NCBI GenBank assembly: GCA_964581555.1
Contig: CAZOOY010000001.1
Span: forward strand, 1 to 54,580
DNA length: 54,580 nucleotides
Direction: 5' to 3'
From: an uncultured Staphylococcus sp.
GTDB lineage: Bacteria; Bacteroidota; Bacteroidia; Bacteroidales; Muribaculaceae
Shown: positions 1 to 54,580 of the stretch, in pieces
How positions within the stretch are numbered: the first letter of the stretch is position 1
How the letters are laid out: each line of letters opens with the position of its first letter
Made by a program: the position numbers and the translations under genes
The notes under the pieces: generated by a model
Database searches by the model: none
What the model was told of the DNA's origin: nothing
Seen by the model: only the letters and a program-made list of their open reading frames with translations

Positions 1-23
1 TTTAACTTAAAAATCAACCGATT

Positions 24-212
24 ATGGCACAAGCATGGAAAGTAACGGTTAAGTCGTCCTGGAAGAAATACGCAAAGGGGCTTACTGTACAGATTGTAAC
101 AAACACCTCATCAAAGCCCACTCGTGAGCAAATCTTCGAGGCTTTTGATAAGCAACTCGGAATTAAGAAAGAATCAGGAGCAGCTCCCCAGTTTGATATT
201 ATAAAAGCATAA
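24..212 (+). CDS. Small basic hypothetical protein (62 aa); loosely resembles Bacteroidota DUF6140-type small proteins
   Basis: ATG after an AT-rich leader. Followed directly by a perfect 12-bp hairpin. The family resemblance is from memory only. Confidence 0.6.
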   Translation: MAQAWKVTVKSSWKKYAKGLTVQIVTNTSSKPTREQIFEAFDKQLGIKKESGAAPQFDIIKA

Positions 213-231
213 TGTCAATTCCCAATCCAGT

Positions 232-270
232 CAAAAGCGTGCCCGCATTTAGTTGGCACGCTTTTGTTAT
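232..270 (+). terminator. Rho-independent terminator-like hairpin after the 62-aa ORF
   Basis: Perfect inverted repeat CAAAAGCGTGCC (232-243) / GGCACGCTTTTG (255-266) with a T-rich tail. Confidence 0.75.
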
Positions 271-423
271 AAAATATGTCTGCTTTGGCTTAAAATAAAC
301 TATCATTATACAGAACCCATTGATGCAAGAAAGTATATCGACGCGAAAAAAAATTACACTTCCTTGAACTTTTTTCACCCACCACATGTTTTATAGACAA
401 AACATCACATTCAACTATTTATT

Positions 424-966
424 ATGAAAGATCTCAAAGGAACAAAGACTGAGGAATGTCTGAAAGCAGCGTTCGCCGGCGAATCGCAGGCTTGTGTAAA
501 ATATTCTTTCTACGCCAAGAAAGCCCAGAAGGACGGCTATCAGCAGATTGGTGCGATCTTTGAGGAGACCGCCCATAACGAGCATACTCACGCCAAGCTT
601 TGGTTCAAGCTTCTTCACGGCGGTGACGTGCCCGCAACACCCGAGAATCTCGTTGATGCAGCCGCAGGCGAGGAGTATGAGTGGGAAGACATGTACAAGG
701 ATTTTGCCAAGATCGCCCGCGAGGAAGGATTTAACGACATCGCCCGTCAGTTTGAGATGGTAGGCGAGATCGAGCGCACCCACATGGAGCGCTATCGCAC
801 CCTTCTCAAGAACATCGAGGACGGCCTCGTGTTCTCACGCGACGGTGACCGCATGTGGATGTGCCGCGAATGCGGTCATATCCATATCGGAAAGTCTGCA
901 CCTGTTGTTTGCCCCGTCTGCAAGCATCCGCAGGCATTCTTCGAGCTCCGTCCCGAGAATTATTAA
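424..966 (+). CDS. rbr: Rubrerythrin
   Basis: N-terminal [20 protein letters not shown], di-iron ExxH motifs (NEHTH, IERTH) and a C-terminal rubredoxin-like domain (CRECGH...CPVCKHP). Confidence 0.96.
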
Positions 967-997
967 TTCCCCTTCAACTACATACTAAGACTAATGG

Positions 998-1031
998 AAC
1001 AGTGTGGCTCAAACGAGTCACACTGTTTTTT
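998..1031 (+). terminator. Intrinsic terminator of rbr, located between convergent genes
   Basis: AACAGTGTGGCTC-aaac-GAGTCACACTGTT followed by a T run; one G-U pair in the stem. Confidence 0.8.
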
Positions 1032-1612
1032 CATACCTTTCCTTTGCAGGGACAATCATTGAGATGATCATCAATGAATCCTGTGGCCTGAAGGAAAGAA
1101 TAGCAGATGGTCGATCCACAGAAACGGAATCCACGTCGCTTCATGTCACGGCTCATGGCGTCGGAAACCGGAGAGGTGACGGGCAGACTTTCGGCCGAAG
1201 GGATATCATTGACAATCCTCTTCCCTCCGGGCAGAAAAGAAGTCACATAATTATAGAATGATCCAAATTCACGAACCACTTCTCCGAAAAGGCGTGCATT
1301 AACGACCGCGCTATGTATCTTAAGCCGATTTCTCACTATTCGTGAATCGCTTCTGAGCCGCTCCTCATCTTCAGGAGTCATACGCGACACCGCTTCATAG
1401 TCGAAGTCATGAAACAGTTCACGATATCCCTCGCGCTTGCGGAGCACCGTGATCCACGCAAGCCCTGCCTGGGCTCCTTCGAGGATGAGAAACTCAAAAA
1501 GTGTGCGATCATCCGTCACAGGTCTCCCCCACTCCTCGTCATGATATTTCACGTAGAGCGGGTCATCTCCGGCCCAGAAACAACGCTTCCCTTCCTTATC
1601 AGCCATAGTCAT
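1031..1612 (-). CDS. tag: DNA-3-methyladenine glycosylase I
   Basis: RCFWAGDDPLYVKYHDEEWG, LEGAQAGLAW, IVRNRLKI, GFRFCGSTICYSFLQATG and the Zn-binding C-terminus DDHLNDC. The start could be 1606. Confidence 0.96.
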   Translation of the reverse strand: MTMADKEGKRCFWAGDDPLYVKYHDEEWGRPVTDDRTLFEFLILEGAQAGLAWITVLRKREGYRELFHDFDYEAVSRMTPEDEERLRSDSRIVRNRLKIHSAVVNARLFGEVVREFGSFYNYVTSFLPGGKRIVNDIPSAESLPVTSPVSDAMSRDMKRRGFRFCGSTICYSFLQATGFIDDHLNDCPCKGKV

Positions 1613-1626
1613 ATGTTTTTCAGGAG

Positions 1627-1659
1627 CAAAAATACATAATTATAATCCATAACTCCAAA
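1627..1659 (-). promoter_or_regulatory. Canonical Bacteroidota sigma-A promoter for tag
   Basis: Minus strand TTTG (1656-1659), 21-nt spacer, TATTTTTG (1627-1634) matching -33 TTTG / -7 TAnnTTTG. Confidence 0.7.
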
Positions 1660-1712
1660 AATCAGGACTGCACTTCCGGAAGTTCTGAGTTGATTTTCCG
1701 GAGGTGCAGTCC
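1657..1712 (-). terminator. Intrinsic terminator ending the susC-susD transcript
   Basis: Inverted repeat GGACTGCACTTCCGGAA (1665-1681) / TTCCGGAGGTGCAGTCC (1696-1712), followed on the minus strand by TGATTTT. Confidence 0.8.
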
Positions 1713-1769
1713 CTTCGTGTATGTGTAAGCCCTGTATAACAGGCAGATCAGGTGAACACTACCCTATCA

Positions 1770-3233
1770 TTACCAGGGAGCGTTCTGAGTCCAATAGTCG
1801 GCCATGATATCCATCTGAGCCTGAGGAATAGGCCAGAGGTTGCCGTCAAACTTACGGAAGTCACCGGTGGCAGTATACTGGACGGTCGGGATAACATCTT
1901 TGGCAATGTCCCAGCGGATGATATCATAATAACGGATACCTTCGTAGGCGAGCTCCACACGGCGCTCGTTGCGGATGATCTCACGGGTAAGCGCAGTCTT
2001 GGCAGGCATATTGACGCCGGGACGCTGGCGCACATCGTTGAGAGCCTTGAGAGCTTTGGGATCGTCACCCTTACCGCTCTCAAACATTGCTTCGGCATAC
2101 ATGAGCAGGAGATCGGCATAGCGCATCTTGACGATGTGCTGGTCGCTGAGAGTGGCGGCATTGGGAGCGAAAGCACTTGGATCCACGTACTTCTTGAAAG
2201 CCATTCCGGTGAAGGGGATGGTGCCCTCGGCACGATTGCCGTTTTCCTCAAACTTGCCTGTCTTGTCATTATTTACCCAAGGATCGCCCTCTTCATACAT
2301 TGTCATCTTGATGCGGGGGTCTCCCTCCTCATAAGCAGCCCGCAGATTATAGCTTGGGAAGACGGTCATACGGCTACCAACCATCTGATCGAGAGCGTGG
2401 AAATCATCGGGGGCTGTGAACTGGATAGAGAACATGATCTCGGGATTGTTCTTCTGCTTGCCGAAGAAGATACCGGCATAGTCGTCGGCGAGCGAGAAGG
2501 GATTGGAAGCATCATGGATATAGTCGCCGGCGAGTTTGGCGACCTCGGCATACTTGCCATCATTAAGAAGGATACGGCATTTGAGCACGAGAGCCGATCC
2601 CTGGACGGCATGACCATCAGTGTAAGCCACATTGGGGAGCCATCTGATGGCATAATCGATATCCTCGATCATCTGAGCCACAACGTCGGCACGGGGTGTA
2701 CGGGGCATCTTCTCGAAACCGTCACCGACTTTGGCGACATGGAGCATGAGAGGGACATCGCCATAATGAACCACGAGCTCATTGTAGAAGAAAGTACGGA
2801 CGAAGAGAGCCTCGGCTTTCATCTTGTTGAATTCCTCCTCCGTGTAGAGGTCTTCAACTTTATCACAGTTGTCAAGGAAATAATTGGCAGCTGCGATACC
2901 TTTGTAGCAGTTGGTCCACATGTCGGTGAGAAGACCACCGGTGGAGGCGTCGATGCCACCCTGGGTAATGGTGAGATGTGCGCTACGGGTGACGGCATTG
3001 TCTGACAGACACTCCTGTTCGGTGCAGGGACCGCCACCGGGAACGGCTGCGAATGTGCCGTTGCGGAAGGAGGAATAGACAGCGGTTAGAGCCTTGTCGG
3101 CATCCTTTTTCGTATTCCAGAAGTTGGATGTGCTCACTGAGTCAAGGGGCTGCTTCTCAAGGTAATCCTCACAGGATACCATGCAGGCTGCCATTGCGAT
3201 AACCGAAGCACAAATCAAAATATGTTTTTTCAT
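1770..3233 (-). CDS. susD: SusD/RagB family glycan-binding lipoprotein
   Basis: Lipoprotein signal (MVSC-EDYLEKQP), AEALFVR..YGDVPL, RYADLLLMYAEA, ERRVELAYEGIRYYDIIRW, PIPQ..QNAPW. Directly downstream of susC. Confidence 0.96.
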   Translation of the reverse strand: MKKHILICASVIAMAACMVSCEDYLEKQPLDSVSTSNFWNTKKDADKALTAVYSSFRNGTFAAVPGGGPCTEQECLSDNAVTRSAHLTITQGGIDASTGGLLTDMWTNCYKGIAAANYFLDNCDKVEDLYTEEEFNKMKAEALFVRTFFYNELVVHYGDVPLMLHVAKVGDGFEKMPRTPRADVVAQMIEDIDYAIRWLPNVAYTDGHAVQGSALVLKCRILLNDGKYAEVAKLAGDYIHDASNPFSLADDYAGIFFGKQKNNPEIMFSIQFTAPDDFHALDQMVGSRMTVFPSYNLRAAYEEGDPRIKMTMYEEGDPWVNNDKTGKFEENGNRAEGTIPFTGMAFKKYVDPSAFAPNAATLSDQHIVKMRYADLLLMYAEAMFESGKGDDPKALKALNDVRQRPGVNMPAKTALTREIIRNERRVELAYEGIRYYDIIRWDIAKDVIPTVQYTATGDFRKFDGNLWPIPQAQMDIMADYWTQNAPW

Positions 3234-3255
3234 CGTTGAAATAATCCTGTTAAAA

Positions 3256-6200
3256 TTAAAGACTTACTTTTACACCGAAAGATATGACCTTGGCCTGGGG
3301 ATAGATGACCGCACGGGAGTTCTTGGCGGTACGCTCGGGATCGATGCCCTGGAACATCTTGGTGTGTGTCCAAAGGTTGTCACCGGAGAAGTAGACTCTC
3401 ACGCTCTGGAAGTGGATCTTCTTCATCCATGACTCGGGAAGGGTGTAGCCGATCTGAAGATTCTTGAGACGAAGATAAGATGCATCCTGGAGATACCATG
3501 TACAGATAGCGGTGTTGGGAGCATAGCCGTCGTTGAAGATGTGGGGAACGGTGTTGGAGGTACCTTCACCATCCCATGCGTCACGCCAGATGGTGGCGGG
3601 GATGGATCCCTGACGGAAAGGCTGGATACCCCAGTCCTTGAGATAAGTCTTCTTTCCTTCGACACCCTGGAAGAAAGCAGAGAAGTCAATACCCTTCCAC
3701 TCCGCGTTAATGGTGAAGCCGTAGTTGAATTTCGGGAATGCGCCATCCACGACCGCGCGGTCGTTGGTCGTGATCTTGCCGTCACCGTCAAGATCCTTGA
3801 ACTTCATGTCGCCCGGCTTGGCGAGGTTGCTCAGAGGCTTGAGATCCTTAAGCTCCTGCTCGTTCTGATAGAGGCCGTCGAAGATATACATATAGTATGT
3901 ATCCCACGGGAGTCCCTCTTCACGGATGGTACCGTTGGTGTTGATCTGGCGGGCACCGAACTTGACGAGTTTGTTCTCATATGTCTCGAGTGTTGCAGAG
4001 ATGCCGTAGGTGAACTCACCGATGCGGTCACGCCATCCGAGAGAGAACTCCCAACCCCAGTTGTCCATCACGCCGTCATTGACGGTAGGTGCGGTCACAC
4101 CCACATGGGAGGGAACCTGAAGTGTACGGAGGATGTCCTTGGTGCGTTTCTTGTACCACTCGGCTGTACCGTAGAGACGGTTGTTGAGGAAACCGAAGTC
4201 AAGACCGACGTTGGTTGAAGTTGTAGTCTCCCACATGATCTCAGCATTGGTGAGGGCTGTCTGTGTGAAACCCTGGTTGACAATACCTCCGAAGTTGTAC
4301 TTGACGGCTTCGAGAGTATCCTGATAGGGATAGTTACCGATGTTCTGGTTACCGAGCTTACCCCATGAACCGCGTAGCTTGAGGTTGGAGATCCAGATAA
4401 AGTCACGGAGGAATTTTTCTTCCGAGAGGCGCCATCCGGCCGAGAAGGCGGGGAAAACACCCCAACGCTTTTTCTTGGCGAGACGTGAAGTGCCGTCATA
4501 ACGGAAACTTGCCTCGAAGAGATAGCGTCCCTCGAAGTCATAATTGAGACGACCGAAGAGTGACTGAATGGCCCATTCGTAAGCACGACCCTCGTTGGTC
4601 TGACCGGCAGTTTCAGCAGTGTTAAGCTCCCAGAGTGTATTGGTGGGAACATCGTTACGGTAAGCACCGATCATGTCATAACGGTAATTCTCCTGATTAT
4701 AACCTAACATTACATTGAGATTATGCTTGTCAAGGAATGACTTGCGATAATTGAGAGTACCGTAGAGAGTGTACTGATTGGTAGTGGTCTGCTGGACGGT
4801 GAGAGTATTCTTGTCGCTGTTGTAGACACTTTCCTGATGCTCGCCAAACTCGTTGGGATGGAAAGTATAGGCTGTGCAGGATACGGTGAGACACTTTGCG
4901 AGGGTATTGTCATACTTTACCGAGCCTTTTATCTCGGCATCAAGACCATCGATGATGTTCACGCGGGCAAATGCACTTGCAAGTACATAGTTGGTGTTCC
5001 ACTTCTTGCCGCCACCGCTGTTGGCTACAGCGAGGGGAGCCTTGTTGTGACCGCGTCCGGCATAACCGCTGGAAGCGTATCGTCCATCGGGGAGATAGGG
5101 AGTATAGTAGGGACCCTGAGCGAATGTACAGAGGATAAGATCCTCGGTCTCGTTGGTGGTCAGGGCATTGTTTGCAGTATAGGATGTGGAGTGACGGTTG
5201 GACTTGGAAAGATTGATGTTTGTGCCGAAAGTCACGCGTCCATAGGTGGAGCGGAGATTGACCTGCGCATTGTAACGCTTGAATCCGGTCTTTATCACCA
5301 TACCATCCTGATCAAGGTAGCCGAAACCTATATTATAGGTGGTACCTCCCTTGCCTCCGTTGATGCTGAGGAAGTGCTGCTGCATGGGAGCGGTCTTGAT
5401 CACGTCATCATACCAGTCATGATTGGGATACTCGGGATCGCCGGGAGCTGCATTGGCATAAGCGTCGATCCACTCCTGCTTGTAACCCTTGGTGGCGATA
5501 TCACCACCGGTGTGAAGGAGAGCCTTATTGAAGAGAGTCATATACTCAGCTGAGTTGATGATGCGCTTCTGCTTCGTAGTGGGCGACTGCCAGGCAAAGT
5601 TATAGCTGTAGTCAACATTCAGACGTCCCTCGCTGCCATTCTTTGTGGTAATGAGGATGACACCATTGGCAGCACGCGCACCGTAGATAGAAGCGGATGC
5701 CGCATCCTTGAGGACGGTGATATTCTCGATCACATTGGGATTAAGCTTGTCCATGTCACCCTCCACGCCGTCAATGAGCACGAGAGGATTGGAGCCTGCG
5801 CTTGAGAAAGTGCCTTGACCGCGGATCTGGATTGAGGCCGACTCGGCACCGGGATTGGCTGAATTCTGAACGATCTGAAGACCGGCCACGCGTCCCTGAA
5901 GAAGCGACGAGGCATTGGGAGCAACACGTGTCGTGAGCTGCTCGCCATCGACACTGGCCACTGCACCGGTGAGATTGACTTTCTTCTGCTGACCATAACC
6001 GACCACAACCACTTCGTCGAGCTGCTGGCGATCTTCCTTCATTGTGACTTTCATCTGAGGAGTCGCAGGGAGAGTTACTGTCTCATAACCTATATAAGAG
6101 AAGGTCAGTTTGCCCCCCTCGGGAACTGAGAGGGTAAAATTACCGTCGAGATCTGTCGCTGCTCCTGTCGTTGTGCCTTCGAGCATTACAGAAACTCCTA

Positions 6201-6342
6201 AAAGAGGATCGCCGTTAGGCTCAACGACCGTACCGTTCACCTGAATGTTCTCTGCACTCACTCTGATACCCAGACTTAGGGCGAGAAAGAGGAGAGTCCA
6301 CATCATTCGTGAAAACCCGTGAGTTTTGTCACTGTTTTTCAT
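3256..6342 (-). CDS. susC: SusC/RagA TonB-dependent glycan transporter
   Basis: CarboxypepD-like N-domain, LDEVVVVGYG, LKDAASASIYGARAANGVILITTK, RYDGTSR, WETT, DASYLRLKNLQIGY. The ATG at 6342 is preferred over the TTG at 6348. Confidence 0.97.
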   Translation of the reverse strand: MKNSDKTHGFSRMMWTLLFLALSLGIRVSAENIQVNGTVVEPNGDPLLGVSVMLEGTTTGAATDLDGNFTLSVPEGGKLTFSYIGYETVTLPATPQMKVTMKEDRQQLDEVVVVGYGQQKKVNLTGAVASVDGEQLTTRVAPNASSLLQGRVAGLQIVQNSANPGAESASIQIRGQGTFSSAGSNPLVLIDGVEGDMDKLNPNVIENITVLKDAASASIYGARAANGVILITTKNGSEGRLNVDYSYNFAWQSPTTKQKRIINSAEYMTLFNKALLHTGGDIATKGYKQEWIDAYANAAPGDPEYPNHDWYDDVIKTAPMQQHFLSINGGKGGTTYNIGFGYLDQDGMVIKTGFKRYNAQVNLRSTYGRVTFGTNINLSKSNRHSTSYTANNALTTNETEDLILCTFAQGPYYTPYLPDGRYASSGYAGRGHNKAPLAVANSGGGKKWNTNYVLASAFARVNIIDGLDAEIKGSVKYDNTLAKCLTVSCTAYTFHPNEFGEHQESVYNSDKNTLTVQQTTTNQYTLYGTLNYRKSFLDKHNLNVMLGYNQENYRYDMIGAYRNDVPTNTLWELNTAETAGQTNEGRAYEWAIQSLFGRLNYDFEGRYLFEASFRYDGTSRLAKKKRWGVFPAFSAGWRLSEEKFLRDFIWISNLKLRGSWGKLGNQNIGNYPYQDTLEAVKYNFGGIVNQGFTQTALTNAEIMWETTTSTNVGLDFGFLNNRLYGTAEWYKKRTKDILRTLQVPSHVGVTAPTVNDGVMDNWGWEFSLGWRDRIGEFTYGISATLETYENKLVKFGARQINTNGTIREEGLPWDTYYMYIFDGLYQNEQELKDLKPLSNLAKPGDMKFKDLDGDGKITTNDRAVVDGAFPKFNYGFTINAEWKGIDFSAFFQGVEGKKTYLKDWGIQPFRQGSIPATIWRDAWDGEGTSNTVPHIFNDGYAPNTAICTWYLQDASYLRLKNLQIGYTLPESWMKKIHFQSVRVYFSGDNLWTHTKMFQGIDPERTAKNSRAVIYPQAKVISFGVKVSL

Positions 6343-6416
6343 TAACAAAAATAGATTTAAAATTTTAATACTTTTCCGTTACTTACTGTGGCTAATGATT
6401 GCCGAGGATTACGGTG

Positions 6417-6485
6417 CAAATATAGGTTATAGAAGTTTCAGGGGCTTTCAAATTTATCCCAATTTGAATATATTTTTATTCCAAA
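6417..6485 (-). promoter_or_regulatory. susCD promoter: -7 box plus candidate HTCS-binding motif
   Basis: Minus strand TATATTTG (6417-6424). 21 nt away, plus-strand TTTCAAATTTATCCCAAT, with TTTATTCCAA repeating TTTATCCCAA at a 22-nt offset. Confidence 0.65.
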
Positions 6486-6577
6486 GGTATAAAAAATTTT
6501 CCTATCAACCCTAAACACCAATTTAATTACCTGATATCCTGACTATTATCCACGTTGATTAATTTGTAAAATCGCGC

Positions 6578-8014
6578 TTATTCCGACAATATTTTGCTGT
6601 ATCCGGCTCCGATATAAGCCAGATCCTTATTATTGTTATCGTACCATGCTGGTCCGACTCCGGGAAGAGAGGCCAGGACACGCTCCCGTTCCATCCGGGC
6701 ATAGTCGGTAGCAGATGGAGAACTATTGAATCCCTCGAGTTCTATATCCGATTTGTCTTCGAAAGCATAACTGTTCTCAAGAAAATAAAAACCGCCGAGA
6801 GTCTCTTCAGGTCGATAGATATTCACATTGCTGACCGGACCATATATATTATTGTAGGCGAAACGGATGTTTCGGGGCATTTTCTCCCCTGCTCCCGTCC
6901 CGAAATCCATCGCATTGCAATCAATGAAATGATTGTATGCGATATCGACATTCTCGGCACGATGGAACGAAGTGAGAGGCTCGGCCTTCAGATCCGTATC
7001 AGGGCCGGGACGATCATGGACACCGACGCGGACGAGAAGTCCCCACCCTCCGAGACGACACATGAAATTATCGTAGACGGTGTGGCCCTGATTGATGATG
7101 CGGACACCGCATGTACCGGCGAGGTTATTGCCCACAAATGTATTTCCCTCCACTACATTGTAGTGACCGTGACGGCAGACGAGAGCTCCGCGAGACTCAA
7201 AGAAAAGATTGCGCCGGAGCACGTTGTTGCATGACTTTACGGAGATGATCTCGTTTTCACCGTCGCAATGAAGGAAAACATTGTTCTCGATGATGGCGTG
7301 AGACTCAAGCTGGGATGACCAGGAGTGACCCACACGGATTATCTCGGCTCCATTTCCTCCATAAGGCTTGCGAAAACCGAAGAGATTGTGGTCAATCTGA
7401 TGATTATTGATATGACTGTTTTCATCAAGCCATAACTGAAGTACCAGACCACCGATGCGCTTATTGGCGAAATAGCAGTGATCCACACGGTGATTCTCCC
7501 CGTAGAGTCCCACCCAGTATTCGGCCACCGACATCGGGAGCTGTCCTTTGGGTGCGGGAGCTTCGCTCTTGTCCGGATCATTGCAGTCGTCGATCACGCA
7601 GTTGGTGAGTCGGCAATGATTAGCATGTAGACCTTTATCCTTTCGGAACTCAATCATGGAGAAGCCTGATGCCCATGCTTTATTAAAAAATAATCCGTCG
7701 ATCTTGAGGTAAGATCCGTAGATTCTCATTTTCAAAGGGCCTGAGACCACCGCTCCCCCGGGATTCTCGGCACGGAGAGAAATGGTGTCATTCCTTGTAC
7801 CTTCGGCAAAGAAATCTACATCGCCCAGATTGTAGACTCCGTCACTCAGAGTCACTCGGTCTCCGGGCCGGAGATCTCCGCTCGCCAGCAGAGTCTTCAT
7901 CTCCTGCGTCTCATTCGGAGAAAAGCGATATTCCCTTGCCGAAACTGACATAGCCGAGAGAAAAAGCATCCCGCAAAAAGCCGTCTTTCTAAAATTCAAG
8001 AGATTCATAAACAT
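6578..8014 (-). CDS. Polysaccharide lyase family 6 (chondroitinase B / alginate lyase beta-helix)
   Basis: Signal peptide; PL6 motifs RVDHCYF, NGAEIIRVG, CDGENEIISVKS (catalytic Lys) and LVCRHG (catalytic Arg). Confidence 0.92.
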   Translation of the reverse strand: MFMNLLNFRKTAFCGMLFLSAMSVSAREYRFSPNETQEMKTLLASGDLRPGDRVTLSDGVYNLGDVDFFAEGTRNDTISLRAENPGGAVVSGPLKMRIYGSYLKIDGLFFNKAWASGFSMIEFRKDKGLHANHCRLTNCVIDDCNDPDKSEAPAPKGQLPMSVAEYWVGLYGENHRVDHCYFANKRIGGLVLQLWLDENSHINNHQIDHNLFGFRKPYGGNGAEIIRVGHSWSSQLESHAIIENNVFLHCDGENEIISVKSCNNVLRRNLFFESRGALVCRHGHYNVVEGNTFVGNNLAGTCGVRIINQGHTVYDNFMCRLGGWGLLVRVGVHDRPGPDTDLKAEPLTSFHRAENVDIAYNHFIDCNAMDFGTGAGEKMPRNIRFAYNNIYGPVSNVNIYRPEETLGGFYFLENSYAFEDKSDIELEGFNSSPSATDYARMERERVLASLPGVGPAWYDNNNKDLAYIGAGYSKILSE

Positions 8015-8023
8015 ATTTAATTC

Positions 8024-9163
8024 TCAGTCCATCGTAACAAGTTCGGTTGCACACCAGAGGAGAGGTGCATGAGCGTGAAGGTCACCTGTGATGTGCTTGC
8101 GGTTCACGTAGTGGTCACGATCGTTCTTCACATTAGTACCTTCACAGACATCCTCAACCTCATCATCGGCATTGATACGGCTCACAAGACCGAGCCACCC
8201 TTTTCGTGCCACAGGTGCGTACTCCTGCTCATCAAGCCAGCCGTTTTTTACACCTGTAATCATGGCATAGGTAAACATTGCTGTACCTGAAGTCTCGTTC
8301 CAGGTATCGGGGCCGTCAATGAGCTGGTGCCAAAGGCCCTCTTTACCCTGATACTTTTTCAGAGTAGCCATCATGGTCCGGTAGCCATCCATGATTTTAT
8401 TATAGTTGGGATTATCTTTAGGAAGAATCGAGAGAAGTTCAGCCATTCCGGCGGCCATCCATCCATTGCCTCGCGCCCAGAAAAAAGGAGCATCGGGAGA
8501 ATGATAGAAAAGACCGTTGGGACACTGGATGGAATCGAGATACATCGCCATCTCATTGGCGGCTCGGTCGATATACTTCCTGTCGCCTGTGGTTTTATAA
8601 GCCTGAGACTGTATGGTGGTAATCATGAACATATCGTCGATCCACACACGTGTCTGCCATGAATAACCCTTGTCGGCATTGGCCTTCTGCACAGGTTTGG
8701 CATCCTCAGGCACTTCCCACTGCGTATCGGCGTACTTCATGCCAAGTTCACGATAGCGGTCTCCGCCACACTGCATATAAATTTCGAGAGGGACGGCACC
8801 GACTACATTGTGGTCCACGTGGTTCATTTTGGGGAGGAGATGCTTCTCGGAGTCAAAGAGCGGTTCGAAACGTTTCACCAGCCCGGCTGTGAGATCCGGC
8901 TGATGAGTAGCTTTAGCAAACCAGAGTGCGCCGAGCCACGCACATGCATCCGGATAGGTGATGTAATTGGGCGCCTTGTCGGCCCTGGGATTTCCAAAAC
9001 GGGTGTGAGGAGTAGCGAGGAATTTGTTTACGATCCTCGTGCCTACATCCTTCGGATCAGCTTCCGGCGGAAAGTCGGTCAGCTGCGTCACCTTGGCTGC
9101 GGCCTGCCCTACGGACAGAAATCCGGCTATAAGCAAGGTGAGAGTGAAAAATCTAAACTTCAT
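8024..9163 (-). CDS. GH105 unsaturated uronyl hydrolase (canonical motifs)
   Basis: Signal peptide; HVDH, RVWIDDMFM, GLFYH, FWARGNGW, GLWHQL, ETSGTAMF. Confidence 0.92.
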   Translation of the reverse strand: MKFRFFTLTLLIAGFLSVGQAAAKVTQLTDFPPEADPKDVGTRIVNKFLATPHTRFGNPRADKAPNYITYPDACAWLGALWFAKATHQPDLTAGLVKRFEPLFDSEKHLLPKMNHVDHNVVGAVPLEIYMQCGGDRYRELGMKYADTQWEVPEDAKPVQKANADKGYSWQTRVWIDDMFMITTIQSQAYKTTGDRKYIDRAANEMAMYLDSIQCPNGLFYHSPDAPFFWARGNGWMAAGMAELLSILPKDNPNYNKIMDGYRTMMATLKKYQGKEGLWHQLIDGPDTWNETSGTAMFTYAMITGVKNGWLDEQEYAPVARKGWLGLVSRINADDEVEDVCEGTNVKNDRDHYVNRKHITGDLHAHAPLLWCATELVTMD

Positions 9164-9179
9164 GATAATTGGATATTGT

Positions 9180-10259
9180 TTATTGGTTTTTACTTATGAT
9201 TATTTCAGCAAGTGTAAACGGCCGATCATGTCCGGTGTTGATCTTATCCGGTCCGGTGACGGCATCAAAACATGACACGATGAGACGTCCGCGCCATATT
9301 ATGGGTTCACCCGGCTGGTCAAGCCCACCGTCACTTCCATCGCAGTCAGGACTCTGAGCTATACGGGTGATGACTCCATCGGGAGTGACACGAGCCAAAG
9401 CATTGGCGGAAAAATCCGCCACATACAGGTTTCCGTCGGAAGGATCGAAACAGATCCCGTCGACACTCTTCATCTGAGTGGTATCGCAGGCCCAAACACT
9501 CTGAGAAGGAACGCCACCCTCGCCATCGAATGTCACCTTGACAATAGATGCATCTCCGAAGTTCCCAAGATACATGTTCCCCTCCTTATCGAAATCAATT
9601 CCGTCAATGCCGTATCTCACTTCGGGATTTACCGTCACGACAGTGAGAAGAAGATTGGCATCGGAGGTATCATTTTTAACTGTGATATTCTCTTCGCCTT
9701 CGCTGAAACGATAGACACCGCTTACAGTTTTATCCGAACTCGAGAGGGGTGAAAGGATACTTTGCGTCACATAAATATAGCCGTCCCTCACCCTCACACC
9801 ATTAGGGTGTTCCATTCCGGAGGCAACCGTCACAGTTCTAAGAAGTTGTCCTTCCTTATCAAACACAAGTTTTAGTAATCGACCTTTATTCAATGTGCCA
9901 TCGGCACCCGCCCAGCCCTGATTGTCACAGATGTAGAGTTCACCTCGGTCATTGAAAGCGATACCCATCGGACAGGCGTGGCCGGTCTCCTCGAGTACCG
10001 GAACATTCAACCATTTTGAGATGTTCCCGAGACTGTCAATCTTCATCAGACAAGCCGGACGGGAAGGATCGGCAAAATTCGGACACGCGAGGATTAGGTT
10101 TCCATCCGGATCAACTGCCATTCCGTCAGGAGTTGGACAAGACTCCGGAAGTTCCATAAAAAGTGAACTTCCCTTTATCACATCTTTTTTCTCTTTTTCT
10201 CCGCACGCAACTGTCAACAAGGACAACCCGACGGCAAAAGATATAACATTGCCTTTCAT
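9180..10259 (-). CDS. SMP-30/gluconolactonase-like beta-propeller lipoprotein
   Basis: Lipobox LTVAC and repeated propeller blades PDGMAVD, PMGIAF, PNGV, IDGIDFD, VDGICFD. ATGA overlap with the PL8 gene. Confidence 0.8.
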   Translation of the reverse strand: MKGNVISFAVGLSLLTVACGEKEKKDVIKGSSLFMELPESCPTPDGMAVDPDGNLILACPNFADPSRPACLMKIDSLGNISKWLNVPVLEETGHACPMGIAFNDRGELYICDNQGWAGADGTLNKGRLLKLVFDKEGQLLRTVTVASGMEHPNGVRVRDGYIYVTQSILSPLSSSDKTVSGVYRFSEGEENITVKNDTSDANLLLTVVTVNPEVRYGIDGIDFDKEGNMYLGNFGDASIVKVTFDGEGGVPSQSVWACDTTQMKSVDGICFDPSDGNLYVADFSANALARVTPDGVITRIAQSPDCDGSDGGLDQPGEPIIWRGRLIVSCFDAVTGPDKINTGHDRPFTLAEIIISKNQ

Positions 10260-12301
10260 ATTTTGAAACTCTTTGAATCTTTAATCACTAATTCAGAACC
10301 TTTGCGACCGAGACAATAGATACCGGAGGCTGATGGGGTAAAAGTCATGCCATCGATTTCAAAAGCGAGTGGCTCGTATACGGCAGCCCAAATCTCAGGT
10401 TCAACAACTCCTTTCAACTCCACAATCTGAGCCACCGAGTCATTTCGATGGATCTTTACATGCTCGTCAATTGAAAATGCGCTCACCGCTTTGGGCGTTG
10501 TGGAAGGGAGCACGAAATAAAGATAGGAGGCGTCTTTGGGTGCTATTCCGTGAGAAAGATGCAGCGAAACAACATCCCCCTCAACTGCGACAGGTCGATA
10601 CATCTTCATGAATGTGCTCCAGCTCCCGCAGCGATGTCCGCTCTCAAAAAGGACCGGAGCGGTAGGGCTGATGATGTAACCGACACTGTCATGATATAGA
10701 CGAGTCAGTCCGGATGACTTGCATTCCTTCCCCACTACCTCGCGCCATTCCCCGTTTTCGTCGAGGAGGGAGAGCGCCCCGCGTTTCATACGTGTATCGA
10801 TGGATGTAGTCACATTGCGGAGGCTGTCGGAATTAAGAGCGCCACCAAGACACATCACGAATTCATCCGTTATGAGCCACGCTTTCCTCGCCCGCAGGCT
10901 GTCACGGTCAAAGCACATCGCACTCATCCCGTGAGAATCTCTTTCAAGTCCACCGACAAGCCCGCTGCGGTTACGCGACTTGTTTTGTCTGATATTGGGA
11001 ATGGGTGCATCATCTTCATAGGCAGTGACCCCGGGAATTTTTCTCCAGTCAAGAAAAGGGAAAACATCACGGTATTCATCACCACGCACATAATAATATG
11101 TGGCTCCGTCACCGAGATAATATCCGAGATGATTGTCCTCATTGACAACCTCCGTCCCGATCACACGGCTTGAAGACATTTTCACCGATGCCATCCAGGA
11201 TGGAGCACGATGTATTGTATAGTCCGACTCGTCAAAATGCTTATGACCGACAAGCGGATTTCCATGCATGGGAAAACCGTTTATTCCAAACTCCTCCGCC
11301 GTAAAGGCAAGAGCATAAGCTTTATGAAGCTGGGCATGATGGAAAAGCTGGCGTCCAAGTGCGCTCACGTCCATGTGACGGTTCCAGATGGTCCATTTAT
11401 AACCCTCATTGATAAATGTGCGCAGGATCCTTTCATGTTCCTCGTCAAAGCAATAGGGTGTTCCCTTGAATAGCCGGTAATAGAATCCCATACCCGTAAG
11501 GAAAGCAAGACCGTAATTACCGAACTGTTGCTGAGGACCGTGCTGATGGAAACTCCAGTCGTTTTTTATACCTTCGGCCCTACCAACACATATCTCCGAG
11601 ACGATAGTATCACGTGCCATCTTCACGAGAGCAGGATCAGTCTGGAGAAGTCCGCGGATCAAGACGTTTCCCGCAAGCCAGACCTTGTTTTGCCCGGTCA
11701 TTTTGATTCTCGCAGCAGAAACCACTTCTATAATTCCCTCATGCTCGGCAGGAGAAAGTTCATCCTCTATGAGCAGACATGCCGGCCCAAGAGTCTTAGG
11801 GACACCTATCTCATTTTGCCACCAGTTGAGACACTTGGGTTTGGCCGTGAACCAATAGCCGAGAGCTCGATGAATCTTTTCGTCAAGATCATTAGACCCA
11901 TAAAGGCATGTCCCGGGCGTACGGTAGACCTTTACCATTTCAAGCACACGGTCCGCATGCTGCTTGGGCTCCCACCCCGAGCGTTTAGTATCGGCATAGT
12001 TTATGTCGCTCCAGGATCCGTCAGGGTTCATGCGGGAGATATAACCGGAGATTTTTTCAAGATCGAAGGGATAACGCTCGTGCAATTCTATCACCACTTG
12101 ATCAGACATCTCCTTCTCAGGCTCAATAGTCATGAGCCCTGCCGTGAGCGAGTCCGCCTCGCAGGCGGAGTGAATGAGAATCTCTCGATAATTGGCTTTA
12201 AGTTTCTCGATCGTCTCATTTCTTTCCCCGGCCGCCATCAAAAGAGAATGAGAGAGCGGGAGGAAAATCATGATGAGATATGCGATAGTGGTTTTCTTCA
12301 T
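10256..12301 (-). CDS. Polysaccharide lyase family 8 (chondroitin AC / hyaluronate / xanthan lyase-like)
   Basis: NWWQNEIGVP, TGQNKVW, SFHQHGPQQQFGNYG (catalytic His and Tyr), LGRQ, DWRKIPGVT, ARKAW. Confidence 0.93.
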   Translation of the reverse strand: MKKTTIAYLIMIFLPLSHSLLMAAGERNETIEKLKANYREILIHSACEADSLTAGLMTIEPEKEMSDQVVIELHERYPFDLEKISGYISRMNPDGSWSDINYADTKRSGWEPKQHADRVLEMVKVYRTPGTCLYGSNDLDEKIHRALGYWFTAKPKCLNWWQNEIGVPKTLGPACLLIEDELSPAEHEGIIEVVSAARIKMTGQNKVWLAGNVLIRGLLQTDPALVKMARDTIVSEICVGRAEGIKNDWSFHQHGPQQQFGNYGLAFLTGMGFYYRLFKGTPYCFDEEHERILRTFINEGYKWTIWNRHMDVSALGRQLFHHAQLHKAYALAFTAEEFGINGFPMHGNPLVGHKHFDESDYTIHRAPSWMASVKMSSSRVIGTEVVNEDNHLGYYLGDGATYYYVRGDEYRDVFPFLDWRKIPGVTAYEDDAPIPNIRQNKSRNRSGLVGGLERDSHGMSAMCFDRDSLRARKAWLITDEFVMCLGGALNSDSLRNVTTSIDTRMKRGALSLLDENGEWREVVGKECKSSGLTRLYHDSVGYIISPTAPVLFESGHRCGSWSTFMKMYRPVAVEGDVVSLHLSHGIAPKDASYLYFVLPSTTPKAVSAFSIDEHVKIHRNDSVAQIVELKGVVEPEIWAAVYEPLAFEIDGMTFTPSASGIYCLGRKGSELVIKDSKSFKI

Positions 12302-12331
12302 CTGTGTTTCCGGTATTGGACTTTACGGATA

Positions 12332-12380
12332 CAAAAATAGGCCGGAATTACCCGGCCCATATTTCAGAATTTCACCAAAT
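12332..12380 (-). promoter_or_regulatory. Promoter of the PL8-SMP30-GH105-PL6 unit: -7 box plus candidate HTCS motif
   Basis: Minus strand TATTTTTG (12332-12339). Plus-strand TTTCAGAATTTCACCAAAT lies 22 nt away. Confidence 0.6.
12333..12358 (-). terminator. Terminator-like hairpin overlapping the PL8 promoter
   Basis: Minus strand GGCCGG-gtaatt-CCGGCC-TATTTTT, just downstream of the six-hairpin gene stop. Confidence 0.55.
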
Positions 12381-12390
12381 ACTATAAGAT

Positions 12391-14424
12391 TTATTTCTTG
12401 GGAAGAGAAATCTTCAATGTTTCCCCTTCCTTGACTTTCTTATGGATCAAGGTCTTATCGTCACGCACGATTTTAACATCAAGTTTGTCTGCACCGGCGC
12501 GGGTCACGTCGATATCGAAATCGTCACCAAATGCACGGATATTGCGGAGATTGGCGTAATCCCAGTCCTTCGGGAGGCGCGGAGTGAGATCGAAACTTGA
12601 GAAACCTGTTGGACGGATCCCGAAAAGGCCCTCGGTGAAGATGCGGCAGTAAAGTCCGCTTTCAGCCGAAAGATGTCGCTGGTCTCCTTCCGGCCACGCT
12701 TCGATGGCATAAGGGACATGGTCGCCCAAAAGACGATGGCGTGAGTACTGCTTGAGGAAATCCATCCCTTTCTCGACCTCTCCGGCTGCAAGAGTGCCAC
12801 GAAGCGCATAAAGCGTGGAGCGATCCCAGAATGTCTCGGTCCCGGCCTGAGTGAGGCATCCGTCGTTGGTCCAGAGACGCGGTGAGAAGAGAGCATCAAT
12901 CGTACCCTTTGCGCGGTCAAAGATTCCCATCGTGAGGGGTATGCATATCCATGACCGGAGCACATCGTTTCCCTCATAATAGCGGTAACTGTGGTAGCCC
13001 TCTATCTCGTAACCGAAGTGATTTTCAATTGCTTTACGGAGTTCGGCAGCCTGCTTCCTATAGCCGTCAAGTTGTTTGCGGGACACTCCGAGTTCTTTCC
13101 CGAGATAAGAGGCGGATATAAGCGCGTCATAATAGAGACATGAAGTTGCGAGATTGGCGTCGCCGGAGGGGAAACGGTTCTCAAGCTCATCTGAATCGGA
13201 AGCCACCACACCTGCGGGAGTGAGTTTACGTCTGCAGTATTCGAGACACCATTCAATCAGTGGCCAGAGTTCGCGGGCTTCCTCTTTGTCAGCCCGTGCA
13301 AGTGCATAGCGGGAAGCTCCGTAGGCTATCATCGCACCGTCTCCACGATCCTTTGCTCCATGCCAGAAGCTCACTCCTTCCGAGATAATTGAACTTGGGA
13401 TCGGGTTATAATCATCGTTCATATAACGGGCGAAGTGACGATAGCAATTGAGCGAAGACTGATTGCCGATCTCATAACCGAGATAAGGGAAGAACGGACA
13501 GATATACTCGGCCTGATCGTTGGCCCACACGGCAGCATAGTAAGCCTCGCCACCGGGACCATGCATGAGACCGCCCTTGGTATTGTAGATACTCTCCGCG
13601 CCACGGAGTTTCGCAAAAGAGAACATGGTGTTGAGCACCGAGTCGGGAGTCTCAAGAATGAGATTATTCTTCCACTCCTTTATGAGTGCCTTCCTGCCAT
13701 CACGCTGGGCGTCCAGATTGGGACGGCGACCGACAGGATCTCCTGACTTGCGTCCGGAATAAATTACATTGATATCAAAAGTCTCACCGGGTTTCACTTC
13801 AAACACTCCGTTCTTCGAGAGGGAGGCCTCGACTGTATATGAGCCGTAGACTCCTGCCTCCTCCGGTGTGACATATTTCACATTCCACTCAGGGACTCGG
13901 AATGTGATGGGCTGCTGCATATTGTTTGTGAAGCTATATTCCTCACAATAGAATGCACCGTTGGGCGAGGGATAAAGCACGCGCTTCAATGTGACCGCGT
14001 CTTCGATCTTCTTCCTGCGGTAAGTGTGACTGAATGAGCTCTCCACCGTCATGGTTCCGTCAAAGTTGATCGACTTCACCTTTTCATCGGCAAGATTAAG
14101 ATCGTCTATTGTTATTAGGGCAGGGATATTTACGTCAAAACGCTGTTTCAGATTGTTCTGGGTCTTGTTGGGCTTCATGCGGAGCATCGGGAAGACCAGA
14201 CTGCGGTTGAGATGGAATGCACCTTTGTCATCCACCCCATAGCGGAGTACGACCGACATCTGCTGGCCGCTCATCTCAATATGATCGGAGTGAGCCTTGT
14301 CACCCGGTTTGACAGTCCATGTGATATCACCGTCTTTGCCTATGCTCCAGCGATCGGTGGCATTGGCGACTCCGATGCTCAGTGTGCAAAGAAGGAGTGC
14401 CGTTGTGATGAAGTTCTTTATCAT
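12391..14424 (-). CDS. Secreted six-hairpin (alpha/alpha)6 glycosidase-like protein, family not assignable
   Basis: Signal peptide, beta-rich N-domain, LETPDSVLNTMF linker, acidic motifs VWANDQAEY, DSDELE and YAIEAWPEG, and a GLFGIRP...PRLPKDW C-terminal strand typical of six-hairpin GHs. Confidence 0.7.
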   Translation of the reverse strand: MIKNFITTALLLCTLSIGVANATDRWSIGKDGDITWTVKPGDKAHSDHIEMSGQQMSVVLRYGVDDKGAFHLNRSLVFPMLRMKPNKTQNNLKQRFDVNIPALITIDDLNLADEKVKSINFDGTMTVESSFSHTYRRKKIEDAVTLKRVLYPSPNGAFYCEEYSFTNNMQQPITFRVPEWNVKYVTPEEAGVYGSYTVEASLSKNGVFEVKPGETFDINVIYSGRKSGDPVGRRPNLDAQRDGRKALIKEWKNNLILETPDSVLNTMFSFAKLRGAESIYNTKGGLMHGPGGEAYYAAVWANDQAEYICPFFPYLGYEIGNQSSLNCYRHFARYMNDDYNPIPSSIISEGVSFWHGAKDRGDGAMIAYGASRYALARADKEEARELWPLIEWCLEYCRRKLTPAGVVASDSDELENRFPSGDANLATSCLYYDALISASYLGKELGVSRKQLDGYRKQAAELRKAIENHFGYEIEGYHSYRYYEGNDVLRSWICIPLTMGIFDRAKGTIDALFSPRLWTNDGCLTQAGTETFWDRSTLYALRGTLAAGEVEKGMDFLKQYSRHRLLGDHVPYAIEAWPEGDQRHLSAESGLYCRIFTEGLFGIRPTGFSSFDLTPRLPKDWDYANLRNIRAFGDDFDIDVTRAGADKLDVKIVRDDKTLIHKKVKEGETLKISLPKK

Positions 14425-14458
14425 TAGTATAGATTTTTATTTTTTTGAATTTGATTTT

Positions 14459-16060
14459 TCATCGACCGGATGTGGCTTGCAGACGGCTATTACCCGGATA
14501 GAGTTTGATGAGGCGGACACCGTGAGCCGGAAGATCAGTCGAGAACTCCTGATCGGACTTGGCCACATCCTGCTGTCGCCAAAGATCGCGGACAGTCTGC
14601 TCGCCCCGTAGGCCCACGGTCTTCCACGTGACGGTAGCATTTGTCGGACTATCCCCGAGATTGAAAAGTCCCACAGCCATCGAGCCATCTTCAAGAGGCT
14701 TGGCATAAATGGTCACATCACCTTTCTGTGAGACTACCATCGCAGGTTTCCCGAGAATGTCCTGGTTGATATCTATGACCTCATCATTGGTAAGCAGACT
14801 GAGGGTGAAGTCATCGAGCTGTGCCATGTCACAACCTATAAGAAGAGGAGCCGACAGAAGAGCCCACAGACTGATGTGAGTATACTGTTCATCGGGAGTA
14901 AGGCGGGTGTAGTGGAGCTTCGGACCCCAACCGACCATTCCGACCACAAGCATGTCAGGATCAGGCCAGTGACCGGGTCCCCAGTAAGGTGCCCACTTTG
15001 TCTGACCGAAACCAAGTGAACTCATACGTTCCCACGTATCACGGATATCCCCCGTGGTACGCCAGCAATTTGCCATCTCCTCAAACATCGGGGCATCCCC
15101 GTAGGGAGCGCTGTTTGACAGACTGTAGACCACATCCCTTGGATAAGCTCGGAGAGCATCATGCATCTCCTTGACGTGATAGTAATCATTGGGATTCCAG
15201 TCGTATTTCAGGTAGTCTATCCCCCACTCCATCCACTGGGCAACATCATTCCTGACAAAGGAATATTTCCCATGATGATAGTTGACACCGTGCTTTGTTT
15301 CCTTGGTTGGATCCACATATCGGTAATTTTCATTAGCATATTTTGCCACCCAGTCGTAGATGCCGTCCGCATTGTCACAATAAGATCCAAGATGACCTGC
15401 ATACGTTCCCACCCAAGGACCGGAATAAATCCCGATCTTTAGTCCCATGTCATGAATCTCGTCAGCGAGTCCTTTCATATCGGGAAACTTTGCGTTGGTC
15501 ATTACAGCGTGGTGGTCACCGCCTCGCAGTCCCTGCCATCCGTCATCAATATTGATGTATTGCCAGCCATGATTGATAAGGCCTTTTTCAACCATCGCTT
15601 TGGCTGAGCTGAGCACCTTCTCCTGACTCACGGCATCGCCCCAACAGTTCCAGCTATTCCATCCCATGGGAGGTGTGAGGGCTATGCGATCACCCACTAT
15701 GATGCGGAAGTCTCGTTTCGTCTCGCCCAACCGATTTTTTGCAACAAGTGTCACATTATATTCTCCCTCCTTTTCGATTTTTCCCGTAATGCGTCCGGAC
15801 TGCGGATCGAGCTTGAGTCCTGAGGGAAGATTTTCAGCCCCAAAGGTCATGGGTCGGTCACCGGTGGCAGCAACTGTGAAAAGGAATTGGGAACCGGGAC
15901 GCACACCGAACACTTTGGCTCCATTGATGCGTGGAGTCGCAGGAGGTGCCGGAGTCAGGATATACTTTTTTAGAGTATCGAGACCTTCTGACTGAGGAGA
16001 AGCTGCGAGAATGCTGCCGCTTAGCAGCATCGCACCTATCAATATAATTAGTTTTTTCAT
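14459..16060 (-). CDS. GH27 alpha-galactosidase with N-terminal Ig-like (He_PIG) domain
   Basis: LPSGLKLD..GRITG Ig domain; TPPMGWNSWN, INIDDGWQ, DYLKYDW, WRTTGDI, DPDMLVVG, APLLIGCD. Confidence 0.94.
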   Translation of the reverse strand: MKKLIILIGAMLLSGSILAASPQSEGLDTLKKYILTPAPPATPRINGAKVFGVRPGSQFLFTVAATGDRPMTFGAENLPSGLKLDPQSGRITGKIEKEGEYNVTLVAKNRLGETKRDFRIIVGDRIALTPPMGWNSWNCWGDAVSQEKVLSSAKAMVEKGLINHGWQYINIDDGWQGLRGGDHHAVMTNAKFPDMKGLADEIHDMGLKIGIYSGPWVGTYAGHLGSYCDNADGIYDWVAKYANENYRYVDPTKETKHGVNYHHGKYSFVRNDVAQWMEWGIDYLKYDWNPNDYYHVKEMHDALRAYPRDVVYSLSNSAPYGDAPMFEEMANCWRTTGDIRDTWERMSSLGFGQTKWAPYWGPGHWPDPDMLVVGMVGWGPKLHYTRLTPDEQYTHISLWALLSAPLLIGCDMAQLDDFTLSLLTNDEVIDINQDILGKPAMVVSQKGDVTIYAKPLEDGSMAVGLFNLGDSPTNATVTWKTVGLRGEQTVRDLWRQQDVAKSDQEFSTDLPAHGVRLIKLYPGNSRLQATSGR

Positions 16061-16074
16061 TCTTCAGAAATTGA

Positions 16075-18234
16075 TTATTTTGATTCGAGAAGAAGGACAG
16101 CGCTGTCAAACTGGGTGGAAAGGGGATTCGAGATACCGTTTTCCATGAGCTCACGACCAGAGAAAACAGCATTTTTGAACCGGGGAGTTGCCCCTTCCTC
16201 GAGGTTGACTTCGCTGAGGGAATACAGTCTGTCGGGATCCAGACCATCAAGCTTGACATTAGGCACGTTTCCATCCTCGGTCTGGAAGAGATAGACAACA
16301 CCTCTATTCTTATCTTTAGCAATGTAGCTCATCGCAGCCATTGGATTCTCATAGGGCGAGACGAGACGATAAAGTTCCCCTGCCATCACGAGATCACGGA
16401 TCTTGTCCTTATATAATTTCACACCACGTGCCAACTGACGACGTTCCTCGGGGGTAGCCTTGTCAAGTGCGAGATCGATTCCGAATGCCCCGCTGAGTGC
16501 AACGTCTATCGCAAGTTTCAAGTGACGTTTACCCATTCTTGTCACATGAGCCGCCATTGTGGTGCCGGGGAAGAAATGCCCGAATCCCCACTGAATTTTG
16601 ATACGCCCGAGAGGGTCGGTATTGTCACTCGGCCAGAAAGAATGAAAATAAGGCATCGCACCATAATCAGCACGTCCGCCGCCACCGGCGCAGAGCATCG
16701 CCATCACATTGGGATAGCCGGTAGCAAAACGATCCATCAGACGGTAAAGCGCCTTGTTGTAGTCCACGAGAAGATGGCTCTGCTCATTGGCCGGAAGATA
16801 TTGGGATCCGGGTTGTGTCACGTAACGGTTGCAGTCCCATTTCACATAACCCACACCGGGATTGGGTCCGAGAGTGTTGTGAATTACTTCCCACTCGTAA
16901 GTCTGGACCTCGGGACGTGTGAGATCAAGGATCTCCTGGTGACGGCCCAGGATGGGGTCACGTTTCTGCTGGGTGATGATCCATTCGGGGTGTTTCTGAT
17001 AAAGTGCGCTCTTAGGGTTCACCATCTCAGGTTCAAGCCAGATACCGAAACCGATCTTACGTTTAGCGGCCTGATCGGCGAGATAAGAGAGGCCGCGGGG
17101 GAGTTTCTTGGTGGATACTTCCCAGTCGCCGAGACCATGCTTGTCATCATCACGTGAAAACTCGCCGTTGCCAAACCATCCGTCGTCAAGCAGGAAAAGC
17201 TCGGCACCTATCTCTTTGGCTCCGTCAAAGAGTCCTACAAGTCGCTCTTCGTCAAAGTCGCAGTGGGTCGCCTCCCAGTTGTTGAGAAGGACAGGACGAA
17301 GTTTATCGGCATCACGAACCGCATACTCATTGGCCCAACGGTGGAACCGACGGCTCGCCTCTCCCTTTCCGTTCTTACTATAGGTATAGAGAATGGCCGG
17401 GGTCTCAAACTTTTCACCTCTCTCAAGATAAAGTTGCGATCCGAGTGGATTGATGCCGGTCAGCACACGAAGATTTTTATTCCAATCCATATCGAAAGCG
17501 AGCTGATAACTTCCTGACCACCTGAGTGAGCCGGCAAACACCTCTCCGTCTTTCTCGGAAGCAGGTTGACCGTATGAGACAATGAATGAAGGGATGCGAT
17601 ATTGAGTGGCTCGGACGCCAAGTTTTGAGTCGAGGATCTTGATTCCTTCACCGAGGCGCTCTTCCTCCAGAGTTGCTTCACGCTTGTACTTTCCGTTAAA
17701 CTGGGTCAACCAATATTCGTTGGACTTCAATAGCGGCGACGCCGAGGCATAACGATAAAGGGTCACTTTGCCACCTCGCTCATCATGGCGGATATCATTC
17801 CAGATCTCCATCATGCCTGAATTGTTATAGCACTTCACGTTGACATCGACGAAGAAATTGTAAGCCGGATCTTTCAGTGAGATCACGGTATGTGTCACGT
17901 CCGATGAGATCGTATCGCAGCGATGGCTCACATAACGAAGATCGGTCGAAGTATTTCCGTCGGTATGTGTGGCCTGAATCGCGGGCTCTGTGATGACACC
18001 GTTACCATAGGCCGGCACGAACTCCATCTCGCGAGGTAATTCCTTTTCGGGAATAGCAATTTCTTCGGAAGCATCGCCGAATCCGAGCTGATAGAGGCGA
18101 CCGTCATCCCCCGCGAGAAGAGTGAGCTTGAGATTATCTGCAACCATTTCTATCTTCTCAGCGCCCGAAAGTGAGGCAGGAAGAAGAAATGCGGTTACAA
18201 TCAAAGTATGGAAGATAGTGATTGGCTTAAACAT
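16075..18234 (-). CDS. GH36 alpha-galactosidase
   Basis: LNNWEATH, LLDDGWFG, GIWLEPEMV, YVKWDCNR (nucleophile), CAGGGGR, WPSDNTD (acid/base). Confidence 0.95.
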   Translation of the reverse strand: MFKPITIFHTLIVTAFLLPASLSGAEKIEMVADNLKLTLLAGDDGRLYQLGFGDASEEIAIPEKELPREMEFVPAYGNGVITEPAIQATHTDGNTSTDLRYVSHRCDTISSDVTHTVISLKDPAYNFFVDVNVKCYNNSGMMEIWNDIRHDERGGKVTLYRYASASPLLKSNEYWLTQFNGKYKREATLEEERLGEGIKILDSKLGVRATQYRIPSFIVSYGQPASEKDGEVFAGSLRWSGSYQLAFDMDWNKNLRVLTGINPLGSQLYLERGEKFETPAILYTYSKNGKGEASRRFHRWANEYAVRDADKLRPVLLNNWEATHCDFDEERLVGLFDGAKEIGAELFLLDDGWFGNGEFSRDDDKHGLGDWEVSTKKLPRGLSYLADQAAKRKIGFGIWLEPEMVNPKSALYQKHPEWIITQQKRDPILGRHQEILDLTRPEVQTYEWEVIHNTLGPNPGVGYVKWDCNRYVTQPGSQYLPANEQSHLLVDYNKALYRLMDRFATGYPNVMAMLCAGGGGRADYGAMPYFHSFWPSDNTDPLGRIKIQWGFGHFFPGTTMAAHVTRMGKRHLKLAIDVALSGAFGIDLALDKATPEERRQLARGVKLYKDKIRDLVMAGELYRLVSPYENPMAAMSYIAKDKNRGVVYLFQTEDGNVPNVKLDGLDPDRLYSLSEVNLEEGATPRFKNAVFSGRELMENGISNPLSTQFDSAVLLLESK

Positions 18235-18249
18235 TATATTAGAAGTATT

Positions 18250-20400
18250 TTAATTCTGTGTCATGAATTTCCAAGTTACATTTCCGATGGAGTTAGGCTT
18301 CCCTTTTTCAGGCTTAGAGATTGTACCTTTAAGTTTACCGTTCTTCTGACGCTCCACCTTTATATCACGCCAGGAGTATGCGCCCTTCTCGTAATCATAG
18401 CTCACTCCATCATCATCATAAAGACGATAAGCGCCATCGGCGTTTCCGTAGTGTCTGATCTCAAGGTCTGTCTTTTCTCCGGGTGAAGGGGCATGGAGAC
18501 GCGGCTCCATCATCGGAATAATGCCACCATCCTTTACATAGACCGGGATGCGGTCAAGACCCGGAGTTACTTCGATCGTCTCACCGTTACCGGCATATTC
18601 ACCGGTGTAGAAGTCAAACCAATCCCCTTTGGGGAGAATAACCTTGCGGGATGTCTCGCCCGCAAACATTGGCGCAACAAGGAGGTACTCACCTGCCATA
18701 TATTGATCTTTTATCTCCTTGGTCACGGCCTCAAGATAAGGATTATCCTCAAGATTCTTCTCCTTAAGCTCTGTCACGACACCGCTCTCCGGACTGAAAC
18801 CGGGTTCGAGATTCATGGCACGGAATGGAGGTATTCCGTCAAAATGATAGCGTGCAAATTCAGTGTACCAGTAAGGCATCATCTGCATTCTCAACATGGC
18901 GTATTCCTTGACCTGATCGGCAACCTCGGGAAACGACCAAGGTTTTGTTCCGCTTGCCCAGGCATTGATCATAGCCATCGGCGAAAATACAACTGACTGG
19001 AAACGCCGCAGCCACTCTTCGGCTGTCTTTGATCCTCTCACTTCGGGAGTCCAGAGCACACCGCTGAATCCTGAATTAATCAGAGCCGTGATGAAATCCT
19101 TGTGACTGTAATAATCATTGTAAAGTACGTAAGGCATCGAATTGGCTCCTGCATTGGAGGCACGCACAAGCCCGAAGGTACGGTTATTGCGTTTTCTGAA
19201 AAGATCGTCTGTCGTGCGCTGCACCCACAGTCCGTAGGTCTGTCGCATCTGTTCGGCCGACACTCCCGAAGGAAACTCCGCGACATCGGGCCATATGTAG
19301 AAATCGTATCCGTCAACCTCATCGATCTTGTATCCGCTGACCCCGAGATTAAGATGCTCCTTTTCCAGCTTGTCCTTCCATAATTTTTCAGCTTCGGGAT
19401 CCGCAAAGTCAGGGACGATTCCACACCAGACCGTGTGAGAACCACTGTGGGGATACATACTTTTATAAATACCGGACTCAGGCGAAACGTAAGGATTGGT
19501 CCATAGGTTTATGCGGACATTCTTGTCAAGCATTTTGGAGACAAAACCCTCCGGATCAGGGAAACGGGTCTTGTCCCACTCAAAGCTACAGGGATAAGCC
19601 TTGCTTTGCCAACCGGGCTCAAGGCCAATGAAATCAAGAGGATACCCCATACGCTCAAACTCATCGGCTTCACGTTCCACCTGCTCGGCGTCATAGAGTT
19701 TCTGGGTACGCTGAGTGAATCCGAGTCCCCAGCGGGGAGGAAGTGTACCTCCACCGCAGAAGAGATTATAACGACGGACCACATCCATCGGCGTCGGGCC
19801 GGCAAACAGATAGATCTCAGCTCCGGGAGCCGGGACGATGATTGAAACCGCATCAGAATAGGGTCTGGCTGACCAAGTCTTATCCGTATTCCTATCCTTC
19901 GCAACCGGTGCCTCCGGACTATCCTTTCGGGAACCTGATCCGGCATAAACGGTGAGATAACGGGCGGAGTTGATGAAGACACCGTAACCGTCGCTTGAGA
20001 CATAGAAGGGAACCGGAGCATGGGTACGACCGTTATCCTTCCCCCCATAATGATCCACGTGGAGGTTGAGGATCTTACCCCGCTGGTGGACACTCTGGAA
20101 ATTGAGACCGAAACCGTAGAGTTGTTCCCCCTTAACAAGAGGGATGCTTATGTTTGTCTTACCGTCACGGATCTGTCCGGTAATCCTGTCGGCAAGCGCC
20201 GGAAGTGTTACCGAGGGTAGGCGGTTGAAACCTTCACTCGCCGGAGTGCATCCGGCCACTGACAGGAGTGAATAATCCTCAGGTGTACCGATTATTCCTT
20301 TCCACACTCCCGGTTCTACCTCTGTCCATTTGATTCCGGCCGAAACCGTAAAGAGTGCGAATGAGCAGAGGAGTAGAACATATATTTTCTTAATATTCAT
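18250..20400 (-). CDS. GH31 glycosidase, probably of the alpha-galactosidase type
   Basis: PVPFYVSSDGYGVF, LPPRWGLGF, WDKTRFPDP, GYKIDEVDG (nucleophile), YVLYNDYY (acid/base), DQYMAG..LLVAP, LYDDDG. Confidence 0.88.
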   Translation of the reverse strand: MNIKKIYVLLLCSFALFTVSAGIKWTEVEPGVWKGIIGTPEDYSLLSVAGCTPASEGFNRLPSVTLPALADRITGQIRDGKTNISIPLVKGEQLYGFGLNFQSVHQRGKILNLHVDHYGGKDNGRTHAPVPFYVSSDGYGVFINSARYLTVYAGSGSRKDSPEAPVAKDRNTDKTWSARPYSDAVSIIVPAPGAEIYLFAGPTPMDVVRRYNLFCGGGTLPPRWGLGFTQRTQKLYDAEQVEREADEFERMGYPLDFIGLEPGWQSKAYPCSFEWDKTRFPDPEGFVSKMLDKNVRINLWTNPYVSPESGIYKSMYPHSGSHTVWCGIVPDFADPEAEKLWKDKLEKEHLNLGVSGYKIDEVDGYDFYIWPDVAEFPSGVSAEQMRQTYGLWVQRTTDDLFRKRNNRTFGLVRASNAGANSMPYVLYNDYYSHKDFITALINSGFSGVLWTPEVRGSKTAEEWLRRFQSVVFSPMAMINAWASGTKPWSFPEVADQVKEYAMLRMQMMPYWYTEFARYHFDGIPPFRAMNLEPGFSPESGVVTELKEKNLEDNPYLEAVTKEIKDQYMAGEYLLVAPMFAGETSRKVILPKGDWFDFYTGEYAGNGETIEVTPGLDRIPVYVKDGGIIPMMEPRLHAPSPGEKTDLEIRHYGNADGAYRLYDDDGVSYDYEKGAYSWRDIKVERQKNGKLKGTISKPEKGKPNSIGNVTWKFMTQN

Positions 20401-20421
20401 AATGACATCATTTTAATATTG

Positions 20422-22377
20422 TTACTCAATGACCGCTGCAAAGCCGCCGTTACCAAGGAGTTTCACGCTCACGAGGCCATCCGTCCGATTTATCTTTTTC
20501 TCCCCGAAGGTATCTGCGTCTTCTCCGTCAGTGATGAGTGTGAAACTCTTCCCGATACATTCAGGCGGAAGGGAAAAAGTGATCACACGCTCGACATTTC
20601 GTCCGTTGATACCTCCAAGATACCACTTGTCACCCTTGCGACGGCATATCACCGCATAATCCGAAGGATAACCTGCAAGCAGCCTGCTCTCATCCCAAGC
20701 GGCGGGGATCTCCTTAAGAAAATTCTTCGGTCCTTCCGGCAATCCGAGGTAGGCCTCCGCACGGTCAGCAAAACACTGGAAACCTGATTCGAAAACTACA
20801 GCAAGTGCAAGCTGGTGGGCCACGGAAGTCTGACGTGCCGCCGGGACTCCCTGACGTATCTTGTCGGAGAATGTCACGGGAGTATAGTCCATGGATCCGA
20901 CGACATTACGGGTGAACGGCACGGTGGCATTATGCTCGGCGGCACGGGCACATCGGGCAGGCTGGCCGAGTGTTTCTGCGCCACGAATGGCTTCAGTGGT
21001 CATGAGATTTGGATATGTTCTCTCGAAACCTCGCGGCAGTGTAGCGCCATGAAAGTCAACCATAAGTCCATATTCCGCGGCATCCTTCAGGATCTCAGGA
21101 TAGAGGGCAATTATTGCCTGCTTGTCAGTGTCGAAGAAATCCACTTTTATACCTTTCACTCCCATCCGGCTGATACGTTCCATCTCCGCCCGCCGGCGAG
21201 CTGGATCGGACATGATGCGATTCTGCACCTTGGCTTCCGCACCCTGGCCGGATCCCGAATGATACCATAGCCAGATACCTACGCCATTCTTATTGGCATA
21301 CTCGACAACGCCTTCCACTCCCCGGCCGTCCATATTTTCCCAACCGGCATCTATCAGCGAATATTCCCAGCCCATATCCAGGCAAAAGTCGACATATTTT
21401 ATCTGGTCGGCATATCGTGTGGCTGACCATCCGTCATACCACCAGCTCCAAGCCGAGCGTCCGGCCTTGATCCAGCTCTCATCCTCGATCACCGAGGGAG
21501 GATTAAGAGACTGTACTATCTGAGTGGAGAATATGTCGTTGAGTTCATCTCCCACAACCACCACACGCCAGGGAGTCAACCAGGGATAGGACGATACAGG
21601 ACGAGGGTCATCAGGAATTACGGGCTCGTCGGCCTCCGGGAAACGGATACGGTAGCATCCGCCTTCACCTGAATTATCGACATGAGTGGCGGGATACGAC
21701 CCGTCAAGATAAGCTTCGGTCACCATCATCCATCGCGTGGAATCGGCTGTCTGAAACAACATCGGGTAAGCCCATCCTCTGTCATGACCGGGAAGGGAAT
21801 TAACCTTTATATTATTTTGGCTATACTGTTCGTAGCTTGGCTTATGACGGTCATTCCAGTCGTAGGGATGAATCCAGGCTCTCCCGTCGGCGGGAACTGA
21901 AAATTCAGTGAATTCGGCATTGATCGTATCATTTATACCGGAGTCGCCATACAGTTTGTAGCGGAAAGCCGCTCCGTCGTCATAAGTCCTCACGATGAGG
22001 TCAAACAATGATCCATCTCCTGCACGGAACGTATAGACTACTTCCTCACATCTGTCACGACCGCCGAGTCGCTTGCCGGAATGCAGACGGTAAGGCGTAT
22101 CGATTGACTTACGGGAACTCTTTTCCAGTTTCACATTCCTTCCGAGATCGACTCCGCGTCGCTCCAGTCCGAGCCGTGAGGGGTTAATCATTGTTATGCC
22201 GTCGTGGTAGACGCTATATGAAAGATCTCCGTCGGGATTGATATCAGTGACGAACTTTACCCGGCCGTCGGGTGAAAGCGCAGTGAGCTTCCGGGCTTCT
22301 CCACCGATTGCTGCCATGGCAAACATCGACAGACAGAGGATGACACCCGCAGTCTTTATTTTAAGATTATCAGTCAT
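20422..22377 (-). CDS. GH97 glycosidase, retaining type (likely alpha-galactosidase)
   Basis: SPDGR N-terminus, TPWRV, LIDAGW, GIKVDFF (Asp nucleophile of retaining GH97), FHG, RTYPN..EAIRGAE, PFTRNVVGSMDYTP. Confidence 0.93.
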   Translation of the reverse strand: MTDNLKIKTAGVILCLSMFAMAAIGGEARKLTALSPDGRVKFVTDINPDGDLSYSVYHDGITMINPSRLGLERRGVDLGRNVKLEKSSRKSIDTPYRLHSGKRLGGRDRCEEVVYTFRAGDGSLFDLIVRTYDDGAAFRYKLYGDSGINDTINAEFTEFSVPADGRAWIHPYDWNDRHKPSYEQYSQNNIKVNSLPGHDRGWAYPMLFQTADSTRWMMVTEAYLDGSYPATHVDNSGEGGCYRIRFPEADEPVIPDDPRPVSSYPWLTPWRVVVVGDELNDIFSTQIVQSLNPPSVIEDESWIKAGRSAWSWWYDGWSATRYADQIKYVDFCLDMGWEYSLIDAGWENMDGRGVEGVVEYANKNGVGIWLWYHSGSGQGAEAKVQNRIMSDPARRRAEMERISRMGVKGIKVDFFDTDKQAIIALYPEILKDAAEYGLMVDFHGATLPRGFERTYPNLMTTEAIRGAETLGQPARCARAAEHNATVPFTRNVVGSMDYTPVTFSDKIRQGVPAARQTSVAHQLALAVVFESGFQCFADRAEAYLGLPEGPKNFLKEIPAAWDESRLLAGYPSDYAVICRRKGDKWYLGGINGRNVERVITFSLPPECIGKSFTLITDGEDADTFGEKKINRTDGLVSVKLLGNGGFAAVIE

Positions 22378-22386
22378 TACAATTTT

Positions 22387-23757
22387 TTATTTATATATCG
22401 ACATATCGCCATCCTCACATATGATTTCCGGACGGGCATCGGGAGTCTTGAGCTCAAAAGTAACATTCTTCAGTTTAAGTCCGCGGACGTGACGGGCCCA
22501 TACTCCGTATGCAGGAATCTTGGGAGCGAAAGTCGAGACTTCGGGATAGGCGTCCTCCGCTTCCGGTACCTTACTGAGCGCATCCTCGGGAGTGCCGCCA
22601 CCAAGCAGACGGATGTGGATATTTTCGAGAGTTAAATTAGTAATATAATGTCCCGGTATACCTGTTATAAGAATCCCCGAAGGAGGATCGAGCTGTGCCT
22701 TATCAGCCGCCACAGCCATCACGTTGCGAACGATAACATTCTCGAATGTTCCGATAGGTTGTTTCTCATCCTCGTTCTTGCGGAACACACTCAGACGAGA
22801 TCCCAGGCGAAAAAGCATCGGAGTGCGTACCTCGCTCATGGTAATATCACTTATCTCCACATTGCGAAGATGGGCACCATCAACCGAAAAAAGCTTTATG
22901 CCGCCATTTCTGGTCTCGTAGATATGACAATTGGAGATCTTGATGTTCTCGAACGGCGCCATTGACTCGGTGCCCATCTTGATCCCGGCCTGATTTGATT
23001 TAAGTCGCATATTCGTGACGATAATATCGTCACATCCGGCCTTTGAAGATGTGGTCTTGAAACAGAGGGCGTCGTCACCGCTCACGATATCACAGTTGCT
23101 TATGCGGACGTGCTTGCAGCCATCAATGTTTATTCCATCATTGTGGGCTACACCGAAACTTCGGATAGTGATGCTGTCGATAGTCACGTCATTGCATCGG
23201 AAATAGTGGGAAGTCCATGCTCCGGCAAACTTTAGCGTCACGTTTTTGACATTGACTCCTTCACATCTCACCCACCGCAAAAGGAAAGGGCGCATGCCCC
23301 ATCGTTTCCCTTCAGGGCGGGTATCTTCCTTAATGTGGCGCTCCTTCAGGGCGCGTCCCTGTCCGTCAATGACACCCCGGCCCGTGATAGAAACATTCTT
23401 GGCATCGACAGCCACAAGGAGTGCGGTACCTACGTCAATACCGAGACCTTCTGTGAAAGGATCCAGATTACGGTAAGCCTTATAGTCAGTGGTGCCGAGG
23501 ATCGTAGCACCCTCTTCAAGATGGAAATCCACATTATTTTTCAACTCTATGGTTGCCGAGAGATATGTGCCTGCCGGCACAATCACCTGTCCGCCACCTG
23601 CGGCAGTACATGCATCAATAGCCTTCTGGATAGCAGAAGTGTCGAGGCGCTTGCCATCACCTTTGGCCCCATATTTTCTGACATTAAATGTGGCGGCATC
23701 GAGACTCAAACCGGCAGAAAGCAGAAGGGAAAGTAAACTCAGAAATATCTTTTTCAT
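22387..23757 (-). CDS. GH28 galacturonidase-like beta-helix protein
   Basis: YGAKGDG...AIQKAIDAC, ITGRGVIDGQG, HNDGINID, SGDDALCFK, IKMGTES. Confidence 0.9.
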   Translation of the reverse strand: MKKIFLSLLSLLLSAGLSLDAATFNVRKYGAKGDGKRLDTSAIQKAIDACTAAGGGQVIVPAGTYLSATIELKNNVDFHLEEGATILGTTDYKAYRNLDPFTEGLGIDVGTALLVAVDAKNVSITGRGVIDGQGRALKERHIKEDTRPEGKRWGMRPFLLRWVRCEGVNVKNVTLKFAGAWTSHYFRCNDVTIDSITIRSFGVAHNDGINIDGCKHVRISNCDIVSGDDALCFKTTSSKAGCDDIIVTNMRLKSNQAGIKMGTESMAPFENIKISNCHIYETRNGGIKLFSVDGAHLRNVEISDITMSEVRTPMLFRLGSRLSVFRKNEDEKQPIGTFENVIVRNVMAVAADKAQLDPPSGILITGIPGHYITNLTLENIHIRLLGGGTPEDALSKVPEAEDAYPEVSTFAPKIPAYGVWARHVRGLKLKNVTFELKTPDARPEIICEDGDMSIYK

Positions 23758-23772
23758 ATCCTTTATCCGTTA

Positions 23773-25731
23773 TTATTTTACCTCCTTGACAAGTCCTATG
23801 CTGTGGATGCGGTTACCTCGGCGCCCGGGCATCTCCATCTGGAGCTGAGATTTTCCTTTCTTGAGATTTACGGGGAAATAGTATTCACGGGGAGTGTTAC
23901 CGATCGAAGTCAGCCAACCATAATTCTCGGTAGCTTTCTCTCCATTGATGAAAATAAAAGCGGGAGCGGGATCACTGCCTGTGTAGACCGTCTTCAGGAG
24001 ATAAGTGCCGCTCTCGGGCACTTCAACCGTCCAGGTTGCAAGATTGCGGGCCTTGCTCCGTTCACCCGAAAGGGCCAGATGGCCGTTCTCATTGATGATA
24101 AATGTGCCCTCAGTCACAGCCTGCGAGGGAGTGTAATTATTCACATCATTTACGACCTTGACTACCATATCCTGACGAGCCTGCTTCCCATCTTTTCCTT
24201 TCACTTCAAGGGAATACGAGGTAGTGCGCGAGGGACTGACAGTGAGGGTGCCCTTAGCGGCAACTTTCTTGCCATTTAGTTTCACCTCTTCCCCATTGGA
24301 TGCCTCCCAACTGATCTGCGCTTTACCGCCCTTGTTGATGACATAACGATCGGAATAGAATGACTCAACAGCCGGGCGATCAGCATCAAGGGGAACGCGA
24401 TAGAGTTCGATACCGTCACCGGTGCCGAGATTACGGCTATACTGACGGTCATCCGGATTATTCCAATGCTCATGCACTCCGAGACTCTTCAACCCGGCAT
24501 TGACATATCTTGTTCCGGAAGGTGGATTGCCGATATTTGCAGCTTCGTGAAGAAAATTGTCAGCATTTGCGGTCAGAGGCAGCTCGGAAAAGATGAAATC
24601 AAGGACGACCGACTCGATCGCAACCGGGTCATTGGATGCAAGGAAACTTGAAGTCCAGCCGTCATTGAAAGGAGCACGCTTGAATTTCACGGCCTTGCCG
24701 TTATGCTTGGGATTGACATACATTGCATCCACAATATACACAAGAGTGTTTTCTCCTAACTTCTCATGAGCCATAAGGTCGACGATACAGTTATAGGTAC
24801 CCATACCTCTTTTACCTGACCAGTCACGGATAGAATAGTGCAGCGGCGGAACATTGGCTATCGACCCGAACTGGTTCTTACCGGTACACGTGATTCCTGT
24901 CTGTCCGGCTCCGTTGCTCCACTTGTCGGTGGGCTGTGAGTGACGCTTCATCAGAGCCATATTGATCATATAGTCCGCGTCGTAAGCCGCCTTTGCAAGA
25001 CTACGCGCACCCGGATCGGTGATCTCGCTTGAATATGTGATCGCATCCGGGACAAACCCGCCCCAGTTCTGATAATTCACATTGGGATACAGAGGCTCGA
25101 CATAAGTGTAGACGGCAGAAATACCGCGTCGCTGCGCGTCATAGACGGTTATATCCTCCTGAGGGACCCCTACGATATCAACGAGCTGATGCAGAAGTGC
25201 GACGACCGACTGAGGAGTCGCATCAATAATGTTCGATCCTCCGTTGTCATTGAGATTGATCTTGACGGCGACCTTCTCTCCGGGCTTATAGCCGACGGCA
25301 CCCTTTCCCTTCCTTTCATTGAAAGTCCGGAAAAGCTGATCCCATGCTTCGGAGGGAGTGGAGCCTGTTGTAAGAGACATTATGACACCTTCCATCATAT
25401 CATCCACTCGGGTCTGGCTGTTATTGTCGGCATCCGAGTAGAGCCCATGCTCCCCGTCCCAGGCTGCGGCTTTGGGGTCGTGAGCCCACGCCACTCGTCC
25501 GGGGTGTATACCGCGGGCTATACCCATGGGAGAATTGGGGAGGTCCGTCGGGACGAAAGAACCCATATCGGTGTTAAGATCATCCTTGTCGGTCTGCTGA
25601 GCTGATACAGTAAACCCCGGCGCCCAATAGGCGCCGAGGGTCAGAACTCCGGCCAACGATAAATGCCTGTATATTCTATGTAATCTTCCGAGGGAAAGAT
25701 TACCTGCTCCGGTATTAGTAGTTTTTTTCAC
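23773..25731 (-). CDS. Secreted DUF362-domain protein with C-terminal Ig-like and CBM6/CBM35-like modules
   Basis: GTG start and long signal peptide. DUF362 motifs GEKVAVKIN, ADYMINMALMKRH, GITCTGKNQFG, ASNDPVAIE. C-terminal beta-sandwich pattern ATWTVEVPESGTY...VNLKKG. Confidence 0.75.
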   Translation of the reverse strand: MKKTTNTGAGNLSLGRLHRIYRHLSLAGVLTLGAYWAPGFTVSAQQTDKDDLNTDMGSFVPTDLPNSPMGIARGIHPGRVAWAHDPKAAAWDGEHGLYSDADNNSQTRVDDMMEGVIMSLTTGSTPSEAWDQLFRTFNERKGKGAVGYKPGEKVAVKINLNDNGGSNIIDATPQSVVALLHQLVDIVGVPQEDITVYDAQRRGISAVYTYVEPLYPNVNYQNWGGFVPDAITYSSEITDPGARSLAKAAYDADYMINMALMKRHSQPTDKWSNGAGQTGITCTGKNQFGSIANVPPLHYSIRDWSGKRGMGTYNCIVDLMAHEKLGENTLVYIVDAMYVNPKHNGKAVKFKRAPFNDGWTSSFLASNDPVAIESVVLDFIFSELPLTANADNFLHEAANIGNPPSGTRYVNAGLKSLGVHEHWNNPDDRQYSRNLGTGDGIELYRVPLDADRPAVESFYSDRYVINKGGKAQISWEASNGEEVKLNGKKVAAKGTLTVSPSRTTSYSLEVKGKDGKQARQDMVVKVVNDVNNYTPSQAVTEGTFIINENGHLALSGERSKARNLATWTVEVPESGTYLLKTVYTGSDPAPAFIFINGEKATENYGWLTSIGNTPREYYFPVNLKKGKSQLQMEMPGRRGNRIHSIGLVKEVK

Positions 25732-25771
25732 GCTGTATTGATTTTATTAGATTTGGCATGTGTTAACAATG

Positions 25772-25840
25772 CAAAGATAAAATCAATATACAACATGGAT
25801 TTAAACTATTATTCCATTTGTTTCAATTTTTATATCAAAA
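25772..25840 (-). promoter_or_regulatory. Promoter of the DUF362-GH28-GH97-GH31-GH36-GH27-six-hairpin unit: -7 box plus candidate HTCS repeat
   Basis: Minus strand TATCTTTG (25772-25779). 20 nt away, plus-strand TTTAAACTATTATTCCATTT-g-TTTCAATTTTTATATCAAAA (21-nt period). Confidence 0.6.
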
Positions 25841-25876
25841 TCATATTTTATTGAAAATCTGATGGTTCCCGTACTT

Positions 25877-28800
25877 TTATCTTTTCACATAGATCAATTC
25901 TATCCCTTCATTCTCTCCGAGATTACGGCTGTACTGCTTATCGGAAGGGTTGTTCCAGTGCTCGAGCACACCAAGACTTTTCAGTGCTGTCCCGTCTCCT
26001 TCAGGGTCGTAGGTTGTACCGGAAGGAGGATTTCCGGCAAGAGCGGCCTCCACGAGATACATGTCACAATAGTCCACATCCGCCATCGCGGGAAACTCGG
26101 ATGAAAGGAAATCTATCCCAACTGCATCAATGGCCACCCCATCCTGAGAGCCGAAAAGTGAGCAAGGCCAGTCACGGTTGAATGGAGCCATCTTCCATTT
26201 CCCTGAGGGAGCACCATTGACATCCATTGATCCATACAGACCGTCGATCAGGAAAAGCATGGTTTTTCCTCCGAGATCCTTATGGCCCATGTAGTCTGTG
26301 AAGGTCATATAGCGTGGACGGCCGGTGCGGCTCTGGTTGAAATTGTTGTGCTGGTTTTTGCGGAAGTTTCGGTTGATATCTGTCGCACCATACCAATTTT
26401 TTGCACAAAGTGTCACGCCCTGTCCTCCATGTCCTTTCAGAAGTGCAACATTTATAAGATAGTCTGCATCGATCACACAGTTTGCCAGTCCGCGGGCAAG
26501 TTTACCGTTGTCACTGCTGTAAGTGATGGCATCTTCTGTATATGTTGCTTTCTCGCGACCCTCGGTTCCTTCATTATCTACGTAATGTACGTTCGGAAAC
26601 TCTTCATGACATTTTTTATAAAGTGCATCGGTCATGAAACGGCTTGCATCAAAGAGAGTAATGGCATCCTGAGGTACACCTCCTTCGTTCACGAGGCTTC
26701 GGAGAAGAGAAAGTGTGAGATGGGGAGAGGCATTGATCTGTTCGTTGTCAGCATATTCGAAGGTATTATTGAGATTAAGCTTCACAGCAATTTTCTCACC
26801 CTTTTTGTACCCTCTTTTCTTGCGACCGGTACGCTTGTTGAAATCATTGAACAGCGCGTTCCAGGCCTCAGCTTGTGAAAGTTCTCCGGTAAGAGTCGTG
26901 AGGACATCGGCTACCATTCCGTCTGTCGCTTCCTGACTGTTCCACTTGTCCTCATACCATCTTCCTTCGCCGGGGATCCAGCGTGCTGCACCGGGAGCAT
27001 GGCTCCATGCCACACGTCCGGGATGGATACCTCTCCCCTTTCCCACGGGATGATTCTTACCCCATGCCATACGGGGTTCGGATTGACCGGCTACATTCAA
27101 GTCGATATTCTTACTCCTGACCACTCCAACAGGTTCACGGCGATTTTCATTGGGAGCTACTTCCAGATCAATCACTTTTGCTCCGAAAACATCATCAAAA
27201 TAAACAGCATATCTACCATCCTTGGTCTCGGCCTCTATCCGACAATCGTTCATCCCGACATTTCTGGCGTGACGGAACCAATAGCCATAGGCGGGCTGGA
27301 TTTTCATATCGACCACATTATAGCGGCCCACACCTATCTCCGGCGGAACGGCATCAGCGTCGGCAGCCGGATGACCGCCCTTTACCGTCATATTCACATC
27401 ATTGAACACTATATTCTCGATATAACCTGTGTGGCGCCCGTCAGGAAGAGTGAAGTCGAGTCCACCTTCCACAGCTTCTGTGTCAGGGAGCTTGAATCCT
27501 GCTATTATAGCCGATGCTTCTGTCTGAGTGCCGTCATACGGTTTCCAGCGCTCTTTCTTGAAAGAGGATCCACCATAAACCTCCGAGATATCCACACCAT
27601 TAATAAATATATTCTCCACACGCCCGATATTTGAATTTGTGACAAGAAGCTCTTCACGCTTGCCACCGTTCTCCTCGAAAGAATACTTTTTCACGTCGGC
27701 ACCTATCACACGTCCACGATTAGAGATAGAGATAAAGAATGGCGCACGCGTACGCTTCATTTTTGAGCGAGAATGTATCGGTCCTGTCTTTCCGCTATTC
27801 AGATAGACGTTGGAGATACATGCCCCGTCATTAGTGGAAATCGAGAATCCGGCCTTATTGGCACCGAGCACATATATATTGTCTATGTACAGATCCTTGA
27901 TGTCATCAGCGGTCTCGGACCCGATCTGGAATAAGTTGCAGTTGGTATCACCGACAATGTTACGCACGAGATAATTGGAGACGGGGCGGGTGAATCCGAG
28001 CGAACAGTCCGAACCGGGTTTGACTATGTCATCCGAACAAACTTTGGAATAGATATTATAGGCTCTCACATCATTGCATCCCATGAAATCATATATATCG
28101 CGGGCATTGGATACATCATGTTTTCCGAAATATGTGTCATGAACATATATACCGTCAGTGCCTGTTGCAAGAAGCACAAAATGTCCACCCTGGTCAATGT
28201 GAAGCATTCCCGGCTCACCGAAAATCTTTTTTTCACCGTCAATATAATATGGCTCATCCTTCTCCTCGTCATACCACATGTCGCGGTCACTCTCTATACC
28301 TCCTATCTCGATATCCTTGCAGAGCTTGAAGGTGAACATCTTGTCCGAGCGACGATGAGGCTCGTTATTCATTACCTTATCGGTGGTGATGAGATTTCCG
28401 TTACCTGTGATACGTCCCGTGCCGACTATCTTCACATTCTCCACCCTTTCGCCATGGAACATGGTATTATGGAAGAAAGTGTGACCGACGTCCTGCTTCG
28501 TCAGATAGTTTTCAGGATCCTTATATGGTCCGGGATCCGTTGGCGAGAGACCCGACCGGTAACCGCGGTCACTGAACCAGGTTGTCTCCGGTGCGTCACC
28601 ACCTGGGAGAGCCTTTATGACTGCTGCACTGTCAACATGAAGCCACACATTGCTGCGCATGTGAAGTGTGCGCACAGGGAATTCCCCTTTGCCGAAGCGG
28701 ATCACTCCGCCCCCGAGATCAGCGGCATATTGGATAAGAGTATTGAGAGCATCGGTATCATCCGTCACTCCATCACCCTTCGCTCCATATTTCTTCGGAT

Positions 28801-29911
28801 CAAACTGTCCTGAATAGAACCATGCGATATTCGAATCTCCTTTCGACTTACCATCTTTGACACGGAGTTTGAAAGCATATAGTCTGTCAGGCGCGAGTTT
28901 ATTGATGAGAAGATTTCCATCCTCTGCTTCCAACCTCATGGTAGAAACAGGCTGCCAGTTCTTCCCTTTATCAACAGAGCAAAGCACCTCGATCTTGTCC
29001 GTATCACAGAGAGGAGTCCACGAAAACGCCGCCCATGTGAATTCCTGATTGTCCCGATAGCCACCGCGTCTCATAGGCTCGCGTGCAAAGTCAGCAATTG
29101 TATTGACACCCTTTAATGTCACCTTCGCCACAGGGCTTACGAGTTCTTCCGGCTCCGCTACACTGTAACGCCCGGTTATCACATAGTCTCCCTCCTGTGG
29201 AAGGCAGACACCTTTCATGACCACACGGACATCAGTGCCGTTATCAGGCCGGAGATCCAGACCGCTCAGACGAAGCAGTCTCCCGCCGGGAATATTTGTC
29301 ACCCTACACTCTCCAACTTTATTATAAGAGTAGTGCGTTCCCGTCCTGCCTATGGACTGACTTGAAAGATTGCGTCCGACAACAGCTCCGCGACCTATCA
29401 CATCAACAGTGATATTATCGGGCGTTATGTCGATACCCTCCGGCACCGTTATCTCTACGACAGAATTAGGCGTACGCTGTCCGGCTTTGAAATCAAGAAC
29501 GACATCGGATGAGACACCGACTCTCGCCAATGGATTTCTGAGACTGAGTTCCGGCATCAAAGCCTCGCGTCTTACGCTCACGGGATATTCTTTTATCATC
29601 CTTCCGGAAGCTGAAAGTTTCTGCAAGCGGTCACCCTCAACAGGGACCTCACTACGCGCACGTTCAGTTCCGGACGATGTCACGACACGGAAATGTCCTT
29701 CTCCCGAGAATGCGTCCAGCATATCTCCTACTTTCGGTGCTGTCGAAGTCAAGCCCTCACCTTCCGGAGTATCCACCGTATATCTATAAGTGGAGCCGGT
29801 GCTGACGAGAAGCGAGTCACCTTCTATCCGGCAATTATTTCCTGCAGCATGTGTCAGAGTGACAATCTGCGCAAGCAGACAGAAAATCGTAAATCTTTTC
29901 TTACCATTCAT
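25877..29911 (-). CDS. 1344-aa secreted multidomain protein: Ig/FN3-like domains, GH28-like beta-helix and C-terminal DUF362
   Basis: Signal peptide; FN3-like [13 protein letters not shown]; [30 protein letters not shown]. The last ~400 aa are paralogous to 23773..25731 ([40 protein letters not shown]). Confidence 0.8.
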
Positions 29912-32456
29912 AAGTTTTCCCTTTTTCAGTGGTCAGATCTATCGTGTAAGTTTTCTCAAGGTTAAGTGTCCCCCTTTTCCCAGCCGCATTTTCATTGGAA
30001 ATAAAAGCGGGAGAGTCGGGCACAAACATCATGGGATTATTCACCCTCTCGCCATTGGATAACATTCCTTTAAGAGGCTCCCTGCTTCGGATACGACACG
30101 TACCGCCAAGTGTGGAATGCAATTTCAAATGAGTCAGTCGTCCATCTTTCCAATCCATGTCGACAATGAAGCCTCCTCTTGCTCTCAGACCACGGACCGA
30201 TCCTGTTTTCCACACATCCGGTAGCGCGGGAAGAAGGAAGATTTCTCCACCATGACTCTGGAGAAGCATCTCTGTGATACCGGCGGTACCACCGAAATTA
30301 CCGTCAATCTGAAATGGCGGATGTGCGTCAAAGAGATTCGCATATGTGCCACCCCCTTTTGTCGCCACTTCCGTTGCGTCGGCATATTTAAGTCCGTTCT
30401 TCAACATTTTATAGGCATGGTTGCCGTCCTCAAGACGTGCCCGGAAGTTGATTTTCCATGCCATTGCCCACCCTGTTCCGCCATCTCCGCGCATTTCGAG
30501 GGTGCGCTTCACGGCTGCTGCAAGCTCCGGATCCCGCCGGGGCAAGATCAGTTTGGAGGGATGGAGACCGAAAAGATGCGAGGCATGACGATGTTCGGGA
30601 TCATTGTCAGCAAAATCTTCATGCCACTCCTGAAGTTGGCCCTCGCTCCCTTCATGGAAAGGATAGAGCGCTGCAAGAGCCGCCTGAGTCTCTCCACATA
30701 GCTCTGTTTCTCCAAGAATAACCGATGCCTGAAGGAAATTGGAGAAGAGATCACGCAGAATGGCCATATCCATAGTCGAGGCCTTAGCAACTTCCCCAAT
30801 CTTACGTTCACCCTGAGCATCCTTATATATAAATGTGTTTTCCGGAGAAGTGGAAGGATTGGTGACGAGATAGCCCGATTCGTCTTTCTGAAGCCAGCCG
30901 AGCATAAATTCCACAGCACCTTTCATAAGAGGATAAGCTTTCTCCCGAAGAAATACCTCATCACCGTTGAAAGCATAATGATCCCACAGATGTTGACAGA
31001 ACCAGGCACCGGCCATGGGCCAACACGACCAACGTGGCGCTCCTTTCGGATCCTTTTCATAGCCTCCTGTCGGCGATGTCTGCGCCCAGACGTCGGAATT
31101 ATGATGGGCAAGCCATCCACGCTCCATTCCGTAATTCGTTTTAGCTGTCTCTGCACCATTCACTGCAAGCGCTCCGATGAAATCGGCCAGAGGGCCAAAA
31201 CATTCCGTGAGTCCGGTTGACTCCACAGGCCAATAGTTCATCTCTGTATTGATGTTCACAGTATAATTCGATCCCCACGGTGGCTGAATGTGTGGATTCC
31301 AGATACCTTGCAGATTGGACGGCAGTCCTCCCTCTCGCGAAGAAGCTATGGTGAGATAGCGGCCATACTGATAGTATAACTCGACAAGCCCCGTGTCGGA
31401 ATCATCGTCCTGAAAACGACGCAGGCGTTCGGAAGTCGGCAAAGAGGCCCGCTCATTATTTCCCGGGCCGAGATTCAACGTCACGCGGTCAAATAGATTC
31501 CCATAGTCCGCTTTATGCGACGAAAGAAGTAATTCGAAATCTTTTCCTTTAAGAGCACTTAGAGTCCGGATGGTTTTCTCCTCCGGTGTGATACCGCTTG
31601 AACCCGGAGCGCGGTTAAACCCGTCATAATCCGTAGCGGCCGCCAGGATTATCGTAGCGGCATTGGCATTTTTCACAGTCATGACCGAGTCTCCGGAATT
31701 TACGTGGCCACCATCGGGAAGTACCCTGACCCTTGTCTCGAAACTCATTCCTCTTTTTCCGGTCTCATCATATACAATCTGATTTGGATCGTAGTCACGA
31801 TTAGCGACATAAATGGGAGCCTTCCCTGTCATGGTGAGTTCATCTCCGGTAACCTTCTTGAAACTATGTCTCAGTTTACTCGTGAGGGAAAGATCAAAGG
31901 ACACTTGCCCCGGACGGTCAGCCGTGATTCTCACCACCATCACCTGATCGGGATAAGAGATGAATGATGTGCGCTTATAAGTGACATCTCCAACCTTATA
32001 ACTTACGGTGGCCGTTGCATCCTTGAGATTGAGATCTCTATATAAATCTGAAACATCTCCCTGAGCAGACATTTTCAGATGCATGTCGGCCAACGGAAGA
32101 TAACGTGCCGTATAAGGACCTTGACAATTATCTTTCCAGAGATTTCTTGCAAGTTCATAATCTCCCATGTTCACTGCTGCCCTGATTGCAGGGAGCGCTG
32201 CGGATGCATTAGGGTTATTCCTGTCAGTCGGCTCGCCGGACCATAGTGTTTCCTCATTCAGTTGATAAACCTCGTCAAGAGGATTGCCGAACACCATAGC
32301 CCCGATCCTTCCGTTGCCAAGCGGAAGTGCTTCCTCCCATTTTGCAGCAGGAGTATCGTACCATAATTTTAAATTTCCGCAATTAGCGTAAAAGGGCGCT
32401 AAGGCTGTTATTACAGCCATTCCCGCACCTATAATTCTTTTTCCTATCGCTGTCAT
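29901..32456 (-). CDS. GH95 alpha-L-fucosidase / alpha-L-galactosidase
   Basis: [63 protein letters not shown]. 11-bp overlap with the next gene. Confidence 0.96.
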
Positions 32457-32477
32457 TAAGTTTTCGGTATTGATTTA

Positions 32478-33908
32478 TCAGTCTGCATCAACGATCTTGA
32501 ATACTTTCTCGGAATTTGAGATCAATTTCTCTACCGGCAATTTTCCTTTCAGCTCAAGCTTGATTACTGTTGCGACGGGATCATCCATCGAGTCCGGAAG
32601 AGTGATCTCAGTGACTCCGTTATGGGAAGAGCTTTTAAGGGCTCTTCCGTCGGCAAGCATGGTGGCTCTGCGTGCCGGAAGATTTGAGGGGACGGTGATT
32701 TTCCCGCTCTCAGGACGGTCAAAAACGCAGAGATAAAGCACTGTGTTTTTCCCTTCATCCTTGCGTGTGACCGCGCCCCACTCCGCCGGGATATGGCTGC
32801 GACGGGTGCCATAGACAGCATCACCGTTTTCCGCGAGCCACTCCCCGACCTCTTTCAGGCAGTTTCGCGCCTCGGCGGGAATCCGGCCTTGTGGGTCAGG
32901 ACCTACATTCAAAAGATAATTACCTCCAAGTGAAGTGATGGTCAGGAGATTTCGTAGAATAGTCTTACCTGACTTCCAGGCCGTGTCCCAACTCTTGTAG
33001 CCCCACGAACTACCTATATTCATACAGGTCTCCCAATAGATTCCGTCAATATCCTCTTTCTTGGGGATTTTCCCCTCCGGAGTCTTATAGTCGCCGGGGA
33101 AATCCGGTCGACGCAGGCGGTCATTGACGATCACGCGAGGATATTCCGCCAGAGCTTCCATGATATCCGAAGCCTGTTCCTTGGTGATGGCCTGCGGTGT
33201 ATCGAAGAAAATCACTCCGAGTTCATCGCCGTAGCGCGAGAGCAGTTCCTTGATCTGAGGTAAGGAGACCTCGTAGAAATATTCATTAAATGATTTTGTG
33301 GTCTGGAGAGAATCCCATGATCCGTTATGCTCACGTGTGTAATTATTGATAAATGTGGAGTCACGGTTGGCCCATCCCTCCCACATCTCCTTGCGGGCTG
33401 TACTACCGCCAGGATTATTCCAGTCCTGCGACTGTGAATAATAGAATCCGATTTTCATTCCGTGTCGGCGGCATGCCTTTACGATATCATCCAATATATC
33501 CCGCCCGTAATCGGTATAGTCCACGATATTGAAGTCGCTTGCCTTGCTGCCGAACATTGCAAATCCGTCGTGATGCTTGGTCGTGAAAACAATATACTTC
33601 ATTCCGGCATTTTTGGCAGTGAGTACCAGACTGTCAGCACTGAATCCTACGGGATTGAAGCGACTTGAGGTGGCCTGATATTCCCTAACGGGAATCTTGC
33701 ATCTGTTCATGATCCACTCGGCACCCCCGCGACGCTGATTATGTCCGTTATAGACACCTCCATACATGCAGTAAGGACCCCAGTGGACAAACATTCCGAA
33801 CTTGGCGTCCTGCCACCATTCCATCTTCTCCTCCTGTGATATTTTTTCGGCTGAAAAAATGGGTAATATCATGCACAAAAACAGTGCGAATGTCGAGAGT
33901 CGTTTCAT
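32478..33908 (-). CDS. GH29 alpha-L-fucosidase
   Basis: WWQDAKFGMFVHWG, TTKHHDGF, IFFD (nucleophile), VNDR, WETCM..SWGY, LLNVGP. Start reassigned to MKRLSTF at 33908, which gives a signal peptide and avoids overlap. Confidence 0.95.
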   Translation of the reverse strand: MKRLSTFALFLCMILPIFSAEKISQEEKMEWWQDAKFGMFVHWGPYCMYGGVYNGHNQRRGGAEWIMNRCKIPVREYQATSSRFNPVGFSADSLVLTAKNAGMKYIVFTTKHHDGFAMFGSKASDFNIVDYTDYGRDILDDIVKACRRHGMKIGFYYSQSQDWNNPGGSTARKEMWEGWANRDSTFINNYTREHNGSWDSLQTTKSFNEYFYEVSLPQIKELLSRYGDELGVIFFDTPQAITKEQASDIMEALAEYPRVIVNDRLRRPDFPGDYKTPEGKIPKKEDIDGIYWETCMNIGSSWGYKSWDTAWKSGKTILRNLLTITSLGGNYLLNVGPDPQGRIPAEARNCLKEVGEWLAENGDAVYGTRRSHIPAEWGAVTRKDEGKNTVLYLCVFDRPESGKITVPSNLPARRATMLADGRALKSSSHNGVTEITLPDSMDDPVATVIKLELKGKLPVEKLISNSEKVFKIVDAD

Positions 33909-33922
33909 TAGTGTGTGATAAT

Positions 33923-35482
33923 TTATTTGGTTAGATTGGTGAGATCTCCGTTTTTGCGTGCAATAAGTTGTGCGAGATAAAGCGAACGTGGAAATACATT
34001 GGTCTCTCCGTGTCCTTCCCATTCTCCCGACGGACGATCTTCAAAGACACCCGGCCTACGCTCTCCCTTGGTACCTATACTGTAATTCTTTCCCGATGCC
34101 CACGGACTTTGCACGGTCACTTTCCCTGCATGACAGTTCCAAAGCACCTGAGTGACTCCGGCCCAACCGTGACCGCTTCCCATCTTTCCACGATCCTGCA
34201 CATTAATTTCTCCGTCCGTCACGACATTGTCATAGAGTGTACCTACTGCCCAGCGATGATGCGGCCCGATATCGGCGTAGCTCTGAGTTGCAGTGCAATT
34301 GTGGAATACGTTCGGACCACAAACCTGCGATCCTGTCACAAAGTCATGCCTGCCCTCGCGGCTCTGACAGTTAATGAATAGATTCTGCTGCCCGTTGTTG
34401 TTGAAAGCATAGCGATAGCCACCTGTAATGACCGATTTTGGCGATAGATTCCGACAGTTTCTTACGGTCACATTCTTGGCATTACGTTCACAGCTCACAC
34501 CGGCATAGCCGAAATGGAACGCCGTCACATTGTCCACCCAGCAATTCTCCGCTTTATCGATCTGAATTCCTATCCATCCGTGGCGCGTATCCTCGTAATT
34601 TTCAAACTCCGAGTCAAGACAGAGATCGGCAATCCCTACTTCCGAGACACGGCCGTCAAAGGTGTACTTGTAGAGTTCGCCACCTCCATACTTGGTTGAC
34701 ATCTGCATTACTACTGGATTGTCAAGAATCACAGTATTCCCCTCCACTCCTGTCACTTCCCGCTCGAAAGCAAGATTGTATTCCTTCGGAGTCCATTGGC
34801 GTGTACCTTGCCTTTCAACGATCTGATCCATCTTTATGTCATGGATCCACTCCTGAGTGCCGGGTCGATAAAGGATCACACGGTCACCCGTCTTGAGACC
34901 GGATGCATCCGAGACATTGATACGGTGAGTCCCCACAGGAATAAAATCATCAGTAAGATGGACGCGTGTGCCGGGAATCTCCTGAACCATCCCCTTACCT
35001 GTCACCCGGATTAGCGGATATCTCTCCCGCTTCGTGGCTAAGAGACAAGTTTCGCCGGGACTACTCCCTTCACCCCTTATCTCGATTCCCGACTCACTTA
35101 TCACGATCGTCTCAGCCACGGGATAAATGCCGCTTGTCAGGAAAAGCACGCCGCGATGACCCTCCGCGTCAGGAGTCATTGCCGCGATGCTGTCAATCCC
35201 GTGTTGGATATGAGCCGTATTGTCACCCTCAACCGGGGAAAGCGTGACCGTGACTGCATGATGAGGCAATCCCTTGTCGCCGTGATGATAGCCTACCCGG
35301 CTGAAATCGGGGATGACATTACCCTCTTTATCAGGGAAATATTCGATCCTCCCTTCTTCCGAGATTTTTACAAGTGATGACTGCCAGGGAGCAGGCATTT
35401 TGGTCTGAGCGTTGACGGGAATTGTGAGTAAGACAATAACCGCTCCCAATCCCGACAGGATGATATTTTTTATCGCATTCAT
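33923..35482 (-). CDS. Secreted right-handed beta-helix protein (pectate lyase 3-like fold), function unknown
   Basis: Signal peptide from MNAIKN; IPDFSRVGY, DNTAHIQ, beta-helix periodicity (ENCWVDNVT, KNVTVRNC), GRHDF, GPHHRWAVGTLYDN, GHGWAG. Confidence 0.75.
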   Translation of the reverse strand: MNAIKNIILSGLGAVIVLLTIPVNAQTKMPAPWQSSLVKISEEGRIEYFPDKEGNVIPDFSRVGYHHGDKGLPHHAVTVTLSPVEGDNTAHIQHGIDSIAAMTPDAEGHRGVLFLTSGIYPVAETIVISESGIEIRGEGSSPGETCLLATKRERYPLIRVTGKGMVQEIPGTRVHLTDDFIPVGTHRINVSDASGLKTGDRVILYRPGTQEWIHDIKMDQIVERQGTRQWTPKEYNLAFEREVTGVEGNTVILDNPVVMQMSTKYGGGELYKYTFDGRVSEVGIADLCLDSEFENYEDTRHGWIGIQIDKAENCWVDNVTAFHFGYAGVSCERNAKNVTVRNCRNLSPKSVITGGYRYAFNNNGQQNLFINCQSREGRHDFVTGSQVCGPNVFHNCTATQSYADIGPHHRWAVGTLYDNVVTDGEINVQDRGKMGSGHGWAGVTQVLWNCHAGKVTVQSPWASGKNYSIGTKGERRPGVFEDRPSGEWEGHGETNVFPRSLYLAQLIARKNGDLTNLTK

Positions 35483-35502
35483 TTCATCACCTTTTATAAG
35501 AT

Positions 35503-37374
35503 TCAGAATCGCCACTCAACTCCTGCCATAAAGGTAGCGCGTGGCATGGGAAATCCATCATATATCTCATATCTCGCGGCCGTCAGATTCTCCCCCTTGA
35601 CGAAAATGATGAGAGGACGGCGGAAATCAAACTTATATGCTGCGCGGGCATTGAGCAGGAAATAGCTCTCAGCTTTCGTTTCCGTATTCAGATGTGAGAT
35701 GCCGAGTCCGTCGAGGGTCAACTCCCAGTTGCCGGGCGTAAATGCAACCTCCCCGAATATCTTGTGACGTGGAGCCGCGACGAGCCTGCGATTGGAGTGC
35801 AGATAGGCATAATTGGCCGTCACATTCCATTTATCATTAATTGTATAAGAAGCATCGAGTTCAAATCCTTTATTGATAAACTTCCCCGTATTTACATTCT
35901 TCTGTGCACCATCCACCATAACTGTCTGAATGAGATTCATCCCGTCAATGTAATAGAGTGCTATACCTAAGTTCAATCGACTGTCCAGACACCATTGGCG
36001 GAATTCTACTTCGTAATTGTCCATCGATTCCGGTTCCAGCTCAGGATTTCGTGCCGCATACATGTAAAGCTCCTTTATGTTGGGTGAACGGAAACCTTTT
36101 GCATAGTTGAACTTGACGCGATTGAATCTCATCGGACGAACCACGAATCCGGCCTGAGGAACCCACTGATTGCCAAATTGGGAGGAATGCTCCAATCTGA
36201 CCCCTGCATTCAGGCTCAACCTGTTCTCCAGAAGTGCTTGTTGCATCATGGCATAACCGGCTATTTCATTGACATGCCTGTCACAGATCGGGGTTTCCTT
36301 TCCGTCGGCTTTTGCAGAGTTCCATGCCTCACCGCCCCAGTGCTTGAAATCAGCCCCGACACTGAGATGATTACCCGTCCACGGGCGTAACGTCTGATAC
36401 AGAGTGACACCCATGTTGTAATCCTTGGAATTGAAAAGATAGTCGCGAGGTTTGCCGTTCTTCAGTCCATCGTCGATCTTATGCTTTCCCCAATTATAAT
36501 ATGCCTGGATGCCACCCGAGGTTTTATCATAACGGTTTTTTACGAAAACCGAGGTCGTTGTCCGAAGCATCCTCGTCCACATGTCAAGAGGAAGTGCAAG
36601 GTCAACTGATCCGGGATTCTCCGCACGGGTTTCGGTCAGCATTACATTTGCGCCCGCTTCCCAGTGAGAGGAAAAACTGTAGGAGAGGGAAGCAAACTGA
36701 TTGGCCAGCCAATATCCCATACCCCGTCGGCTCCCGTCGGTAGATTCATAGCTTGCCGCGCCAAACGCACGCAGTCCTCCTTTCCTGTATCCTGCCCTCG
36801 CTCCATACTTCTGAGTGCCGTAACTTCCGGCAGAGGCTTTGACACTCCCCTCGATTCCTTCTTTTTCTGCCCGGCGTGTGATAAGATTCACCGATCCTCC
36901 CATCGCCCCTGATCCGTAGAGGAGAGATGACGGACCGCTAACAACCTCTACTTTACTGATATCGTTGGTGACATAGGTGTCAGGGAGAGAGTGACCGAAC
37001 ACTCCGGCCCATTGAGGTTGCCCGTCGATCATGAAAAGCACTTTGTTTCCACCACCGACACCGCGGATGCTCACATTCCCTGCTGCTCCTCCACTCACTC
37101 CATATCCTGCGAGACCGCGCTCAGTGACGAACATGCCCGGGATGCGGTTCTGAAGCACGGGAAGAAGATTTGACTCAGTACTTCTTTCAATAATCCCCCC
37201 TCCGATCACCTTCACATCAAGAGGAAGAAGCTGGACGGGTGCTTTAGCAGCCCGCTCAAGCACCATGACTTCACCGAGCACCGTAGTCGTGTCCGTCGCT
37301 ACGCGTGTCTGTGCCCCCTGAACACAGGTGAACGGTGAGAGAAGTAGCGAAATTACAAAAAGTGTCTTTTTCAT
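35503..37374 (-). CDS. Classical (non-SusC) TonB-dependent receptor, BtuB/CirA-like size
   Basis: TonB-box-like LGEVMV, plug motifs SIRG, MIDGQP and VEVVSGPSSLLYGSGAMGGSVNLIT, GFRSP..ELY, NPELEPE, terminal Phe. 623 aa with no SusD partner. Confidence 0.9.
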   Translation of the reverse strand: MKKTLFVISLLLSPFTCVQGAQTRVATDTTTVLGEVMVLERAAKAPVQLLPLDVKVIGGGIIERSTESNLLPVLQNRIPGMFVTERGLAGYGVSGGAAGNVSIRGVGGGNKVLFMIDGQPQWAGVFGHSLPDTYVTNDISKVEVVSGPSSLLYGSGAMGGSVNLITRRAEKEGIEGSVKASAGSYGTQKYGARAGYRKGGLRAFGAASYESTDGSRRGMGYWLANQFASLSYSFSSHWEAGANVMLTETRAENPGSVDLALPLDMWTRMLRTTTSVFVKNRYDKTSGGIQAYYNWGKHKIDDGLKNGKPRDYLFNSKDYNMGVTLYQTLRPWTGNHLSVGADFKHWGGEAWNSAKADGKETPICDRHVNEIAGYAMMQQALLENRLSLNAGVRLEHSSQFGNQWVPQAGFVVRPMRFNRVKFNYAKGFRSPNIKELYMYAARNPELEPESMDNYEVEFRQWCLDSRLNLGIALYYIDGMNLIQTVMVDGAQKNVNTGKFINKGFELDASYTINDKWNVTANYAYLHSNRRLVAAPRHKIFGEVAFTPGNWELTLDGLGISHLNTETKAESYFLLNARAAYKFDFRRPLIIFVKGENLTAARYEIYDGFPMPRATFMAGVEWRF

Positions 37375-37394
37375 GGCTGAGGGAGATTGTATGC

Positions 37395-38693
37395 TTAATG
37401 TTTTTTCAATTTGTCTTTCTCCATTATGACGGCAGCCCAGAGCACTCCGGCCACCGCTTCCTTGGCATTCAGAATTTTGTCGATAGTCACATACGAGACG
37501 AAATCATTTTTGATCGAGACACCGTCACATGCACCGATCACGTCAAGCAGACCATTATTATTGACCCTGACGAAGGGGAAGAGTGCCTCATATCCTCTTT
37601 TCGCTACAGGACCATACTCTTTTTCCTTAAGCAGCCCCAGATCAATACCGCGCTGAATCGAATAGACAAACATGGCTGTACCTGAAGGATCGATAAAGTT
37701 GAGCGGATTGCTACCCTTATCCACCACCATATACCATCCGCCGGTGTTTTTATCCTGAGCTTTTTTGAGACCTTCGGCCATTTTAAGGTATATATTTTTA
37801 ATATCCTTATAGTCCGGATGAGATTCAGGTAGCACTGCGAGAAGCTCGGGAACGACGAGTGAATACCAGCCCATTCCTTCGCTCCACACCTCACGTGACA
37901 ATCCGTTCTCATCGGCCCAGGCTGCTTTTTCCGGTTCGGTGGTCCAGGCATGAAGCATCAGCCCGTCTTCACGCTGGAGATGTTTTGCGGCAGCCTTGAT
38001 ATTTCGGCAGGCTGTATCCAGGCAATACTCCTCTTCTCCCACAAGCTCCGCACAACGTATCAGGAACATCTGCATCATGAACACTCCGTCAACCCACATA
38101 TTCGGCGATTTGTTTCCGTGCCAGAACTGTCCGTCGGAACTTGGATAGCTGTCCACGGCCTCCAGGATCTGAAGTGCAGCTTTTTTGTAGCGCTCATCAC
38201 CGGTGCGGTCGTAGAGAGTACAGAATGCCGACCCCGTCATGAAGTTGTCAAGATTGGTCAGCGGACCACCTTTATAATTACCCTCCTCATCTATGAAGTT
38301 GTCTATATATTTCTTCATATAGGCCGTATATGTCGTATCAGAGGTGAGTTTGGCGAGCCTATCCATTGCGTCAAGCATATATCCCTGCACATAGGTATAG
38401 TTTTTCCAATAAGCCGTCCTGTAATCCGGATAGCGCGCCATGACAGATCGCGCAAGAGGAATAGCCAACTCTGCGGGAGCATCCCCTGGTGTATATTCGA
38501 GGCGGGCATCGGGATCACCTTGCGAGGTGGTGCGACGTGTTTTTGTCGTCACTTCCTGAGTCACTTTCATTGTGACACCACTCGGATCAGTTGTATATCC
38601 TGTTGTGCTGACCGTTGTCTGCGCGTCTAGATTTAATCCGGTAGAAAGGGTGACAACTGTCAGAATCGCGGCGGGGATATTCCTGTATTTCAT
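37395..38693 (-). CDS. GH105-like hydrolase, divergent WSEG variant
   Basis: Signal peptide; NLDN, FWHG...MWVDGVFM, LMLHAW, VWSEGMGWY, GWYMVVD, DPSGTAMF. Confidence 0.85.
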   Translation of the reverse strand: MKYRNIPAAILTVVTLSTGLNLDAQTTVSTTGYTTDPSGVTMKVTQEVTTKTRRTTSQGDPDARLEYTPGDAPAELAIPLARSVMARYPDYRTAYWKNYTYVQGYMLDAMDRLAKLTSDTTYTAYMKKYIDNFIDEEGNYKGGPLTNLDNFMTGSAFCTLYDRTGDERYKKAALQILEAVDSYPSSDGQFWHGNKSPNMWVDGVFMMQMFLIRCAELVGEEEYCLDTACRNIKAAAKHLQREDGLMLHAWTTEPEKAAWADENGLSREVWSEGMGWYSLVVPELLAVLPESHPDYKDIKNIYLKMAEGLKKAQDKNTGGWYMVVDKGSNPLNFIDPSGTAMFVYSIQRGIDLGLLKEKEYGPVAKRGYEALFPFVRVNNNGLLDVIGACDGVSIKNDFVSYVTIDKILNAKEAVAGVLWAAVIMEKDKLKKH

Positions 38694-38731
38694 ATTTGTG
38701 TTGTATCGGTTTAAGGTAAATTGATAATATT

Positions 38732-39901
38732 TCAGAGCCAGATTATGGGATTACGGAGGGGAAGATTTCTGACGACCTCCTCATTTTCGGGAAAATGTTC
38801 ATACCTGTCCCAAAGCTTGAGACAACCTCTGTCGCCCCACTGCTTCCAGGCGAAAAGCATGGCAGGATGAGCCACCGGCCATTCCTCCCAGAACATCACG
38901 TCGGCCTCGAGTGGCCATTTATCTTTATCCTCGATGTAAGGAGTCATGTACTCAATGGCTTTCCGCATATTCTTTCCATCCGAGGTCGTAAAGTTCCATA
39001 GGTTATCCTCCTCGGTGGAAAGTATCTCACACAAGGCAGCCATCGCGTCAAGATTGAAGAGTGAGTAGCCGTAAGGCTTCGTGCGGTTTAACTCGCGAGG
39101 GAATGATCCGTCAGGGGCCATCTGAGAAGGCACGAATAGTTTCTTGAAACGATCCCTGCACATCTCCATCACCTCGCTGTTTTCACAATATTTGGCAAAC
39201 ATCGCCGTCTGCATGGCCCAGCAGGTACCGTGATTATTTGTCGCGTTCATTTCATCAATACCATAGGGATGAGTGAGAAGCCAGTTGATATATTGATCCA
39301 GCCATGCCCTGACTCCGGAATCGACATCCGCCGGTACTTTACCACTCTCGCGCAATCTCTGAAGAGACTGTATCACCTCCACAAGATGTATCGTGTCGAT
39401 AATACCGATTCCACGCCCGGTGGCGATCCCCTTGATGGCCTGGGCATAGAGTAGATTGGGATTCATACGTGTGGCAGAATCGATGAACCATGCGCGGACA
39501 TGATCCATCACCGGTGCCACATATTTGTCATCACCCGTCAGAAGCCACGCCGAGGTGAGATTACCCACAATCTGACTGAACCGAATCATGGCGTGACGAT
39601 GCTCGACGAAATTATCCGGATTGGTACATCCGTCTCGACGGACATACGGTCCGTCGGGATTCAATGAATCTGGCCACCAATAGTCACCTTCCGAATAGAA
39701 ATCGTGAATCGAACCTGCGCTACGCTCGGCCCTGAAAGATGTCACCGTCACGGGACGTGCCGTGAGATTGACGTCGGCTTTTGCGAGAACTGTCTGACGT
39801 AGCGGATCTGCTACCTCCTCCGCTATCCCGGTGTGCTTGGTGACACTTGAGAGCACCATCACACTTAGCACCGCAGCAAGACTGATGAGTAAACGTTTCA
39901 T
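38732..39901 (-). CDS. Alginate_lyase-fold polysaccharide lyase, probably PL38
   Basis: HDFYSEGDYWWPD, PYVRRDG..NP, MNPNLLYAQ, GRGIGIID, NNHGT, ELNRTKPYGYSLFNL. Confidence 0.88.
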   Translation of the reverse strand: MKRLLISLAAVLSVMVLSSVTKHTGIAEEVADPLRQTVLAKADVNLTARPVTVTSFRAERSAGSIHDFYSEGDYWWPDSLNPDGPYVRRDGCTNPDNFVEHRHAMIRFSQIVGNLTSAWLLTGDDKYVAPVMDHVRAWFIDSATRMNPNLLYAQAIKGIATGRGIGIIDTIHLVEVIQSLQRLRESGKVPADVDSGVRAWLDQYINWLLTHPYGIDEMNATNNHGTCWAMQTAMFAKYCENSEVMEMCRDRFKKLFVPSQMAPDGSFPRELNRTKPYGYSLFNLDAMAALCEILSTEEDNLWNFTTSDGKNMRKAIEYMTPYIEDKDKWPLEADVMFWEEWPVAHPAMLFAWKQWGDRGCLKLWDRYEHFPENEEVVRNLPLRNPIIWL

Positions 39902-39915
39902 GCGTCTGATCGGAT

Positions 39916-42303
39916 TTATATGGTGACAAACTGGGTAACAAAACCTTTTGACTTAACGGCGACGACCGATTTGCCCTCCCCTTTGTCAAGTTTTATTGAT
40001 GCCCGTCCATTGGAGACTTCAACCTTCGACGAACCCCCTGCCGTGCCCTGATTAGTTATCAATGAGCCATCCCCTGCGACTTCGAATCTCACCACTCTGC
40101 GCGAATCGAGACATGGTACATTGTCGGAATCTGCCACCGAAACCTCTATAATTTCGGTATTCCCTTCACCGGGATGGTGAATGACGTTGAGATGATGCTC
40201 CTCGCCCCACTTCTGAGTCTGATAATTCCAGGTCAGATTATCCTCAACCACAGTTTTATCTTTAGCGTGTGCCACTGCGGTGACAGTGTTCTCTCCGGGT
40301 GCAAGACGCACATTCCAATGAAGACCGGCCGCGGGATATTCCTTGCTGTCACGCTTCTTCACTCCACAGCTCTCACCGTTGACAAAGAGCTCTGCCTCCG
40401 GGCAGTTGGAATAAACAAGTATCTCCTTCTCTTCTTCGGGCTCTCCCCATCTCACGGGCTGAGAGTGGCCTAAAATATGGACCATGGGCTCATCGGTCCA
40501 GTAAGACTGGAAGACATAATAGCTCTCTTTCTTGGTGAGATCTCGCTCCACCACACCCTTCTGATTGACATAAGGCACGGGGTTATCCGGGCGCACTGGG
40601 GTTGAGAAATCCTTGAATGGCCAATAAGCTGCACCTGTGAGCCAGGGCATATCTTCCTGCTCCTTTAGATGCCAGTCGATGAGCTTTACCACATATGTCT
40701 CTGACCAATCCTTGCGCGTAGGCTCTGCATCCTCCACGTGACGTCCGGGATGACTGTCACCTCCCCACTCCACGTGTAGGAAATGTTTCACCTTGTCAAA
40801 GGCCTCCTTGGAGAAATCCTTATAGTCCGTGAAATTGCCGCGATACCATCCCGCCCAGATTGTAGGAGAATATACATCGACGATATCACTGCAGAACTCG
40901 CAGCGACGGATGGCTGTCTTGCGGCTTGGATCAAGATTGTGAGCAAGTGTGTTGAGCTCGCTCATGAATGCACGGATCTGACTCTGCTCATACACCGGAA
41001 AGTCATTGGGCCAGTCATTCTCATTGCCGAGACCCCAGATGATCACGGAGGGGTGATTGAAATGCTGATCTATCATATTGGTGAGCATCCGGCGTCCCTG
41101 AGCCTGATATTTCTCGCCACCTACTCCTCCACGGCACCAGGGTATCTCTTCCCACACGAGTATTCCAAGGCTATCGCATAGATTGAGGATGATCTCCGAC
41201 TGCTGGTAGTGGCCGAGACGGATGAAATTGACGCCCATCTCCTTCATCATCTTCATCTCTTCCCTCATCATCTCCTCAGTCATGGCAGCCGCCACTCCGG
41301 CGTGATCCTCATGACGATGAGTGCCGCGCAGAAGCAGACGGCGACCATTGAGATGAAAAGGACCTTTCTCTATAAATTCAGCCTTGCGGATACCGAAGCG
41401 CTCCACTGATGTCATCTCCTCGCCATCGGCCTTCACATTTACTTCACAGGTGTAAAGCCGGGGATTATCAACATCCCAAAGCTGAGGATTGCTAATGGTT
41501 AAATCGAGAAGCTTATGCTGACCGAGTGGAGTGAGATCCTTTAGCGTTTTTTGAGCCACAGTCTTGCCGTCGGGAGCTTTCACTGTCACCGTCACATCGG
41601 CATTGCGAACATCCGCGGGATTATAGAATGTAGCGTCCACCTTCACGGTGGCTTTCTTCAGATTCTCGCTCACCTCCGGTCTGACAATAATTCTGTCGGC
41701 CATGACCGGGGGAAGATATACGAGATTGAGATATCTGTAGATACCTCCGTAGATATTGAAATCTGAAAGATCGGAAGGAATCATCTCCGCATCGCGTGTA
41801 TTGTCACATCTTATACTCAGTGGCACCTTGCCATTGAAACGGGTTGCATCTACTGAAGAGAGGAAATCGTTTACCGCATCGGTTATATCGACATTCCAAC
41901 TGTCATAACCTCCGATGTGGGAACCGACTTTTGTCATATAGACATAGACGTCGGTCTTCTGGCCCGCACCCTCAAACTCGAGAATTATGCGACCATCCTT
42001 ATAGGGATTTGCTATATCAAGCTGAGTCTTGTACCATCCGGGACCTTGATAATAGTTCACGTCTGGATCCACGCAATCCTCGGCATTAAAACAATGCGGT
42101 AGTGAAACGGCCTCCCATACCGGGACCGACTCCGGATTGCCCGCCTTGAAGGGACGCACTGCCTCCCAGATGTTTCCGATATCCTGTCGAAGGAACGACC
42201 AGTTATCGTTAAGCCGGATTTTATGTTGCACGGGCACCTTTGCGCAAAGACCCCCGCACAACATAAAAATAGCGACATTGAGTATCAACAATCTTCTTAC
42301 CAT
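39916..42303 (-). CDS. GH2 beta-glycosidase (beta-galactosidase / beta-glucuronidase family)
   Basis: LPHCFN, LEFEGAG, YGGIYR, FGIR, LRGTHRH, NFIRLGHY, NHPSVIIWGLGNE (acid/base), VEWG (nucleophile), NQKG. Alternative start at 42324. Confidence 0.93.
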   Translation of the reverse strand: MVRRLLILNVAIFMLCGGLCAKVPVQHKIRLNDNWSFLRQDIGNIWEAVRPFKAGNPESVPVWEAVSLPHCFNAEDCVDPDVNYYQGPGWYKTQLDIANPYKDGRIILEFEGAGQKTDVYVYMTKVGSHIGGYDSWNVDITDAVNDFLSSVDATRFNGKVPLSIRCDNTRDAEMIPSDLSDFNIYGGIYRYLNLVYLPPVMADRIIVRPEVSENLKKATVKVDATFYNPADVRNADVTVTVKAPDGKTVAQKTLKDLTPLGQHKLLDLTISNPQLWDVDNPRLYTCEVNVKADGEEMTSVERFGIRKAEFIEKGPFHLNGRRLLLRGTHRHEDHAGVAAAMTEEMMREEMKMMKEMGVNFIRLGHYQQSEIILNLCDSLGILVWEEIPWCRGGVGGEKYQAQGRRMLTNMIDQHFNHPSVIIWGLGNENDWPNDFPVYEQSQIRAFMSELNTLAHNLDPSRKTAIRRCEFCSDIVDVYSPTIWAGWYRGNFTDYKDFSKEAFDKVKHFLHVEWGGDSHPGRHVEDAEPTRKDWSETYVVKLIDWHLKEQEDMPWLTGAAYWPFKDFSTPVRPDNPVPYVNQKGVVERDLTKKESYYVFQSYWTDEPMVHILGHSQPVRWGEPEEEKEILVYSNCPEAELFVNGESCGVKKRDSKEYPAAGLHWNVRLAPGENTVTAVAHAKDKTVVEDNLTWNYQTQKWGEEHHLNVIHHPGEGNTEIIEVSVADSDNVPCLDSRRVVRFEVAGDGSLITNQGTAGGSSKVEVSNGRASIKLDKGEGKSVVAVKSKGFVTQFVTI

Positions 42304-42413
42304 AATTTTACCTCTACCTATCATAATCTAAATCTAAATCTACCCGAAAGAAAAATTTTACCGTCTTAACCTTACATTGACAGATTAATGTCGATAGGAT
42401 ACTCAATTTTCAA

Positions 42414-43646
42414 TTATAATATCGCTGTTCCGTCTTTTTCAAGTTTATCTTTTTTCAGAAGTGCCTCGAGGAAATAGTAGTCCGCATAGATGATGGGGAC
42501 ATCAACCTCCGAGTTGCTGTTGCCTGATCCGACACTGTGTAGAGTGAGGAATCCACGGTCACCGCCAAGCTTTGCGCGATAATTTCGCGTGATGCTGTCA
42601 AGAATTTTATCGGCACGCTGCTTGTGGAGGGCGGCATTCTCTTTATCATACATGGAGAGTTCGTAGAGAGCACACGCCGTCACGGCTGCGGCCGACACGT
42701 CGCGCGGCTCATCGGGAATACCGGGAGCGTCATAGTCCCAGTAAGGGACGAGGTCCTCAGGGAGCGTAGGGCTGTTGAATATGAAGTCACTGATATTCTT
42801 TGCCTGCTCAAGAAACTCTTTGCGTCCCGTCTCGCGGTAGCACATTGTATAGCCGTAGAGTCCCCATGCCTGCCCGCGTGACCAGGCTGATTCATGGGCA
42901 TACCCCTGATGTGTATGCTTGTGAAGCACTTCTCCTGTAATGGTGTCATAGTCCACCACGTGATAGGAACTGTTGTCCTCTCTGAAATGATTTTTCAGCG
43001 TGGTGAGAGCGTGATTGACGGCTATGTCACGGAAAGTGCTGTCGCCTGATTCCTTCGCGGCCCAGAATAGAAGCTCGAGATTCATCATATTGTCGATGAT
43101 CACCGGACACTGCCATTTGTCACGGTTGTGATCCCAGGAACGGATTGCACCAACCTTATCTTTATATCGGGTTGTGAGCGTCCGGGCTGCTTCAAGCATG
43201 ATGTCACGATAAGTGGAGTCACCCGTCAGACGATAGCCGTTGCCGAAACTGCAATAAACCTTGAAACCCATATCGTGAGTACCGCCGTTGGTCTTTTCTC
43301 TTTCCACGGGAGCTGTAAACTCGATTGCTTTCTGCTTCCAGAAATCATCACCCGTGTATTCATACATATACCACAGCTCACCGCCGAAGAAACCGCTGCA
43401 CCAGTCGCGCGATGCCACCAGGCGGAGCGAACCGTCAGGCTGAATATTACGGGGTGCGAATACCATGTTCTCCTTCTGACGATCGTCAAGAAGAGCCTTG
43501 GCGCTGTCAATTTCTATAAATGCATGCTTGAGCTGCTGATCGGAGAATGTGAAGTTTTCGCTCACGATATCCTTGGAGGGCTCGGTCTTCGAGGCACATG
43601 CGCTTGCCATGAGAGCGACCGGTATGAGAAGTGATTGTAATTTCAT
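42414..43646 (-). CDS. GH88 unsaturated glucuronyl hydrolase, lipoprotein
   Basis: Lipobox MASAC, DWCSGFF, THDMGF, IRSWD, IIDNMMNLE, HQG, WSRGQAW, PYWD, RDVSA, YADYYFLEAL. Start reassigned to MKLQSLL, downstream of the -7 box. Confidence 0.95.
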   Translation of the reverse strand: MKLQSLLIPVALMASACASKTEPSKDIVSENFTFSDQQLKHAFIEIDSAKALLDDRQKENMVFAPRNIQPDGSLRLVASRDWCSGFFGGELWYMYEYTGDDFWKQKAIEFTAPVEREKTNGGTHDMGFKVYCSFGNGYRLTGDSTYRDIMLEAARTLTTRYKDKVGAIRSWDHNRDKWQCPVIIDNMMNLELLFWAAKESGDSTFRDIAVNHALTTLKNHFREDNSSYHVVDYDTITGEVLHKHTHQGYAHESAWSRGQAWGLYGYTMCYRETGRKEFLEQAKNISDFIFNSPTLPEDLVPYWDYDAPGIPDEPRDVSAAAVTACALYELSMYDKENAALHKQRADKILDSITRNYRAKLGGDRGFLTLHSVGSGNSNSEVDVPIIYADYYFLEALLKKDKLEKDGTAIL

Positions 43647-43676
43647 GGAGTGATTAGTTCTTGTTGTTCGACATTG

Positions 43677-43745
43677 CAAAGTTAGCTTCGCGGTCAAAAA
43701 ATGAGTTTCAGAATTATTTCAAATGTTTCAGATATTTTCCCAAAT
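43677..43745 (-). promoter_or_regulatory. Promoter of the GH88-led unit: -7 box plus the clearest direct repeat (candidate HTCS site)
   Basis: Minus strand TAACTTTG (43677-43684). 21 nt away, plus-strand TTTCAGAATTATTTCAAAT-g-TTTCAGATATTTTCCCAAAT (20-nt period). Confidence 0.75.
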
Positions 43746-43747
43746 GC

Positions 43748-45766
43748 TTAATGGAGAGCATTTTTTACGTTACAATCGGCCACACAGACCGATGAAAGGC
43801 TTTCAATTCCGTCCCGAGTGCCGAAAGTGGCGAGGATTTCCTTGTCGCGTGTCACGAAGAACATGTGAGGCTGATTCGCCTCCTTCGTGTGTCCCTGCCA
43901 GTTGGTGAAAAGAATCCCGTCTTTCTCCGGAATATATTGAAGTCCGGTGAGAAATCTCAGTGGTCGCCCCGGAAGATCATCGTTGCTGAGTTGCCACACT
44001 ATTTCCTTGCGTGGATTATACTCTACCAGTCTCGGATTCTTGTCCGCATCGGCAACAGCGACAAGTGTGTTTCCGCCGGGAAGACGAACTACAGAATGGG
44101 CACCTCCCGACACCGGCACCTCCCAGACATTCTTTCCGTTTTCGTCATACTCCACCACCTTTTTTCCACCGTAATGAGCCACGAGGAAATGTCCATTGGG
44201 GAGGCGGCGTGCATTACGGATAAAGGATTTCTTTCCCTTCTCCCCGGCCGGGAGAATACATACTTCTTTAATAAGATTCCCTTCCGGGGACATCTCAAGC
44301 AAACGGCCGCTCTCACATTCTCCGACGAACGTATTGCCATTCCCGAGTCTCTGACAAGCGAAGATGTGACTGTCACTCTCGTAATGAAACACGGTGTCAT
44401 TTTCCATCGACATCTCAAGCACGCCTTTTCCGGTGGTAAAAAGTACATTACCGTTATCAAGTGCCCACACATCATTGCTGAGCGGCGCGGCATGTTCCCA
44501 TATCAGCGAATCGTTCTCGTAGACCATCACTCGGCCTCCGGAATAGTCCGTGCATACATACTTGTCCGGCATCGGATTACGACGCGCAAGAGACTGAAGC
44601 TCTGGATAGGCATCTTCTACAATCCGGGTAGCCCAGAGGAAGGAGGAAATCACCTCCTGGCCGTTCATCTTGCGAGGACGGGTCACGTAGGTCTCGTAAT
44701 CCTTCTGAATCCCGAGGCCATCGTTGGCATCATAGAGATCTATGAGTCCGTCCGACGGGCTTATCTTGGCTTTGGAAAGAAGACCGTAGTAACCGTTGAT
44801 TACGTTGTCCCGATACTCGTCGGCAGGTATCAGCCCCAGGTCAATAGCCCGTTGCATAGCGTAGACAAACATTCCGCTCCCGGAAGTCTCATGCCAGTTG
44901 CCGGGTTGATCACCTTTATCTACAACCTGATACCAAAGACCCGTGCGAGGGTCCTGGGTCTTCTTCAGTCCGGCCATGAGTTCGCGGGTGATTTTGACAA
45001 GCTTCTCGTAATCAGGATGATCTTTTGGAAAGATCTCAAGTGTCTCAACCATTATGAGGGCATACCATCCGAGCCCCTCACTCCACACCTCCGGAGCGAA
45101 TCCGGTCTGAGGGTCGGCCCATCGGGCATCCTTATCCTCATCCCATCCATGGAGCAGCAGCCCGCTATCACCTTTGTGGAGATGCTTGTGCATCCCTTTG
45201 AGCTGACGTGCAGCTTCGTTGAAACAGTACTCGTTGTCAGCAACATATTTCCCATACTTTGTGAGAAACATCTGACCCATGAATACGCCGTCCACCCAGA
45301 TCTGTCCTTTGGTGCCGCGTCCATGCCAGAAGATACCGTCGCTCGTGCGTGGATAGTCGTCGTAACTCCTGCGGATTGTGTCTGCAGCTTTGCGGAATTT
45401 CTCGTCACCTGTCTGCCTGTAAGCCCAGATCACAACTGCACCCGCCATCATGTCGTCCATGCTACGGCCACGGAAATATATAGGTCTCCCCTCTTCATCC
45501 ACCACACTTTCGGCCCAGTTCATAATATAGTCGTAATATTTTCTGTCGCCGGTCGAACGCCAGAGCTTATCGAGACCACTGAGGAAATAGCCCTGGGGAT
45601 AGCACCATGCCTTGAAAGGGATTGTCAGAGCCGAGGGATATCGTGTCATCACGGTCTGGGCGATGGCTTCCGACCATTTTTCAGGTGTCCTGTAAGGGAA
45701 ATGGGCCGAAAGGCCGGGCGACATTGTGAGAATCAATGTCAGGATGAGTGAGATTTTTCTTATCAT
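43748..45766 (-). CDS. GH105-like hydrolase (WSEG variant) fused to a C-terminal beta-propeller
   Basis: Signal peptide from MIRKISL; FWHG..IWVDGVFM, LLHGW, VWSEGLGWY, ETSGSGMF. The last ~270 aa have blade repeats LDNGNVLF, LGNGNTFV, LPNGHFLV, LPGGNTLV with VxEY.....VW. Confidence 0.85.
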   Translation of the reverse strand: MIRKISLILTLILTMSPGLSAHFPYRTPEKWSEAIAQTVMTRYPSALTIPFKAWCYPQGYFLSGLDKLWRSTGDRKYYDYIMNWAESVVDEEGRPIYFRGRSMDDMMAGAVVIWAYRQTGDEKFRKAADTIRRSYDDYPRTSDGIFWHGRGTKGQIWVDGVFMGQMFLTKYGKYVADNEYCFNEAARQLKGMHKHLHKGDSGLLLHGWDEDKDARWADPQTGFAPEVWSEGLGWYALIMVETLEIFPKDHPDYEKLVKITRELMAGLKKTQDPRTGLWYQVVDKGDQPGNWHETSGSGMFVYAMQRAIDLGLIPADEYRDNVINGYYGLLSKAKISPSDGLIDLYDANDGLGIQKDYETYVTRPRKMNGQEVISSFLWATRIVEDAYPELQSLARRNPMPDKYVCTDYSGGRVMVYENDSLIWEHAAPLSNDVWALDNGNVLFTTGKGVLEMSMENDTVFHYESDSHIFACQRLGNGNTFVGECESGRLLEMSPEGNLIKEVCILPAGEKGKKSFIRNARRLPNGHFLVAHYGGKKVVEYDENGKNVWEVPVSGGAHSVVRLPGGNTLVAVADADKNPRLVEYNPRKEIVWQLSNDDLPGRPLRFLTGLQYIPEKDGILFTNWQGHTKEANQPHMFFVTRDKEILATFGTRDGIESLSSVCVADCNVKNALH

Positions 45767-45770
45767 GATA

Positions 45771-46133
45771 TTAATGATGGTTTGATGTCGAATTTCGGAT
45801 GCGATCCGCGTACTCTGATGGAGAGCAGCCGTAGACGGCCCTGAAACACTGTGTGAAATAAGCCGGACTGTTGAATCCGACATGTGTCGAGACCTCCGAG
45901 ACGGAATGAGACTCATCTCTAAGCATTCGTGCCGCTTTCTCAAGACGTAGTTTCCTTATCAGCTCTTTAGGTGTGAGTGGGGTGATACACTTCAACTTCC
46001 TATAGAGATCGGTGCGACTGCACCCTGTCTCCCGGCATATCAAGTCGATATCGAGATAGGGATTGGAAATATTCTCCTCGATCACACGGAAGAATCTATC
46101 CTTGAATAATTCGGTTGAAGTCCTTTGGTCCAT
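45771..46133 (-). CDS. Stand-alone AraC-type HTH protein, paralog of the DNA-binding domain of the neighbouring HTCS
   Basis: Intact 120-aa ORF. 69/99 identical residues by ungapped manual alignment to the HTCS C-terminus. No receiver or sensor domain. Confidence 0.92.
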   Translation of the reverse strand: MDQRTSTELFKDRFFRVIEENISNPYLDIDLICRETGCSRTDLYRKLKCITPLTPKELIRKLRLEKAARMLRDESHSVSEVSTHVGFNSPAYFTQCFRAVYGCSPSEYADRIRNSTSNHH

Positions 46134-46145
46134 GACACATCAATG

Positions 46146-46187
46146 AAAAAGCACCGCGAAGATAGAGCAAATCTCCGCGGTGCTTTT
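46146..46187 (-). terminator. Intrinsic terminator hairpin just upstream of the AraC gene
   Basis: Minus strand GCACCGCGGAGAT-ttgctct-ATCTTCGCGGTGC-TTTTT. The single mismatch is a G-U pair only in the minus-strand RNA. Confidence 0.75.
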
Positions 46188-46225
46188 CCAATAATGTTTC
46201 AACTTCTTTCAATATCGGTCTAACT
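46157..46225 (-). promoter_or_regulatory. Candidate promoter of the AraC-GH105/propeller unit with HTCS-type repeat
   Basis: Variant -7 box TATCTTCG (46157-46164). 20 nt away, plus-strand TTTCCAATAATGTTTCAACT-tc-TTTCAATATCGGTCTAACT. Confidence 0.5.
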
Positions 46226-46240
46226 GAGAGTAATCTTATT

Positions 46241-46450
46241 TCAGCGACTGAATTTCTTCAACCATTCCGCTATATATTGAGCCGTTTCATTGGCCGTCTT
46301 GGTAAAACCGTGGTCTTCCCCCTCCACCGGTTTCAACTCGGCTTTCGGCATCACTTCCGAAGAACGGATGGCATAATTGTAGGGAACCACCGTATCGTGT
46401 GTGCCGTTGAGGACAAGAGTATGACCTGTATATTTATGTGCGGTCCGATA
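46241..46450 (-). pseudogene. 3' remnant of an alpha/beta-hydrolase (esterase) gene
   Basis: Manual translation: YRTAHKYTGHTLVLNGTHDTVVPYNYAIRSSEVMPKAELKPVEGEDHGFTKTANETAQYIAEWLKKFSR*. It has catalytic Asp (GTHDTVVP) and His (GEDHGF) motifs but no start codon or GxSxG, and an in-frame TAA upstream near 46532. Confidence 0.8.
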
Positions 46451-46563
46451 CCTGAGTCTGGCACAATGGGGCCGGCAGGTGGGAAAGAAAATTGAATAGA
46501 TAACGTGTAATTTTTCTTGTGATTTCCACGTTTAAAACAAAAACACGAAATTTTTACCACTAC

Positions 46564-47376
46564 ATGAAACTGACTCAATATTTACCCGACATTCCACGAG
46601 AGTATCAGGATCTGCTCGAAGCTGCCTTCATCATGGCCGAAATGGCCGGAGAAATCCATCTGAAATATTTCCGCAAGGCAGGTCTCGAAATGACTACGAA
46701 GCTCAACGACACTGACGTCGTCACCGTGGCCGACAAGGAATCGGAAGCTGCGGTGCTCGGATATATCCGTGAACATTTCCCTCTCCACGGCATCCTCTCG
46801 GAAGAGTCCGGAAGCGATCATGATGACCGCGAGTGGCGCTGGGTGGTTGACCCTCTTGACGGAACCACAAATTTCTCAGTCGGGCTGCCGCAGTTTTGCG
46901 TCTCTATCGGCTTGGAACGTGACGAAGAGTCAGTGATCGGTGTGGTCTTCGCGCCCTATCTGGGTGAATGTTTCTATGCCGTCAAGGGTCATGGCGCATG
47001 GTTGAACGGGAAACCGATACGGTGTTCCGACAAGGCGGAACTCTCCCAAGCAGTGGTGGCGACCGGAATGCCTTACGACCGTAATGAGAATTCCGACAAT
47101 AATCTCAAGGAGCTTTCCGAGATGTCACTCCGCGTGCGCGGACTTCGCTGGATGGGTTCGGCAGCGATTGACCTCAGTTACACGGCAGCCGGATATCTTG
47201 ACGCCTATTGGGAGCTGAATCTCAAGCGCTGGGACATCTCTGCCGGCCAACTCATTGCCACTGAAGCAGGAGTCATTATCGAATCCATCCGTGAGGACAG
47301 AAATTATGCCCTCCTCGCCTCCGGCCCCAATCTCCTGTCTGCAGTCAGACCCATCGTTACCAAATCACTTAATTAA
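46564..47376 (+). CDS. Inositol monophosphatase family protein (SuhB-like)
   Basis: VTVADKESE, ILSEE, WVVDPLDGTTNF, GSAAIDL..A.G.LDAYWE..L..WDISAG. ATG at 46564 preferred. Confidence 0.93.
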   Translation: MKLTQYLPDIPREYQDLLEAAFIMAEMAGEIHLKYFRKAGLEMTTKLNDTDVVTVADKESEAAVLGYIREHFPLHGILSEESGSDHDDREWRWVVDPLDGTTNFSVGLPQFCVSIGLERDEESVIGVVFAPYLGECFYAVKGHGAWLNGKPIRCSDKAELSQAVVATGMPYDRNENSDNNLKELSEMSLRVRGLRWMGSAAIDLSYTAAGYLDAYWELNLKRWDISAGQLIATEAGVIIESIREDRNYALLASGPNLLSAVRPIVTKSLN

Positions 47377-47419
47377 TAAGAAGTTAAGCCACTTGCTCCT
47401 CACTAAAACTGACCCCCTT

Positions 47420-50400
47420 TCAGGCAGACTCTCCCTTCTCCTTTGCTACATACTCTGAAGGCGAGCACCCGTAGGTAGATTTAAAACATTGCGTGAAGTA
47501 AGCGTGACTGTTGAAACCCACATAGGTTGAGATCTCCGAGACGGAATAGTCTGACTCGCGGAGCAGACGGGTTGCCACTTCAAGACGTTTGTTCCTTATC
47601 AGCTCCACGGGTGAAAGATCGGTGATGGCTTTCAGTTTCCTGTAGAGATTGGTTCGGCTCAAGCCCACCTCCCGGCAAATCATGTCGATATTCAGATCGG
47701 GATTCGAGATATTGTCCTCGATGACCTGGAAGAACTTCTGGGTGAACTTGTCCTCCGCAGAGACAATCTTGATGCCGAGCGACTCAAGTGAGAACTTCTT
47801 GCCGTAAAGCTTCTTCAACTTCTCGCGTGCCACAAGAATGTTACGCATGCGATAGATGAGAACATCCATGCTGAATGGCTTGACGATATAATCATCCGCT
47901 CCCGACGAGAATCCCTCCTTGATGTGCATCACCATACAGCGGGCCGTCATGAGAATGACAGGGATATGCTCTGTGCGAAGGTCGTTCTTGATCTGCGAGC
48001 AGAGTTCCAGACCATCCTTGCGTGGCATCATCACGTCACTCACGATTATATCTGGGTACTTTTCGACAGCGAGATCAAAGGCAGTCTCCCCATTGTCTGC
48101 CTCGATGACGTCAAAATAGGGCAACAGACATTCCTTGACATAATTGCGCACCTCCTCGTTATCCTCGGCGAGAAGTACGGTGTAGCGTCGGTCAAGTCCC
48201 GGTGTCTCAGGGGCCGGCGAAGGGATGACATCGACAACCACACGGTCTGCCGCCTCTTTGTCAAACTCATCCTCCGAGAATGCCTCGCGGTCAACTGGAA
48301 GAATGACATGGAACACCGCGCCTCCCTCAGGATTGTTCTCGGCCCAGATAACTCCGTGATGCAAAGCGACGATCATCTTCGTCAGGCTCAGACCGATACC
48401 TGTACCGCTTGCGTCTTTGGGCTGCCCCTCCTCCACCTGGTAGAAAGGATCAAATATTCTCACGAGATCCTCGGCAGGAATACCGCGGCCCGTATCGCTC
48501 ACCGAAATATGAACAAGTCTATGATCGGATCCCTTCAACTCCTCAATGTCCGTTCGCCCCTCCGGAGTCGCGGCAGGAAGCGTAGTGTCAAGTGACATGA
48601 CAACACTGTCGCCCGGGCGGGTGAACTTGAATGCATTGGAAAGCAGATTGAACAACACCTTGTCACAGACACTCTTGTCAAACCATCCGGGCAGACGCTC
48701 TTCATCACAGCGGAACTCGAAGTGGATATCTTTCCCGTTGGCAAGATGATTGAACGCACAGTACATCTCCTGCATGAATGACACCATATCCTCCTTGGAC
48801 ACTTTGAGCTTCATCTTGCCGGACTGGCTTTTACGCAGATCCATGAGCTGGTTGACGAGGATGAGCATGCGCTGGGAATTGTTGTAGATAAGGCTCAACT
48901 TATTCTTCACCCCATGATTGAAATCAGTGTGGTGAAGCAACTCTTCCAGTGGAGAGAGGATGAGAGTGAGAGGTGTGCGGAGCTCGTGAGAGAAGTTGGT
49001 GAACATCTGGAGCTTCGACCTGTGGAACTCCTCGGCACGCTCCTGTTCCTTGCGCTGATAGGCCACACGCTGCTCGAGCGCTTTCTTCTTGACAATATAG
49101 TAACCGATGAGGAAGATGGTCCCGAAAAAGAGAATGGCATACAGAGTCCAGGCATACCACGTTGCCCAGATGGGCGAGCGGACTATAATGGTCAGCGAGC
49201 GGGGGTCATCGTTCCAGATCCCGTCATTGTTGGCGGCTTTGACTTCAAATGTGTATTTTCCCGGTTTGAGATTGGTATAGTAGGCCGAATGACGGGAACC
49301 GACGTCATGCCACTCGTCATCATATCCTATCATCCTTACGGCATAAGTGTTGTGTGAGGGATTGACATAGTTGAGCGCGGCATAACTGATTGTGATATTG
49401 TTCTGATTATATGCCAGTTCGATGCGCGGAGTGCTGTCAAGTTCCTTCTCGAGTATTCCCCCCTCTTCAGGGCGTATTTCCTTATTGTTCACCTCCAGGC
49501 CGGTGAAAACGACCGGAGGACGATAAGTGTTCAATTGCATTGACGAGGGACTGAAGGTCACGAATCCCTTGGCAGTGCTGAATCCTATGCGCCCGTCGCT
49601 GAGCAACGTGCCGCTGTGAGGCGTGAACTCCTGGGCTCCCGTACCGCTTCCGATCCGATAATTATGTATCTCATCACTCTCCGGATCGTAAGAGGTGATA
49701 TTATTGCTCGTGCTCAGCCACAGTCGGCCGAACTCATCCTCGACAGTCATGCAGATATCTTCATCACCAAGACCATCCGCCTTGGTGATACTTTTGATGA
49801 TACCTTTCCCATCCTCATAGAGACTGATACCTCCGCCGAATGTTCCGACCCACACCCGGCCCTTGTGATCACGCGTGAGGGAAGTGACATAGTTGGCAGG
49901 AAGATATCGGGCTCCCTTTCCGTTGGAATCAAAGACCTCATACTTTTTCCTTATGGTGTCATAACGATATAGACCGTTGTTGCTCGAGCCAATGAGCAGG
50001 ATACCCGGGGAAACTTCAAGAATACATCGTCCGCTCCCCGGACGCCAGATGGTATCTCCTATCTCAAAGCGGGTCTGCATCTGCCCTTCGGTGGAAACAC
50101 GGATAAGGCCCATGGATGGCTTCGAGACAACAGTCCATAGACTTCCGTCATGCCCCCGGATGATTCCGTAGACCGAACCGGAGACGGGAAGAGTATGGGC
50201 AAGAGAAAACCGCCGGCTATTACGATCAAAGAGATAGATGGTCCCGTTGTTCGTGCCACACCAGATCCTGTCCCCCTCCAGGAGGAGAGATTTGATGATG
50301 TTGTGGCTGTCGGAGGGATCGTAAAGGAAACGTGTCGAATGACCGGTCTCCTTATCGTACTCCAGCAGACCCCCACCCTCTGTGGCGACATACAGTTTTC

Positions 50401-51511
50401 CGTCAGGAGTATCCGTTATCGGGCCAAAGACACCGGCTATGTTGCCTGACTCACCTATCGACGGTTCATGTACCACGAAACGATTATTGTGGCGGCTGTA
50501 ATAGTCGGCACCTCCGGAGTAGGACCCGACCCACAGGCCTCCGCTGCGATCCACACAGAGGGAATAGATGGAAAAGTGGCTTAGCGTACCCTGCGACTTC
50601 TGGGCGCGGGAATGACGTGACAGTCTTCCCGTAGCTGTCTCTATCGAGAAAAGACCGTCAAAAGTTCCCACGACGAGATTGCCGTCGTTGAGGGCGAGGC
50701 AGCGGATATTGTCGGTGGAGAGAGGAGAATTTTCCTTATTATATATTTTGGCTGTTCCCGTCCGGTGATTGAGACAGGAGAGACCGCCATCCGAAGTGGC
50801 CACCCAGACATTGCCATTGTCCTTATTGACGAGAATATCGGCCACGCTTTTACCCGGCACGAAAGAATCCTCCCTGTAATGCGCCAACTTCTTGAACGCA
50901 GGATCAGTCACAAATAGCCCCTTGTCAACCGTTCCGATCAGAAGTCTGCCGTCAGCGCTCTCATTCAGAGCCGTCACCGAGACGTTGTCGAGCTCCCCGT
51001 TGAGAGTGATCGCCTTTTCAGACCTTGTTTTCGGGTCAAAGAGATATAGTCCGCGTTGTGTTCCTACCCACAGATTCCCACGGGAATCGATCATAAGGGA
51101 TCTCACACTTGATCCAAGCCATGGGAAATCGGCAGCAGGGAATGAAGTGATATGGCCGGAATTAGTATCGAGGCAACTCAGCCCCTTTCCGGTACCTATC
51201 CAGAGATTCCCGTCGCCATCCTCCGTGATAGCCGTTATCTGACGATCCACAAGTGAACGGTCGCTCCCCTCCCGGTCTGGCTTAAACACGGTAATCGTGT
51301 TGCCGTCATACTTATTCAGGCCGTTTCTCGTCCCGAACCAGATAAACCCCTTGGAGTCCTGATAGATCTTCATGACCGACATCTGCGAGAGGCCATCCTC
51401 AAGTCCGATGTTGGAGAATCGGCTTGCCTCCTGGGCATAGCCGTGTAGCCCCGAAGTCAGGAAGAGAAGAAAGATTAGGATAGGAAGAGAGAGCTGAGAT
51501 AAATATTTCAT
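47420..51511 (-). CDS. Hybrid two-component system sensor-regulator (HTCS)
   Basis: Reg_prop propeller repeats (IWFGT, LWIGT), Y_Y_Y domain (YTNLKPGKYTFEVKA), TM helix, HisKA SHELRTPLTLI, HATPase NLLSNAFKF/GTGIGL, REC SDVMMP, C-terminal AraC HTH. Confidence 0.97.
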   Translation of the reverse strand: MKYLSQLSLPILIFLLFLTSGLHGYAQEASRFSNIGLEDGLSQMSVMKIYQDSKGFIWFGTRNGLNKYDGNTITVFKPDREGSDRSLVDRQITAITEDGDGNLWIGTGKGLSCLDTNSGHITSFPAADFPWLGSSVRSLMIDSRGNLWVGTQRGLYLFDPKTRSEKAITLNGELDNVSVTALNESADGRLLIGTVDKGLFVTDPAFKKLAHYREDSFVPGKSVADILVNKDNGNVWVATSDGGLSCLNHRTGTAKIYNKENSPLSTDNIRCLALNDGNLVVGTFDGLFSIETATGRLSRHSRAQKSQGTLSHFSIYSLCVDRSGGLWVGSYSGGADYYSRHNNRFVVHEPSIGESGNIAGVFGPITDTPDGKLYVATEGGGLLEYDKETGHSTRFLYDPSDSHNIIKSLLLEGDRIWCGTNNGTIYLFDRNSRRFSLAHTLPVSGSVYGIIRGHDGSLWTVVSKPSMGLIRVSTEGQMQTRFEIGDTIWRPGSGRCILEVSPGILLIGSSNNGLYRYDTIRKKYEVFDSNGKGARYLPANYVTSLTRDHKGRVWVGTFGGGISLYEDGKGIIKSITKADGLGDEDICMTVEDEFGRLWLSTSNNITSYDPESDEIHNYRIGSGTGAQEFTPHSGTLLSDGRIGFSTAKGFVTFSPSSMQLNTYRPPVVFTGLEVNNKEIRPEEGGILEKELDSTPRIELAYNQNNITISYAALNYVNPSHNTYAVRMIGYDDEWHDVGSRHSAYYTNLKPGKYTFEVKAANNDGIWNDDPRSLTIIVRSPIWATWYAWTLYAILFFGTIFLIGYYIVKKKALEQRVAYQRKEQERAEEFHRSKLQMFTNFSHELRTPLTLILSPLEELLHHTDFNHGVKNKLSLIYNNSQRMLILVNQLMDLRKSQSGKMKLKVSKEDMVSFMQEMYCAFNHLANGKDIHFEFRCDEERLPGWFDKSVCDKVLFNLLSNAFKFTRPGDSVVMSLDTTLPAATPEGRTDIEELKGSDHRLVHISVSDTGRGIPAEDLVRIFDPFYQVEEGQPKDASGTGIGLSLTKMIVALHHGVIWAENNPEGGAVFHVILPVDREAFSEDEFDKEAADRVVVDVIPSPAPETPGLDRRYTVLLAEDNEEVRNYVKECLLPYFDVIEADNGETAFDLAVEKYPDIIVSDVMMPRKDGLELCSQIKNDLRTEHIPVILMTARCMVMHIKEGFSSGADDYIVKPFSMDVLIYRMRNILVAREKLKKLYGKKFSLESLGIKIVSAEDKFTQKFFQVIEDNISNPDLNIDMICREVGLSRTNLYRKLKAITDLSPVELIRNKRLEVATRLLRESDYSVSEISTYVGFNSHAYFTQCFKSTYGCSPSEYVAKEKGESA

Positions 51512-51545
51512 TTTTTCAGTTGTTTCACGGTACTTTTTTATGCTT

Positions 51546-52712
51546 TCACTTCACTGTCACCTCGAGAGGATGCGCCAGGCCCTCATGAAAGTCAGCGAGA
51601 TATTCAGTCCAGGCTTTCATGCCGCGTACGCCACCCTTGCTCCAGCCCGAGCCCCAGTAATACGTGTATGTCTCACCGGGTTTATAGACGGAATGTGACA
51701 TTATGTGGCCGGTCGCATCGCCAAGGGGAGCGGCAAGAGGAGTGTAACCTACGCTGTCGGGGCGCTCGTGATTAACGATACCGATGTAAATCACCCCGTT
51801 CCCTTTATCAGGGTTGTCGGTCAGATCGGCATAAGCCAGATAGTCACCCCGGCTGTCTACTATAAAACCCCGGGGATTCTGCTTATGGATCACGATACCG
51901 TTGACCAGAGGATACTCTCCGCTTAGACCATCATATTTCACCTCCGTCTTGTTGAGCCAGGCCCCTTTGTCGAGCGTAATAATACGGGTTTCCACAACAT
52001 CCTTGTCCCCGCCTACCGTCTCGGGATAGCAGGTGATCCTGGCCGTCATCCTGAGTGGGCCGGACTCGAGTATATCACACTTTTCGTAGGCACAGGGATA
52101 GGCGATCTCACCATCGGTGACAAGAGCGTTCATGCCGGCACCAAGAGTACGCCCGACGGTGTAGACGTCCATTCCCGAACCATGATCCTTATGATAGGAA
52201 GCCTTTATGAAACCGTGGTCGTCATAACGGGCCTCAAGGACGGGATAGCCGACAGACTTCGTCCAGATATCATAACCGCTCACATTTCCACCCTTCTCAC
52301 GATAGGAAGGACCATAGAGGCGATAGCCACCACGGTCATTCTCCCAAGCGAAATCGTCCTGCTTGTCATGGCGGATCATTCCGACACAGACAGTATCGGC
52401 AACCGCACGCTTTTTGCCGTCAGACTTCCTGAAGAAATATTTACGAGTCTCCCCGCCTGTAAAATCCCCCTCGACAAGGATCTTTCCATCATATGTTATC
52501 TGCGAAATCACCGGCAAGCCGGCTGCATCGGTGACAATGAAGTCTTTTCCAACCTTATCGGTAATACTGGACGCGTCTATCTCCACCACTTGCCCGAGCC
52601 TTAGGGTCGTGGATGGATTGTAGACACTTACTGTGACCGAAGGTGTACACGAACAGAACCCGAGAGATGCCGAAAAAGTCATAAGCAGGCATCGGAATCC
52701 CGTAATTTTCAT
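51546..52712 (-). CDS. DUF4861 family lipoprotein
   Basis: Lipobox FCSC; DDFAWENDR..YRLYGP, GYDIWTK, YHKDHGSGMDVYTVGRTLGAG, YYWGSGWSK. Confidence 0.85.
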   Translation of the reverse strand: MKITGFRCLLMTFSASLGFCSCTPSVTVSVYNPSTTLRLGQVVEIDASSITDKVGKDFIVTDAAGLPVISQITYDGKILVEGDFTGGETRKYFFRKSDGKKRAVADTVCVGMIRHDKQDDFAWENDRGGYRLYGPSYREKGGNVSGYDIWTKSVGYPVLEARYDDHGFIKASYHKDHGSGMDVYTVGRTLGAGMNALVTDGEIAYPCAYEKCDILESGPLRMTARITCYPETVGGDKDVVETRIITLDKGAWLNKTEVKYDGLSGEYPLVNGIVIHKQNPRGFIVDSRGDYLAYADLTDNPDKGNGVIYIGIVNHERPDSVGYTPLAAPLGDATGHIMSHSVYKPGETYTYYWGSGWSKGGVRGMKAWTEYLADFHEGLAHPLEVTVK

Positions 52713-52767
52713 AAATTTAGCTGAAAGATGATGTGATAATGATTAAACCGTTGAATGTGTAGCATCG

Positions 52768-52800
52768 CAAAATTAGTAAATAATCAAGTATATATCCAAA
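52768..52800 (-). promoter_or_regulatory. Canonical -33/-7 promoter for DUF4861-HTCS
   Basis: Minus strand TTTG (52797-52800), 21-nt spacer, TAATTTTG (52768-52775). Confidence 0.7.
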
Positions 52801-52855
52801 TTACTTCCGATAAAATTCCCACCGAAAAGACGGAAGTGATTACAACTTTTTTATG

Positions 52856-52863
52856 TATATTTG
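52856..52863 (+). promoter_or_regulatory. -7 promoter box for the MmcQ/YjbR-MFS genes
   Basis: TATATTTG 10 nt before the ATG at 52874. Confidence 0.55.
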
Positions 52864-52873
52864 TCCCCCGGTT

Positions 52874-53260
52874 ATGAATATTGAAATTTTCCGCAACTAC
52901 TGTCTGTCACTGCCGTTGACCACCGAGGACGAAGGATTCGGTCCGGGACTACTCCTGTTCCGTGTGTGCGACAAGATTTTCGCTTGCATGGGACTTGAGA
53001 AAGGTGATGCCGTGATAATGAAATGTGATCCCGAACTGGCTGCCGATCTCCGCGAACGCTACCCTGAGATCATCCCTGCTCCACACTGGAACAAGAAGCA
53101 CTGGAACAAAGTGAGTCTAACCGGAAGCCTGACAGATGATTTCATTCTCGACCTCACCCGCCATGCCTATGCGATGGTGGTGAAGAAGCTCCCTCAGCGC
53201 ACACGCCGCGAGCACCCCGAAATATGTCTCCCGGATCCATTTGGTGAAAGCATGGTGTGA
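52874..53260 (+). CDS. MmcQ/YjbR family DNA-binding protein
   Basis: MNIEIFRNYCLSLP..TED..FG...L.FRV..KIFA, MKCDPE...LRERY..I.PA.HWNKKHW. Start moved to 52874 because the upstream ATG lies before the -7 box. Confidence 0.92.
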   Translation: MNIEIFRNYCLSLPLTTEDEGFGPGLLLFRVCDKIFACMGLEKGDAVIMKCDPELAADLRERYPEIIPAPHWNKKHWNKVSLTGSLTDDFILDLTRHAYAMVVKKLPQRTRREHPEICLPDPFGESMV

Positions 53261-53282
53261 GTTGTTGAAAGGATCTTAGCCA

Positions 53283-54509
53283 ATGAGTACTTTACTTTCC
53301 CGACTGAAAAAGATTTCCCGCGAGGCCACCTTCCCGGTGCTCCTCTCGCTATGCGCGGTCCATTGCTTCAACGACATGCTTCAGGCCGTGGTCTCGGCTG
53401 TATATCCCATCCTCAAGGAAGATCTCTCGCTATCCTTCGGGCAGATCGGTCTCATAACCCTTGTATATCAGATAGCAGCCTCAGTGTTTCAACCTGTTGT
53501 CGGGTACCTGTTTGACAAGCGTCCTTTCGTCGGGAGCCTCCCGATGGGCATGATATTCACCACCGCGGGTATCACCCTCTTTGCCCTCTCCATGAGCATG
53601 CCCGCAGTCCTGATCGCAGTCTTCTTCGTAGGTCTCGGTTCATCGACGCTTCACCCCGAGGCGTCACGCATCACGTCACTCGCCAGTCACGGTCGTCGCG
53701 GACTCGCCCAATCCATCTTTCAGGTCGGTGGTAATCTCGGCACATCCATCGGTCCGCTTCTCGTGGCTCTCGTCGTCGCGCCCCATGGACGGCATTACAT
53801 CCTCTGGTCCCTCATCATATCGGCCCTTTCGTTCACCGTCATGCGACGCATCTGCCGATGGTATGGGAGTTATATTAAGGATATCAAGAGCAGACCTGAG
53901 CGTCTCCGCACCCACCATCGCCCTCTCCCTCTCTCTCCGCGTCGCACAGTGTTCGTCATCGGCGTGATAATGCTTCTGATTTTCTCGAAGTATATCTACA
54001 TGGCCAGTCTGACGAACTATTACACTTTCTATCTCATCGACACATTCGGTGTGAGCGTGAAGACCTCCCAGATATGCCTCTTCGTCTTTCTTGCGGCAAC
54101 CGCGGTCGGTACGCTTGTCGGCGGTCCTATCGGAGACCGCTACGGCCGTATGCCGGTGATATGGGTTTCAATCCTTGGCACGGCTCCATTCAGTTTGGCC
54201 ATGCCTCACTGCGGACTGACACTCACAGTGATCCTGAGTTTCTGTGCCGGCTTCATGCTCTCTTCAGCCTTTCCTGCCATTCTGCTATATTCGCAAGAAC
54301 TACTTCCCAACAAACTCGGTCTCGTCTCGGGGCTTTTCTTCGGATTCGCGTTTGGCGTAGCCGGAATTGCTGCGGCAATACTGGGTGACTTTATCGACAG
54401 CTATGGTATCCGTGCAGTATATAATATATGTGCCTACATGCCATTGCTCGGTATCACAGCCTGCCTCCTCCCCAATCTCAAGAACCTCCCCGGCGAAGAG
54501 ACACTTTGA
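53283..54509 (+). CDS. fsr: MFS transporter, fosmidomycin-resistance (Fsr) family
   Basis: H.FNDMLQ, QIGLITLVYQ..ASVFQP, HPEASR, GLAQSIFQVGGNLG, GGPIGDRYGR, SGLFFGFAFG; about 12 hydrophobic segments. Confidence 0.85.
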   Translation: MSTLLSRLKKISREATFPVLLSLCAVHCFNDMLQAVVSAVYPILKEDLSLSFGQIGLITLVYQIAASVFQPVVGYLFDKRPFVGSLPMGMIFTTAGITLFALSMSMPAVLIAVFFVGLGSSTLHPEASRITSLASHGRRGLAQSIFQVGGNLGTSIGPLLVALVVAPHGRHYILWSLIISALSFTVMRRICRWYGSYIKDIKSRPERLRTHHRPLPLSPRRTVFVIGVIMLLIFSKYIYMASLTNYYTFYLIDTFGVSVKTSQICLFVFLAATAVGTLVGGPIGDRYGRMPVIWVSILGTAPFSLAMPHCGLTLTVILSFCAGFMLSSAFPAILLYSQELLPNKLGLVSGLFFGFAFGVAGIAAAILGDFIDSYGIRAVYNICAYMPLLGITACLLPNLKNLPGEETL

Positions 54510-54580
54510 TTGATCTACCTAATTCTTTTACCTGAGAGGTGTTTTCAAAATACTTATATTAAACTTTCCCGAAATTTTTG

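Follow-up and report, generated by a model that had tools for sequence, protein, structure and literature searches.

Both solo AraC domains (MarA, SoxS) and a paralogue that dampens a PUL (BT4124) are already known. MarA, SoxS, and RamA are proteins of about 110 to 130 amino acids (aa) that consist of a double HTH only and stand alone without a sensor. In PUL75 of B. thetaiotaomicron, BT4124 is described as having a DNA-binding domain paralogous to that of BT4111, as sharing predicted sites with it, and as dampening the PUL (PMC3878776, PMC13292587). BT4124 is itself a complete membrane-bound HTCS that has a sensor of its own, and an engineered derivative, BT4124R-AD, is reported to be soluble and monomeric and to bind tandem sites (about 21 bp apart) independently of phosphorylation. 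Among the Bacteroidota, the ESM Atlas holds short AraC-only clusters (106 to 119 aa, HTH_18 only, feature score 0.95 to 0.97); some of these may be HTCS fragments at contig ends, and given such clusters, the bare architecture has precedent in the phylum.

Here we analyzed a stretch of 54,580 nucleotides (the window) in which a 120-aa AraC ORF (45771..46133, minus strand), referred to below as the solo, lies close to an HTCS. Like MarA, SoxS, and RamA, the solo has the same fold, is predicted to be a monomer, and would be controlled through its own expression. However, it is just 21 to 30% identical to these proteins, far below its match to the HTCS, and is not kin to their subfamily. Whereas they are conserved global regulators, the solo is a rare copy nested in one local HTCS clade and, unlike them, sits under the likely operator of its parent HTCS. 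It differs from BT4124 in having no sensor, kinase, or receiver. The behavior reported for BT4124R-AD is that proposed for the solo, but BT4124R-AD is a laboratory construct that retains the receiver domain, and the solo would be its natural, evolved counterpart. A natural copy of a DNA-binding domain alone, under its parent's own operator, was not found in the open-access literature searched.

The window is one entire contig of a 1.9-Mb genome assembly that is 64% complete. It holds one PUL of about 45 to 50 kb, in which Pfam matches identified susC and susD genes, one HTCS, PL6, PL8, alginate-lyase-family, and four PF07470 (GH88/GH105-type) enzyme genes, as well as GH2, GH27, GH28, GH29, GH31, GH36, GH95, and GH97 (GH numbers were in part taken from Pfam names). 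The parent HTCS (1,363 aa; 47420..51511, minus strand), identified by BLASTP and Pfam, has its DNA-binding domain at about 47444-47734. It formed a one-member cluster whose nearest full-length relative was 75% identical (P0220 cluster); its close relatives are named Duncaniella sp. at NCBI, which makes the host a probable member of the Muribaculaceae, and the host lineage is thinly sampled. The receiver domain of this HTCS clade has EHIP or GHIP where the latch motif S/CHIP is expected, so the clade may use the nonconsensus regulation described in PMC11253607. Elsewhere in the PUL, a 623-aa TonB-dependent receptor (35503-37374, minus strand), much shorter than SusC, is kept at this place in G046, G047, G061, and G062, and is followed by a 530-aa gene without a Pfam match. 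Two DUF362 proteins (25877-29911 and 23773-25731), one of which is 1,344 aa long and carries a fused pectate-lyase-like part, are 70 to 80% conserved in related PULs, as is a protein of 677 aa without a Pfam match (12391-14424).

The original prediction of an intact 120-aa ORF with its own ATG, consisting only of an AraC HTH pair, was borne out. The frame has zero internal stops, a stop codon lies two codons 5′ of the ATG (122-aa open frame), and HTH_18 and HTH_AraC were the only Pfam matches. Against HTH_18 (PF12833) the solo scored 78.1 bits (curated cut-off, 33.6), compared to 74 bits for the parent HTCS. An AlphaFold model showed seven helices in the AraC double-HTH fold (pLDDT 89), and Foldseek matched this model to AraC-family chains (TM about 0.75 to 0.8). 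The solo does not fit the definition of a hybrid two-component protein, its 120-aa chain containing no sensor, kinase, or receiver. BLASTP aligned it with the parent HTCS without gaps over residues 10 to 117 (69/108 identities, E = 3e-47), and all 69 identities fall within residues 10 to 108, which reproduces the predicted ungapped identity of 69/99 to the HTCS C terminus. In its own genome, the adjacent HTCS was the best AraC match (64%), followed by one at 42% (8 other hits in the 64%-complete assembly). The predicted pI is 7.8 for the solo versus 5.8 for the HTCS domain. At the DNA level, the solo and the HTCS are 74% identical across 288 nucleotides (nt); this identity, with saturated third positions, ruled out an assembly echo of the HTCS. 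A contig chimera is possible.

Similarity to the neighboring HTCS was specific. Identity of the solo was 55 to 69% to this HTCS clade (65% for the adjacent HTCS lineage) but at most 45% to other HTCS in 58 congeners, contrary to the concern raised beforehand that the solo might be equally similar to unrelated HTCS. The codon tree was best with the solo sister to its own HTCS (lnL = −1650.0, versus −1653.1 and −1658.7 for the alternatives, compared by likelihood values rather than a formal topology test). These comparisons place the origin of the solo in this HTCS clade, as a partial duplicate of the DNA-binding domain of the neighboring HTCS.

The surroundings of the solo indicate where this copy came to rest. 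The orthologous HTCS was present in 13 relatives (8 of 57 congeners and, in a second genus, 5 of 31 genomes), and GH105 lies directly behind it in nine of them (G046, G047, G061, G062, G018, G410, G440, G156, and G307); in G045 this place is taken by GH88, the arrangement differs in G008 and G060, and G296 had no match. The 90 nt 5′ of the solo can be aligned to the spacer between HTCS and GH105 in G046 and G062; in this alignment, the ATG of the solo coincides with that of their GH105. Since the DNA upstream of the solo is the ancestral HTCS-to-GH105 promoter, the solo was placed between this promoter and GH105. The GH88/GH105-type hydrolase gene (PF07470; 43748..45766, minus strand) starts 4 nt past the solo stop, and the two are likely on one transcript. 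Because the ancestral promoter is upstream of the solo rather than downstream, the solo is not the stump of the original HTCS. Two further elements now stand between the HTCS and the ancestral promoter: a 3′ fragment without a start (46241..46450, minus strand), presumably alpha/beta-hydrolase-like judging from its motifs, which is 45% identical to a G000:C16 gene (E = 2e-16) that looks intact, and an inositol monophosphatase (IMPase) family gene (PF00459; 46564..47376, plus strand) that is not at this place in relatives. The IMPase gene has varied neighbors among its 8 close homologues; its identity is about 70% to the homologues of 8 congeners without this HTCS and only 45 to 51% where the HTCS is present, and host and PUL may, on these sequences, have different histories. 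Tandem duplication would fit as the route to the solo, but the promoter remnant expected in the solo tail, suggested by an alignment, was not significant (P = 0.22 versus shuffles, 0.13 versus random windows).

A copy of the PUL promoter motif had been predicted ahead of the solo. We lined up promoters by anchoring on the TAnnTT(T/C)G element, whereupon a shared A/T-rich repeat emerged in the relatives and in the window; a sigma-70 promoter scan was set aside because it does not fit this phylum. With an operator matrix trained only on 13 promoters from five relatives, the candidate operator before the solo (46186..46216, minus strand), homologous to the GH105 promoter of relatives, ranked second of 109,034 positions in the window (23.4 bits), in agreement with that prediction. 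The best candidate (25.6 bits) lies before the GH88 gene (43706..43736, minus strand; −7 element starting at 43684), and the third strong one before the DUF362 gene (25800..25831, minus strand; 21.3 bits in one register and 16.2 in the adjacent one). Five promoters had been proposed; these three sites are strong, whereas those before PL8 (12361..12391, minus strand; 11.1 bits, with a correctly spaced −7 element) and susC (6446..6498, minus strand; 14.3 and 7.9 bits) are only weak. Across the rest of the genome (3.67 million positions), 3 positions reached 15 bits, the best at 17.7. The −7 promoter element of the solo, TATCTTCG (46157..46164, minus strand), is spaced from the operator just as its counterparts in the other PUL promoters are, and is the same in G047, G061, and G062. 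The solo thus has a candidate repeat at the fixed distance from a −7 element; the −7 consensus is given as TAnnTTTG (PMC7366714), and HTCS sites have been predicted to be direct repeats about 21 bp apart (PMC3878776). Position and conservation together suggest that this HTCS binds the motif.

Folding identified a hairpin between the operator and the solo ATG (46144..46189, minus strand; −40.9 kcal/mol, z = −9.5, 0 of 200 shuffles equally good), and its 3′ arm contains the −7 element. The insulating terminator of the original prediction is therefore a real hairpin but not a dedicated insulator: it is an inherited, terminator-like HTCS stem combined with a promoter, and it is present in relatives without a solo. 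When relatives were each folded singly, similar stems of different sequence were found at the same place in G046, G047, G061, G062, G410, G440, G156, and G307, with a weaker one in G018. A transcript that starts just past the −7 element is without the 5′ arm and remains unfolded (0.0 kcal/mol), so the hairpin would block upstream read-through yet spare this promoter. In addition, a long inverted repeat wraps the GH105 promoter in the window (46131-46200) and in G046, G047, G061, G062, G440, G307, and G156: an inverted copy of the operator's right half lies just 5′ of the start codon and, although its sequence varies, has been retained in two genera. This repeat could serve as another binding site, downstream of the first, or lengthen the terminator stem.

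The predicted solo leader is about 20 nt, and the commonest leader reported in B. thetaiotaomicron is 23 nt (PMC7366714). The start itself has no A at −3 and −6, and an out-of-frame ATG lies 8 nt upstream. By the start-context rule reported in PMC7366714, the solo has A at one favored position and GH105 at four, so low translation of the solo is predicted. The GH105 starts of relatives likewise have no A at −3.

The solo is old. Across 97 codons, the solo and its own HTCS differ with pS = 0.60 and pN = 0.19, compared to pS = 0.61 to 0.84 and pN = 0.05 to 0.07 between HTCS orthologues and the same HTCS; synonymous sites are near saturation. In a codon model of nine sequences, dN/dS was 0.195 on the solo branch (interval wide, about 0.06 to 0.77) and 0.013 elsewhere, i.e., 15 times background, with both neutrality (P = 0.029) and the background rate (P = 0.001) rejected; four HTCS control branches gave 0.005 to 0.029. 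We also simulated neutral evolution by mutating the HTCS domain until its protein distance equaled that of the solo, with the present-day HTCS used in place of the ancestor. Only 1 of 35 family-core positions is changed in the solo (L70M), versus a mean of 10.6 in the simulations (0 of 1,500 as low). The solo profile score exceeded all 1,500 simulations in three reference sets (14, 57, and 71 domains), which were largely retrieved with the solo as the query (the 57-domain set wholly, the loci of the 14-domain set partly). The open frame survived in 26% of neutral runs, and an intact frame alone is thus weak evidence. Neutral evolution, which had been anticipated for a duplication relic, does not fit the spared core positions and a dN/dS of about 0.2; selection on the solo fold at some stage of its history is well supported by these sequence comparisons.

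Absence from relatives had also been anticipated for a relic, and here the expectation held: the solo was not found in any of the 13 relatives with the orthologous HTCS. It was not found in 57 congeners, where among the matches listed every other one lay in a frame of at least 371 aa, nor in 400 family genomes, 31 genomes of the second genus, or 400 order genomes (at most the best 11 candidates per genome in the large searches). A second family draw returned essentially the genomes of the first and was thus not independent. The 110 matches in 211 loci contained no short frame save the solo itself and the broken HTCS of G296. A word-based protein search at lengths near that of the solo gave 2 candidates, neither of which scored, and a genome-contig scan with the HTCS C terminus, which covered 2 of 64 parts, gave mainly generic response regulators and is uninformative on solos. 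In G018:C6 (L002) and G296:C36 (L139), the orthologous HTCS gene is either split or broken, and the 371-aa frame of G018 and the 180-aa frame of G296, considered as solos, proved to be these broken HTCS genes.

A full HMMER search did, however, return one comparable protein, P0009 (113 aa, 55% identical to the solo), located on two short Logan contigs and with a Met of its own at the corresponding position. The solo and P0009 jointly depart from the clade at 14 positions and have the same residue at 7 of these (3.4 expected, P = 0.03); Y26, T36, and K56, common to both, each occur in at most 2% of 93 outgroup domains. The two group together at 99/95, but both are long branches, and AU tests did not reject separate origins (P = 0.16 to 0.20); on sequence, P0009 may share the origin of the solo. 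A metagenome scan with the solo-P0009 alignment found relatives in 3 of 595 stretches, all of them HTCS. In a search at longer lengths, none of the best 120 of 157 matches was more than 69% identical to the solo, and inspection of 35 clade proteins among them revealed no long protein with the solo's residues.

These data bear on whether the solo is a decaying gene, once selected, perhaps inside a longer paralogue, and now a passenger in the GH105 leader that yields little or no protein. Its occurrence in one genome, its weak start context, and the broken hydrolase fragment beside it would fit such a history, as would the share of neutral runs that stay open and the codon model's rejection of neutrality only at P = 0.029. 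The spared core positions do not fit it, nor does the result for the 35 clade proteins inspected; P0009, moreover, is likewise short and starts at the same place. We consider decay unlikely.

The DNA-binding surface combines conservation with change. In an alignment of 47 HTCS rows from the clade (among them the HTCS of this genome and some duplicate rows), 46 positions were invariant, and the solo deviates at 7 of them, including N42D and H90P, which involve both recognition helices. The recognition helices had been predicted to be nearly unchanged; the segments quoted were correct, but these two changes fall at positions invariant in 47 of 47 rows. By analogy with MarA, position 90 would be a base contact and position 42 a backbone contact. 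T41, Y44, and R45 of the solo are unchanged and match, through an alignment with SoxS, W42, Q45, and R46 of MarA, the reported base-contact residues of a protein in which helix 3 contributes more to specificity (PMC3315485). P90 is the consensus of the wider family (63% of 93 outgroup domains), and H90P may hence be a lost contact rather than a gained one. The N42D and H90P changes weaken the case for binding at the same operators; judged from sequence, binding at the same sites as the HTCS is plausible and probably looser.

Changes at such residues could alternatively mean that the HTCS induces a solo of altered specificity, which then regulates other genes, much as SoxR acts through SoxS. 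Both N42D and H90P affect clade-invariant helix residues, and P0009 likewise has P90, along with additional changes in its helices. Given the unchanged helix-3 triad and the status of P90 as family consensus, we regard a relay of this kind as quite unlikely.

The explanation that we tentatively favor is that the solo is an HTCS-induced, latch-free, weakly binding monomer that competes with the HTCS dimer and dampens the PUL. The HTCS would activate the promoter ahead of the solo, which would be translated at a low level from its short leader. In HTCS, the receiver domain is reported to bury a recognition helix, blocking DNA binding until phosphorylation, and a broken latch to allow DNA binding without phosphorylation (PMC11253607). 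Having no receiver domain, the solo would be unlatched by construction and never latched off. With helix-3 base contacts kept and N42D and H90P changed, it would bind half-sites more loosely, and as a monomer on half of a tandem site it would hinder the HTCS dimer more than activate. Expressed from an HTCS-driven promoter, it would rise in level after induction and then compete at HTCS sites. The soluble, unlatched BT4124 fragment is described as monomeric, as protecting tandem half-sites, and as lowering PUL mRNA in cells that retain the paralogue BT4111, the main activator (PMC13292587). The authors of that report note that the fragment cannot dimerize. They read BT4124 as a native repressor, so the fragment result need not extend to the solo.

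Several observations are consistent with such a brake: the placement of the solo behind a candidate PUL operator, the spared core positions, the branch dN/dS of about 0.2, an HTH_18 score above that of the HTCS, and the unchanged T41, Y44, and R45. Moreover, if an activator independent of phosphorylation lay under a promoter that it targets itself, the PUL could become locked on. Against a brake stand the failure to find the solo in the 13 HTCS relatives or in the family and order samples, the wide dN/dS interval, the changes at 7 of 46 clade-invariant positions, the weak start context, and the fact that solo AraC domains such as MarA are activators. This last point raises the converse reading, in which the solo binds the same operators, activates like MarA and SoxS, and boosts or prolongs PUL expression as an amplifier or memory element. 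MarA, a monomeric solo AraC domain, is reported both to activate and to repress (PMC3315485); the operators end beside the −33 region, where a bound domain could contact RNA polymerase, and the selection evidence is the same as for a brake. Yet signal-free self-activation would be prone to persist, needless PUL expression is reported to be costly (PMC11253607), and the lone soluble, unlatched HTCS fragment described as tested in cells lowered expression (PMC13292587), all of which makes an amplifier improbable in our view. The solo might instead act through contact with protein, namely by occupying the receiver domain of the HTCS, which would free the tethered DNA-binding domain. The BT4124 crystal is described as a domain-swapped dimer, the DNA-binding domain of one chain lying on the receiver of the other (PMC13292587). 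However, the clade latch is nonconsensus (EHIP/GHIP), and by our mapping the solo appears to have lost the matching acidic residue (E to T); we hold this last alternative to be very improbable.

PUL shut-off and tuning are little explained beyond signal removal and phosphatase activity. If the brake is real, having a latch-free HTCS output domain under the operator of that HTCS would amount to a new and simple form of feedback. The solo shows a route by which solo AraC regulators can be born from a sensor protein, and it is a natural test in cells of an untethered HTCS domain, for which engineered fragments have been used so far. The weight of the finding is limited because the solo was seen in one genome. 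More broadly, it is possible, though doubtful, that the HTCS shed its DNA-binding domain as a sensor-free feedback brake under its own operator, giving rise to a small family (the solo and P0009) and perhaps doing so recurrently (P0056). P0056 (116 aa) and P0088 (136 aa), two other short proteins with AraC domains only, resemble this HTCS family and are possible independent solos; P0056, located on a contig of 3.9 kb, has retained the NSHAYF motif.
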